The position numbers and the translations under genes are program-made. Below the pieces are notes generated by a model, which saw only the letters and a program-made list of their open reading frames with translations, did no database searches and was not told the origin of the DNA. A stretch of DNA of 63,894 bases, counting the filler, from Sphacelaria rigidula (taxonomy: Eukaryota), in NCBI GenBank assembly GCA_964200075.2. It is 5 parts of 5 records of this genome, joined end to end, with 100 filler letters (N's around TTAATTAATTAA, not from the genome) between each part and the next. Parts side by side here need not be neighbours in the genome. Positions count along the whole stretch, not along the records: positions 1 to 12,703 come from CAXNAA020003487.1; 4 more parts are not named here. The stretch is one strand, 5' to 3'. Shown one piece after another: positions 1-63,894 of the stretch (positions within the stretch are counted from its first letter, which is position 1; the number at the start of each line of letters is the position of its first letter).

Positions 1-628
1 AAATATTGGCCGGCGCATCCGCCTGCAAACGTTCATGCAGCCTCTAGGCTGGCCCAGCTCGTAGTGATGAACGACTCTTGACTTTTTTTGAAGCCGCCAA
101 GTCGTGTCCCGGTCCATTTGTCGAATCGGCATCACAGCACCCTCACATGGACAGCCGGGGCTTACCCTCATTTCGAAATTGAAATTAATGCAGAATCAGC
201 CTGGCTGGTCAATCAAAAGTTTTGTGTATCATTTGACCCCCAGGGTGTGTCATCCTCCGATTATTTTTTAAGTAACTGTGATTCCCGGGTTACTCAACAG
301 ATGCCCCAACTGGCGATCGGAGGGCTGAGTGTTGCAGTCGGGGGCGTGTCTTCGGAAACACAGAAGTCGGATTGGAAATGGAAATGGAACATGGAACATG
401 GAGTTTCGATTCTGCAGATATACTCGTAGGGGGGGAGGGAGCGGTGTCGTCATAAAAAAAGAGGAAGCAATCGATCGAGAAGGGCAAGTGTGGCGGAGAA
501 GAAATGAATCCGATGTGATGGGCTGCTATTCAATGCATTTCAACATGGACATGAAATACGACCTAGACGGCCGGATTCTTCTTGTTCACCGCACTTTTTC
601 GATCGAAGAATAATTTGCTAATGAGAAC

Positions 629-1038
629 AATTTGTAGGGCAACCAATCCGTATTTGTACAAATATGAGGATTTCAGCCCGTGTAAATCCGATTTTTTCCC
701 GCGGATTGATGATTGATTTTTCGGACCCCAGTCCGTTGGGCGATGTTTTCCGCCTAGCTCTGAGGAAGCGAGATCAATTCGCCGATTCTCTGGACGCTGA
801 CTTTTTTATTCATCTCTCTTCTGCTCAGATGCGGGAGTCTCCCGATCTGAGCAGAAATGTGATGGACCAAAAGTCAGCGCCCGGAGAACCAGAGAATTGA
901 TCTAGTTTCCTCAAAGCTAGGCGAAAAACATTGCCCAACCGACGGGGGTCCGAAAAATCAATCCACGGGAGAAATCCGGATTTACACGGGCTGAAATCCT
1001 CATATTTGTACAAATACGGCTTGGTTGCCAGACAAATT
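629..1038. repeat. ~410-bp almost loop-less imperfect palindrome (foldback/MITE-like)
   Basis: GGCAACCAATCCGTATTTGTACAAATATGAGGATTTCAGCCCGTGTAAATCC at 638 mirrors GGATTTACACGGGCTGAAATCCTCATATTTGTACAAATACGGCTTGGTTGCC ending at 1029; centre GGGAGTCTCCC at ~833-843. Confidence 0.92.
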
Positions 1039-4000
1039 AGTCCAAGACATGCCCAGTGTATGATTACTAGCACGAGTATGGTATGCTTCGTCGACGGTAG
1101 GAATACCGCCGGAGGGCTACTCGTATAAGCCCCCGTCTCTCTGCGGCCAGCTGCTGTTGTCAATTGAGCTAATTTTGACGGTTGTGTTGAGGACAACAGT
1201 GCTGTGGAGAGATAGACAGAGAAGTTTCCAGGAAAAGTGAGACAGGAGGCAACGGTTTAGTGTCACATCTCGTCTCGGACGAAAGGGGAAAATCATGATC
1301 TAGTCAAGCTCATAGAATGTGCTTCGTGGTGTTGTGGGCGTTGGCCTTGAGCTCGGAGCGTACACATCGCTCCATGTCTCCAATCCTGAAGGACAGCTCT
1401 CCACGAGGAGTCTAGCCGATACCCGAGGAACCTTCGTCATCGCTTGAAGTTTCCTGTTGACAGAACCAGAATGTCTGGCTGGGTTTGGGAGTAACCATAA
1501 GGCATGTTGGGTTCACACAACTGGGACTCGCACTTTTCGTACCTGGAAAGGAAAGAAAGGGAAAGGCTTGGGCCCAGCTTTTTGAGATCAAAACAGAAGC
1601 GTAGAACGAAAGACTGATGCCGCGATACTTGAGCTCCTCCCACAAAAGTGGCTGGTTTGAGGAGGCAAAATCGACATGTGAAGCAACATGACGAGAACCG
1701 GGCACACGGAGCAGCTGAGAACTCTCTCATGCTTGTGATCGTTTTCGCTAATTAATTGATTGATTGATTGTCGCACTTTAACTGACCCCCCGAGGGGTCC
1801 AGCCCGTGGTCTCATGGTAGACGTACCCAAGAAAAACGAATGTCGCCCATAATAGGCGCTTCATGCTTCACGCAGTCTGAATCAAGCTATCGTGTGTTGA
1901 AGTGTTGAATGACCATTTTCTCGGTGACAGTTTCGGGGGTGGTTTGCAGGGGAGCTATCGCGGCATCACCTGAAATAAGCGTCCAAGAGCACCATGTTGA
2001 TTCGTTGCCGCAACCTGATGCCCGCCCGGCAACCAGTGAACATGCTGCGTTTGGACGCTTGTTCCGTCTCTCTCTTGTTTTTGTCTTGATAAAACGGGGG
2101 CCTTCAGGGGGTTCTAACTGACGATCTGTCGCGAGTTGTGCCTACCCAGACATATCGTGGTGATCTGCAAATCAACGCGCGTCTTCTACTTCACGTAGCA
2201 CTGCTATCTGACGAGTTCTCATCAAACGAAATACCAAACTGTAGTCAGCTGCGAGAGTTGAGAGTGACACGTGCGGCGGAATTAGGGGGAAACAAAATTG
2301 AAATCGCATCGTCGGTTACAGTCAGTTGTGCCGCGGCAAAAAGTGATGGTGCTGCACAAGTTGTGGTTGTACAACAAGGCATGTCGTTCTGTAGGCGCGC
2401 ATTGTCTGAGATGGCACGCAGAGGACACCTCTAGTGCGCCAAGGCGTCTGGTAGTAGTGTGCGAACCGGTGAGCAGTGGGAGAAGAATGCTTGTAGGAAA
2501 CGTCAAAGTTCCACAACCTGGACGTGAGGTTCTAATGTCGAAAAATGTAACGCATAAATTATGGAACTCATTGTCTGTCGCCGTAGGCGCAATAGTCAAT
2601 ACTGTACGCGGTACATTTTTTGACTGCATTATATTGTCCAGGGTATGCAACGTTCCGGCTGAGGTTGTACTCTAGAAGCAAGTCAACCGGTTCTCAACAG
2701 GAACGCGCGGTGGCGCTGGTCAAGTTTGAGTCGTTTGCTGTGAAATTTTGACACGGTGCACATTAGGTGTATGTGAAGCCACTATCGTTTCCCCTTCATT
2801 TTTTTCTTTTCCCTCATGAGTTATTGGTGATCGAAAAATCGGAACAACTTATTTCGGTACAAAGTAGTCGATGTTGCAAATCTAGACAGGACAGTCTAAA
2901 TTATTTATGAGTGACTGAAATCGCCGCTCCAAGTTACTGTACTGCATAAGCGGCACGACTGAACGTTATTTGTTACGGTTCAGGTGAAACTGTAAACCAC
3001 GTATGTGTCGTTTCACTGTACCTTTTTCATGGGAGTATAGGGTACGTTTTAAGATCTTTTGGTTTACGCACAGCATTGTTTTTTCTCCAGATAGTGGAAA
3101 GTGTTGAGGCTCGCTCTCGCTCGCCCATCGCTTCTTACTCTCCCCAGCAACCCAGTTTTGCTTCCACAGCTCTCTCTTGCAAAAGAGGCTGTTTGATATT
3201 TTAGGCGAGAAATGCCGAACTACACTATCTTGTTTTACTACACTGCTCCTCGCAAGTAGCTTTACCGCTACAGTGCAAGCCTCTGCTTAACTGTCCAGTG
3301 AGACAGTGCCATGCCAGCAAATAATTTCCAACAGTCGACAGCGTATTGACAAAAATAATAAATATACGGTGGGATAATAAGGTTTTTACACAATACCTCA
3401 TGTACATCGCGTCAAAATTTCGTGGAAAAAAGACTTGAACTTGAACAGCGTGATCGCGTTTTTTTTTCGTGGCTGGTCCATATCCCCTTAAGAACCGGTC
3501 TTCGACACGAACGCGCGATTGTGCAGCTCAGTTTTGGGTAGTTTTCTATGAAATTTGGACACGATGTACATCACGTATGTGCCAAGACTCTTTCACCTGC
3601 CTCCTACATTTTTTTCTTTTTCTCCGTGAGCTATTGGCGACGAAATATATCAGAACATTTTTTCGGAACTAAATCATGAATAATTCACGCAAATCAAAAT
3701 AAGTAGTAGGGGACGGATGATGGAGTCTTCGCACACACGTTCTGTACATCGTGTCAAAATGTCACAGAAAACGACCCAAAGTTGAGCTGCATAATCGCGT
3801 GCTTACCATCATCCCTGTCCGCGTCTTGGGCGCCCCAGCTTACAGTTACCAAGCAAATCTGTCCAGGTCCAAATGCAGTCTGCTGCTTATTTTCATTGAA
3901 AACACGCAGCGGAAGGAAGAGCAAAGGAGCACTTGAGTTCCACCTTGCAGACCACCACGCTGGATGCCACCCTTTTATAGAACAATGCAAATGTCACAGA

Positions 4001-4159
4001 AGTCTCTCAACAACCCAACGCAAGCCGCAGCGATCACAGGGTACATACACTACAGTAATTGGGAATCGACACCACCGCCATCTAGGCATGATATGTTTAT
4101 TTCTTGCCGGCGCAAACTTGAGCATCTCTTTCACTGTAGGGGCAGGAACAAAATTACAC

Positions 4160-4317
4160 GGTAGGGTGGGCGACCGACCTGCGAACAAGCTCATGGACAA
4201 CATGGGCAGTACAAAACGGCACGTTCAAGTATTTTCCACATCCTTCTGAATGAAGAGAGTTTGGACAGTCCTGTGCTGTCTTTTCTGCACGTTGCTTCCT
4301 TGTGATCCTACTGTACG

Positions 4318-4352
<35 letters not shown>

Positions 4353-4480
4353 TTGTGCAGAGAGTGCAGACAGCATTGTATTGCCAAGAGTGAAAACAAG
4401 TGAGAAAGTACCGCTTCACGAATTCCACCGTCGTTTTCGATCGAACGGGTGCAAATTCGGTCGGGCCGGAACGCCAACTG
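4160..4480 (+). repeat. Dispersed repeat family C copy with internal (CA)n
   Basis: GTAGGGTGGGCGACCGAC...(CA)n...TTTCGATCGAA aligns by eye with 6055-6380. Confidence 0.8.
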
Positions 4481-4698
4481 ACGAAATGAAGTCCGCCCGG
4501 CCAATTCGTTCCAGTGAAGAAGAAATTGATAAGGCACAGCCTTCGGCTAGTTTTTATGGGATGAATCTCGCTTCTGTGGAGACCACACTCCGTGCAAAAT
4601 CACGGGGGGGGGGGGGGGGGGGGGGTGTTCCCCCCCCACATCCCGGGGGGGGGGCTTTGTTTTGTTGTCTGTTGTCTGTGCGNNNNGAGTGTGGGGGT

Positions 4699-4733
<35 letters not shown>

Positions 4734-4834
4734 GGGGGGGTTATACTTCCGAAAGTCAGATCCGTGGGGATCGTTTTCTAGTCTCAGATTTGTGACATTA
4801 TTGTCTACCCGGACGGTGATTTTCTGCATACGTA

Positions 4835-5440
4835 TGGTATCGCGTACTAGTGAAGCCGACAGGCAGGCAGACGGTGAATCATCCTTCGAATACAGTGCCG
4901 TACCGTGGTATCCTCGGGTAATGCAGTGCAGGACACTGCATGATCACAGTACACGATAATGCCGTGTGGTAACAAATGATGGCACAGTCGATAGCGCGAG
5001 AAGAGTGAACAGTGTGCGAGAATTCAGCAGTGCAGTGCCGTGTATCGCCCTGCAGGTACAGCGACAACAGGGAGTAGGATAGTGCAGTACCATTCATTAT
5101 GGTGGTAAATGCGGCAGCGCAATGCAGCATAAAATATTACCATGGCAGCAGGGTACGGCGTCAGCACTTCTTCTCCGCTTGTCAAACCCCGTGCGAAGCT
5201 ACTCCAGCGGCTGTCACAGGCAGGCACGGCCTGCGCTGTCACGAGACTGTCTGCTGCTGCGATCGCAAAAATATCAAACGCCTGTTGCCCTACCACAGTA
5301 CGTCACTTCCTACAGACAGGGGGACCATCAACTTTCCTCCGATTTAGGCGAAAAATCGGAGATAATCGTGCTCAAGCAGTGACAACTCCATTTGAGATCC
5401 CCCAATCTGCGTTCAGATCGAGATTGGCGAGACTGCTATT
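4835..5440 (+). repeat. Dispersed repeat family A copy (non-autonomous TE-like)
   Basis: GTGAAGCC...CGTACCGTGGTA...GGCACGGCCTGCGCTGTCACGAGACTGTCTG shared with 61995-62630 and in part with 25880-26310, on different contigs. Confidence 0.85.
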
Positions 5441-6054
5441 AGAATTAGTCTGAGGCCATGAAACGAAGAAATCGCATATGATAGATCGTCATTTCAAGAT
5501 TAACGACATGGACATGGATGACGACCCATCCTGAGCCATGACATCGGAAAATATATTTATTAAATTTATTTTCCACCTCACTCTTTCGATCGAAGAATAA
5601 ATGCCAAGGCCGTGTCTTCACAGAATCAACTTCGATGAAGAAGTGCTGTGGAAAGTAATAATTCTGAACAGATGGGTCGTTATCTGTGTTGACATGAAAT
5701 CCACGTCATTCATGTTCCTCGCTGGCCTCAACTATTTTTCGTGATTAGTCGCGCGCGGACAGGAGGAAAAATCTGCCTATCCAAAAAAAAAATCGACCGA
5801 AAACTTGCGGAGGAAAGGCACGAAGACCACCACGCCAGATACCACCCGTTCATAGACCCACGCAAACGCCACACAAATGACTCAGCTATCTCCGCACCCC
5901 TGTAGCATACCGTTGAGCACGAGTTGAGCACAGGGATACACATTCTGTAGTAGCTGGGAACCGGCACCAAAGCCCTCTTGGCATGATGTGTTTATGTTTG
6001 TTGGCAAACACTTGAGGATATTCTCTTATGGTGAGGGAGAGCGACGGAATTGCG

Positions 6055-6237
6055 TGGTAGGGTGGGCAACCGACGTGCGTGCACGCTCATGGATAGTGCA
6101 GGCAGTACAAAACTACACGTTGTTCCAGTCCCCTTCACATCGCCCTGTATGCAGAGAGAACACACAGTTCTATGCTGTCTGCACTGCACGTTGCCCGCTT
6201 CTTTTCGCGCCACACACGGTACCGAATACACATACAC

Positions 6238-6285
<48 letters not shown>

Positions 6286-6380
6286 CTGCAGACACGACTT
6301 CAGACAGTACTGATTGAAAGTGTACTGCTTCGCGAACTCCACTGTCTTCTTTCGATCGAAAGCATGCAGGTTCGCTTGGA
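6055..6380 (+). repeat. Family C second copy with (CA)n at ~6228-6283
   Basis: Direct diverged copy of 4160-4480. Confidence 0.8.
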
Positions 6381-6839
6381 CTCAACCCGCGCAAAACGAA
6401 CGAACTCTCTCGGATCAATTTTACGGTATTTCTTTTCCCGATCGAAGAAATATGTTCGAAGGCACGCTCCAAGACACCCCCTTCGTTTTTTCGATCGGAA
6501 ACATGCGGCGGAAAAGAATGAAGGGGCACTTGACTGCTGTATTTCGGACCACCACGCCATTGTCCAACCGTTCGCAGAAGCGTGCAGAAGCCACACTAGT
6601 AATAATCAGCCACCACCGCAACGGTCAGCATAGAGCACGAATTGAGCACGGGGACAATTACTCTCGATGCTGAGTGCGCGTCTTATCGAGGCAGAATAAA
6701 ACAAGTTGTAGAATCAGTTCCCCCACGTATTTATACCAGCAACGGCCACGTGTGGGTCTACCCGAGAGCGTCTTGTTGTCCAGATCTAAGCCAGACCACG
6801 AAACAGGTTCAAAGGCGTGTTGCAGTGGTCGTTGGACCA

Positions 6840-7240
6840 ACATCTCCGTACTTGAACATCTGGGGTGTAATGAGGAATCACCGTGCCTGCACACCGAGCC
6901 TCGACGAACAAAAAGAACACGGGCGGAGGAAGATACGGGCTTGATGGAGGCAGACACTGTCTTCATCAAATGTGCTGCGACGGTACACATGGTTCCGACG
7001 AAGTCCAGCTTGGAAAACCAAGTGGCTCAACGACACACAGCAGCTTTTTTTTCTGCGAACTCCGATCAGTATTGGGTCGCAGGTGGCCGAGTCCGGGTCC
7101 ATCTTACAACCGAAAACGTGTTGTTTACGCTATTGTATGGCTGTGTTTTCGGCACGCATTCAACACGAGTTGACGTTGCTTATTCCACTTCCGAAGGGGA
7201 TCCGACCAAAGCCGAGCACGATATGCTCATCTGGTAAACG
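6840..7240 (+). mobile_element. Possible degenerate Ty1/copia gag-protease relic
   Basis: Frameshifted GCNEE/HRAC (CCHC-knuckle-like) followed by TVFIKCAATVHMV, which resembles the copia protease motif W-x-x-D-S-G-A-T-x-H-M but lacks the catalytic Asp. Confidence 0.35.
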
Positions 7241-7395
7241 GCTATGACTCGAGTTTCAGGTTTTGTTCCAGCCGGGCACTGCGGCCGCCAGACTTGATAT
7301 TACATTGGGTCGCCAGTCATACCCTCTTCATGCTTGACCTCAGTATGACATGCCTGCACTAGTGCTCAACTTTAGGATCGACCGCTTATGCCGCC

Positions 7396-7490
7396 GCGCC
7401 GGGGTGGTCTAGGGGTAAGTTGTATAAGTCACCCCCTAAGGTGGAGGAAACACGAGGTTGATTTCCCGGCGAATGCGCTTGCTTTTTTTT
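7396..7490 (+). pseudogene. Degenerate tRNA-derived sequence (tRNA-Gly-like 3' end or SINE head)
   Basis: A-box-like TGGTCTAGGGG, decayed B box GGTTGATTTCCC, 3' CCCGGCGAATGC as in tRNA-Gly, then a T8 tract; no intact cloverleaf. Confidence 0.4.
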
Positions 7491-8139
7491 ATTAGTTATC
7501 AGAGTTCCCTCGTTAATAACGCCAGGACGTGAACGTTTTTTTCATCTATATTTGACGACAGTCCACACCGGGCGGGGGGGGGTGTTGATCCGATCCGCGA
7601 TGCTGAACAGGAAGGCGTGTACCACGGGGTAAAATGGCGGATTCCTTGAGAACTGGTCCCAAGGGAGAAGAGGGGTTGGAAGGGTGCAAAAACAAGGAGG
7701 AAAAAAAGAATGAGTCGATTGATGAGATGTAGATGGCAACGACTAACTAGTTTTGGCTGCTAACCCTTTTGGAAGTCTCGAAAAACAGTGAAAGCTCCCA
7801 TATGCGAGCTTTCGTCACCGAAAAAACGTCTCTTCGAGTTCGGCGCATGAATCTATCGTATTGGTATACTTGAACTTAGAGTCGTACACCGTTTTGGTGG
7901 GCTTCATCGTCAATACTTGCAGAAGAACAACCATATCTTGGCCGAGAAAAACGTCGATCGTAAATCGTCATTTTTCTATCGAAGGTCCCCCACATGGCGC
8001 TCGAACGGGTTCTCCCTTGATTTGAGGGCATGCGGTTTTCTTGTCGTCCTCATCTTTTGACTGCACAAGTTGTACGTGTATGTGTGTGTACTGTATACAC
8101 ACCAAAGCTCAACTCTAAGGGCGTGTCTTGGCGCATTGA

Positions 8140-8285
8140 TTTTCGATCAAAATTGTGCGGTGGAAAACAAGAATCTCGATCTAAATTGGTGGTGATTTCA
8201 ACCATCGTTAATTTCGAAGATGGTTAAAATCACGACTTCTCAGATCGGGATTTTTGTTTTCCACCGCACTTTTTCGATCGAAAAA
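8140..8285. repeat. ~145-bp hairpin
   Basis: TTTTCGATC..GTGCGGTGGAAAACAAGAATCTCGATCT pairs with AGATCGGGATTTTTGTTTTCCACCGCAC..GATCGAAAA; inner AACCATC/GATGGTT. Confidence 0.85.
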
Positions 8286-9366
8286 TAATGTGTGCGATGA
8301 CATGGCTCAACCACGTACGGACTGGCCACCCGCAGCTTGGCGGATGTGCTTCTCGAATACCCATCCATGGACGGTGCTCACGCTTCCCCTCAACCCGTGA
8401 ACAAGTATTCAAAGAGCGCGCTGTTTTGGTGACCTCAACATCTTGCCCTCCAGGCACTGAGTGTATCTGTCAACAGAAACGTCAATCAAAATCGTGGCGG
8501 GCGGGAGAGGATACGGCCCTGTCCAAGGATGCCCTCTGTTTTGTTCTTCTTGTTCACGCACAGCTAATGGGCAGTCTGTGATCGCGTTGACCGCTGATCC
8601 ACAGCCTGCTTGTAGAAAGTCCACCCTAGAGTCCTACCTGTGTATCACAGCCGTCAGTTGTACCGACATGCGGGTGATGTACTACAGCCGTGGTGTACTC
8701 CTGACGGGAATGCATGTTTAAGCAGCAGATCCGCATGGCGCTACACTCAGTTGCCGACGAATGTTCGCTAGTAAACTAGTTCTGTTATCTAGGGCGCCAT
8801 GGATGGGTGAAAGCTCATGCATGATTTCTATACCAATATCGTCAGCGTCGTGTGTCTTGCTGAAACTGGCAAGCAACCTGCGATCAAGAACCCAAGTTAT
8901 TCAAAACGGTGCCAAGTTTGATCCCCTACGCGTCGCCGGCCTACGTTTTCTGAGAAGCGTCTTGTGATGCAAAATATAATGAAGCTAGACGTCTTATAGC
9001 ACCACAAGCGTGGGCAGTAGTGTGTGTGTGTGTGTGTACGCATTCCCCATAAAGCACAGCACACTCGACCAAACGCCACAAAAACTTACGCGTCAGGGGC
9101 TCTTCTCAAACCGACATGGATGTTCACGTGCTGGAGGACCCCGCAAGTGGCGACCCCACGTAGGTACTTACAAGCGAGCATCCTCTTCAGCATATCTCAT
9201 CTCATCCTGCTTTGTTCCCGACTGTAGAACATTACAGAACGTCGTCCGTTGTCGCTCTCGTCGCTATGCCACCGTAATTTCTGGACATGAGCAGAAACCG
9301 AGCAACTGAAGGTAGCACAGCACTGCTTAGCCGCAGGCCGTTGTCTTGCTGGCGCCCACCCGCAAC

Positions 9367-12264
9367 ATGGCGGCAGAACATGCCGAGGTAGCAAGGAGTC
9401 GGCGCGGTACTATGGCACACGAACATAGCAGCAGCCGCGATGACGACAGTGACAACGCAATCAGGCGGTGTGGGGCATCGTCGCCGACATTAAAGCCATC
9501 CCCGTCAATCCGACACATGACGCCGCCGCCGATCGCTTTCCATGTGACGGGGTTCGGTGTGTTCAACGGTATCCCAGACAACCCGACAACACATATTGTC
9601 AATGAACTGCCGGGAGTGCTAATGGCGCGAGGATTTCACAACAGTCGCGACGGTAGTGGCGAGTCGAGCGACCGTGGTTCTTCGTTTTCAGGGCAGCCGC
9701 GGTCAGGGGCCTTCATAGCGAAGGATGGTAGCTTCGAGATATACCCCCGGGGTGTGCTACATGTGTCGGCGGATGAAGGGGGGCGTCAGGTCCGCCAAAT
9801 GCACAGCCGACTGTCGAGTCGCCGCCATCGCCACCACCGCGGCAGCCACGATATGACGAGTAGCGGCGGCGTTACCGACGCAAGCGTAATGGATGAAGAA
9901 GCGGAGTATCCCGCAGAGCGTCCTCTGTACCAAGATACCGGAAGGCGGTTTGTTGATGAAAACTCGGGCTGCGACGGCGCCGCGGATGATATTAGTGGCA
10001 ATTGCAATAAATCTGATGGCGGCGCTTCTTCTATTCCGGCCGACGCCGGTATCAGCGCCGGCAGTGATCCCGGCGGACCGGTTTACCCCGACGAGGACGA
10101 TGATGAGAGAAAAGGGCAAACCTCCGTGTTTGTGCACTGCGGGGTGGGCGGCGACGGGAGAACGTTCAAACTCGAAAGCCGGGCTTACAACGAGGCGACG
10201 TTCCGCGTTCCGGATGAAAAGGGGTACCAGCCGACCCACATTGCGATAGACGAGAGCAACGCCGACATCGCTCATGTTCGGAACACCACCCTACCAATTG
10301 CCGAGACGCTCAGCAAGCTGGAGGAAATGGGCTGGGGCCCCGCCCACGTGATGGAGTCCACATGCGCTGGACGGTTTGTGTGCAACTACGTGTACTACAC
10401 TTCGCTCGGCCTATGTGAAGCAGAGGCTTCCTCCGCTGTGCCGGCGGCGGAGGATCCTTGTCCGCCGACGTCGTCGCCGCCGCCGAAGAGCCGCTGCCAA
10501 CGGCACTGTCTGTTTCTGCATGTGCCACCTTTCAGCGTGATAGCGAAGGACGAACAGCTGTCCTTTGTTGTCGACTGCCTCACTGCGATTGCCGAGTGCC
10601 TCGGGGCGTCGGCGGGAACGAGCGATGCGAAAAAAGATTCAAGCATCGACGAAGGACCCGCCGTTGCCGTGGGGGCACGGGGGGGAAACGCGGGGTCCGA
10701 TACAACAGACGTATTCGCGCCGGCGCCCGCAGATACTGTGGCGCCCTCCTCACACGGCAACATCAGGCCGAATGAGCAGCGTGGGCCGCCGTCGAACCTG
10801 CCGTCTGCTACTGTCCCGTCTCGATCAAACGCGGGTTCGTTCAGGTCGTACGCCGCCACGGCCATACGGCGGTCGAACTCCATGCCATACTACGGCGCCG
10901 GTCGCTCTTCGAACCTGCTCGTAGGCGAAAGGGATGGTTCTACGTCCTACTTATCGTCCGTGATATGGGATGAGGACGATCTACGGCCAGTCGCAACAAA
11001 GGCGGAAGCTCGTCTGCCAATGCCGTCATCCCGTGCGCACGGTGATTCGCGCTACGCACGGTTTCGGTCTGCCGCCAGGGGCCCGGCGACTCACCACAGT
11101 GCCGACTACAGCAGCAGCAGCGTTGATGTCGGCGGCGGTATGCTTCGAGGGTACTCGGGCCGACAGGATCAAGAGGATAACGTTTCTGAATATTATGATG
11201 AGGACGACGAAGAAACGCAGGCGGAGGTGACTAGGCGGCGGCTGATCGAGGCGGGGTTCGAAGCACTTGACGTGGACGCAGGCATGGCAACAACCGGCTC
11301 TGATGACATGGAGACCAACATGCAGTTCCTCTTGGATATCACGCCGCTACTGCCTCGCGGCTCGCCCGCCGTCGGTGACATCGACGCCCTACGCGAGTTC
11401 CTCAGCGGCACCAGTGATCATGGGCCAGGCGGCCGGCGACGCAACATCGGCGCCGGCGGAGCAGCGCCGCGCCCCTCCCCCGTCGGCAGCAGAGTGCGAA
11501 CCAGGAGCGCCGGCTCAGCGGGAGGGATGGCAGGCGTCACTCCAAAGTGGGTGGGAGAAATCAGGCCGAAAGTTTCGCCAAATGGCGTGAACGGTACCGC
11601 ATCGCCGGGCGTTTCGTCGGAGGCGAGCACCCCTCGGAGCGGAGGCGGACTGCTGGCCAGATTCCGCCGCCATAAGAAGAACTCTAGTAGCACGGGGTCG
11701 GCATCCAGTACGCTGTCTACGGCGTCGCTGTCGTCGTCGACGACGTCGACGTCATTAAAAACAAGGAGGCCGGCAGCCGCAGCGGCAACCAAAGAACAAC
11801 GAAGCGCTCTCGCCACACCTGCCATCGCGCGGTCGTACTCGATGGGCACAACCTCGACCACGACAGTGAGCACAGTTGATGCAGCGGCCTCTGGCGGGAG
11901 AGGTGGCGACGCGTCGCCCGAATACTGTCGCCGCACTACCGGCAACAGCACCCGTTCTCTCTCGCCACCGCCGGATAACCTGCGCTGCACCGTCGGCGTC
12001 CCCACGAAAATAGACCCATCCGCGGGCTGGGGCGACACATCGCCTCTTGCCGCCACCACACTTCGCCTGGTGCTCTTAGTGAGGGTCGACTTGGGGATGG
12101 GAGCCGGGGCGATTGCCGCTCATTGCTGTAGGGCTGTCCTTGCCGCGACTCGGAAGGTGGAGGGGAGCGGCGCCGCGGATGAATTGGCGGTATGGAGGAA
12201 CGCGGGCGAGGCGACGGTAGTGCTAGCAGCAAGGGATTCTCGAGCACTCGGTGCTGTTCTTGAG
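9367..12264 (+). CDS. Exon of a pyroglutamyl-peptidase I (C15) + UBA-like + PTH2-like fusion protein; 3' exon(s) not found in this contig
   Basis: HVTGFGVFNGIPDNPT, VHCGV, KLESRAYN (Glu 10174), AGRFVCNYVYY (Cys 10381), FLHVP (His 10519); UBA-like RLIEAGFE...QFLLD at ~11233-11340; PTH2-like LVLLVRVDLGMGAGAIAAHC...W..AGEATVVL at 12061-12264; phase-0 donor GAG|GTGAGG at 12265. First ATG at 9367, alternative at 9517. Confidence 0.88.
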
Positions 12265-12626
12265 GTGAGGGCACACACTCTAGTAGGGCTTGATACTCGA
12301 CCAGCATGCACTGGTCGTACGAAGTGTACTAGTAGTGTACTAGTAGTGTACTAGTAGTGGCTGTGCAGCGGCGAGTACCGCCAGTACATATATATTTATG
12401 TACTTGTCGCTACCACGCCTAGTGAACTAGAAACAGGAAAGTATCTAATGCGCCGCTCCCAAGGCACAATGCGCAACACACACACTAAACACAGACGGGG
12501 GTGGGGGTGCTAGCTAGAGGTTTGCGTGACGGCGGTAAGGCTGTAGTACGCTAGGAGGCTACATGTTGGGGTTGAAACCGCTACTTCGTATTTTCTCTGC
12601 AATATATCTCTGGGAACTTTCCAAGG

Positions 12627-12703
12627 GTAGGTCGAGTAGAGTATGTACTCTTGAGTACTCGAGCAAAATACTCGAGTATTTACTCTACTCGACGTTTGAG
12701 TAG
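12627..12703 (+). repeat. TACTCGAGTA/TACCCGAGTA-motif repeat fragment at the contig end
   Basis: GTACTCTTGAGTAC..G...AATAC.CGAGTATTTACTCTAC matches ~43035-43080 and ~44235-44270. Confidence 0.75.
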
Positions 12704-12803
12704 NNNNNNNNNNNNNNNNNNNNNNNNNNNNNNNNNNNNNNNNNNNNTTAATTAATTAANNNNNNNNNNNNNNNNNNNNNNNNNNNNNNNNNNNNNNNNN
12801 NNN
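12704..12803. other. Artificial contig linker 1
   Basis: N44-TTAATTAATTAA-N44 (stops in all six frames); same structure four times at ~12.8-kb spacing. Confidence 0.98.
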
Positions 12804-13888
12804 AATGAGTTGCTTTATTTTCTGGTATCGCCACTTCCAGGGACAGCCACAGCTTTTACACTGCCTCATGGGTGCTAACCGGCCGGCAGACAGGGGGGCA
12901 AAAGGAGGAGGAAAAAATCGAGTCGGTAAAAGGAGAGAATGACGCAAATAGTGCACCGTGGGCTACGACTGCTAAATGCAGATGATGAGGGAAAGGGATC
13001 ACCAGTATAAAAGAGTTGATAGCGGAAGAGAAAAAATTCAACAGCAAAAAATACCAGTGGAAGAGGAAATAAACATGGTGTGATGCGATACCAACGACCA
13101 TGGTATTACTCGCGGCATTGCGCAGGCACGTTCAGGGCGACAGGAGCGGGCAAAATCAAACAGCAGAAGCGGCAGGGGCGGATGGGGGGGTGTAGTATTA
13201 ATGCGCGCTCTTCCGATGTTCGTGTGCAATTTCGAAACCTCAAAAATAAAAAGTAAAGACGTAAAAGTAGATAAAAATAAAATAGAATAATATATACGTA
13301 TATATATATATATATGGGTCACCGTGAAGGAAAGAGTCAAACGCAACGCTACAGTAGAAGCAGGGTGAATAAAACAAAGTGGTCAAGGCGTGAGCCACGC
13401 ATAAAATAACTTTTACAATCGGTGTGTCTACTGCTGCTGATCAACGGCACTGGTTGCCCCCAATTTCCCGACGTGAAGAAACCCCTGTAGTGACGGTCCC
13501 ACGAAGTGTAGTGACGGTCCCATGTAGTGAAGTGGCGATATGATGTGTCGAAAGGTAGGCCGATGAGAAGATCCCAATGTAGTGGTGACACAATGACAAT
13601 GCAGTGGCGACATGTTGTGGCGTGGAGCGGAAGCAAATCCATACGACTTGACCCGCGCAATGACGTTTCACAATGCCGCACATCAATCAATCATTCCAGG
13701 GGCCATTCGCCATTTGCCAGGCGTTGAACATGTTTCGCCGCCAAGATGAGTTCAGCATAGATGCCCCGTATGTTGATAAGAAATTCATTCGGACTCACAT
13801 AGAATGATCCGAACAACTGCTCGAGCAGTCCTGTTTGGTACAAAGTTGCACAGTGCAAACACGCTGCCACAGCACACAGTACAGTGCG

Positions 13889-13985
13889 AACACCATGCGA
13901 TCACGTACCCCGCTAGGGTGCAAACACCATGCGAACACGTACCGTGCTAAGATGGTGCAAACACCATGCGATCACGTACCTAGCT
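13889..13985 (+). repeat. ~35-bp tandem repeat x3
   Basis: AACACCATGCGA(T/A)CACGTACC recurs at ~13889, 13924 and 13960. Confidence 0.85.
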
Positions 13986-16900
13986 AACATGGTCGGTACC
14001 GCTGCACCAGATCGAATGGGAGCGTGACATGAAAGACACGTCTGAACCGCGTACATTGCACGCGAAGTGCGGTCTCCCAATATCTGACTACTCGCAAGCA
14101 ATTAACAGCCTGTATAAATACCTACCTCCAGATGGATTTCACCCCCAGCTGCTGGCTATGTGCACTCTGCGCACGCATGTTCGCCGGTTACCGTCTCGGG
14201 CCACTTCGCTTCACTCTCTAGTAGTGGGACAACAGCACTCACCTGCAGCCTATAAAGCACTGTGTACACGATGCGCACGTGGTGACTGTGACATGTGATG
14301 GGGGCGGGCCGTCTGTACAGTACAGGGTACTGCAAGATTTCCGAACGGAATTTTTTTTATTTTTGAAAAACCTCAGTTCTCGTACACGGAAGCAGGCGCC
14401 CTGCCGCCCACCGTCTGTGTGATCATGGGAGTGCGTGAGGTACTTAGCCATGCGCGGGTACGCGCACAGGTGCACGTGAAAGGATGAATCACAGCACGTA
14501 CCTATGTTGTCGTGTTGGCACGGAAGGTAGCAAGCATACGCTACAGCCAGATGCTCTAGCTCCGTTATGTCCAGCTGATGGGTCGCTTCGAGGAATCAAC
14601 AGGCATGTAAACTTTTAAAGGACCCCAAACTAAACAGAAAGGACGACTGTTGCGCTACACCATTTGCAGATACAGCGCGAAACAGTGCAGCTCTACAGCG
14701 ATGTGATTATGCAGTACTGTTTATCTTCTCGATTGATCACCATGTCGTGGTCGAGTCTCAGGGTGGCGTATCAAGCTCGTGGGACATAGGCTAGGGGTGG
14801 TGTAACACCAGCGGCCAGCATAACCGTTACTGCAGCAAATAATTGTGTTGCATTAAAGACTCACCAGAGAGTTTGGTTTAAACAGCACTGCATGCATCAT
14901 GCAAAACACAGGCTCACGTTCACGTGCAGAAGAGGTGCTCTTGACTTGCTTGCAAGCGAGATGTCTCCAAGTGGTGGCTGATAGCTTTGATATTAATAGG
15001 CTTGGCTAGGTAGCTGGAAACGTTGTGAGAGACTGGGCACGCAACACCTCATACTGGAGAATAACACTAATATGCGAATGGAATACGACCTATTGCACAT
15101 GCCATGGGTGCTTCGAAACGCCTTCTATTGGTACAGCCTATATCTGCCGTAACATTACTGCATAACGAAATGTGATCAGGTATCCAAAAGTTGATCGTGC
15201 AAGGAGCTGTGAGACTAGACAACTTGATGCTTGCTTTATACACCAGATCACGGTTGATACTAGGATAGAAAGATTCTCTCCACCACTTTGCTATATCCTT
15301 TGATGCGATAGCTGCTGTACGCCCGATTTCTACTTTGTAATGCAGCTGAAAGGAGCGAGGCTGTGTTACCTCACACATCAAGCTTGTTGTTAACTGTATT
15401 TGCCACACATGAGTTTGTAGTGCACCTCAAAATGAAGTGAAATCACTGTGCCCGTTTCACATGCCCCATCAACCGACGCCAGCTGGGCTTGAAGTTGTTG
15501 TTCACCCCGAGCCTACGCAATGGTACCGGTGCAGCTCCACGACGCGCTACCGTTGCAATTGGAAGTGATGATGCTATAAAAGATGGCTGTTTGGTAAGCG
15601 ACATGCATTATTATTTTGATGCTACGTCTATCACTTTTGAAAGTCACAGACGGACGATAGAGTGCATTCAGGCACTTTGGCTGCGAATGACGTGCTTTCA
15701 CTGTAGGCACGAGTATCCGCGAGTTACGGTTACAGTGAAGAAACAGGATGATGGATGTGAACTAGGTTGGATTCACATATGATTTCAACCCCACTAATTC
15801 AAGTATAAGCTCTAGGCGCTGCCGCTGGACGGAGTAACTTTGGACTCGTTCACATTTGACGTCGCTGTAGCCATATGCTTTGATTTTTGCAGTGCGATAC
15901 TTCTTTCACACGTACTCCAATCCAACAAGGCCAGCTTAATTGAAAATCACGTGGGTCTACGCCCATTGGGTTGCGATTCCACCCTTCGGTGCTTCTACAT
16001 ACTACCGTCCGATTGAGTTGTGGTTGCTGTTACACTATTATTGCTGTCCAGGATGACTGTCCTGACTGTTTACGGCCTGGACTATTTCCTCGGTGACATC
16101 ACTGACTTTGTGCTCAGTCTAACAGTTCATGAGTGATGTACTTTCACTGTTATAACAGAACTGTGACGAATCACCGTCGACCATCAAAAGATCGGGCTAT
16201 GCATGCGGGAGAACGTCTGCCGTTCACTATCAATTCGAGTATATATACTGTGGGGACACATAAGGTAGCGATGGCCGTGTTGTCTGAGTGAAACTACTGA
16301 ACGCAGTATTTAACCAGCAGATATAATTTAACGAACTGTCTGTGAAAGAGATACAAAGGGGCTATTGAGATGTTGCCTGCTACAGGTGGTACCGAGTACA
16401 GCATACACTTCTGGGAACGCGGGCCACCTGCTAAAGTAGCTTATGCGTGACCACGTATGCAACGGAGAAAAAGAGCTTTGTTGCTCTATGGTTCCCTAAT
16501 GCACGAGACGTTTTGTGAAATCGCACTGCTATACTGTCTGTGCATACATGCCACCAGGCACGGTACTTTGTGAGCCGCTTTGTCGTGAACGGAAATTCGA
16601 GGCTTGAATGAACGCAACATGAGGTATTTACCCTACCCCCTGGTCAAGGGGGGCAGGTCATTGATGCTTGGAATATTTTATTGTCATGGAAGGTGAATGT
16701 CACCTCAACGTGGTTCACCCTGTTTGATCGTTTGCGCCTTTGGTGGACAGCTCCATAGGGTATGGACGAGCCATGCATGTGAGGTTGTTTTGATTTGAAG
16801 GGATCAGACCCAACCATGTACTTCTACTTTATATTTCGATTGTGAATATGTGGGTGATTGTTTCCAGGTGCACTGCTGGACGAGCCATAATTTGAGTACT

Positions 16901-17471
16901 TTTACCCGCAGCGATGGATCATTGGACTGCATGAAGCCTGCAACAGTTGCTCGTCGACAATTATTACTGGTGCTCGTCTACCAATTCCTATGTAGCTACT
17001 CATGGATGTGATAACCAACTCAGATCCACAATGATTGAGCGACTACGAATGAAGCTGCACGCTACGAGCTTCACACGAAGGCCACCAGGCAGATGCTCCG
17101 TCAGAATATACCGTTGACCGTCTACTTGACCGCGCACCGACAATCAATTCGAATATGACCGTCTACCTGTGCGCGCTATGACCGTCCTCGGAACAGGGTT
17201 ACATTCTTCTGGTCTCGAGATTCGATGGATTCCACGCATTCCTTTGCCGAGATTTACACCGAAAATGATCTGATGGGAGTTGTTGGCTTGTAATGAACGA
17301 ATCGTGTGATTATTGTGGAGACTATTCATGTTGCTAACATACAAGCCGAACATTGAATGGATGAACGAGAGAGTTGTATGGACCAAAAAGGTGCTTGAAC
17401 CATACAGCAAACCGGCAGCATGTAACCGCATACAGGAAAATGGGCGAGGACGGAGGCTCAAGATATCAAGA

Positions 17472-17790
17472 CCATGTTTGTTCGAACAGATTGACAGGGG
17501 GGGCAGGATTTCCCATGCGTGTTCGAACAGGTTGGCGAGAAATGAGGATTCGCCATGTGTGTCGGAACAAGTTGACAGGGGACCAGGATTTCCCACGCGT
17601 GCCCGGGCAGGTTGACAGGAGACCAATTGTTCCCATGCGTGTCCAAACAGGTTGACAGGGCACCAGGCTTTCCCATGCGTATCCAAACAGGTTGTTGGGG
17701 AGCCAGAATTTCCCATGCATGTTCGAACAGGTTGATATGGAGCCAGAATTTTCCCATGCGTGTCCGGACAGGTTTACAGAGGTCGGAGTC
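17472..17790 (+). repeat. 40-bp minisatellite x8
   Basis: Consensus close to CCATGCGTGTTCGAACAGGTTGACAGGGGACCAGGATTTC. Confidence 0.92.
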
Positions 17791-19467
17791 CAGGAAATTA
17801 TCCTTTGCTGTCCCCGACACGTGATACCCTGGCCGAATGCACACGCGTGAACCTGTGGTGTCCGGTCATATTGCTGTTCCCTTCGTTCTCCTTCCCCTTT
17901 CTTTCGTCCGCGATCATATTATGCTGGTGGAGCGCTGCTACCCATATTGCTAGCTACATCGTTCCCCACGCCGGAGATGATTGGGAATGTTTCCGCCACA
18001 TACCGCCCTCTTGAATAATGGAGAATGTATTACATTGCCATGAATCATTCGTAGTTCTTTCAATTTGGTGCTACATTCATGGGAAACGTATGTGCAGGTT
18101 CAACGTGCCGGTTATCACATAGCTAACCCCAAGTCGGTGAAAAATCAGTGGAAACTCCTGGAACCCCGTAGCCCAGTCCTTCTACCCGGCGGAACCCGTG
18201 CAACAGCCTCCCGTGCAAGCACCTTCCCATGCAGCAGCAGATTGCGGCACCGCCCCATGCTGAAGCAGGCTACCGCACCTCCTCAGAAGCACCAGCAGTC
18301 TTTGATGCGTCCGCAACTGCAGTAGTTTTTCTGCGCCGCGACAATAGCAGCAGCCTTTTGGCGCCTTAGCAACAACACGCTGCTCAAGCGCCGCAGATAA
18401 ATCTGCTTATTGCCTCTGAATAACAATTTTCACGGCCGGTAGCTCCTCCGCTTTTTAGCGGATACTTGCAGTACCTGGGTCTCCTTTAGCATTGTCTATC
18501 TCAGGCAAGGTGCAACCAGCAGGGTACATACCCGGTGCTCAGCTGCTGCTACCGCTACCGCCGCCTCTGTAGCATTGATCTAGGTGCTAGGTTTCACTTA
18601 ACCCAGTGGGTACGCATGGAAATTCATTGTTTGGGTCATTTCACCCGTCCGAGGCCACCCCTACCACGCCAGCGGGGATGAACAAGTTGCTTAGCATGTT
18701 GTCATGATGCTGTCATGAAGACGCATATTAGCCATTTGATGCCGCTTCAGACCCGTTGTCGACTCTGGTCATGGCTTGCTTTTGTTTCGATAGACAAGGC
18801 TGCAGGTCTGTTCAGAGTTGGTCGGGTACGAATGTGAACCTGTATAATCACAAGGATAATACTGGATTTGGTCGCTGTCCCGACGACCAAAGCCCCCCCA
18901 TCCTTCGCACTATCAACTGCTCCACTATTGCTTCCAGCAAAGAAGTCTAACTATCGGTGAGACGTATTGGGTTGGATTGGACTGATTGAGTGGGTACTGG
19001 AGTTAGAATCAAGATAATCAAGAGAGAAGTGAAGAACCTACTTGCGTGAGAACCCGTCTGATATTTGGATACTGAGCAGGTCACACGGTATCTACAAGTT
19101 TCAGCAGCCTGACGGTTGTACACTTGCCTGCCAAGCTTGTGCCTTGGGTTGCAAGCTGTGTCCTTGCGTTTTACTACCGCTTGCTCTTTATTACAATGCA
19201 GCCCTGCACCGAAGAGTCATGTTCGATCAACACACGTGGACAGATAGCACCCTGTGGAGCGCACTGTGCAGGGTCCGTACAGGGTCTTCCACAGTCTTTT
19301 TGAAAAACCCTGACAGTGAAAACGCAAATTTAATATCTGTGTTAGCGTTTTTGTCGAAACCCTGCAAGCAACCCTGTGGAGAGATTCTCCCAATTTTGAG
19401 AATCCCTATTTTTTTAATTCCAAATTATTTTGGTACAAAATCTGTTCATTTATTTATTCAAAATGCT

Positions 19468-19700
19468 TTGTCCTGCTGTCCGAGATAAATTCTTTTTTGC
19501 CCGATTCAAATCGGGCGAAAAAGGAAATATCCCGGACAGCAGGACAAGCTATTCGAAACAGTTCGTTTCCTCGCCTAATTTATTTGGGCAAAACAAGGAT
19601 TTATTTCGAACAGCAGAAGAATCTATTCAAAATAGATCCGTTTTTCGCCCATTTAAATTGGGCAAATTAAAGGATCTATTTTGAACAGTTTTTTCTGCTG
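19468..19700. repeat. Two adjacent hairpins built on related GCCC-ATT/AAAT-GGGC cores
   Basis: TTGTCCTGCTGTCCG...CGGACAGCAGGACAA (19468-19549) and CAGCAGAA..TTCAAAATAGATCC...GGATCTATTTTGAA..TTCTGCTG (19611-19700). Confidence 0.8.
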
Positions 19701-20561
19701 CGCAAATCCCATGCACAATGGCAGATTTGGAATTTGAACAGCAGAAGAAGCTCGAAATAAATCTTCACTTTGCCCTCCAATTCATCCGGAAATTGGACAA
19801 AAAGATATTTATTACGAACGGCGTCAGCTGGGCATATCCCGCATACTGCACCGTTATCAGGGTATGGGATCCGACACGCAGAAAACATTGTTGGAAGATA
19901 TTCATCCTCTTGCCCCCCAGTTCATGTATAAATGGGCTAAAGGATGAATAGTTTTCAACAGCTTTTGCTGAATAGAGATCCAACACACTGACTACGAGTG
20001 TATGTCCACACGCCTACGAGCTTAGGTACGACGCTTCGGCTGAAGGCGTGGATGCTAGGATGACGGTATATACCTCACATATGAGTCCACATAGCTCATG
20101 AAAACCCCGTGGTCCGCAGTCTACCAAAATCACTCAATCAAGCATGCTTTTCTTTACGAAAACCAAGTAAATTCCAGACGAGTCATTATTTGTCCGACCC
20201 TTGAAAGCTATTATGAGGGATGACTTGTTAGAAGCAGCATCTAGAGATTATGCGGTTTCAAGAGGAAGCCTAAGCACAAAGGGAGTCAAGTTCTCCCGAA
20301 TTTCATGTACCATGCAGCAACAAAGTGTTACGCACGCTTGCGCTGTCACAGTGATTGAGGATCAAACTCCAGGCACCGGTAGGTAACATGATTTCCGAGC
20401 GCCTGAATTGTCATGCCGTCAAGTGTTGTGACACCGTGTGATGGACGCTGGTGGTACTCGTGCTCACCAAGCAGTTGATGAACACTACGTTTTTTTTCAA
20501 ATTCCTGCTCTCGATTCCTGTGTTTACCCCAGCAGGAAGGATCATCAACTGGCGATGCACG

Positions 20562-23006
20562 ATGCGCTGTTCCTACCTCGTTGCCCATGCCTCGAGAATA
20601 TCGATGCATACCGTTCGGCGCTTATTGCGTACACCAGCCGCGAGAGGCCCATCGCACCTGAGGCGGACCTTGCGAGTGCTCCCCAGACACACGGCAGGTG
20701 TCGGTCATTGTCTGACTGGTGTCGCAGCCGACGGATCTGAACGGGTGACATCTGACAGCGTGAAAGTCGCGACGAGTTCGACGGTCACTCTCGCGGATGG
20801 ACGACCTTCCAGGGCAAAAGGCGCGTGTGACTGGTCGAATGCAACGTGTTGGCCCGAAGAAAGGACAGAGATTGCTACGGTGGCGAGATCAGCTGGGCGG
20901 AGAGTGCACCCGTGGGCGAAGGCGCGAAAAAAATGTAACGAGACACGCACGTCGTCGTCGTCCGATCGATCAGGGCCCGGCAATGTTCGAGGAATCCCCA
21001 GGGGTATTCGTTCGAATAAGATTGTTGGGCGGAATCAACCGCAAAGAGGCAGGACTGCTTCTGGCGGAGAAGTATCCGTGCACACAAGTAATGCTGCTTT
21101 CGAGGTTAGCCGTGCTCAACGATCATACATGCTGCGATTAAAGGAGGCTGGAGAGAGGAGAGATTGGAGCGCGGCGCTTGCCGTGCTACAAGAGGCTCTT
21201 GCACGGGCCGATTCGGCGGATGTCGTTCACGTGCGAATGTACGGTAGAGTAATGAACGTATTCGCAAAGTGCCGGAAGTGGGAACTTGCGCTGGATCTGT
21301 TACAGCAAATAAGGGAGAGAGCCGCCCCTTTGAATAATGTCATCTACAACTCGGCCATTGCGGCGTGCGGCAACGGTGGGCAGTGGGAGCGGGCGTTGGA
21401 TTTGTTGCACCAGATGCAAGCAGAGGGCATCTCCCCTGACGTGGTGAGCTATAGTTCAGCCATGACGGCTTGCGTGGACTGTGGACAGTGGGAAAGGGCG
21501 TTGGCTGTATTTCGGGATATGCGTGCCAACGGCACACGGCCTAACGTGGTGAGCTATAGTGCTGCTATAAAGGCGTGCGGGGACGGGGGGCAGTGGAATC
21601 AAGCTTTGCATCACTTGAGGGAGATGCAAGAGGGGGGTATCGCGCCTAACGTCTTCGTGTACAGCACGGCTATGAAAGCGTGTGGGGATGCCGGTCAGTG
21701 GCAGGCGGCTATGAACTTGCTGCGAGACATGCGTGCTGGGGGCATTTCGCCGAATAGGGTATGCTACAACACTGCTATGACGGCGTTCGGTAAGGGTGGC
21801 CAGTGGGAGAGAGCCCTAGACACTATGCGAGAGATGCAGGCGGATGGTGTTCCCCCGGATGTTGTGACTTACAGCGCGGCGATGAAGGCTTGCGGAGATG
21901 CCGGTCGATGGGACAAGTCATTGGATCTGCTGGGGGAGATGCAGGCCGAGGGCATTCCACGTGACACCACGAGCTATAATACTATTGTGAAGGCATACGG
22001 TGACAGCGGTCAGTGGGAGCAATCTTTGGATACTATGCAACGAATGCGGGCGGAGGGTATCGCGCCCGACGTTGTGACGTACGGCAGTGCGATGAAGGCT
22101 TGTGGAGATAGTGGTCAATGGGAAACTGCGTTAGATCTATTTCGAGAGATGCACGTGGAGAGAGTTAAGCGCAGTGTTGTAATATACACCACAGGCATGG
22201 AGGCATGCGCTGATGGCGGACAATGGGAGCGAGCTTTGAAGTTATTACGACATATGCACAAGGAGGGCGTTGCGCCCGACATGACAACCTACAACGCGGC
22301 CCTGAAAGTATGCGGGGATAGTGGCCAGGGCGAGAAGATGCTGGAGCTTCTGCGCGAGGTGCAAGCGGAAGGGAACACATCGGATATCACAACCTACAAT
22401 GTTGCTGTTACAGCGTACGGAAATTTGGGGCAATGGGAGAGGGCGCTGGAAATATTGCGGCAAGTACAGGCTGAGGGCATTGCGCCGGACTGCATAACCT
22501 ATAGTGCAGCAATGAAAGCGTGCCTGGACAGTGGTCAGTGGGAAACTACGTTGGAGCTCTTGAATGAGATGCAGCAAGAGGGCATCATGCCTGACATCAT
22601 CACGTACAACACGGCAATGTCAGCATGCGGGGCCGGTGGTCAATGGAAACGGGCCTTAGAACTCATGCGACAAATGCCCACGCAGGGGATCATGCCCGAC
22701 CGTGTCAGCTACAACACCGCCATGAAAGCTTGTAGAGGCAGCGGTCAATGCGATAGATGTTTAGAGCTGCTGCGAGAAATGAGTATGAGGGGCATTGAGC
22801 CGGATCCCATGAGCTACAGTGAGGCAATCTCAGCATGTGCCGATGGTGGCCAATTGAAGCGAGCCCTAGAGTTGTTCCGTCAGATTCATGCAAAACCTGC
22901 TGCAAATGTCGCAATTTACAATGCAGCAATATTTGCGTGGTGGAGGTCCGCCAGGGCCCAATCAATGCAATCTGAGTCTTCCGGTGCGGGGCAGGGTTTG
23001 CCGTGA
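20562..23006 (+). CDS. Intronless P-class pentatricopeptide repeat protein (~16 motifs), likely organelle-targeted
   Basis: Tandem 35-aa motifs of type PDVVTYSAAMKACGDxGQWERALxLLREMQAEGIx from ~21225 to 22900; no E/DYW domain; Arg-rich, acid-free N-terminus from ATG 20562 (the ORF is open from 20451). Confidence 0.95.
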   Translation: MRCSYLVAHASRISMHTVRRLLRTPAARGPSHLRRTLRVLPRHTAGVGHCLTGVAADGSERVTSDSVKVATSSTVTLADGRPSRAKGACDWSNATCWPEERTEIATVARSAGRRVHPWAKARKKCNETRTSSSSDRSGPGNVRGIPRGIRSNKIVGRNQPQRGRTASGGEVSVHTSNAAFEVSRAQRSYMLRLKEAGERRDWSAALAVLQEALARADSADVVHVRMYGRVMNVFAKCRKWELALDLLQQIRERAAPLNNVIYNSAIAACGNGGQWERALDLLHQMQAEGISPDVVSYSSAMTACVDCGQWERALAVFRDMRANGTRPNVVSYSAAIKACGDGGQWNQALHHLREMQEGGIAPNVFVYSTAMKACGDAGQWQAAMNLLRDMRAGGISPNRVCYNTAMTAFGKGGQWERALDTMREMQADGVPPDVVTYSAAMKACGDAGRWDKSLDLLGEMQAEGIPRDTTSYNTIVKAYGDSGQWEQSLDTMQRMRAEGIAPDVVTYGSAMKACGDSGQWETALDLFREMHVERVKRSVVIYTTGMEACADGGQWERALKLLRHMHKEGVAPDMTTYNAALKVCGDSGQGEKMLELLREVQAEGNTSDITTYNVAVTAYGNLGQWERALEILRQVQAEGIAPDCITYSAAMKACLDSGQWETTLELLNEMQQEGIMPDIITYNTAMSACGAGGQWKRALELMRQMPTQGIMPDRVSYNTAMKACRGSGQCDRCLELLREMSMRGIEPDPMSYSEAISACADGGQLKRALELFRQIHAKPAANVAIYNAAIFAWWRSARAQSMQSESSGAGQGLP

Positions 23007-24059
23007 TTGTAACCCGGAGAAAGTCGCGTGAGTCAAATAATATATTTATTTATTCTTGTTATGTCTGTTGGTATTCTGCTGAAATGTGCAAATATTCCCG
23101 ACCGAAAAGTGGTCGTGTCTCATAACCATTCTCCGTGGTTAAAGAATACTTGTTTTTACGTTTTGGTTGAGTCCGGTAGTAGCCAGTGACAGCTGCGCTG
23201 GATGTCTGTCAACGCCTCCTATCGCGTTTTCTTCTCGACCCGAAATACCATCGGCACGGAAGACACCTGAACAGGCAGCTGCCGTGCTCATCTAGTGGAC
23301 AACGATAGCGGCAGTCCAATATAAGGCTCACGAGGGGTGGTCGTGATTGTCCCATTTTTTCGTGATGATACTACGCAGATCACGTTTCATGTGTAAGTAT
23401 GTAGTCAAACGGGGTGAGGAAAAAACAAACCCTTCATGTCTCCTGCCAGAGCATACAGAAAAAAAAGGGGAAGAGAAAGAGAAGAAAAGACTGAAGACAA
23501 CGGGGAATTAGCATGGCCACCAAGCGAGGGTCGACTCAACAACCCCAGCCACCCCCGTTGAATATTACCAAAGCTGTTCGGAAACGGTCGATGCGCTAGC
23601 GAGCATACTACGCGACGGGCTGCTGGTTACGTTTCGGAAGCCCTTGATTAGCAGTGCACAAACAATTCTATAAAATGATATTGATCACGAAAATGAGGTT
23701 CAAGCACATGGAAGGACCTTTCCCCCACGTGCGACGGTGTCCAATAACTTCTTTGTCGGCCTAATGTCCCTTGATCGCGTGGATACGTTTTCAGCGCATT
23801 TTTCCTACTCCGTGAGCTGACAGCGCTGAGCGAAATTGTCATTTTACCCTGGTAATCCCCCACCCCAAAAATCAGGATAAAATGAGGGTTCGGCCAGCCC
23901 TGTAAGCTCAGAGTCGGTAACGCCCTTCAAAAAGTGTCTACGCGATACTGGGGCAATAGGCGGACAAGAAAGTCATTGGGCACCTTCACTGTAAGTGTGG
24001 GGAAAGCATTGTTTTGGGCTTGAACCTCATTTTTGTTATCAACTTCATTGCATAGAATG

Positions 24060-25430
24060 GGTGTGACTGGGGGAACTCCAGTGGTGGCGCAGCAAGCAAT
24101 TCCTCAGCATGGCGTGCTTTGGTCCAGACTGTGGTACACATCTTCGCCCCCTCCTCAACGATTTGGTACCATTCGGAAACATCTTGGGCAACCGACGCCC
24201 ACGATGTCGCGATTACTCCGATGTTTGAGCAGCATTCCGTGGCAGTGCTGTAGGCATCTTGCTGGTCGGCCTGCTTTCGTTTTCCACCCGACCATCACTG
24301 CACGCATAACGGTGTTGGAGGGGGGGGTTCATCGTGCACGAGCACAATGTGGCCGGCGTGTAGGAGGATTCACCTGATCCTGATAAGCCCGATGCACTCG
24401 CAGCGACTTCTTTCGAGGACATCGTGGTGTGGCTGCATATGATGTTGAGGGCGCCGCGGCTTCAGGTATGCATGTTGACGCACTTCAGCGGGAATCCCCG
24501 GTGGGCCTCTCGTAATGCACCGGTCGAAATTGTCGTGTGCGATCATCCAGGTCACGCAGCCGTGTAGCATTACCTCGATTACTTCAGCCTTCAGGAGACG
24601 AACCCTAGTGGCCAGGGCGATGTACGGGGGGGCGTATACCTCTCTGCTGTACTTGTAGAAGCACGCCCAGGCCCAGGCAACGTGGGTATGGATCCCAGGC
24701 GTGACATCGCCGATGCTGCTAAGTTTCTCGCCAAGATAGACGAAAGATTCGATTTACTTGTACGATTGGCCCGCCGCCTCGACCTCGATCCCGTCCGCCT
24801 TTATGTTCGGGGAGCGCATGGGCACGGCGACGGCCCTCTTTTCCACCACGACGAGGTTGAATGCTACACATATTTCAACGACGGCCGTTATCATCTTTGC
24901 CAGGCTTACTGGAGATCGCTAGGCGATGCCAGCGTCGTCGCGTATAGCATGTTTCCGAGGGTTGGACAACGAATGATTCGTCTGAAAATTACTTGGTTTT
25001 AGTATCATTGATTCGACTCGTACGAGTCAATCTCTGGACTTTGTTTTCGGCGTTGCAACCCAGGTACACGCAGCCCAGATACGTGGAATGGCGCAAAAAT
25101 TGCGTGGATATCCCTTGGACCAATGATCAACTTTCACCCCTCTTTTGGCCAATCAGGCCCAAGAAGTCCTGGATTCGGTGATTCGTAGTCGTGATGATTC
25201 GTCCTAATCGTGTGCATATTTCGAAGCAAATTGCTAAGTTTGTCCCTGGTCTTCCCGCCCCTTTCGGTGATGCGAACGAAGACCTGCGCCACCGCTTTAT
25301 TGATCAGGAAGTGGTCGGACGTCACCATCAGTACCGCCGTGAAGGGGATGCTGAACAAACCGGGGCAAAACACACTGCCTTGACGGAGGCCCTAGTTGAC
25401 GTTGAACCACTCAGAACAGTGTTTTCGTGA
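24060..25430 (-). mobile_element. Degenerate RTE-clade LINE (RT and C-terminal region)
   Basis: WFNVN*GLRQGSV..P.LF (~25410-25350), frameshifted MLY(A)DDAGI (24950-24925), FVYLG, AWACF, VRLLKAEVIEVMLHGCVTW, SWASVAQDVSEWYQIVEEG. Confidence 0.85.
24995..25215 (+). repeat. ~220-bp repeat inserted in the LINE RT
   Basis: CAACCCA.GTACACGC.GCCCAGA...GTGGAATGGC...CAATCAGGCC.AAGAA...GTCGTGATGATT.GTCCTAA also present at 25604-25810. Confidence 0.75.
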
Positions 25431-25503
25431 GATTGAGAGTAGATGATACGACTGAGAGTGGCTTTGATCATTCGCTTTATGTGAGTCATTTTTTTATTCC
25501 ACG

Positions 25504-25603
25504 NNNNNNNNNNNNNNNNNNNNNNNNNNNNNNNNNNNNNNNNNNNNTTAATTAATTAANNNNNNNNNNNNNNNNNNNNNNNNNNNNNNNNNNNNNNNNN
25601 NNN
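25504..25603. other. Artificial contig linker 2
   Basis: Same 100-nt linker. Confidence 0.98.
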
Positions 25604-25810
25604 AGTCGACACGTGACGAATCAATCAATCGCTAGGCTTTATTTCAGCGATTCAACCCACGTACACGCCGCCCAGACATGTGGAATGGCACAAACGTCGC
25701 GTGGATACCCCTTGGACATGTGATCATCTTTTTTCTCCCTTTTGGGCAATCAGGCCGAAGAAATCGTGAAATTGGTGATTTTGAGTCGTGATGATTTGTC
25801 CTAACCGTGG
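25604..25810 (+). repeat. Second copy of the 24995-25215 repeat (start of contig 3)
   Basis: Direct similarity by eye. Confidence 0.75.
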
Positions 25811-25879
25811 ACCCTTTTATGGTCTCACAGATTTGTGCAAATAACTCTGTACACAGACATGTCATTTTCTGCATGAGTG

Positions 25880-26310
25880 CGGTGTCGCGTACTCGTGAAG
25901 CCGAAGAGCGGGCAGGCGGTGAATAATCCTCCGAGTACAGCGTCGTACCGTGGTACCCTGCGGTGATGCAGTGCAGGACACTACATCATTACAGTAGTGC
26001 ATGATAATGCCGTGCGGTGGTACATGATGGCACAGTCGCTATTGCGATAATAGTGGACAAACAGACCACGGACTGGATTGTTGCAGTCAGCTTATGTGAG
26101 ATAATCATTCAATCAATGTGCGAGAAGAGTTCAGTGGTGCAGTGCCGTACATCACCCCTCAAGTACAGCGAGAACAGAGTAGGATAGTAACAGTACCGTT
26201 CGTTATGGCGATACATGCAACAGCGCAGTGTGGCATAAAATATTACCATCGCCGCAGCAAGGCACGGCGTCAACACTCATTATCCGCTAGTCAAACCCCG
26301 TGCGAAGCTG
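25880..26310 (+). repeat. Family A copy (partial)
   Basis: Aligns with 4835-5200. Confidence 0.82.
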
Positions 26311-28009
26311 CCTGCAATAGACAACACATCCTATACTATACGCAGTACAATTTTTTACAATGTAATCTATTGTCCAGAGTGTCAACGTTTGCTCTGTTGT
26401 AGTACACAACACAGAGTAGACTGAAAATTAGGCCGGCTTCTGCAACATGGCTTCAGGTGGGAAACATCTAGCGCAGAAGCACACGCGTTCATGCTCAACA
26501 AAAACAACAAAAAGCCGTGAAAATAGATGGCGGCTCGTATATTACGGCCACACTAGTTTGGGCAATATGCCGCGGAACCCAAATGGAGAATGGCAACTAT
26601 ACATGTTGGGTAATATTGGAACGGTGAACCGACACTCCATATTTTTTGCTCTTGAAGAGCATGTGGGGTGGCTGGCGATCCACAGCACGAGTCAGGTACA
26701 GTATTGTTCAGGCTCCTCGTCGAGCTCAATAGTAGGGGTAATTATTTTTGTTTGTCGAGAAAAATGCCTTTTTTTTTTCAAATCTTGGCTGTTCCGCGAT
26801 TTTTTTTTCGCGTGGTTCGGGGGCCCTTGGCTTACCCCACCCACTGGCTGCAACTGTCCGCGTTTGCTACATTTACATTTCGTACTCTACATAAAACTAC
26901 ATCCGGTCCATGTTGTAACAGTCGTGCGGGAAAGGGGATGCATCTGCGTTGCGCGACCATGCGAACGATATCCAGACGGCAGACGCTGAAATGCTTCTGC
27001 AGCACACTGCGTACATGGGCAAGACGAATGGATGGTGGTGAATACAGAGGATGTCAAACCCGGAGATACGGCCGGGACCCTGAATAAGAAGCGTTGGCCG
27101 TTTGCGAGAAGAGGAGCCCCCTTGCGGAGCACCTCGCTACTACAATACGGCTTTTTCAAGGAACTTATCGCTGCTCCCCCTCTCCCCCCGCTCCGTCAAC
27201 GTTCAAATTCTTCCTTCGTGGTGCTTCGGTGGCTGCCCCGTTCGCAGAGATGGCAAGCACGTGCGGGAGGACTAACCTGCGAGCTTTTCCCTACCCGGAG
27301 GTCAGTACGCCTCTCTTCTTTATGGGCGCTACAGGGCGCGCGGTTAGCTCGTTGAACTAATACGTGACGTTCGGCGCTGTCAACAAAACGCTTCTTACGT
27401 AGCCGAAACAGCCGTTTTAGAAAAACCCGTCAAAGAGCATGAGCAGGTCATTATTTCGTCCACATATAACACTCTCCCATGACGTGGGCCGGAGGAAAGG
27501 TAGTGCGAGTCTGTGTATGTACGCCACGGTAGGTAGCATTCACTTCACTGTACCCGGATGTGGTCTCTGAAATCACGTAAGCTCGAGCGGCTGATGGTAT
27601 GCCTCAATCGCCATTCTTCAAACTCGATTATTCTCGTAAATGATGGTGCTCATGGCGCCGATAGCTGTCTCATTGTCTCATTATCGTCGAGACATTCAAG
27701 TATGGTACACTGATCACATAGTCCTCCGGAAGTAGTGCGGGCTCGTTCTTAACTCTCGAGGAAACTCGAGCACAAATAATCGTAATTATCAGAGAGCTGC
27801 GATATACGAGCGCCGAATTTTCCGATACAAACACGCATGGGATATTTTTCTTCGTAGGCTCTCAAGTGCCAGGTGTCATAATCCACATGCTCCAGGACGA
27901 TCCGCATTTCTGGCACACACGACGATGGAATTGCAACCAAGAGTCGGGGTCGTCCACGAATCTCAGGCGAGGGATAATAACAATCAAATGCATTGTTCAC
28001 GAGACGTAC

Positions 28010-28318
28010 ATGCGGAGCTTTTGGCACTCGTGGCGGTTGTTGCTTCCTTTTCTTCTTTCGTCCCGTCGCCTCAGTCGCTGCTGCCGCCTGCTGCTCCAAG
28101 TAGCTCGCGTAGTCTGACTCCTCCTGCACAAGCTGCATGAGGGGGGCCTTGTTTTCATCCCATGCTTTCGCCGCCCCTTCCCCGCCGCCCCCCATATGCT
28201 CTCCTCGTCCTTCAGCCAGTATATCCGCCTCTGCCTCTCGAACTACCCCGCTCGCTACCAGCTCTTGCAGCTTTGCTTTGGCGCGCAATTCGTCGCGCAG
28301 TCCTTTCGTGAGGATCCT
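28010..28318 (-). CDS. TruB-family pseudouridine synthase, putative exon 2
   Basis: Acceptor ccctgcgccAG|AGG ATC CTC and donor CAT|GTACGT, both phase 0; joins exon 1 to read VVQKIK-RILTKG and ends in basic GRKKKRK..PKAPH, where motif II is expected next. Confidence 0.65.
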
Positions 28319-28579
28319 CTGGCGCAGGGACATACACGAATAACGATCAGTCGGTGCTCTGTCCTCTGAGTATCCACAGATAGCGGCAAGCATATCTGGC
28401 AGTCCTTCGTTCTTCCGTCACGTGGACACTGGTTTGTCAGATGGGAACACAACCTGAGGGCCTTCGGGTTGTAGTGGCCGACGCGGGGATTCTGTTTGTT
28501 TGTTAACCAAATTGCCTCGGCAAATAAATTACTGTCGCGGACTAACCTTCATGATTTCTTTCTTCAATATGGGGGGGAG

Positions 28580-29140
28580 GTACTCAATTGTTGATTGCCT
28601 TTGTAGTTTGACCATTGACCACGCGTCTCTTTCGAGGCGGGGCATCGTTCCTACTTCGAACAGAGACACCTCCAACATCATACACGGGGGAAGGGGGACA
28701 GGGTGTACTCATGATTTTGCATGCCGTAGTCATATCACCTCGCATCACTACAGAGTCATGAAGGAGCACGCCGGGTTTTCGCCGGACCAGACTCGCTGTC
28801 AATCACCAAGCGCCAAGCGCCGTGACGTGTTCGACGAGTCGCATGGAGGGCGAGCTGCAAGATTGCTCCGCTCGAAGCGTACTGATTATCTCGCGTTTGG
28901 ATGACAGCCTCCAATGAGTTGCTTCATTTTCTGATATTGCCACTTACTGAGACAGCCACGGCTTACACACTACGCCATGGGTGTCTCCCCATGTAAGCAT
29001 TACGTCGTACAGTATAGTCATCCCCTTTGCGCGGAATTGAGGTTCTTCAACTCCCCACCAAACGATCTAGATCGACCACCATCATAGTTACCGCAAAATA
29101 GACGCAAGCGCGCAAAAAAGAACCCGGCAATCTGGTCGTA
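28580..29140 (+). repeat. Dispersed repeat family B copy (in TruB intron 1)
   Basis: CAATCACCAAGCG..AAGCGCC.TGA core; inverted copy at 35600-36040 and fragments at ~38228-38300, 51030-51090, 51205-51320, 53660-53735 and 57700-57895. Confidence 0.88.
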
Positions 29141-30114
29141 TGGGGGAGGGGAGGTCCATTGTGCACGCAAGCATCTCACCCTCCTCGACAATGAGAGAAG
29201 TTCAGCAGGGACATTTCTCTAAATATGATTCAATGTCCCACATTGACATATTGTACAGCAGTATCACGTTCACGGTTCCCTCTCTATGCCGAGGGGGTGT
29301 GCCTGATCAAACAATCTCCTGTAGCGTGGCCACCCGTTTGCGAGAAATCGAGGCTGGGTTTCTCGTTGCTTCTGTTGACTTACTCCGTATAGGAGCTATG
29401 ATATCTGCATACAATTAACTTTTTGGGTGCGCGTGTCGGTGTCGACGGACAACGGCGCTACCGGCGGAGGCAGCGACAAGTGGAAGTGGTCCACGCTGTC
29501 CACCCGAAAATATAGAGATATTTCAATAGTTTTACTAGTTGTGCGAGTTTGTGTGCGCAACGCATTGTCATTTCTACACCCGGTATAGTATTCTCCCACA
29601 CAAACACCGGTGTGACTCCAATTCCTCCAACATATTGATTTGAACCCTGCCGCGTTCAACTACTTTCGTCCTGTCCTGGGAATGGTACACGATAATCAGT
29701 GCCTCGTATGCGCGCGCACATGTACACGTATTACCTCTGACCGTCGCCTTTCCTCTCTTGCATGACATTCTCGAATTCGCGGGCGGCTTCTGGTCACACT
29801 TTACGCTCGTAGATTCACTGTTGTACAGTTGTACTGCATCTTTCGGTCCCACGGTGTACACCACCCGGGGCGGTTAGAAACGTCAACCTAACTCGATTTT
29901 CTCCTGCAGCTACGTCTGCCGCGCCGTCAAAAGTCGTGTTGTTGAAAATATCTTGGCGAGACCTCTTGGTAAACGGAGTATTTATGTGGCCGTCCGCGGG
30001 GGCTTGTTGAGAGGAAAATCAGAGTCCGGGTCCTCACCCTCGGGTGGTATACCCCGTATAGCACCTATGATACGGTACTGTACTATGGACACACCTCACA
30101 TTTGAACAACACAC

Positions 30115-30639
30115 CTTGATCTTTTGCACAACATTCGAAGACGACCACCCCTGGGGCTTGTAAACGGCGAATATGGCATCCAAGTGGGCCGTTTTCGAAA
30201 CTGTTTGATGCGGCTGCTTGTGCGACTTCTGCTTCTCGGCGGGTCCCCGCGCCATGGCCACTTGCGTCTTCTTTTTCTCCTTACGTTCCATCCACCAGAG
30301 CATCGCTTTGCGGTCGTCGTCATGTCGAAATGCACTCAATCGTGCGATTTGCTGTTGTTGTTGCTGCCGAACCAAGGATGAACAATGACCCGAGATATTA
30401 CCACCTGAGCCTTGTGATCGTCGAAGCCGGAGTGCACCAACGATTGGGCTGCTTAGTCGCGACGCTTTTGTCGCGCACAGCAACGACGAGCATAGCCTGT
30501 GTCTTGCAGCTCCGGCCATCTGCGGCATAGCGGTTGGAATGAATGTGGTCGGTGTACTCGTTGTAGTATTGGAAATGATGAGTAGTAGCACATGCAACAG
30601 CAGTATTGTGCACGCTGGTGATGCTGTGGGTGACCACAT
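30115..30639 (-). CDS. truB: TruB-family tRNA pseudouridine(55) synthase, exon 1 (presequence + motif I)
   Basis: DAIFAVYKPQGWSSSNVVQKIK matches TruB motif I (G.L.xxKPxGxTSxxVVxxxK); phase-0 donor AAG|GTGTGT; catalytic HxGTLD motif not found in this contig. Confidence 0.8.
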
Positions 30640-31061
30640 GAACTGTTAGCTGCGTGCCGGCGAAGCAAATGGCACACCGCGCACACCGTGGGTCGCAGAT
30701 CCGAACTCAGTATGTTTATATTTTGTTATATTGTACTTTTGCTTCAAGAAGTTCCCGTTGGTAATAATACGAATCAACGATGACAATATCACACACACAG
30801 GAACCCATCACGAATGCATCGTTTGTATTATAATATCTTCATAAAACTAGTAATATGTGTGCCGAGCCTATGGGATTGCCTTGTGCTGCCCAGGTTTTGG
30901 GTACAAGTTCGAGCCAACCATGAAACCATATATCCTTGACAAAGCCATTATTCACTGTTGTACCGCATAAATATAGCCATATTGTGACTGCCGCTGTCTC
31001 GGGTGAACGCTACGCTCGTCCCTGCTATTGTATTGTACTGCCAAAGAGGTCGGGTGGAAAC

Positions 31062-31169
31062 ATGGGGAACGCAGCATCTGCGTTACCCTTTGTGGTGGGA
31101 GAGGAGGTTGCGAGCTACCCGGAGAGTCATGAATCTACCTACTGGCGATTGCATAGGGGGACGAAGAGG
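31062..31169 (+). CDS. SCY1-like pseudokinase exon 1
   Basis: MGNAAS...YWRLHRGTKR; donor AGG|GTCAGT, phase 0. Confidence 0.82.
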
Positions 31170-32700
31170 GTCAGTACTTCGCCTGCATGTCCGTTGGTGT
31201 CCTGTTATGTATCTATTGTACTGGACCATCCTATTCTGAAGTCCACGACGCGCGATATGATGTCGAATGTAATGTAATGCCATGCGAACAGCTATCGGCC
31301 ATGGAATCAGGTGCGCTCTACGCCAGCTTGACTGTACCGTGTGCACAGTTTCGTATTTTGAGGTCGTCCATGAGTGCGCTCCGTGCCTTGTATCATAATT
31401 TAATAAGAAAAAATGGCGAGCCCGTGTGCGCTACTGCGGAGTGATGGAACAAATCGAAAAGCCGCCAGCTAAGAGCCTCCAGAGCATGTTCCGAAACACC
31501 GCTGCTCCTACTTTCTCCGCACGATCACCGGTAGCCACGCACAGTACGACATACAGCATTATTTCTACGTGCTGAATGCAGAACACTGTCCTTACCCAGT
31601 TACTCCCTTGCTCACTTGTCGTGTGACGTTTACGCTGAACATAATGTCATTATAAACCGTAAAGACTGGGGGCAAACGTGAGTATCACCAACTCATGACC
31701 AGTAGCCCGCTTCTATCACCAACATATACACGACTTTTCTCTGGAGCTGGAGTCACCCTCTGACAATTCTGTTTCTATTTCCACGATCCCACACAAGGGC
31801 CGAAAATTCTCTAGAAGCTCACCTGACACTATGAAGCGTCGTGAAAAAGCACCCCACCATGGAAGGATGGAGAATTTTCGAGTATCTCAGGCATCAGCCT
31901 GCAAGGAACCTATCCAACATGCCATGCCACACACCAGTTGTCAATACAGGCTGGTTCACGCTTCTCACCCAAAAAAATTTCATCAGCAAATGCCTTCCGC
32001 AATACCTACTATCGCATACATGGTATCATACTGACTGCCATGGACAGCTGCAGAGTGTGACATAGCCGGATTTGTGTCTAAGGCCATAGTAGTGGCGCTA
32101 AGGGCGAAAAGGTATATCGACCAATCAGCGCCCGTCAAATTGTTCCGATATCGAAATGACAAATTTCAAGCCCAGTTTTCACCCAATCTTCACATGCTTC
32201 AAATCGTAGTAGCCGTCATCGGCTCGGGAATCTAACAAAAAAACATATTAGAAGACGATCAATCATCAATGAAGACCCAGGGAGCCTCGTGACGGTGTCC
32301 CCCATGTCTGTTGTAGAAAAGCTCAGATCGCCCTAAAACTTGGCATTTCCGTAGATAATGATGCTCCAAATGGAAAAATTGTATCCTTGACAATATTTTC
32401 AACAGTCTCCGTTCTCTAGCGGCTTCCGTGGGTCCCAGTGTGAAGACCCCCGGAGGGTGGTACACAATGCCCCCCCCCCAAAAAATAACAAAATGATGCG
32501 TCCCGGGATAGTCCAAGGAGCACATGTACAAAATTTGGTGGAAAAACTCGAAAATGTCATACAGTTTTTCTTGCCTTGATGTAAAATTCGCCCAAAAAGA
32601 CGCTTCCATACTGAAACCAAGTAGTTCGGAGTTGCACGTTTCAAGCCCACGTCCGCCACAAACCCGCAAACCCGCAAACCTTCAAGCCCTTATGAAGAGT

Positions 32701-33090
32701 CAGACCCAGAATTTTTGCACAAATACGTCATTTGTCATCACGCAACTTTCTATGGGTGTGGTTTTTTTACTTCTTGAGGTTTTGACCGTTTTTCGGGGGT
32801 CCGACGGGATCCAAGTTGTTTTTCGAAGTAGTCTACATTATAGGACACCGCCAATTGAAGGAGTTAGACCCTGAAATTTTGCACGACTGTGCTACAGGTC
32901 ATTACACAACTGTGGGTGAACGTTTTTTTTTTTAATATCGTTTTACGGGGGTCCGATTGGATCGATATTTCCCCGAAAAAATTGGACCCCCCAAAAACGG
33001 TGAAAAAGTTAAGAAGTGAAGAACTAACCTCGACCTTCGAGAGTTGCGTAATGCCCCATATAACATTTTGTGCAAAAATCAGGGTCTAAC
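32701..33090. repeat. ~100-bp unit x3 (two direct, one inverted) in SCY1 intron 1
   Basis: AGACCC.GAA.TTTTGCAC...CGGGGGTCCGA at 32702 and 32865; reverse complement at 32983-33090. Confidence 0.7.
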
Positions 33091-35005
33091 ACAACGGCGT
33101 GAGGTTTTGCCAATGAATATTTTTGGGGTGATGAGCGTGAACCAGCCTGTAGGCCAGCTCCTTTCAAGCCTTCCGTACAGGGTAGGTGGTCCCCAGCCGC
33201 GAGATACCACGGATAGACACCACATCCACCCGTGGGAGCATGTGAAAAACAATTGTGTTGGCATCCCTTACAACGTCACATTACATTCGTCAGGGGCTGG
33301 TACCAGCACAGGTATCTCCGTATGTCGTTATTCGGGGCGGTGGGCGCAAACGAGAGGGGTTTGTTTATGTGATTCAGCCGTGATGTCAGGGTTCAGGCGT
33401 TGAAGATCAGTCGCCCGTGTTACTCCTAAATTAGATCTGGCACCCGACGAGCTCAAGCCGCCAGCTTGACCCAGGTCCTACTAAGCGTCAACCAGTCTGT
33501 CTATGCCTTAAAGCGTTATGCATGCAATATCTGTACGAGTAGGAAACATGGAAAGAAACGTGGAGATGAGCAGCTCGCTTTCATTCGTTGTTTGTTCAAT
33601 TCCTTGAAGGCCCAACGCTTTCATCTACTGTCAGTTGATGGATGGTGACATGAACCGGCAGTCTGGGAAGGACCGCTCTCGGATGAACTTCCAAATAATC
33701 GCTCATTCGATACCCTGTCAACTTGGCAGGAACTGCAGTCCGATTTCCTGAGTAATCATGTGCCAAGCAACCAGTTCAGTTACCGTGTGATTTTGAACGT
33801 CACAGCTCTGTACTGTTTTGCCTGCTGTAGATACAGGACAGCGTTCACATGTCGAGCACTAGGCCTCCTTTCGGAATGATATCATATCCTGATCTTTTGA
33901 TAACCGGTATTCTCGGTACTGCAGCTGAGCAGCTCCTCTCTGTTTACGACCACCACCCCTGACGATGGCGTACCATGTATTCTATTCTGTGAAACCCAAA
34001 GCCTATTTGACGTAGAATATTTATTTTCCACATTTTTTCAGTGTTCCCTCTATTGTAGGGTCCATCTCACGGCGTCGGGAGCCTCGAGGAGTCAACAAGA
34101 GACTTCGCGCGCCTGTACTTTGTACAGCGATTTTGACCCCCCACCTCTCCCGCACGGACGGAGGAGCTTGCGAAAGATTTAAGGTTTGGCACGCCGCTAC
34201 TAACAAGCAAAGACACACCATTCAATGACCTCTAAGACTGCAGAACACACAGTCACCAGGTAACCTACCTGCATGAAGTGTCCATCCGGCTTTGCAGAAA
34301 ATCTGATTCACCCGGTGTGTGATTCCTGAGAAATTTCTCGTTACGATGATGCTCTAGGTACAGCTTGTGTCATAGCGTCGACGTTTCCGTATTTTTTGCC
34401 TTATACGTCGGACTCTAGCCTATCGGTGCTCATAATACGTTATTCCTTAATATGTGAACCACATGATGGATATGCTGTCGCCCAACACTTGACGAGTGAA
34501 GATCTTCGGATACATAGATTGAATCACGCCGCGTAATGTCATGCCTGGTCTTCGACATATGCCATGAACCCACCTCGTGCTCAGTTTGTTTTTGCGACCA
34601 ATAATACCGCCCAGGACACAATTTACACTCCGCATGAGTCACGGTATCACCCACACGCTAAAACCACACCCCCGTGAATAACAACACCCCTGGTTCATCG
34701 ATTTTCCGCGATTTTGACATAATGTCGGCATCTGCAGTTGTGTATCGGGATACGTTGTATACCACCCCCTCAATAACACCCGTGGAGGGTGACCTCGTAG
34801 GATTCCAAAAATACTCAACCCCTGTACCTTATACTGTACTCTTCGTAATTTGGTATAAAATTTCGCGTCCAGTCCTGGTACCATCGAATTTTTACCGCTA
34901 TCCGTCGCCATTCTTTCCTTAAATGAGTTGAAAAGACAACAAAACCACCGAAAAAAATCAGATGCATTCGTCCCCTGTGCGTTAACATGTGCGCTGCCTC
35001 ATCAG

Positions 35006-35174
35006 AGTGGTGGAGATCCTGTGTCCATATTTCGGCTGACGCTAAAAATGTGCCCAGTATACGCCCAAATGGGTGGACGACATGGCTTCCAAAAGCTCAG
35101 GACGCTGCGACACCCGCACGTGCTGGCGTGCTTGGATTCAGCGGAGCTTGAGACGGAAGTCGTCTTGGCTACCG
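35006..35174 (+). CDS. SCY1-like pseudokinase exon 2
   Basis: catcAG|SGGDPVSIF...KLRTLRHPHVLACLDSAELETEVVLAT G|GTACGT; VSIF and LRTLRHP are SCYL hallmarks; ends in phase 1. Confidence 0.88.
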
Positions 35175-35599
35175 GTACGTGTGTATGTAAAGCCATGCTC
35201 CATTTTGCCTACGGCACTAGGCGACAAAGTATACCCCCCTCCCCCTTCCCCCGGGGGTGACGAATTTATCAACCATGACTCTCTCGAGAGGTAACTATCT
35301 GCAGTACCGGTGTCGACGACCGTGTTCTGTTTTGCCTACCGCAAGTACTGGAGTATAACATACACGCCTGTAGGTGATTAATATATCGGGGGGATTCTGC
35401 CGTTACTGTACGTGATATCAGTCATGCTCCATGTTTCCTGCCCGTAGATAACGAACTATACCCCCCCTCCCCCCGCCCTGGTCCGGCGAAAACCCGGCAT
35501 GCTCCGTCCCGGCTTTGAAGGGGCGGAACCCCTATGGGGTTGGCGTCGGTTGGCGATGACGCTGTAGAACACGCCACTCACCGCGTGAGCTAGGCAACC

Positions 35600-36040
35600 A
35601 GGTTACCGATTTTTCTGGCGCGCTTGTGCTTTTTTTGCGGTAACCATGATGGTAGTCGAGCTAGATCATGTTGTGCGGCGTGGGAGAACCTCAATACCGC
35701 GCAAAGGGAGTGACCATACTACGTAGTGCTTACACGGTGGAATACCCATGAGGCAGTGTGTAAGCTGTGGCTGTCTCTAGTGGTAACGATATCAGAAAAT
35801 GAAGCAACTCATTGGAGGCTGTTATCCAAACTGCAAGATAATCAGTACGCTTTGGGACGAACAATTTTGCAGCTCGCCCTTCATGCGACTCGCCGAACAC
35901 ATCACGGCGCTTCGCGCTTGGTGATTGATTGGGAGCCTGGTCCGGCGAAAATCCGGGGTTCTCCATCCCGGCTCTGTAGGGATGCAAGGTCAATGACCAT
36001 ATGACCACGTCATGCAATATCATGAGTACGCCCCCCACCC
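35600..36040 (-). repeat. Family B copy, inverted relative to 28700-29140
   Basis: Reverse-complement similarity. Confidence 0.85.
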
Positions 36041-36489
36041 CCCCGGTGATGACTATCGAAACCGTGGTTGTGTTCAAGAGGGAAAGGCTCTGCAGTCCTC
36101 AGAGACTCCCGTTTAACGGAAAAATCTCTACGACATTTTTCCCAGGAAAAGTTTTCATGATCCGACCGCTCCTATTTTACCGACAGAGTCGATTTTGAAA
36201 ATTGTGTCACCCGATCACTTACATACCCCTCTTCATCGTCTGTACCTCGTCATCTTTGACAAAGAACAAGTGAGAACATCCCGCCACCCCGCACCCTCTT
36301 CAAGCGCAAGCTCTTTTCACTTTTTCAATTTCGTTCTCAGGGACTTCATGATATAGTTATGTGCCGTTACATGTGTTGTTCATCAGTGATGTACCAGTAT
36401 ACTTGAGGACATTCTTGGGAAGTCGGTGCAGGTGTTGATTGCTGCTGTTTTGCTTGCTGCCGCGTTGCTGTTGTTATTGATAATGTCAG

Positions 36490-36554
36490 AGGAAGTCATA
36501 CCATTGAGGGAGTGGGTGCGGGAGCACTGCGAGGAAGGGAAAAAGGACGACCAG
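36490..36554 (+). CDS. SCY1-like pseudokinase exon 3 (gene presumably continues beyond the contig)
   Basis: gtcAG|AG GAA GTC gives AT-E-EVIPL (SCYL VTE.V.PL); donor CAG|GTAAAC; phases consistent with exon 2. Confidence 0.8.
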
Positions 36555-36984
36555 GTAAACTTCTCACCCTTGAACATTCGTCGGACGTCACTCGTACGTA
36601 GCGTACCACCCCTCCCCCAAATAAAATCACGACAAGAAATCACCCTCAGGCCGACTATTCCGGTTCGTTTGTTCCCCGCGTTTTTTTGCAACGAATTATG
36701 AGGAAAAAATACCGCTAGGAAAATACCATGAGAGATGTTGACCCTAGTTTACGGTTCCAGATATATTTTTGAGGGGGGTGGGGTATCAAGAGAGTGGGGA
36801 GGTACCAAAAGCACGGTCAGCGGAATTCAAAGGGGTGTGCACGCCAAGGCGAGGTACAACTACCTCAAGACTTCGCCATGCCAAGCTTCCTGTGTTTGTG
36901 TAAGAAGACGTGAAACGTGAACCTCCCCCGATCGCTGCTGGCCCAGCTCGCACTGTGTGCAAACTTATATCTTCAGTCTATACT

Positions 36985-37445
36985 GCCGTATCCCGTATGC
37001 GGCAGTACAGACATTAGTACGATACTGTCTAGTACTGTCTGTACTGCACTCCTTGACATCAATTTTAGTGCAGCCGTTGTATATTACCGTCTCCAACCTG
37101 ACATGTGCGCATGTATACTGCCGTATGCAGCAGGCAAAGAGCATTGTATTGCTTAGTTATGTCTGTACCGCACGTTGCCCACATCATATTTAGTACAGCC
37201 TTTGTACTACTGTACTGGCAAACTAGCATTTCCATCCGACTGTACTGTTGAATGCGGCAGTACAAGCCATGTACTGTCTGCACTGCACGTCATCCAAATC
37301 ATTTTCGGCAGCCGTTGGGTGCAGCATAGGATGTGAATCCTACTGTTGAATGCGGCAGTGCAGGCAGTACAGTACTGCCCGGTGTTGTCTGTATCGCACG
37401 TTGTCCACATATATCACGCTGTACGCATCATTTTTGCTACAGCCG
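36985..37445 (+). repeat. Degenerate ~115-bp tandem repeat (about 4 units)
   Basis: Recurrent TGTCTG(T/C)A..GCAC...CATC..TTT...CAGCC. Confidence 0.6.
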
Positions 37446-38302
37446 TGCGTACTACTGTTGTGTGCAAGCTGACACCTACAACTCACTGCATGAGACAGCA
37501 CAGACAGTATCCTGTAATCTCTGCGCTGGGTACTGTCTGTGCTGTAGGTTTTCGAGAGCACGGTCGATGCCAATAGATCATCGGCCCCTGACGACGTCTC
37601 GCGTGTGCCGGTATGGCGAAGCAAAGTTTGGTCTAGTGTGTAAAACTGGCGCTGGGGATGTTCAACATTGCTGTCAGGAGAGCCCCGCAGATGTCGAAGG
37701 GCACAAACATATTCAGGGCTGGCGGGCATTGCTAGTCTCGCCGCGCCGCGAATTTAAAAGGCGAGAGAAAATACAAGTCAATCTCGTCTCGTATTTTTTG
37801 CATAAAATACAAGCCAGGAGGGCCCATCTCGTATAATTTCCCTCGTCTCGTATATTTTCCCTGAGAATCTCGTGAAAAAACGAACCGTTACTAGCCATAT
37901 CATATTTTCCCCTCGTCATTTGCAAAAAACGAGGCGAAAAAACGAACCGAAAGAAACGGTGGTGATTTTCTCTCTTTTCTTGGCCCCATGCCAGTTCCTT
38001 CAGTGCTGTACCGGGATACGTTGTATATCACCCCCTCCCTATGTCCATCGCCACGTAGTTCGGTGTATACATTTATTGTGTATTCGACACTCCCGGAGAC
38101 TTGTATCTTTTTCACTCAAAACCCTGAGAAAATCATGATACCGAAAAGGCACAAACAGATTTTTCTGATCGTTTTTTACCAATGGCAAATGATACACCTA
38201 GGGGAATTTACGCTCAGACCGTGTTCTGGGGGGTGTACTCATGATCATGCATGCCATAGTCATCAGACCATTCACCTCGCATCCCTACAAAGCCGGGACA
38301 GA

Positions 38303-38402
38303 NNNNNNNNNNNNNNNNNNNNNNNNNNNNNNNNNNNNNNNNNNNNTTAATTAATTAANNNNNNNNNNNNNNNNNNNNNNNNNNNNNNNNNNNNNNNNNN
38401 NN
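38303..38402. other. Artificial contig linker 3
   Basis: Same 100-nt linker. Confidence 0.98.
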
Positions 38403-40016
38403 CAGGAGTGAACACCGCAGGTGTCTGAACACGAATGAATATTTATCATTACTTGTCCGTGGAGCAGATCCCAAACAAACAGACAAAGCGTCCCACACGG
38501 GAAGAACCTTAAGAAGAGAAGTCAAGAGAAGTGATGAAGAGTGACACCATGTGGGATGGTCACAACGCTGATCGCTACGCTACTTTGCTACCTTCTCGAA
38601 CAATCAATCGGTATTTTCATATTCAGGAATCTTTCTCGAGAACTCTCACTGTCGCATGCTCCGCCAAATCTATTCATCCGGCGAGTTCTTGACTGACCTG
38701 CTACTACTAGTCAATGATATATTTCCAGAACAATCTTCACACCACAGCATTCTCGAAGACTGCACATCAACTCTACTAGTTTCCTATTGCCCCGCATAAT
38801 GTCCCGCCTGTTACTCCGTGAACGAACCTCCGTCTTTTAGCTTGGTGCTACTGAACATTGACTCACATATGTTCTGCAACATGAAATTCTTGACATATCC
38901 CACTTCCGCCCTTGCGCGTCATCTTCAGCCACGTCGACAAGTGTCTTGGCTCCCCCGTTTGCCTCCACATGGCTAGGATTGCTGCGTAGTGCACCTTTAT
39001 GGTAAATGAACGTACTCTCTCGACATCTGCACGTACACTTGTACTGCAGGTGGTATAGAATACTTGTACTACAAACAGTACAGAACTGTTTGCAGACAGT
39101 GCAACAGTACAACTTCAACTCTCACAACTTGCACTAGTGCTGTACCAAACACAGACAGGTGCAGGGCTTGTGAACGACTAGCGGGCGCCGAGATGCACTT
39201 CCTGTGTGTCCAACGCTGTGTACTGTGCCGGGTTCGTACCCCGAGGATGTGTTGACGATACTGCTGTCGCGTATTCAACGGTGCGGGGACAGCACAGACA
39301 ACTCTACTCATGCTACGATAGACGGGGGGTATTTTGGGCCATTGCTTGCACGAAATTCAACTTCGAATCATTGTTGTAAGCAGTAGCGATTGATCGAACG
39401 CGCGCTTTACCGATAAATAATGCTCATTCATACTGCTTGACCCTGTTTTGACGCAAATGCAAGCACACGGCGAGTGTGTCAGGTTGTCCGAAACACCATT
39501 GAGTCCTTTTTCCCTGGAATCAAACATGCAACTTGTCGTAGCATGGCTCTATACATGCTCTTCGGCGCTGTACGGGTAGCACCGTACGGGTAGGCGCAGA
39601 GTACAAACGCAGAGCAGCATGGCGCGACTTTCACCTCTTCTACTCATGACACCGACCCTGTGGCATTCGCAACAGAAAACACTAAACCCTGAAAAGTTGG
39701 CCACGCTCCACACTTACCTGGTGAAAAAAATAAGACAGACTTGGAGTTTAAGCGTGAACAATCCATCCGTTTTTCGCCTATCCCTGAGTTCAGTTTTTTC
39801 CCCCGAAACTCTATTATATCGACGCGTTGCGTGTTCAATATATATATATATATATATATATATCGTGCCATCAATATGTCAAGGCTCGCGCCATGCAATA
39901 TATATCGATCGAGTACACCACGACACGTGCCACCTCAAAATATATCGTCCGAGTAGTATGTTGGTGCGGTATGGCGCCAATATATATTGACGATTCAATA
40001 TGCTCAACATCCGAAG

Positions 40017-40822
40017 TGTGAATCACACTTATGAGAACCCAACATACGTTATAGCTCTGTCCAAGAACCTTTTATTGGTTCTATTCATGGGAACGTTCTA
40101 GCACTGAGGAAGGTTCCTCAGACGTCCGCTAGATCTTTGGAGGATGGTCTGTATGTCTCGGAATATCGGGACAATATCAGACCGAATATGCCCAAGAGTC
40201 ACAGAACGTTGTACATACCAAACCCGGTCAGATCCTCAGATTGTATAGACTGACAAAAGGTTCGGTTTGATCCTACCGTCGACGCCAATGAGAGTCGTAT
40301 ATGATAAGAAGACCGACGAACGGATTTGAACCCTTGTTCTCTCTGCGAAACGCGAGCGAGACGTAGAGTGCTCTTTCCAGTTAAGCTACGTCGGTAGCGT
40401 TGAGTGGACAGGACAGGGCTCGAGTGAGCTTGACAGGCAGAGTGGAGGTGAAGAGAATAAGTCGTTGCAAGATGAGGTGGGGATGATCTGCGACCTATCC
40501 ATGCAGCTCATCTCGAACACCAGGACATGGATCAAAGGATCATGTACCGACAGACAGTGGCCTAGAGTTCAGTTCAACGTGTAGATCACCTTGGGTTTGG
40601 TGTGTACAACGTTCTGTGACTCTTGGGCATATTCGGTCTGATATTGTCCCGATATTCCGAGACATACAGACCACCCTTCAAAGATCTAGCGGACGTCTGA
40701 GGAACCTTCCTCAGTGCTAGAACGAGGTTCCTCAGTGCTAGAACGTTCCCATTAATAGAACCAATAAAAGGTTCTTGGACAGAACTATAAGGTATGTTGG
40801 GTTCTCATAAGTGTGATTCACA
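40017..40822. mobile_element. Non-autonomous TIR DNA transposon, Ginger-like (TGT...ACA, 4-bp TSD GAAG)
   Basis: Left TIR 40017-40225 and right TIR 40593-40822 (right has an extra 21-bp duplication) are near-identical inverted copies; GAAG at 40013-40016 and 40823-40826. The superfamily is inferred from termini and TSD only. Confidence 0.88.
40311..40395 (-). ncRNA. tRNA-like Pol III cassette with non-canonical anticodon arm
   Basis: 7-bp acceptor ACCGACG/CGTCGGT, D arm GCTT-AACTGGAAA-GAGC, B box GGTTCAAATCC (T stem has one G-G mismatch), anticodon arm CTCTACG-14 nt-CGCAGAG. Confidence 0.75.
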
Positions 40823-41934
40823 GAAGCGCCAATATATATTTCCGCCCCAAAATGTCGTGCGTCGATGCATCCAATATATATTGGGCGATCAATACACGAG
40901 GGAATCGACCGTCACAATATATATGGCAATATATATTACTAATTCAATATGTTCAGTGGAAAGTGTATTGGAATCAGTATAGTGGACAGTTCTAGGTTCG
41001 CGGGAGCAATTGAAAGGTGTATCACCAAGTTCCGAAAACGCTCAATATATTCCTCCGCGAGCGTGTCAAATATATATTGGCTGCACAATATGCGATGAGC
41101 GTGGGCAATACATGTTGGAGAAACAAATACTCTGAAAGGTTAGTGTATTATGGCAACAATATGTTACGAATCACTTCGACTCAATATTCATCGAGAACTT
41201 CACTATGCACACGGCCGGCATGAAGAGTATATTGAACGTTTTGTTCCCGAAGCAAACGCATGTCCAACATATATTGCCATGCATCGCTTCACGATCATGG
41301 CACGAGAAATATGTATCGTTGTTTTAATGTCTCCGAGAACATCTCAACACAATGTACATTAAGAGGACAATACTTTCGCTGTTTTCAATATAACGTATTG
41401 GCATCATATTGGAACACATTTTGTTGTCCAGGGCGTAGGCAACACCACCGGTGACCAGAGGGGTACCACAAGCCGCATATCGACCAGCGTGTTTTGTCGC
41501 CATAGATATCAAAGGGCATATATAACGCTTCGCCTCTTCTGTCACCATATTTCCGATCAATTTATAATCAAACTGATTCGATACCTCTAGGTAGCCATGC
41601 GCGCGGACCTCTGCGGCTTCCTGTAGAGTTTTTCCCAACCTACACGGGCTCCGGCACTGATCATACTTGTATAGCAAAGCCTCGAGGTTGGCGGGACCTT
41701 GCAGAGGTGATGTCCCTGCGGGACCGCGACGTGCCGCCTATTTTTATATTTCTAGGAATAATCCGAAAAGGCTCTCGTCTAACATCCTGCACGCCAAAAA
41801 ATATTCAAATATATGATTATTGAATTTCACTGAATGAGAGATTCGTTGGACGGGATGAATATCAGGACGCGGCAGTCTACAGCATTTGAATAATATAGCG
41901 TGATGGAATATCTACTCGACATCGATGCACCCGC

Positions 41935-42300
41935 ACAGTGTATACTGGGCGGGTGATATTTAACACACACGCTACCCCGATATACACACTGATACACTGG
42001 CCGGTCCCAATATATACTGACAGGCGAATCTGTTGGAACCCAAGCGACCCTAATATGTATTGTCCGGTCAATATGTTCTCACCTATGCTATCCCAATATA
42101 TATTGGTCGTGCAATGTACCTTCACCCCACGGCCCCAATATATGTTGATGGGACAAAATGTGTGCAATCCCACGGTACCGATATATATTGGGCAGGCAAT
42201 ATATTTGCAGTCGAAGGGTACCAATATATATTGAGCGGGCAACACGTGTGCAGTCCAAGCGTACCAACGTATGTTACGCGGGCAGTATATCGCAACGTTC
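41935..42300 (+). repeat. Degenerate 42-43-bp periodic array with palindromic CCAATATATATTGG core
   Basis: Cores at ~42007, 42050, 42093, 42135, 42178, 42221 and 42264. Confidence 0.8.
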
Positions 42301-42368
42301 CATTATGATCGACTGATATATATATTGGAAACGTGTTGTATTGTCCACGGTGTGAATAACTCCGAGCT

Positions 42369-44620
42369 GTGGTCAGATTTCAATTTCAGCACGGGGCGCC
42401 CACCACCTTGTCACGTGTACCTGAGCAGACGGTAGAGGGAGTAAAGAATGAGCGCCAATACGAACCACACGATCGAAACTACTGGGCGCAGTGCAGGAAG
42501 TATGCTGCAGTACAGGGCAATACACTACTGTTCTGTCTGTACAAAAGTACACAAGTGCTACGTAGCAACATCAATCTCACGTATATTTTGTACTGCTGGT
42601 AGTTTTGTCCTGTCCTGTCCTGTCCTGCACTACAGTATTCGACTGCGCTTACTGTAGCTTCGGTAGCTTGTGGTGTTCAACATGTGTACTTGTGAACTGA
42701 AAAAACAAACGACGACAACGAGGGATGCCCTTGATGCTGTCAACGGGCGATCTATTGCGCTGTTTACAACCTGGTGCGAAGTACACGTATATGTTGATTT
42801 TTTGTACTCATGTCCTGTCCTTTCCTATCCTACAGTATACTGACGGCACTGTCTGTTCAGTAGTTTCGGTAATATGTGGTGTTTAAAACGTACCCTCGTG
42901 AGAGCTCAAGAAAAAAAGTACAAGATACTCGTAGATGAAGTTGATTTTGTGTGAAGCACCAGTAGACGCGCGAACATGGGGTTTTCAAAACCATGGATAA
43001 AGACGTAGGTTACAAGCGCGTGTCGGGCAGGGTGTGTACTCTTGAGTACCCGGGTATAATACCCGAGTATTTACTCTACACAAGGTTTGGGAAGACTGGG
43101 TACAACTCAAGTACTCCCCCCGGATACCGGGTAGAGTTGTGTATGATACAGATATTTTCAGAAATACCCAGGTAGAGAGTATTACTTACTTGGGTATGAC
43201 GTCAATACTCGACCCAAAAATTGGGTGGAGTTGGGCACGATCTCAGTACTCTATCGAAAGATTCGGCAAGAACTCTCATCAATGCCCGGGTATAGAGTAT
43301 CACATGGGTATCACCCTGATACCCTTCTCAGATTTTGGGTAGAGTTGAGTATGATCTCAATTGTCTACCCAAGTAAGTTTGGGGGTAATTTTGGTATGAT
43401 CTCGATACTCTACCCAAATATTTGGTAAGCAATCTCAGTAGCTCTGACCGTTCGTAACTCAGTGAAGTCACATCACAGGCTACCTTGACTGTAAGGGCGA
43501 ATCATGACCAACAGCAATAAAAGCGTGCGGTCTCATCGCCCCGCACATGATAACTTCATATTGTGGCCAGATTTCAGTTTTCAGCACAAAACGTGTCCCA
43601 CCTTGAGCGAATATGAGTAGACTGGTAAAGGGAGTAAAAACTGGGCGACAACGTGGACCACGCTACCGAAACTACTGCAGATAGCGCAGTAAATATACTG
43701 CAGTTTTGGACAATACAGTATTGGCTGCACAAAAATGTAACGGTGCGGCGTAGTAAGGTCAATCTCACGTATACGTTGTGCTTCACTTCTTCTGTCTTGT
43801 CCTGTACTACGAAATATTTGACCGCAATGTCTCCAGTAGTTTCTGTAGCGTGTAGTGTTCAACACGTTTACCTATGAATTACAAAATATCAATTCGAGAA
43901 CGAGAGATGCCCTGTATGTTGTCAACGGGCAATCTATCGCGCTGTGTACAACCTGTCGCGAAATATACGTATATGTTGAACTGCTCCTACTTGTGTCCTG
44001 TCCTCCTCTGCCCCACAGTATACGAACTTCACTGTCTGTTGAGTAGTTATTTCGGTGGTGTGTGGTGTCTAAAACGCATGCTTGTGAGAACAGAACAAAA
44101 CAAGATAACAGAGATAGATTAAGATGATTCTGTGTGTAGGATCAGTAGACTCACGAATTGTATACGAGGTTTCAAAACCTTGGATACAAATGTATGTCAC
44201 GACCAGACATACCTGGTAAAGTATATACTTGTGAATACCCGGGCAATATACCCGAGTATTTACTCCACCAAGTTTTGGGGAGATTGGTTACGACCCCAAA
44301 TACTCTACCCACAAGTTGGCTAGAATTGGGTACGATTCCATACTCTACTCGAGTTTCTGAGTACGAAAAGTACGAGTTTTCGAAATACCCTGGTGTCGGG
44401 TATGCCCCGCCCAACACGCTCTTGGTAAGTTGCGACCGACACATCTGGTGGAGTTTACATTTTTGTATATATATATTGGTATTCATTTTACCCAAGTTTT
44501 GGGTAGATTGGGTCCGACCTCAATACTGTATCCAAATGTTGGGCATGTACTCTCAGCAGTGCCCGGGTATAGAGTATCACTTGGGTACGACCACAATACT
44601 CTACCCAAAAATTGAGTAGA
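42369..44620 (+). repeat. Diverged ~1.2-kb tandem duplication with TACCCG(A/G)GTA motifs
   Basis: GTGG.CAGATTTCA..TTCAGCAC at 42369 and 43564; GTCAACGGGC.ATCTAT.GCGCTGT at ~42739 and 43921; GCCCGGGTATAGAGTATCAC at ~43284 and 44561. Confidence 0.85.
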
Positions 44621-44689
44621 GGCTTACGGCAGAAATTGGCAGAAATTGGAGTTACCCACATGTATGAAGTAAGTGGGATCTGGGAGTTT

Positions 44690-44865
44690 TGCGCCTGTAT
44701 AGCGTGTGCATTTTTTCTTCTTACCCTATTTTGGGTGGTTAGCCTGTGGCTTCGGAAGGCGTCCACACCAGATGCCCAGTACAGAGTACTAAGCAGATAT
44801 TGGAACGGTTTTCAATGTCAAAATAACAACAACAACAACAACAACAGCAGCAGCAGCAGCAACTG
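44690..44865 (+). mobile_element. Short 3' end of a non-LTR element with (AAC)n/(AGC)n tail
   Basis: GGAAGGCGTCC.CA.CAGATGCCCAGTAC...GCAGATAT.GGAACGGTTTT then AACAACAAC; reverse-complement copy at 46125-46350. Confidence 0.75.
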
Positions 44866-46124
44866 CACAGCCATCACACAACGTTTCCGACGTTGTTTTC
44901 AAGGGAGTTTGTTCCCACCCTTCTGTACAGTCCGGAATGCAGGGATGAGCGGGCCGAACAAATGTACGTGTACTTCAACCGACTATGCGAATGCATCCTG
45001 CGAGAACCTCTGTTTCTTACGACCGACACAACGGCAGCACCGAGCTTGCTTGTACACGTCAGCTAACACCAATGACAGCAAAGCGAAGTCGTGGGGTCGC
45101 TACAGTTGGACATCCGTACATAGCGTTGCCAGCTCTAACGCGCTCTGCGGATTCGTCCATTTTGCGTACTTGCGGTGCTCGCGGAAAAACAGATCGAGGT
45201 GACAAGATATTTGGACAAAACTGGCTCTATTTTCCTCTGCCTCCTTGACTTCTTGGGTACCTAGTGGTCGAATGGTACTAACACTCAATTCAAGTAATTA
45301 GTATCAACGCGCCAGAATACTCAGATGGACCTCAGATGGAGCATTGGAAGTACGTTGAAAGCGACTGCTTTCGATAAGTAGCGTCCGTGAGCCAGGGATG
45401 GCGGATCACAAAATAAATAATATTTTGTCATCAAGGGTGTTCCTTGCGAAGGGAAAAGGGTCAGATAAGGTAGAGCTTGGGGTTAGGAGGGACGGGATGA
45501 GTTTGTGCCCATATCGTGGAATTGAGGTTATGGATCCTCGAGATTGTGGGGGGGAGAGGGGGGACCATTTGTTGCCTACGCAATCGCTCGTGAATTGACT
45601 TTGGTTGGGAGGACGGAAGATTCGGCAATGGATCGCAGCGCCGAATCCATTGATGAGAGGGTGCTGCAAGTATTTTTGGATGAAATCATTGGCTACTTGC
45701 ACTTCGCAAAACTAAACACTCAGAAGAGGATTTTGCGGTGTATATTGGCACAGCCAGAAGAGGCAGTATCAAGACAGATGTTGGCGGAAGCGTTCTGACG
45801 ACGCAAGCTTTGGTGTCACTAGCAATGCAGGCTTAGTCGAGGTCGAGCAATGCATTTACTCGATGGGGTGGTGCTCAGCAATGTGAGCTTTGAATCACTG
45901 GGCGTGCTGGCGATACGGCAGCAAACTAGTTTGGAGTGTGCTGCCCCACCGTACTGTCATGAGTTGGCTGTGTGAGTCAGTGAAGTGGCTGGAGGAGAGG
46001 GCTGTTTGTGTGGCTGTCTGAGATCGGTACCTGTACATATTTCACTGCTTTTTGCTACACGTAGTTGCCCGTTGTGTCAGTATCCTCAACTGTGGTTTCA
46101 AATTTATCTTCTTTTTCAACATAC

Positions 46125-46140
46125 ATGTTTGTTGTTGTGG

Positions 46141-46178
<38 letters not shown>

Positions 46179-47015
46179 GCTGTTGCTGTTGCTGTTGTTG
46201 TTGTCCTCACATTAAAAACCGTTCCGATATCTGCGCGGTGGATTCGTACTGGGCATCTGATGCGGACGCCTTCCGTGGTCACAGGCTAGCAAAAACCAAA
46301 AAAACCAATATAGACCTAGTTCAAAACTCACAAAACGCGATACAAGCAAAACAGGGATAAATAATAAAGAAGAAAGAGAATACATATGACTAACCTCAGA
46401 AGATCCGGTGCCGCAGGTGGACATTCGGACCTCAGGGGGTGGCACCCGGCTTTCCAACTCGACCCGCGAGGCCAAGTAGAAATGAACATAGGGTCCGACT
46501 ACGGTCGAGACTCAAGGCCCCATATACCAACAACCAAAGAACTCAGAATCACAAGGTTTCATCTTTCGACCTCTCGAGGGACAGTCATGTATACAAGCAT
46601 ACCAGGTGTATCACGACAAGCACTGCATGACATAACGACACCCCTCACGGGGGGGGGTTCACCCCCCACCCCCCCCCGCCCCTCCTCTGGACCGCCGTCA
46701 TTGCTGTGCTATTTAGGCTTCGTTGGTCTCCCGTCTAATCGCACGCAGTCGGCTGGCCTCATCCTCATTTTTGTGCCATGAAATCATGAACCTCTCCGCT
46801 CCCTGCAGTACTCCCGCGTACCACGGCAACCTCCCCTCCTTTCTAGCTGCTGAGGTCGAGAGGGCGCGGTCAAATCCGAATGTCTGGCGGTTGTCGTCCG
46901 TAGAGCCGTCTGTGGCTTCGAAACCGTGGAGATCGTCTCTCAGGCACTTCAGCTAGTTTTGTTCCGGGCACCCTGGTCCTGGATCCTCCCCCCCGACTAG
47001 TGTTCCGAATGGTTT
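46125..47015 (-). mobile_element. 5'-truncated RTE-like LINE 3' end (ORF C-terminus, 3' UTR, (AAC)n tail)
   Basis: Minus-strand FGTLVGG..KCLRDDL..F.ATDGS..WYAGVLQGAERFMISWHK resembles the RTE ORF C-terminus; ends in (GTT)n on the + strand at ~46127-46205. Confidence 0.65.
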
Positions 47016-49009
47016 GTGCATGTGATGTTCGTGATATTATGCCACTTCAACTTTTCCGCGGTGAACAAATCGTGATCAATCTTGCCACTAATGGCGTCGA
47101 CTTTCTTCACGGCCAACATTTTCATGTTCCTAGCCACCCCCTCCTCCTGAAATAATACAGGTAAATCTGCACACAGTGATACATTCTATGGGCAGGGTTA
47201 TCAATTGATCGACAACTATCTCGTGCGAGTGCTTGCGGGAAAGGCGGCGTGGAAATTGCCGCCCGGGGGAGTCGGCGAAGCAGAGCTTCAGGTGAGAGAG
47301 GGACATTATCGTAACACCTCCCGGTCAAGCATGCGATCCGTTTTTATCGGTACTTCGTGAAGTGCTGCAGTATGCACATAGGCTCTGTTTATCTCCTTCT
47401 CTGCATACTGTAGACGAGCAAACACTCACGGCCTTGACAGCAATACCGTTTAGTTCGATGAATAGTGTGTAGCCACCGGTGCCAATACCTCTCTGTGGTT
47501 CGGATAGCGAAGAACCCTTGCTATGGCTGTGAGGTCGATCTCACGAAGTGCACATGAAACTCGTACGGGAGACAGAGAACCCCTCCTGAGCAGAGGCAGG
47601 AAGTGGAGTAGGATACTCGAGGGGTGCTGCGTTTCTGGTGTGTTCGCACCGTGTCCTGGATGTCAGCTCGCAACATGGAGCAGGAGGAGCAGTCACAAGG
47701 TCTCTACACAATTCGCTCCTCGTTTTCGTGGAGTATCTGTATGGTATCGCCATTGTTCGGAAGCAGTACCATACATATCTTTGGTACCCTCTCAAAACAC
47801 CGGCCGCTTGACCTCTAATAGCGTGTTTCGTTTCCGTACATCCCACAAGAATGGTCTCACATAACACTTTGTCCCTTTCCATTCCGCCTTATCTTCGCTG
47901 TCGCTTGCTCCCAGCGTGCGCGGACTATGCTGGGGAAATTCGATGTACTGATGCGGGCAGATTGTATGACGGCGGATTTGCCTCTACTTGAACCGTACGT
48001 CATTGGAAACTTCACCGCAGCTGTAGCTGGAGCGGCGAATCTTGGCAGGTATCGTTTCAAGCGTGCTGTTCATGTCGTGAAACTACGCAATGACGCACAG
48101 AGGGACGGAATTTCGTCACATTTGGTTCTTTCGCTACTGACGACGAACGGTGTGCGACATGAAGTATCTCCAGAGAACTCTCGCGGTAAGACATTTTGTC
48201 GCAAGTTTCGCGGCAGCCCTCCCCTGGCACAACCTTCAACCTACTAGCGCTCGGATGTTCGCTTGAGTTATTTTCCTGGCGGAGAGCATGCCTGAATCGG
48301 TGAATCGCGTCTACGGTTGTGTTGAGAATGTTTGAGTCGCGCGTAAGAATGTTTTCATGTCTACATGTATTTTGAGCAGTCGTCCCGGCGTACTGTGGAG
48401 GGTCCCTGGACAGGGTCTCGTCTAAGCGTGTCTTGTAGACGTCGAAGTGCATGGATACGTCGGCGCACGGTGCATCCGTCGATATCGGTGACCTCGCCGA
48501 GTTGAAGAGCCTACGTTTAAAAGACCGTAGTACCATCTAGTCACGGGGCACGCAGTGGCTTCGTCGGCGCGTTTTTCTTAAATTTCTGTCTTGTATTCCT
48601 GGTCTCGCTAAAAGTGGAAATGTATTTTTCATGCCGCGCACATCCACGCGTGCTTCTCGGCGAGACCGCTCATGTATGGAATTTTGAATATCTGCACTGT
48701 AGCCAAGGGATTAGCTTGCCGAATCTTGCTAGCATATTGCCCGTCCGAAACTCGAGTAATGGCGATGCGAGCGCTACCGTATAGAATTTCCGCGGGCCAG
48801 GACTTCATCCACGTGATCAAAAATGAATGTACCTCACTCACTAAACTCAATCAAGAGCCGATGTGGCCTTTATTGTGTGGGAGTTGAACTGCCTCCACTG
48901 TCCTAGTAATTGACAGACCCATACTAAACCCAACTAGCTATCACGTGGGACAGCTCGCGAGCTAGCTCATCTCCGCACTGTAGCTCACTTGTAGTCAAGC
49001 ATGTGCATA

Positions 49010-49364
49010 TGAGCTACGCCCGGTAGCCCACCCAGGGTAAACGTGCGCCGATGAAATGAGGATTGGTAGCTCACGAGGGACGAACAGGCGTAGCTCATGA
49101 GCTCTCATAGGCCAGGCAGGGTGAACATGCACCGATGAGCTACGGATTGGTGGCCCACCCAGGGCAACCGTGCGTAGCTCATGTAGCTCTCATAGGCCAG
49201 GCAGAGTGAACATGTGCCGATGAGCTACGGGTTGGTGGCCCACCCAGGGCAACCGTGCGTAGCTCATGCAGCTCTCATAGGCCAGGCAGGGTGAACGTGT
49301 GCCGATGAGCTACGGGTTGGTGGCCCACCCAGGGCAACCGTGCGTAGCTCATGTAGCTCTCATA
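49010..49364 (+). repeat. 85-bp tandem repeat (~3.3 well-conserved units plus a degenerate one) with internal hairpin
   Basis: CGTAGCTCATG at 49089, 49173, 49258 and 49343; each unit contains ATGAGCTACG...CGTAGCTCAT. Confidence 0.93.
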
Positions 49365-51098
49365 ATTCTACTGCAACTTTGTTTCGGTGCTTATTTGTAT
49401 GTTTTCAGGGTTAGGGTTGAAGACTACTCGTGCGCTGTTTCGCGCATGTGTTTTGCACATACGTGACCCCTGCGTACACATGGACACGCCTTCCTGTGTA
49501 CGTTCAAGCATAGCACAACCTACGGCGCTCACGGCCGACAGAGGCACTTAGCATTCGTTATGCCGTAGCCGTTTTGTGGCGATAGTGCGCTATTGATACT
49601 GATACCACGAACTCTGTTTGCGACGGCACATCAGAAGCGTCATCATGCGTTTCCCGCCATTGTTTTCAAAAGTGTTTCCTTGACTTATTAAGAGCGCGTC
49701 GTCACTGTATGGAACCCGTGTAAGGTGTGATTCTTACGGTTTACCGGTCGTGCAATCGTTCGGTTTTGGTGTGGCAGGAGCAGTATATGGGCCAAGCGTT
49801 GGTGGCCCTAGTCAGAGTATGGTCCTCACAGCTGAAACTTCCCAGACCTGTCTGTGCGCCATGCTGTCAAAAGCCTCATCAAAACCGCATGAAAATCTTC
49901 ACTCGTCCCGCCGTCATGATCGTTTTCTTCCATGACCCTGCTTGCCTTGTCTTTGATTTGTCATCTTTCCCTCGTGTTGTGAATGTCACATTTGTATTTC
50001 TGCAGTGTTGTCGGTGGTGGGACCCGGCGGTGTGTAATTTTGTTGCAGTTTTTTTTTACGAGCACTGCACAACTCACTGCTGACACCAGCGCAACTTGAA
50101 AATTCCGCAGTTTGGTGGATGCAATCCTTTGAGTTGGTGCTGGTCTAATGGTTGGTCGTACATGTGGTGTGGAAAAACCTTGACGAGTGTTTGGAGAACA
50201 TGTGGCGAAATATCCACCCGTTTCTGGCTGCGGGTGCAAAGGGTTGAAAACATATGGAGGACAGTTGCGAAAGGGATCATTCAACAAGTTTTGTTCAATC
50301 CCGATTTGCTTCCACAAAGATCTCACCCGTTGTAGTCACAAAATGTTTGCTCGTGGTGGTCGCCTTCGACTGGTGGTACAGTGCTTCCATGCCGACAAGC
50401 TAACGGTACCAGCGCCGTGCCGTGTTCACGCAGATAGCCTGAGCTGTGAAGCAGCAGCAAGCAGTCTGTCAGGTAGGGCGATAGATGCTGTGCGGCGGTG
50501 ATGGTTGTGAACAAGAGGTTGGTGTATACAATGTGTCATGTCGTTGTTTGTGAAACCTGCACTGCACATGCGGCTGGTAGAGTTGTGGTCAGCTGTGCAC
50601 GATACCTCTCACTCGATGCTGCTTTTGATCAGCTTCGTGTACATCAGCTTGCAGCAGCAACTACAAAAGAGCAAGCTACTGACGAGTGCAGAACGCCTCT
50701 ACCTGAGATCACCAGCGATGATGTGCTGCGCGGGGAGAATTCGGATATGCATGCTTGCGATGTCTACAACTAAGCTGCACAACGAGGAACAGTTTCGAGC
50801 TCGATATATATATTTATTTTCCATCCGATCATGCAGATTTATCTCAGGATACAGTTGCCACCCCAGCAGCTGTTCAGGTGCTCGCGTTTGTACTGAGCTC
50901 CGCAGCCCCGATCACTTGAAGAAACTTGAGGTTCAGGTCCAGCTTTGTGGCACCCACGATGATGAAAACAAGAATCAAAGCAGAGCCAACACCAGCATAG
51001 CTTTGTGTGCCCCCCCTTGCCCTGCCGGTTAGACACCCATGAGGCAGTGTAGAAGCCGTGGCTGTCTCTGGAAGTGGCGATACCACAAAATAAAGTAA

Positions 51099-51198
51099 NN
51101 NNNNNNNNNNNNNNNNNNNNNNNNNNNNNNNNNNNNNNNNNNTTAATTAATTAANNNNNNNNNNNNNNNNNNNNNNNNNNNNNNNNNNNNNNNNNNNN
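51099..51198. other. Artificial contig linker 4
   Basis: Same 100-nt linker. Confidence 0.98.
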
Positions 51199-53881
51199 GG
51201 GAGGCGTACTCATTGGTTGCTTGCCTTAGTCCTTTGACCATTGACCACGCATCCCTTTCGAGACGGAGCAGACGGGGGGGGGAGGGTACTCATGATCTCG
51301 AATGCCGAAGACATCATATGACCATTGGGGCGGGGGAGAGGGGGAATGGTGAACAGAAAGCGGCACATCCGACTGAAATACTGCACGAGTAGACGACGCC
51401 AGGCTGAGAAGTTGGACGTATCGGGGGGGGGGGGGGGGACCCCATTTGTAGAGACGTAGCGGGGTGGGGCCAAGGTCGGAGGAGCGGCGAGATGGGNNNN
51501 NNNNNNGGGGGGCGGCGGGCTGGGGTGACGGGTGGGGGGGGGGGGGGGGGGGGGGGGGCGTACTCATTTGTATAGACGTATCGGGGATGAGCCTACCCAA
51601 ATACCGACCTGCTCATCCTTGTTTGCGAACGGACCCGAGCTGCTCGGGAAAACCACATTCTGGTCGCTCTCCTCCAGCCACGGCACGCCTAGGGTAACCT
51701 TCCATTTGATTGACAGGAGGTGGGAACGAGGGAGGGGGAGGTTGCAAAAAACGAGGACCTTCGACATCACAGGGGGAGTAAATATCATAAATAAGGCATG
51801 ATACAACGTGACGCCAATTGCAAAAACAAGCTGTGGCCAAAACATGAAACTTAAAAACAGACGTCTTATGAAAAAAATGTGTGTGCGGCTTTCATGTATA
51901 CGCCTAGGCAACCATGCGTGCGTAACTCCTCTTGCTCCTCCTCCTGCTACAGACAGGGACATACACGGAATCGCTTCTCACAACACGGCCCCAAAAAGGT
52001 ACACATGTGGCAGAAGGATGCACGAAACATATCTCCAACTTCAGAAGACGAACACATAGACATATGCAAGGTTGTGTTCTGTGAGGTATGCCAGCTGATA
52101 TTCGGGTATATACAGAGGTATAAAAAGGCATATTACATCGGTAAATACCCTTCCGAACCCTACCGGAGTATTCGGAACAAGTCTCGATACCCCGCCGGGC
52201 CATCCCGGAATGTTCGGTAGACACACTCCGCTATGGCCTGGTTTGCAACACCAGACACTCCTTACTTCCGAATATACCCTACAGAACACAGCCTTGCATA
52301 CATGTGTGTGCATGTGCCCCACGAAACGCGACCAGACAAGTCAACCTATTGAGCGCTCGGAGATGGACGCCCGAGTCTAATTATAATCACTTTTTTTTTT
52401 CCGGGTGAAAATTATCCCCGCTTCTCCCCTCCAGAAGAGGATTTACACGAACACGATGACAAAAAACCCTGGTTGAGAGACACAATTTGTTTTTCGTCGA
52501 ACTTTAACGCTAACCCTAGCCCCAACAAAAATATAACGGAAGATAATATTCTGTAACAGTTCGCGCGTGTCCCAACTTCTTGGCAGCAGTCGGGGCCCAT
52601 CACCCCCCGAGAGACGGAATAAAATCGCTCAGGATCGGCGAGATGAATCTGTCGTCTCTGTGGGTACCCTCGGACAAGTAGGGACATATATAGAGTGCCC
52701 TTGGCAAAGTGGGCGTTGGCAGTGCCCAAATCGACGCGGGAGAGACAGGCGCCGATTTGGGCCAAATTTGCATCCTATGCATGCCGGGCGAGCGAGCCAC
52801 CGAGATTGTGAGCTCTCCAAGGATCCGATTAGTATGGTCGTCTGCACTAGGGACACATATTTTCAACCGAGTCATGCCACGGTAGGGAATGCACATCTTG
52901 GACCCAGATGTTTTCTCACTGAGAGGCTCCTCAAGTGAGGAGCTACGCAAGGACATGAGTAAGGAGGTTTCCGCTTCGAAAGTCGTCCGAGCAATCCCTA
53001 CCCCTATTGCAATGCTCATCATGACGTACTCTTACACAAATAATTCTTGAGCCGTCCTTGGAAGGAAGTGAAGGGCTCCCCAACATTATATTCCTGAGCA
53101 AATTTTCGTGCACCCCTACCGTTGGACCACGGCTTCAGTGATGTTCGTCGCCGAGTTGGCGTGAACTCCGCGCGGATTCAACACGTGGGACACTCCTTCC
53201 TGTGTGTACAATCAAGAGATCAAACCGTTCCTATCCATGAGGGAGAAAACTCGAACTTCATCGAGTACGTATGCGCACGGGCACAATCACAAGCACGTAC
53301 AGTCCCTTTCACATGAGAACGTAGCTCGAGTAGGATGCTCATAAGTCAAGGTCATCAGGAATGGGGACGGACGCGTTGGAGTCTTACCTTCCCTTTCTCT
53401 CGACCTTGCGTGAGGTATGCGGCGCGGAGTAGAGGGTTCACCGCGGTGCCAGTCATCCACGGTAGGCTGCCGGAAGGAGGGAAGGAAGGAGGAAGACAGA
53501 AAAGGGAGTAAAAACACAGAATAGGGACGAGAAAGACAGAATAGGGAGAAGACAAACAGAAAAGGGAGGAGGAAGACAAATCAAGGACGAAACGTATATG
53601 CAGGACCTCGAAAAAAGAAAGCATATACTTGCGTTTTCTCTCTCTCTCCCCCCTCCTCATCGTCTCCGTCTCGAAAGGGATGCGTGATCAATGGTCAAAT
53701 GACTAAGGCAAGCAACAAATGAGTACGCCCCCCCCCTCATCGTATTATGACTAGCGGGAGTGCTGACCCAATCGGCGAGACCAATATGCAAGGCGTGTGC
53801 CGGGGAGAGATGGGTTGATGATTGATCCCTGGAGATCACGGACTCGTCCCGACGAAGGGGAGGGGTTCAAAGTGCGACGAG

Positions 53882-53945
<64 letters not shown>

Positions 53946-53949
53946 AATC

Positions 53950-53986
<37 letters not shown>

Positions 53987-54078
53987 AAATAATAATGATA
54001 ATGAAAATAATAATAATAGTAATAGTAATAATAATAATGATAATGATGATAACAATAATAATAAATAAAATAAAATAA
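53882..54078 (+). repeat. Compound (ATA)n/(ATG)n microsatellite
   Basis: Directly visible. Confidence 0.97.
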
Positions 54079-56789
54079 TCCCCTTGGGACCCGGCCATGG
54101 TTACGAGATGGATGTATCCAACGTGACCAAATAGAAGCGCTCAGAGAAGAAGAAAGTACGTACGGCAAAACGATATTTCAGCACTTCGAACGGCGGGTCC
54201 CGTCCAACTCATTCGAGTTTCGGCAACTTTCGGGTGACCGTGTGGTACCCTGTTTTCGTTTTTTCGGGCTTGATAGAACATAACACTGGAAAATATCATG
54301 TTCGAGGTGAGCGCATAGCTCGTTCGGGGATGGGGGAATCGTCTTGGAAGGTAGAATTTAGAAGGATGTAGTGTGACGCACACAGGTGAATGGGTTTCGG
54401 GAGAGAGGATCCCTCGTGGGGACCAGACAGCGAGCAAGCTTTTAGTCGTGGGAGATGATCCTCGTGGGTGTTGTTCAGGGGACCGGAAATACGGAGCCCC
54501 AGGGGTAACACAATGGTGCTCGCTATATGTGGCTCGTTGTAAAGGAGTTGCGATGATGCTGCCTAGGTATTGTAGAGATAGTAATATGTATTTTCGTCAT
54601 TCTTCCGAGTGCACAGGCCATCGTGGTCCACCCGTGATGGGAAAATACGGTCGACAACAACCCATTTCACGGTGTTCGGAGGCGGATCAACCATTTTGTG
54701 CTCGTGAGAAAAGACGTTGGGGGCCATAAGCAGAGCAGGCTGTACGCATTTTGTTGGTGATAGGCTGGCGATGATTTCCTCTTGTATATGTAGGCAAGAA
54801 GTTGGGTCAGACGAGAAGTGGTCGGCAAAGGCGACCAGTTCCTCGGGGGATGTTGGACCGCCCTAATATTAGGCTCTTCCTATCATCACCCCAAGTTGTC
54901 TAGTTTTGTTTGCATTACAGGGTCCTCGGTAATCTGGTCCTTCCGGATCGTTCCTACCTTGTACCTGCTTGCGTTGGTTCTTCATACATGTGTGGCATCA
55001 GTCTGTGATATGTCACTGCAAAGAAGTATCTTCCACATATTTCCCCCTTCCATCCATGCGGTATGGAGCACAGGTGCTGGGTTCCCAAATTCCATTCATG
55101 CGACATGAATTATACGTACATGTTCACCTTCGGTTCATGTGGCATAAACCAATACGATGTCTTGTTGCCCAGCTGTCATTTAATGGGGCGCGACTCTACG
55201 GTGGCGCAGCCTCATTAAAGGTGGTGGGGTAGGCAAATAAGAGCGTATAGGCCGCGAACCTCTCAAAAGCAAAATCCGCAATAATACTTCAATCGACATA
55301 TTGTCCTTACAGTAGTGGGCGGTCTAACTATTTAGGGGTGTTACGGTGTTTTCCTCGCGTACTACTCTTCGATAGAACTCGAATATGCTGACGTCGGTAG
55401 ATTTTGGTACAATCAACAGATCATCTTCGAAACACAGTGCCCAAGTCAGTGTTGGTTGGTTTTATCAGGCGATACGAGTAAATACCCCATTTATCAGGAG
55501 GGTGGTATTGACCGTGAAACACAGTTTTTCGGCTCTCGCGCAATGAGAAGGTAGACTTTCAAAAACATAAAAACTGTACATTTCTTAACAAATATGATCG
55601 GGACAGGCTCGACCGACCGACAATATAGAAGAGTAGGGATCTGGGCTGAAACGTGGCAGGACCCCCGATAACCGATCAGCCCGTAAGTCACTCAATTTTG
55701 AGCACAGATGACTTTTCTTTTTTGGAATGTGGAGCGAATAAAAGCGTCTTCAGATACCCGATGTTATGAGCGGTGGAAAGCGAAAAGAGCGCAAGAAAAT
55801 CGCCAGTTAGCAAAAATTCACCAAATGCCACAAAATGAATAGTTAGACCGCCCACTACTGTATATGTAGCACGACACATACATCAAATAAAAAAAACACA
55901 CACACGTCTGCGTGCCCAGAGCGGTTATTTTGGCTATTTACTTTCCCGATTTCTGCTATTGCCAGCCTTTATTGTTCTATTTTTTCGTAGTTTCATGAGC
56001 TCTGTGGTACACTTCACCTGAACATGCTGTATTCAATACCACGCATACAGCAATATTGTCGTGAGATTGAGAGTAGAGGATACGATTGAGATTCAAAAGC
56101 AGCCAATTAAGGAATGAATCGTTTCTGTTCTGAAATGCCCCTCCGCGAGGCCCGATATACTTTTTGTGGTAGCTCGCCACTGAGGCCCTTGATATTCCTG
56201 GGTAGGACATCAACGTGTAGCTGTAAGCACACGCCAGTGATGGAGGCAAAGAGAATCACACACGGAGTGAAAAATTGGCCAAGTTAAAGCGAACGATCAA
56301 AGCCACTCTCAATCAGTGCTCTACCCTCAATCTCATGAAAACGTCATTTTACTTGAAAATAAGACAGCACCAGCGCGAGCCGTCTCTGTACGTTCACGGG
56401 AGCTTGCGGGAAACCTCCGGCAGCATACACTGCAGTTCGCAGACAGCGTGATACAGCATGGCACAGCACGCATCTGCGTGCCATGGGGGATTCTTCAAGC
56501 TGTTTATTTTTCCGGGCTCAGCTGTTGACGGCCGACGTGCAGTTTCATGTTTTGTTCTGCGGTACAGTTGGCCTCAATATATGTAGAACAGTATGAAGAC
56601 AGCTTCAGACAGCACCAGTACTGCAAGAGTCGTCCCCGCACATGAGTTTTCAGAAACACTCCGGGAGCTCCAACTGCCGTCAGCGGACAGTACAGTACAA
56701 TGCAGCACAGCGTAGCGCTGTACAACCTGTACAGTGGACAACAGACAGCAGCGGTGATGAATCTTCCATACATAGGGCATGAATCATAG

Positions 56790-57130
56790 GTACATACTGC
56801 CTTCCTCCCCTTTGATTCATGCACATGCAATTCACCTCGCAGTCGTGCAGCATAAATTACAGTTCGAGTATCCGACCATCTATTCATACGAGGTAAATCA
56901 CCGTACATATTTTCCGCCTTGCACCCATACATAATAAACCGTGGGTACATGTTCCTCACCTTCCATTCATACGAGGCGAATGAAGGGTACATATCTCACG
57001 AATTCCGTTTACGCAGCCTGAATTAAACGTACATATTCCCCACCTTCGATTTCTACGAAATTAAGCAAGTGTGCATCTTTTCCATCCAACCAATTATTCG
57101 AACGTACAGGAATTGTGATGCATACATATT
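56790..57130 (+). repeat. Degenerate 42-bp periodic array
   Basis: GTACAT(A/G)T at 56903, 56945, 56987 and 57029; GTGCAT at 57071. Confidence 0.75.
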
Positions 57131-57699
57131 TTGCACGCTCGATTCGTGTGACACCTACTTGGAGTTTACACATTCCCAGTTCGCGATTCGTGCGGTATGA
57201 AATTGAACGTATAACTTGACCACCAATGAGTCATACCGGATGACTCTTTGGTACATAACTCGCATTCACCATTCATGGGGAGTCAACCCGTATGAACTCT
57301 GATTCATCCGAACCGTGCAATTTTGGCACTCACTGCCTTTGAAAGTTTGGTGAACTACTTCCCTCCCCTCGAAGAATAAATCTTGTCTAGATGACTGCAG
57401 TTCCAAGTCAGAGAATTATGGATGGGTGCGGATCTGCCCTCCGGTGCACGCGACTCCCAGCACGATGTCAGGGCAGCAGCGGCGCGTCTTGAGGGGATAC
57501 TGAGCCATCAGTAATCGCGAGCCATTAACGAGAGAATCTATCTGCGGGGAAATGTGTCGTATCGTGTCTACACGATGTCGAACCCAGTGACATCAGTTAC
57601 TGGTCACTCTCTCGGAGAATATCACATTGGACCAGGGGTACTGGAAAACAAAATCGCCCTGAACCTGAACCACCCCCCTCCCGCCTTCCTCCACGTGCT

Positions 57700-57895
57700 T
57701 CCAGTCGAACAATCTTCGCAGGAGGCAGTTCGCCCTTCATGAGCCTCGCCGAACATATCATGGCGCTTCGCGCTTGGTGATTGAGTGCGAGCCTGGTCCA
57801 GCGAAAACTCGGCGTGCTCCGTCCCGGCTTTGAAGGAATGCGAGGCTGATGGTCTTATGACTACGTCATGCAAGATCATGTGTACGCCCCCGCCC
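57700..57895 (-). repeat. Family B fragment
   Basis: GGCGCTTCGCGCTTGGTGATTGA as at ~35906. Confidence 0.8.
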
Positions 57896-58184
57896 ATGGC
57901 GGGCCGAAATTTTCTTTTCGGGTGCTCTTTTTTCTCGATTTCTCCAGGACCTGAGGGTGAATTTGACGACTTGAAAGCTTGGATTGGGGGCTCCATCCAT
58001 CGTGACAAGACGAACCCCCTGTGGTCGTTCAAACGTAATTAATGCATACAATACGTGACGACATCTACAATGGTGTGACATGCCATAACTGTGGCGGTCT
58101 GGTTGCGTTTTCGATATTTCGGCCTGCCGCAGCAGCTGTACATAGTTCAAATAACTTGCTTCGCCAACCGAGTGCCCACTGTAC

Positions 58185-58460
58185 GATCAGGTAATTTGCC
58201 TCAGCTAGTCTAAAATCGAGTGACGTTGTTCCCCTGTCTCAGTTCAAAGTAAGTTCTCTCCCCTCTACAAGATCAAGTAACTCTTGTCCAAGTGAATCTC
58301 AAATGAGGTGAGGTGGTTCACCTATACTCAGTTCCAGTAACTCATCTCAATCAGTCTGAATTCAAGTGACTTGTTCCCCCGGAACTCAGATCAAGTAGCT
58401 TGTCCCAGCTGGCTTAAAATCAAACGATTTTGTACACCGATCCTCGGCTCAAGTAAATCG
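58185..58460 (+). repeat. Degenerate ~28-30-bp array with TCAAGT(A/G)A core
   Basis: About 10 regularly spaced TCAAGTAA-like motifs. Confidence 0.65.
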
Positions 58461-59725
58461 CCTCTCTTACTATACGATATATACAAACATTTTTTTTTCT
58501 AGCATGGGAGTATATAGGTGCGGGTTGTCAGGATGTGGAGAAAATTGCACTGAAAAAAAACGCTAGAATTTGGTCGCCGCCCCCCTGGCCTCTCGCCCTC
58601 TTCCGATGTGACTGATTCACCACCAGTCGAGCCGTCCTTTCAGGGAACACCGTGTTGGCACGATATGATGAAAATAGGAGGACCGGCAGGGAAAGGTGGA
58701 AGCAACATGGGTGTTTGAAACGATTTGATGAAATGTGCCATGACAAAAACGTGGAGGATCACTCGGGGTCGATTCCTTAACTACACCTTTACAGAGAGAC
58801 CTGTAGCTCCCCAGCGCGTAGTACGTTCGCTGCCCGTGGCAGATAACGAAAAACAGTCCTAAGGCGAGGGCAAGTCATGGGTCATATTGAGACGTGTCCT
58901 GACCCTCAGAAGTATACAGTATTCTAGCTTTGGTCGTCGGCACAGGAAACGAGTAAATCACGGGATCATCGCGCACACCAAAATAATACAGTAGAGTACA
59001 GTAGAGTACAGTACAGGGCAGTTCGGGGGTAAATGGGGGTCGATTTTGGGTCCTATATTCCGGGAAAGTGTCGATTGACACCTGTCTACTGTACGGAAGA
59101 AATGAAGCCTAAACACATATCAATCGCATGTACACGCATCACCTCGAAATAAGGACCTGGCTCATACGAAATGAACTAGAACGGTAGACTCTATAGCAAG
59201 CCTATCACTGACGTTGCTGTACATCTGTACACAGGGTTACAACAAGAGGACATAAGCTGCTGCACGTGTGGTTGTTGTGCCCCTCTTGTTGCACTACGTT
59301 GTTGTGCCAATCTTTCACCGCGAATTTCTCAGCAACCAAGCAGAGAATTGGACCCACACTAGGGAACAGAGCGAGAAATTTCCTTGACGCGTGGCACAAA
59401 CGCTGCTGCACCTAACCAAAATGTACTCCGAGGAAAGCTTTCGCTCTTCTTCAGTTTTTGACGCTTTTTGGGCCCGCCGTGGCGAATTGAGCAAACCTCT
59501 CTCTTCATCCCCCAGAGTTTGTGTGTGTGCGGGGGGCCGTGAAGTGCCACAGGCCACCTTGCTTCCTGTGCCGAGAAAAACGCGATGAAAGTGCTAGAGC
59601 TGTCACATACCCGAACAAGGTCATTTGGGATAAAGCGTGTGTCCTACTCGGAACACCTCAGAACGGCTGATGACGTGTTTATCATTCCTCCGCGCTTCCT
59701 CTTTTCTTTTCCTGCGTGTTTTTTT

Positions 59726-61787
59726 TCAGGGCTCTTTCCGTTACACGTTACACGTTACACGTTCGTTACACGTCACGTCACAACGGTGTGACGTGACGTG
59801 ACGTATTACTATTGAGATTTCACATCAACGTATTTTGAAAAGTTCCTTGTGAGATATAACCTACTTTATACGTTATATGTTAGTGTGATTTTTATTACTT
59901 TTTTTGTCACGACTTCGCCTGCTATGTCGTTTTGTTCGACCCCTCTTTTCTTTTTTCTTTCTTTTCTGTTTTTTTTTTTTTTTCCCTCAGAGCGTGTTTT
60001 AATTTCGTTTTTCTCGGGTATGTCTATCATGAGACCACGCCTGGACCCCTGGAGGGTCATTTAAAGTGCGATAGTCAATCAATCAAATCAGTCTCAACGA
60101 ATGTCACGAACGTCACGAACGTCACACGCTTAACTTGTACCACAGTTAGTGTGAGATTCGTGGGCACATACAAGTAGATATATAAAAATATGATACGGTA
60201 TGATAAATCGGTTCAAGAAGAATGTGCATACGTCATCATAATACGCACGCGATGTGAGCGCACACTCAGCGCCACAGCATGCACCACCACACCAGCCCCA
60301 ACCACAGAACACGTGAATATCTGCAAACATAGAAGCGAATATCGAAAATCCGAAAGTACGAGTTTAGGATTTCCGAGTTTCGAACTTCTGACTCCGACAG
60401 CGCAGACGGGGCAGGAGGGACGTAATAAGTAAAAAGCGACGGGATACGGTAACGATGAGCGCGGCGCAGGGTTCTCCTTCTGAGAATGACACAGCAGAGA
60501 GAGAGGGTGCTGCAAGAGAGGGTAATGCAGCAGAGGAGGCTGCTTGACCACAGTGGGCCGCAGCAGCAGGGGGGCGCAGCCTCTGGCCGCTCTGCGTCGT
60601 CATGTGCCGCGACTGCACGTGCCGCTCTGAGTCTTCGCTTACATCTCCAGCATCTGGGCGGTCGAGGTCCTCGCGTAACGTTACACGTCACACGTTCGTA
60701 ATACGTCACACACTTCACGTCACAACGGCGTGACGTACCATGACCTATTTTTACTTTTTGACGCCACTACGAGTAGTATAATAGCAAAATAAGAAACAAA
60801 TCAGAGGTGCGGAGGGTAAAACGAGCTTGTGACCTCGTTGACAAACTCGGTGGCTCTACTGCTTTTGTTCAGTAGGTTTGTTCTTAACTCATTTGGTTCT
60901 GCTTTCCTACTTTTGTTCTCTTCTGTTCGTGTTGTTTTGTTTCGCTGTTCTTCTTCTGCCGTGTTTCTCCATTCGAGGCGGTTTTGAATAAGTTTCTGTC
61001 TCTCTTCTTGGCATATTGAGTCATCATGTGTTTTATTTACGTTCATAACGTCCGCCCTGGGAACGCAGCTGGGTTCGTAGCGGACCATCAGTTCATGCGT
61101 AGTAGTACCACGAAAGATCTGCACACACGCTCTGCTGGGTGAGGAATGAATTATAACAACACAGAATCAGTTTGCTATGTCTTGACGCCCTACAACATGC
61201 CAACCGACAACCAGGTTTCACCAACGTATGATCTGTACAACTTTCGTTTGTATGTATACATCATGGGGCCTGCGCGCATCTTAGTATTTCACTACAGTAT
61301 CTTCGTAACCTGCACCAAGAATGTATTCATGTATTTCTTTGGATTTTCAACGTGAGAGTCAGGGACATATGAACGATACACTTGCTCAAAAGCATCGTTG
61401 CAACGCCAGAAAAGCGGTCAGAACGCGCCTCATGCTCTCGAACAAGGCAACCACCGTGAACCTCCCGTACCAAGTTACGTTGCATGAAATGTTACGACGT
61501 CGTACGTGGCGTTTATTTGCCCTCGACACGGTCAAAATGTAACCTTGCAAGTGACGTCACACGTCGCGAACGTAACGTTTTTTTTTACGTTACACATCAC
61601 ACATAAACGTTTAAAAAAACGTCACCGTGACGTGATGTAACGTGACGTATATATTTTCCAAGACGTCACAGGTGTGAAGTGACGTGACGTGACGTGACGT
61701 CTTGAAATTGTGACGTGACGAGAGCTTTATTTTCAAGACGTCACAAATTGTGACGTGACGTGTAACGTGTAACGTAAGGAGGTCGGG
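59726..61787. mobile_element. ~2-kb non-autonomous TIR element with GTGAC/GTTACAC subterminal repeats
   Basis: Left CTCTTTCCGTTACACGTTACAC and right GTGTAACGTGTAACGTAAGGAG are inverted; dense GTGACGTGAC clusters at both ends and internally (~60105, ~60680); no TSD seen. Confidence 0.6.
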
Positions 61788-61994
61788 TTTTTTGCATTGT
61801 CATGGCCCTCGTTCACCCCCATGACACCATTTTGAACGGGGACCAATCCCGAATCTGGCGAGACTCCCAGTCTATGCCAAATCGGGGGGACTGAGATTCG
61901 AGAAATTCAGATCCGTGTGTACCACATTATGGCTTGAAATATATTTTGAAATTGTTCTGTAGACGGAGGGTCGTTTCCTGCAGCGGTGTGGTAT

Positions 61995-62630
61995 CAGAGT
62001 GAAGCGGAAGAACAGGCAGGCAATGCATCATCCTTCACGAGCAGCGTCGTACCGTGGTACCCTAGGGTATCATGCAGTGCGATACACCCCAATCACAGTA
62101 CACGATAATTATGCCGTGTGGTTATACATGACGGTACAATCGGTATTTGTGAGAACAGAGCACAGTGTGAGGTCACGACTGCAGTGTCATTCATCACCCT
62201 GCGGGTACAACGACAGCAGAGTGTAGGATAGTACAGTACCGTTCGTTATGATGATACATACAGCAGCGCAGTGCAGCATACAATATCACCATCGCCCCAG
62301 GGTACGGCATCAACACTTCGTATCGGCTTGTCGAACACCGTGCGACGCCGCTCGAGCAGCTGGCGCAGGTAGGCACGGCCTGCGCTGTCACGAGACTGTC
62401 TGCTTGCTGCTGCGGTTGCAAAAATATTAAACGCCCGTTGCCTCATCACCGTACCTCAATGTATGTCAGTCACTTCCTACAGATTCGGGGGACCTCGATT
62501 TCCCCCCGATTTCCGCTCAGATTCGGGGGAAACCATTCTCAAATCGTGACGTACATATTTGAGCTTCCCCGATTTGGGCCAAATTGGGGGCCATAAAAGG
62601 CGTTTCCCGATTTGATTCCCCCCGGTTTGC
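61995..62630 (+). repeat. Family A copy
   Basis: Aligns with 4850-5440. Confidence 0.85.
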
Positions 62631-63894
62631 GTACGAGCTGAACCAGCTGATGGTGATTTTTCAATGAATCCTGGCGATGTGATCGGTAATTAGAAGAGTT
62701 AGGCGCTGAAATTTGGACACGGCATTTTTTATCAACAACCCACGCAGCATTATTGGGGTGCAGAGGATAAAAAAACAGTGGGAAGTCAGAGCAAGTTCAA
62801 GTTTCAGCAAAAAAAGTAAAAATGACAAATACGGCTGCAACCCGACCAACGTTGTGGGCACTCGCGTCCAGGACATGCTGCCAAAGTTTTGGCCAAAAGT
62901 ACCTCAAACTCAGTGTCACTCTTTTTGACAATACGGAGGCGTTTTTTTTGGAGATTAGGCGCCCCAACACAGTACACCAGGCGTCTGATGGTATTGAAAG
63001 CTGACGTATGTGTGGACTGAAGCCGCAGGTAGGTTTTGACGCTGCAATTTCGGCAACCTAAGGTGTTTAATGCGCTGATTGGCTTGAAAGGACGATAATG
63101 CACGATGCTGAACTGTTCCGGGAACAAAAACACTTCATAATGACAATTCCAGAGGGTAACGATATGATCTCCGCGCCGAGGCAGGAGTAGATGTTGCGAT
63201 CTTTGTTGTTTCCAACGGCCCCCTGTTGGTCGGGGCTGGCACCAAGTCGAGAAATAAACGCCACTTCAGGTTTTCCATAAGACAGGGGCAGATGCCCTTG
63301 GGGTTATACGCCGTGTCGAGCAAGACGCGGCCGCACGACGCAGCCAAGGAGAGAGGTGTCTTCTGTCAAGAACCACTGCGGACATGTTCGGGCAGGGGGT
63401 AAGGTCTCCTCCCTCACAGTGACAGACTTGGCGTTGCGTTAACCACGACGGTCTGAAAATGGGAGGGGCAGTTGCTGGAGTTTTCTTTCATCAGAATCAA
63501 TCGGATATTCTTCGGTGGTGTGCTCTCCCGTGAAAATGACAGGCGCGTGATCGCCCTTGTGCAGATTTTTCACTTGGTTTCAGAATAGGAAAGAGTGCGA
63601 GTTGCAATAAGACCTTTTCTTTCAGATGGATCGCGGGTATTCTAGCCCTGTCGAGGCGTGGCTCGCATCGTACAGTCAGTACTACAGTACTCGTTGTACT
63701 GGAAATACGAGCTGGGCCAGCCGAGAAGCTATTCTGTAGTTTGCAGGCCCATTATACGGCCAATATTTAGAGTTGGACCCTGAAATTTGGTATGGACAAT
63801 GAATAGAGCATAATAAAAAAATTCCATACCCTGGACAATAGAATACACGGTCAAAAAATGTACTGCGTACAGTATGGAATCTATTCTCTATTGC

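What the first reader, a model, noticed from the sequence alone, without database searches (positions are those of the whole stretch)
9367..12264. Pyroglutamyl-peptidase I / UBA / PTH2 three-domain fusion
Seen: one stop-free exon carries a C15 peptidase with an intact Glu-Cys-His triad, then a UBA-like helical segment, a Ser/Thr-rich linker and a PTH2-fold N-half. All lie in one exon, so this is not a gene-model merge. Known: PGP-I enzymes are normally single-domain proteins of about 200 aa, UBA binds ubiquitin, and yeast Pth2 binds the UBL domains of Rad23/Dsk2. Inference: a proteasome-linked enzyme that unblocks N-terminal pyroglutamate on ubiquitinated substrates. I know of no description of this architecture but cannot search for one.
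Basis: partly seen in the sequence, partly recalled or inferred. Interest (0 to 1): 0.75.

Follow-up and report, generated by a model that had tools for sequence, protein, structure and literature searches.

The report
Peptidase fused to dead tRNA hydrolase
A brown-algal gene joins a pyroglutamate-removing peptidase, a ubiquitin-binding-type domain and a peptidyl-tRNA hydrolase domain that has lost its active-site residues, a combination shared with many protists that hints at an unstudied link between pyroglutamate removal and protein or tRNA clean-up.

Summary
The fusion is real. Window 9367-12264 encodes a C15 pyroglutamyl peptidase (Glu270-Cys339-His385 intact), a diverged UBA-fold domain and the N-half of a PTH2 domain. 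Contigs from public runs, guessed to be RNA, span the exon unbroken and join it to a PTH2 C-half exon on another contig, giving 1014 aa. The architecture is not unique: 52 distinct C15+PTH2 fusion proteins were examined, and this scan saw it before in a marine protist (e1-7136382). All 18 brown-algal-type and other PX-clade fusions have lost the PTH2 active-site Lys and His, which 34 of 34 other fusions keep. The dead domain and the UBA remain as conserved as the peptidase core, and the genome carries a separate PTH2 that keeps Lys and His. Best reading (0.4): an active cytosolic pGlu hydrolase tethered to ubiquitin and shuttle-factor machinery by UBA and a pseudo-PTH2. Boldest reading (0.2): it deacylates pGlu-tRNA(Gln), a role proposed in print for this peptidase family but untested. 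No function was shown. My paper searches found no description of the fusion.

The parts
9367..12264 (+). Coding part of the large exon, aa 1-966 of a 1014-aa protein. The last 48 codons are on G000:C2857:7959-8102 (-).
9529..10611 (+). C15 pyroglutamyl peptidase domain (aa 55-415), broken by three poorly conserved insertions (aa 89-122, 150-251, 353-378)
   Evidence: Pfam 39.7 bits; Z 15.5 vs 3rnz; conservation by block
10174..10176 (+). Catalytic Glu270
   Evidence: aligned to PDB 1iof
10381..10383 (+). Catalytic Cys339
10519..10521 (+). Catalytic His385
11218..11349 (+). Diverged UBA-fold three-helix bundle (aa 618-661); AGF in place of the usual MGF loop (MGF recalled)
   Evidence: 72% identity in 14 relatives
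11515..11676 (+). Short conserved motifs inside the disordered second linker (aa 717-734 and 760-769); function unknown
11680..11946 (+). Ser/Thr-rich disordered linker (aa 772-860, 42% S+T, 16% identity in relatives)
12061..12264 (+). N-half of a PTH2-fold domain (aa 899-966). Active-site Lys is Ala915 (12109-12111), Gln is His919, His is Arg922 (12130-12132).
12265..12703 (+). Phase-0 intron from the GT donor to the contig end; ends in an interspersed repeat (12620-12703). The intron crosses an assembly break.
9292..9366 (+). Transcribed 5' leader with an in-frame stop at 9328-9330; a loose end before 9292 suggests an upstream exon that could not be placed

Best explanation
A cytosolic 1014-aa protein with one working enzyme and two binding modules. 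SHOWN: the spliced gene, the C15 fold with its Glu-Cys-His triad, the UBA fold, and a PTH2 fold that has lost its Lys, His and Thr while staying under constraint. INFERRED from family knowledge: the C15 domain cuts pyroglutamate (pGlu) from blocked N-termini. INFERRED and untested: the UBA binds ubiquitin, and the pseudo-PTH2 keeps the non-catalytic job known from yeast Pth2 (binding UBL domains of Rad23/Dsk2-type shuttles, or dimerising through helix 1). Together they would hold the peptidase at the ubiquitin-proteasome quality-control machinery. There it would deblock pGlu-capped substrates or, more likely, pGlu-capped peptide products that aminopeptidases cannot attack. The ancestral protist form had a working PTH2. 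In the PX-clade algae tRNA recycling was left to a separate PTH2 gene, and the fused copy became an adaptor.
For: The architecture passes Pfam and is spliced. The triad is kept in 52 of 52 fusions. The UBA profile's three best PDB sequence hits are UBA proteins, best E 0.0028. The segment models at pLDDT 90-94 over three helices, and the first 14 Foldseek rows are UBA domains or UBA-bearing chains. 8 of 34 intact-type fusions pass a Pfam UBA or UBA_7 cut-off and 14 more have weaker hits. PTH2 Lys and His are kept in 34 of 34 intact-type and 0 of 18 PX-type proteins; the Thr is kept in 31 of 31 against 0 of 7 with a residue there. K81 is called part of the putative active site of human PTRH2 (passages of PMC10217894). 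UBA (72%) and pseudo-PTH2 (65%) are as conserved as the C15 blocks (53-62%), against 10-26% in linkers. A separate PTH2 with Lys and His lies on G000:C12294. No hydrophobic N-terminus. Yeast Pth2 binds UBL domains and is a docking site for Dsk2 (passages).
Against: Nothing here measures activity or binding. The window's UBA gets no Pfam hit and scored -3.3 bits against my six-sequence UBA HMM, within shuffle noise (top 3.8 of 500). Foldseek E-values were 1.3 or worse and the best VIA Z was 6.7, a level small helical bundles reach by common arrangement. UBA-fold domains also bind non-ubiquitin partners: EF-Ts and Mex67 are among the top rows. 12 of 34 intact-type fusions had no UBA hit. The proteasome does not need a free N-terminus (own knowledge), which weakens deblocking of whole substrates. 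The domains are separated by about 200-aa disordered linkers, so no fixed geometry couples them.
Confidence: 0.4

Rival explanations
1. pGlu-tRNA salvage enzyme. Gln-tRNA(Gln) cyclises to dead-end pGlu-tRNA, the one substrate that both a pGlu hydrolase and a PTH2 could cut. The fusion grew around that substrate. In PX-clade algae the C15 triad does the cutting, and the dead PTH2 holds the tRNA 3' end.
For: PMC8001834 (passages) names pGlu-tRNA(Gln) hydrolysis as an unexplored role for pyroglutamyl peptidase. pGlu-tRNA(Gln) forms in vitro (passage of PMC2943598). The T. litoralis enzyme was found through esterase activity (passage of PMC4602302). Overlap of the two chemistries would explain why one active site could be lost while the fold was kept. 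The lead came from earlier finding e1-7136382.
Against: The UBA is not explained. The dead PTH2 domains are not basic: 10 K+R against 10 D+E in the window, 9 against 16 in Heterococcus, versus 10-19 K+R in intact ones. Both active sites are strictly kept in 34 of 34 intact fusions, which suggests two separate jobs. No C15 gene lay within 5 kb of 9 of 9 archaeal PTH2 genes sampled, a small sample.
Confidence: 0.2
2. Loose fusion. A housekeeping pGlu peptidase and a UBA-PTH2 unit share a polypeptide for co-expression or localisation but act on unrelated substrates; the pseudo-PTH2 is only a dimerisation or stability module.
For: Long, unconserved linkers. C15 domains also fuse to unrelated domains such as GNAT, SET and alpha/beta hydrolase. 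Stand-alone C15 proteins are mixed among the fusions in a poorly resolved tree. The Heterococcus and Phaeothamnion PTH2 domains sit on long branches, as expected of decay.
Against: The same domain order recurs in at least 52 distinct proteins whose C15 domains average only 35% identity among the 34 intact-type ones. Both non-enzymatic modules are strongly conserved across the brown-algal-type proteins.
Confidence: 0.25
3. The brown-algal PTH2 domain is still a hydrolase with a rearranged active site: the basic residue moved two helical turns, from the Lys position to the His position (Arg or Lys in 16 of 16), and still pairs with the retained Asp.
For: Column 25 is R in 11 and K in 5 of the 18 PX-type proteins, and the Asp is kept in 6 of 8 complete ones. 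The domain is strongly conserved.
Against: The DAGRT loop is remodelled and the Thr lost in 7 of 7; the Gln is lost in 6 of 18, including the window; Heterococcus and Phaeothamnion have no basic residue at either site. A separate PTH2 with Lys and His exists in the genome.
Confidence: 0.1

Closest known systems
Pyroglutamyl-peptidase I / pyrrolidone-carboxylate peptidase (MEROPS C15, Pfam PF01470; PDB 3rnz, 1iof, 1a2z)
   Same: Fold (Z 15.5, 192 aligned), Glu-Cys-His triad (triad order as in passages of PMC7804941), no signal peptide
   Different: Solved members are single domains of 192-228 aa. Here the domain is split by three insertions and fused to UBA and PTH2 domains in 1014 aa.
Peptidyl-tRNA hydrolase 2 (Pfam PF01981; human PTRH2/Bit1 PDB 1q7s, archaeal 1wn2, 1xty; yeast Pth2)
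   Same: Whole-domain homology (relative P0008 vs 1q7s E 2.9e-11); R-x-D, W-G-E, Asp, and T-V-x-x-x-G-P positions kept
   Different: K81, Q85, H88 and the DAGRT Thr (human numbering) read A, H, R, V; no N-terminal membrane anchor; C-terminal domain of a peptidase fusion
UBA domain (Pfam PF00627, PF22562; closest PDB by sequence 1whc, by model USP5, Ede1 and UBAP1 UBA domains)
   Same: Three-helix bundle, GF turn, 1.5 A over 43 residues against Ede1 UBA
   Different: Below Pfam cut-offs in this protein; Ala in place of Met before GF; ubiquitin binding unknown
Compact C15-UBA-PTH2 fusions of other protists (34 proteins, mostly unnamed; two from eukaryote-only sources, MMETSP and EukProt; earlier scan finding e1-7136382)
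   Same: Same domain order and C15 triad
   Different: 376-931 aa, mostly 400-550, with an intact PTH2 active site; uncharacterised as far as my searches go

Membership tests
Pyroglutamyl-peptidase I (C15) | Pfam PF01470 above curated cut-off | tested here: met
   39.7 bits vs 22.7
Pyroglutamyl-peptidase I (C15) | Glu-Cys-His catalytic triad | tested here: met
   E270, C339, H385; invariant in 52 of 52 fusions; Glu and Cys aligned to 1iof
Pyroglutamyl-peptidase I (C15) | PGP-I alpha/beta fold | tested here: met
   Z 15.5, rmsd 4.0, 192 of 207 vs 3rnz; next unrelated row Z 9.7
Pyroglutamyl-peptidase I (C15) | DxxxxxC motif before the catalytic Cys (as given for A. niger in PMC7804941) | tested here: inconclusive
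   The window has Cys333 there; most relatives have Asp; P. furiosus 1iof has Ser, so the Asp is not universal
Pyroglutamyl-peptidase I (C15) | Release of pGlu from peptides | not testable with these tools
   needs an enzyme assay
Peptidyl-tRNA hydrolase 2 (active enzyme) | Pfam PF01981 above cut-off, complete domain | tested here: met
   41.3 bits for the N-half; C-half exon found and spliced
Peptidyl-tRNA hydrolase 2 (active enzyme) | Active-site Lys (human K81) | tested here: not met
   Ala915; 0 of 18 PX-type vs 34 of 34 others and 9 of 9 archaeal
Peptidyl-tRNA hydrolase 2 (active enzyme) | Conserved Gln and His on helix 1 (human Q85, H88) | tested here: not met
   His919 and Arg922
Peptidyl-tRNA hydrolase 2 (active enzyme) | Asp of the DAGRT loop (human D145) | tested here: met
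   Asp980
Peptidyl-tRNA hydrolase 2 (active enzyme) | Thr of the DAGRT loop (proposed nucleophile; role recalled from the S. solfataricus study, not read here) | tested here: not met
   Val984; 0 of 7 PX-type vs 31 of 31 others
Peptidyl-tRNA hydrolase 2 (active enzyme) | Hydrolysis of peptidyl-tRNA | not testable with these tools
   needs an assay
UBA domain | Pfam UBA or UBA_7 above cut-off | tested here: not met
   no hit in the window protein; met in 8 of 34 intact-type fusions
UBA domain | Three-helix UBA fold | tested here: met
   pLDDT 90-94; UBA entries lead, each with weak scores; profile-profile score 20.7 vs at most 16.0 in 200 column shuffles
UBA domain | MGF loop of the ubiquitin-binding patch (motif recalled) | tested here: inconclusive
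   AGF in the window; GF or GY in 16 of 16 brown-algal-type proteins
UBA domain | Binds ubiquitin | not testable with these tools
   needs a binding assay

The most novel reading that the evidence does not exclude
The C15-UBA-PTH2 family is a dedicated pGlu-tRNA(Gln) salvage enzyme of protists, the first proofreading route for cyclised glutaminyl-tRNA. The PX-clade form is a natural experiment in which the cysteine peptidase has taken over tRNA deacylation and the PTH2 domain has become a catalytically dead tRNA-end holder.
Probability: 0.2. Interest if true: 0.85.

Novelty: new variant of a known kind. Interest (0 to 1): 0.57.

Why it matters
The cellular job of cytosolic pyroglutamyl peptidase I is poorly defined (the passages read in PMC7804941 and PMC8001834 call it unknown in the fungi and archaea they discuss). 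A fusion kept across many protists ties it to ubiquitin-type and tRNA-recycling domains and gives a direct test of the published but untested idea that it recycles pGlu-tRNA(Gln). The clean split between 34 fusions with a live PTH2 and 18 with a dead but conserved one lets the catalytic and non-catalytic roles of PTH2 be separated. That question also bears on human PTRH2, a disease gene with both roles.

Tried and rejected
Gene-model merge or assembly artefact: rejected.

Pseudogene or truncated PTH2: rejected; the C-half exon exists and is spliced on. The C-terminal tails of P0002, P0004 and similar records appear to be intron read-through.

Pfam scans for UBA in the window: none. Own six-sequence UBA HMM: the window scored within shuffle noise; relatives reached 7.6 bits. 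ESM Atlas: the UBA segment gave only leads at 0.76-0.77, and P0044 gave no usable hit.

Complex prediction of the UBA segment with the genome's own ubiquitin: no answer, score 0.03 against a mark of 0.34, alignment not used; it counts neither way.

Full-length AlphaFold model: mean pLDDT 41, and the PTH2 half was not modelled reliably, so active-site geometry could not be read.

Sequencing runs: no holder is on record as RNA, and X1 and X7 gave identical rows.

A metagenome scan gave 3 of 80 loci with PTH2 beside C15, one with a short intron, and the neighbours of two of them did not settle the lineage.

Single origin of the fusion: the C15 tree of 174 rows is open at depth; not ruled out, not shown. 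Single loss of the PTH2 active site: supported by concatenated and C15-only trees, not by the PTH2-only tree.

Prokaryotic neighbourhood: no C15 near 9 of 9 archaeal PTH2 loci. DARPin, ankyrin and latrotoxin rows are sums of weak repeats and were ignored. The 5' loose end was not found in G000. The primary Pth2 structure paper PMC2253226 was not held.

Full report
OBSERVATION. The window is a string of contigs joined by N linkers. The finding lies on the first contig, G000:C3487, which ends at 12703. The frame 9331-12354 is stop-free for 1007 codons and 9367 is its first ATG. Pfam finds Peptidase_C15 (aa 251-350, 39.7 bits, cut-off 22.7) and PTH2 (aa 900-962, 41.3 bits, cut-off 23) and nothing else. 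The named record closest to the window is a partial model from Sphacelaria rigidula, a brown alga.

GENE STRUCTURE. The C-terminal part of a Pylaiella relative found one match in the genome, G000:C2857:7959-8102 (-). It is a 48-codon exon with a CAG acceptor and a stop, in phase with the GT donor at 12265. I laid 4 of the 8 runs listed. In each, one contig covers 9292 or 9342 to 12267 with no differences or gaps, the bins from 12318 to 12585 have no cover, and the loose end behind 12267 is the start of that exon. The runs are only guessed to be RNA and two gave identical rows, so this is at most three data sets. The joined, intron-less form still shows a spliced transcript for a 1014-aa protein. 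The NCBI model P0003 skips two internal stretches that the contigs read straight through.

C15 DOMAIN. The domain runs over aa 55-415 with three insertions that are 10-14% identical in relatives, against 53-62% in the core blocks. The model still matches PGP-I at Z 15.5, rmsd 4.0, over 192 of 207 residues; the next unrelated row has Z 9.7. Glu270, Cys339 and His385 occupy columns invariant in all 52 fusions. Glu-Cys-His is the triad of family C15 (passages of PMC7804941). Activity is inferred, not shown.

UBA DOMAIN. Evidence is consistent but each piece is weak. Against: no Pfam hit in the window, and -3.3 bits against my small UBA HMM, inside shuffle noise. For: a profile of 13 segments returns UBA proteins as its first three PDB hits (E 0.0028, 0.006, 0.015). 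Profile-profile score is 20.7 against at most 16.0 in 200 column shuffles. The segment models at pLDDT 90-94 as three helices. The first 14 Foldseek rows are UBA domains or UBA-bearing chains, though with E of 1.3 or worse, and VIA gives Z 6.7 with UBAP1 and 1.5 A over 43 residues with the Ede1 UBA. In the same position, 8 of 34 intact-type fusions pass a Pfam UBA or UBA_7 cut-off, 14 have weaker hits and 12 have none. I call it a diverged UBA fold; what it binds is open.

SPREAD. The first search gave 12 relatives, all C15+PTH2. A profile search of 1.84 billion representatives listed 150 hits. I scanned 50 of them, chosen as 345 aa or longer: 33 pass both cut-offs and one more just misses on C15. 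Two further searches added 7. Of 63 sequences with both domains, I dropped 11 near-duplicate cluster members (after setting aside four near-copies of the window or of other rows), leaving 52. This is a lower bound, since the list was cut at 150. Named members are six brown algae (Sphacelaria, two Ectocarpus, Pylaiella, Cladosiphon, Laminaria), the xanthophyte Heterococcus sp. DN1 and Phaeothamnion; the last two and Sphacelaria are PX clade by look-up. The other brown-algal-type rows are unnamed and placed by tree (100 support). That they are stramenopiles is my guess. The scan saw the fusion before in a marine protist (e1-7136382).

THE PTH2 DOMAIN IS PROBABLY DEAD HERE. The alignment to human PTRH2 and the column counts show the split. 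The active-site Lys is present in 34 of 34 other fusions and 0 of 18 PX-type ones; the helix-1 His in 34 of 34 and 0 of 18; the DAGRT Thr in 31 of 31 and 0 of 7. Nine of nine archaeal PTH2s have Lys, His, Asp and Thr. The window reads Ala915, His919, Arg922, Asp980, Val984. PMC10217894 (passages) places K81 and Q85 in the putative active site, with a K81-D145 salt bridge. That Lys, Asp and Thr are essential in the S. solfataricus enzyme is recalled, not read. The domain is not decaying in brown algae: 65% identity in the N-half and 54-60% in the C-half, with the UBA at 72%. The genome has a second PTH2 on C12294 whose two visible exons keep Lys, Gln and His; its C-half was not recovered. With the diagnostic columns removed, the 18 PX-type proteins form one side of a branch at 100/97, and at 92 on C15 alone. 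The PTH2-only tree rooted on archaea does not recover this: it needs three changes, with Heterococcus and Phaeothamnion on long branches. One loss is likely, not proven.

MECHANISM. The N-terminus is not hydrophobic, so the protein is probably cytosolic. Best reading (0.4): the peptidase is the only enzyme, and UBA plus pseudo-PTH2 tether it to ubiquitin-proteasome quality control. Yeast Pth2 binds Rad23/Dsk2 UBL domains and docks Dsk2 (passages of PMC4092868 and bioRxiv 10.64898/2026.09.28.754956). The likelier substrates are pGlu-capped peptide products, since the proteasome does not need free N-termini (own knowledge). A sequential 'PTH2 releases, C15 deblocks' route for drop-off peptides is weak, because methionine aminopeptidase rarely exposes Gln (own knowledge). 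Rival (0.2): pGlu-tRNA(Gln) salvage, the only substrate both domains could cut. PMC8001834 proposes this role for pyroglutamyl peptidase as unexplored (passages); pGlu-tRNA forms in vitro; a PGP-I was found by esterase activity. Against it, the dead domains are not basic and the UBA is unexplained. Other rivals: a loose fusion (0.25) and a rearranged but active PTH2 (0.1).

NOVELTY. Each domain is known. Searches of about 8.1 million PMC papers and 0.36 million preprints found 0 papers with both 'pyroglutamyl peptidase' and 'peptidyl-tRNA hydrolase', and 0 with three of four terms linking PGP-I to proteasome or N-degron. One search listed 11 papers and one search listed 5; none concerns this architecture by title or start of abstract, and I read passages of only one of them plus one preprint. 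Subscription journals, InterPro and supplements were not searched, so a mention in a genome paper's table could be missed. One JGI record already bears an automatic two-enzyme name. That UBA-PTH2 proteins without a peptidase exist in animals is recalled and unverified. For papers listed I saw listings only, except passages of PMC3488237, PMC4929431, PMC10217894, PMC8001834, PMC2943598, PMC7804941 and PMC4602302.

VERDICT. A real, expressed, conserved and apparently uncharacterised three-domain architecture, here in a derived form with a pseudo-enzymatic PTH2. New variant of known kinds; interest 0.57; 0.85 if the pGlu-tRNA reading holds (probability 0.2).

Noticed in passing
window 12704-12803, 25504-25603, 38303-38402, 51099-51198: Artificial linkers (two runs of 44 N around a 12-base spacer) join separate contigs of about 12.7 kb, so genes on either side are not true neighbours.
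   Followed up: yes
window 20442-23003 (+): 854-aa single-frame pentatricopeptide-repeat protein on the next contig.
   Followed up: partly
window 9292, runs X4 and X5: A 5' loose end of up to 108 bases joins at a CAG near 9292-9294 but was not found in G000; probably a 5'-UTR exon missing from the assembly.
   Followed up: partly
G000:C12294 (L097 about 226-770, -): Separate PTH2 gene keeping Lys, Gln and His; the intron between the two visible exons appears to have a GC donor.
   Followed up: partly
proteins P0119, P0126, P0053, P0025: Other C15 fusions in the hit list: GNAT-C15, SET-C15, alpha/beta hydrolase-C15 and a triple C15 repeat.
   Followed up: no
window 11515-11676 and about 11929-12033: Short motifs conserved in 12-14 of 14 brown-algal-type relatives inside the disordered linker (aa 717-734, 760-769, 855-857, 866-867, 887-889); possible phosphorylation or docking sites.
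   Followed up: no
proteins P0009, P0010, P0012, P0019-P0022: A subgroup of brown-algal-type C15 domains has Gly or Glu in place of the Arg kept in 32 of 34 intact-type fusions; that Arg is recalled as part of the pGlu pocket.
   Followed up: no
protein P0032 and P0180: P0032 is a 217-aa C15-only protein sister to the Heterococcus fusion, and P0180 has UBA-like plus PTH2 without C15; either may be a split or truncated form.
   Followed up: no
window 12620-12703 and about 43000-44620: An interspersed repeat at the contig end recurs elsewhere in the window and in the intron part of C2857, and is deeply covered by short contigs in the runs.
   Followed up: no
L027:663-5781: An intact-type fusion lies in a gene-dense metagenome contig beside lipoyl ligase, TRM13 and lysine methyltransferase genes; no shared neighbourhood was tested.
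   Followed up: partly
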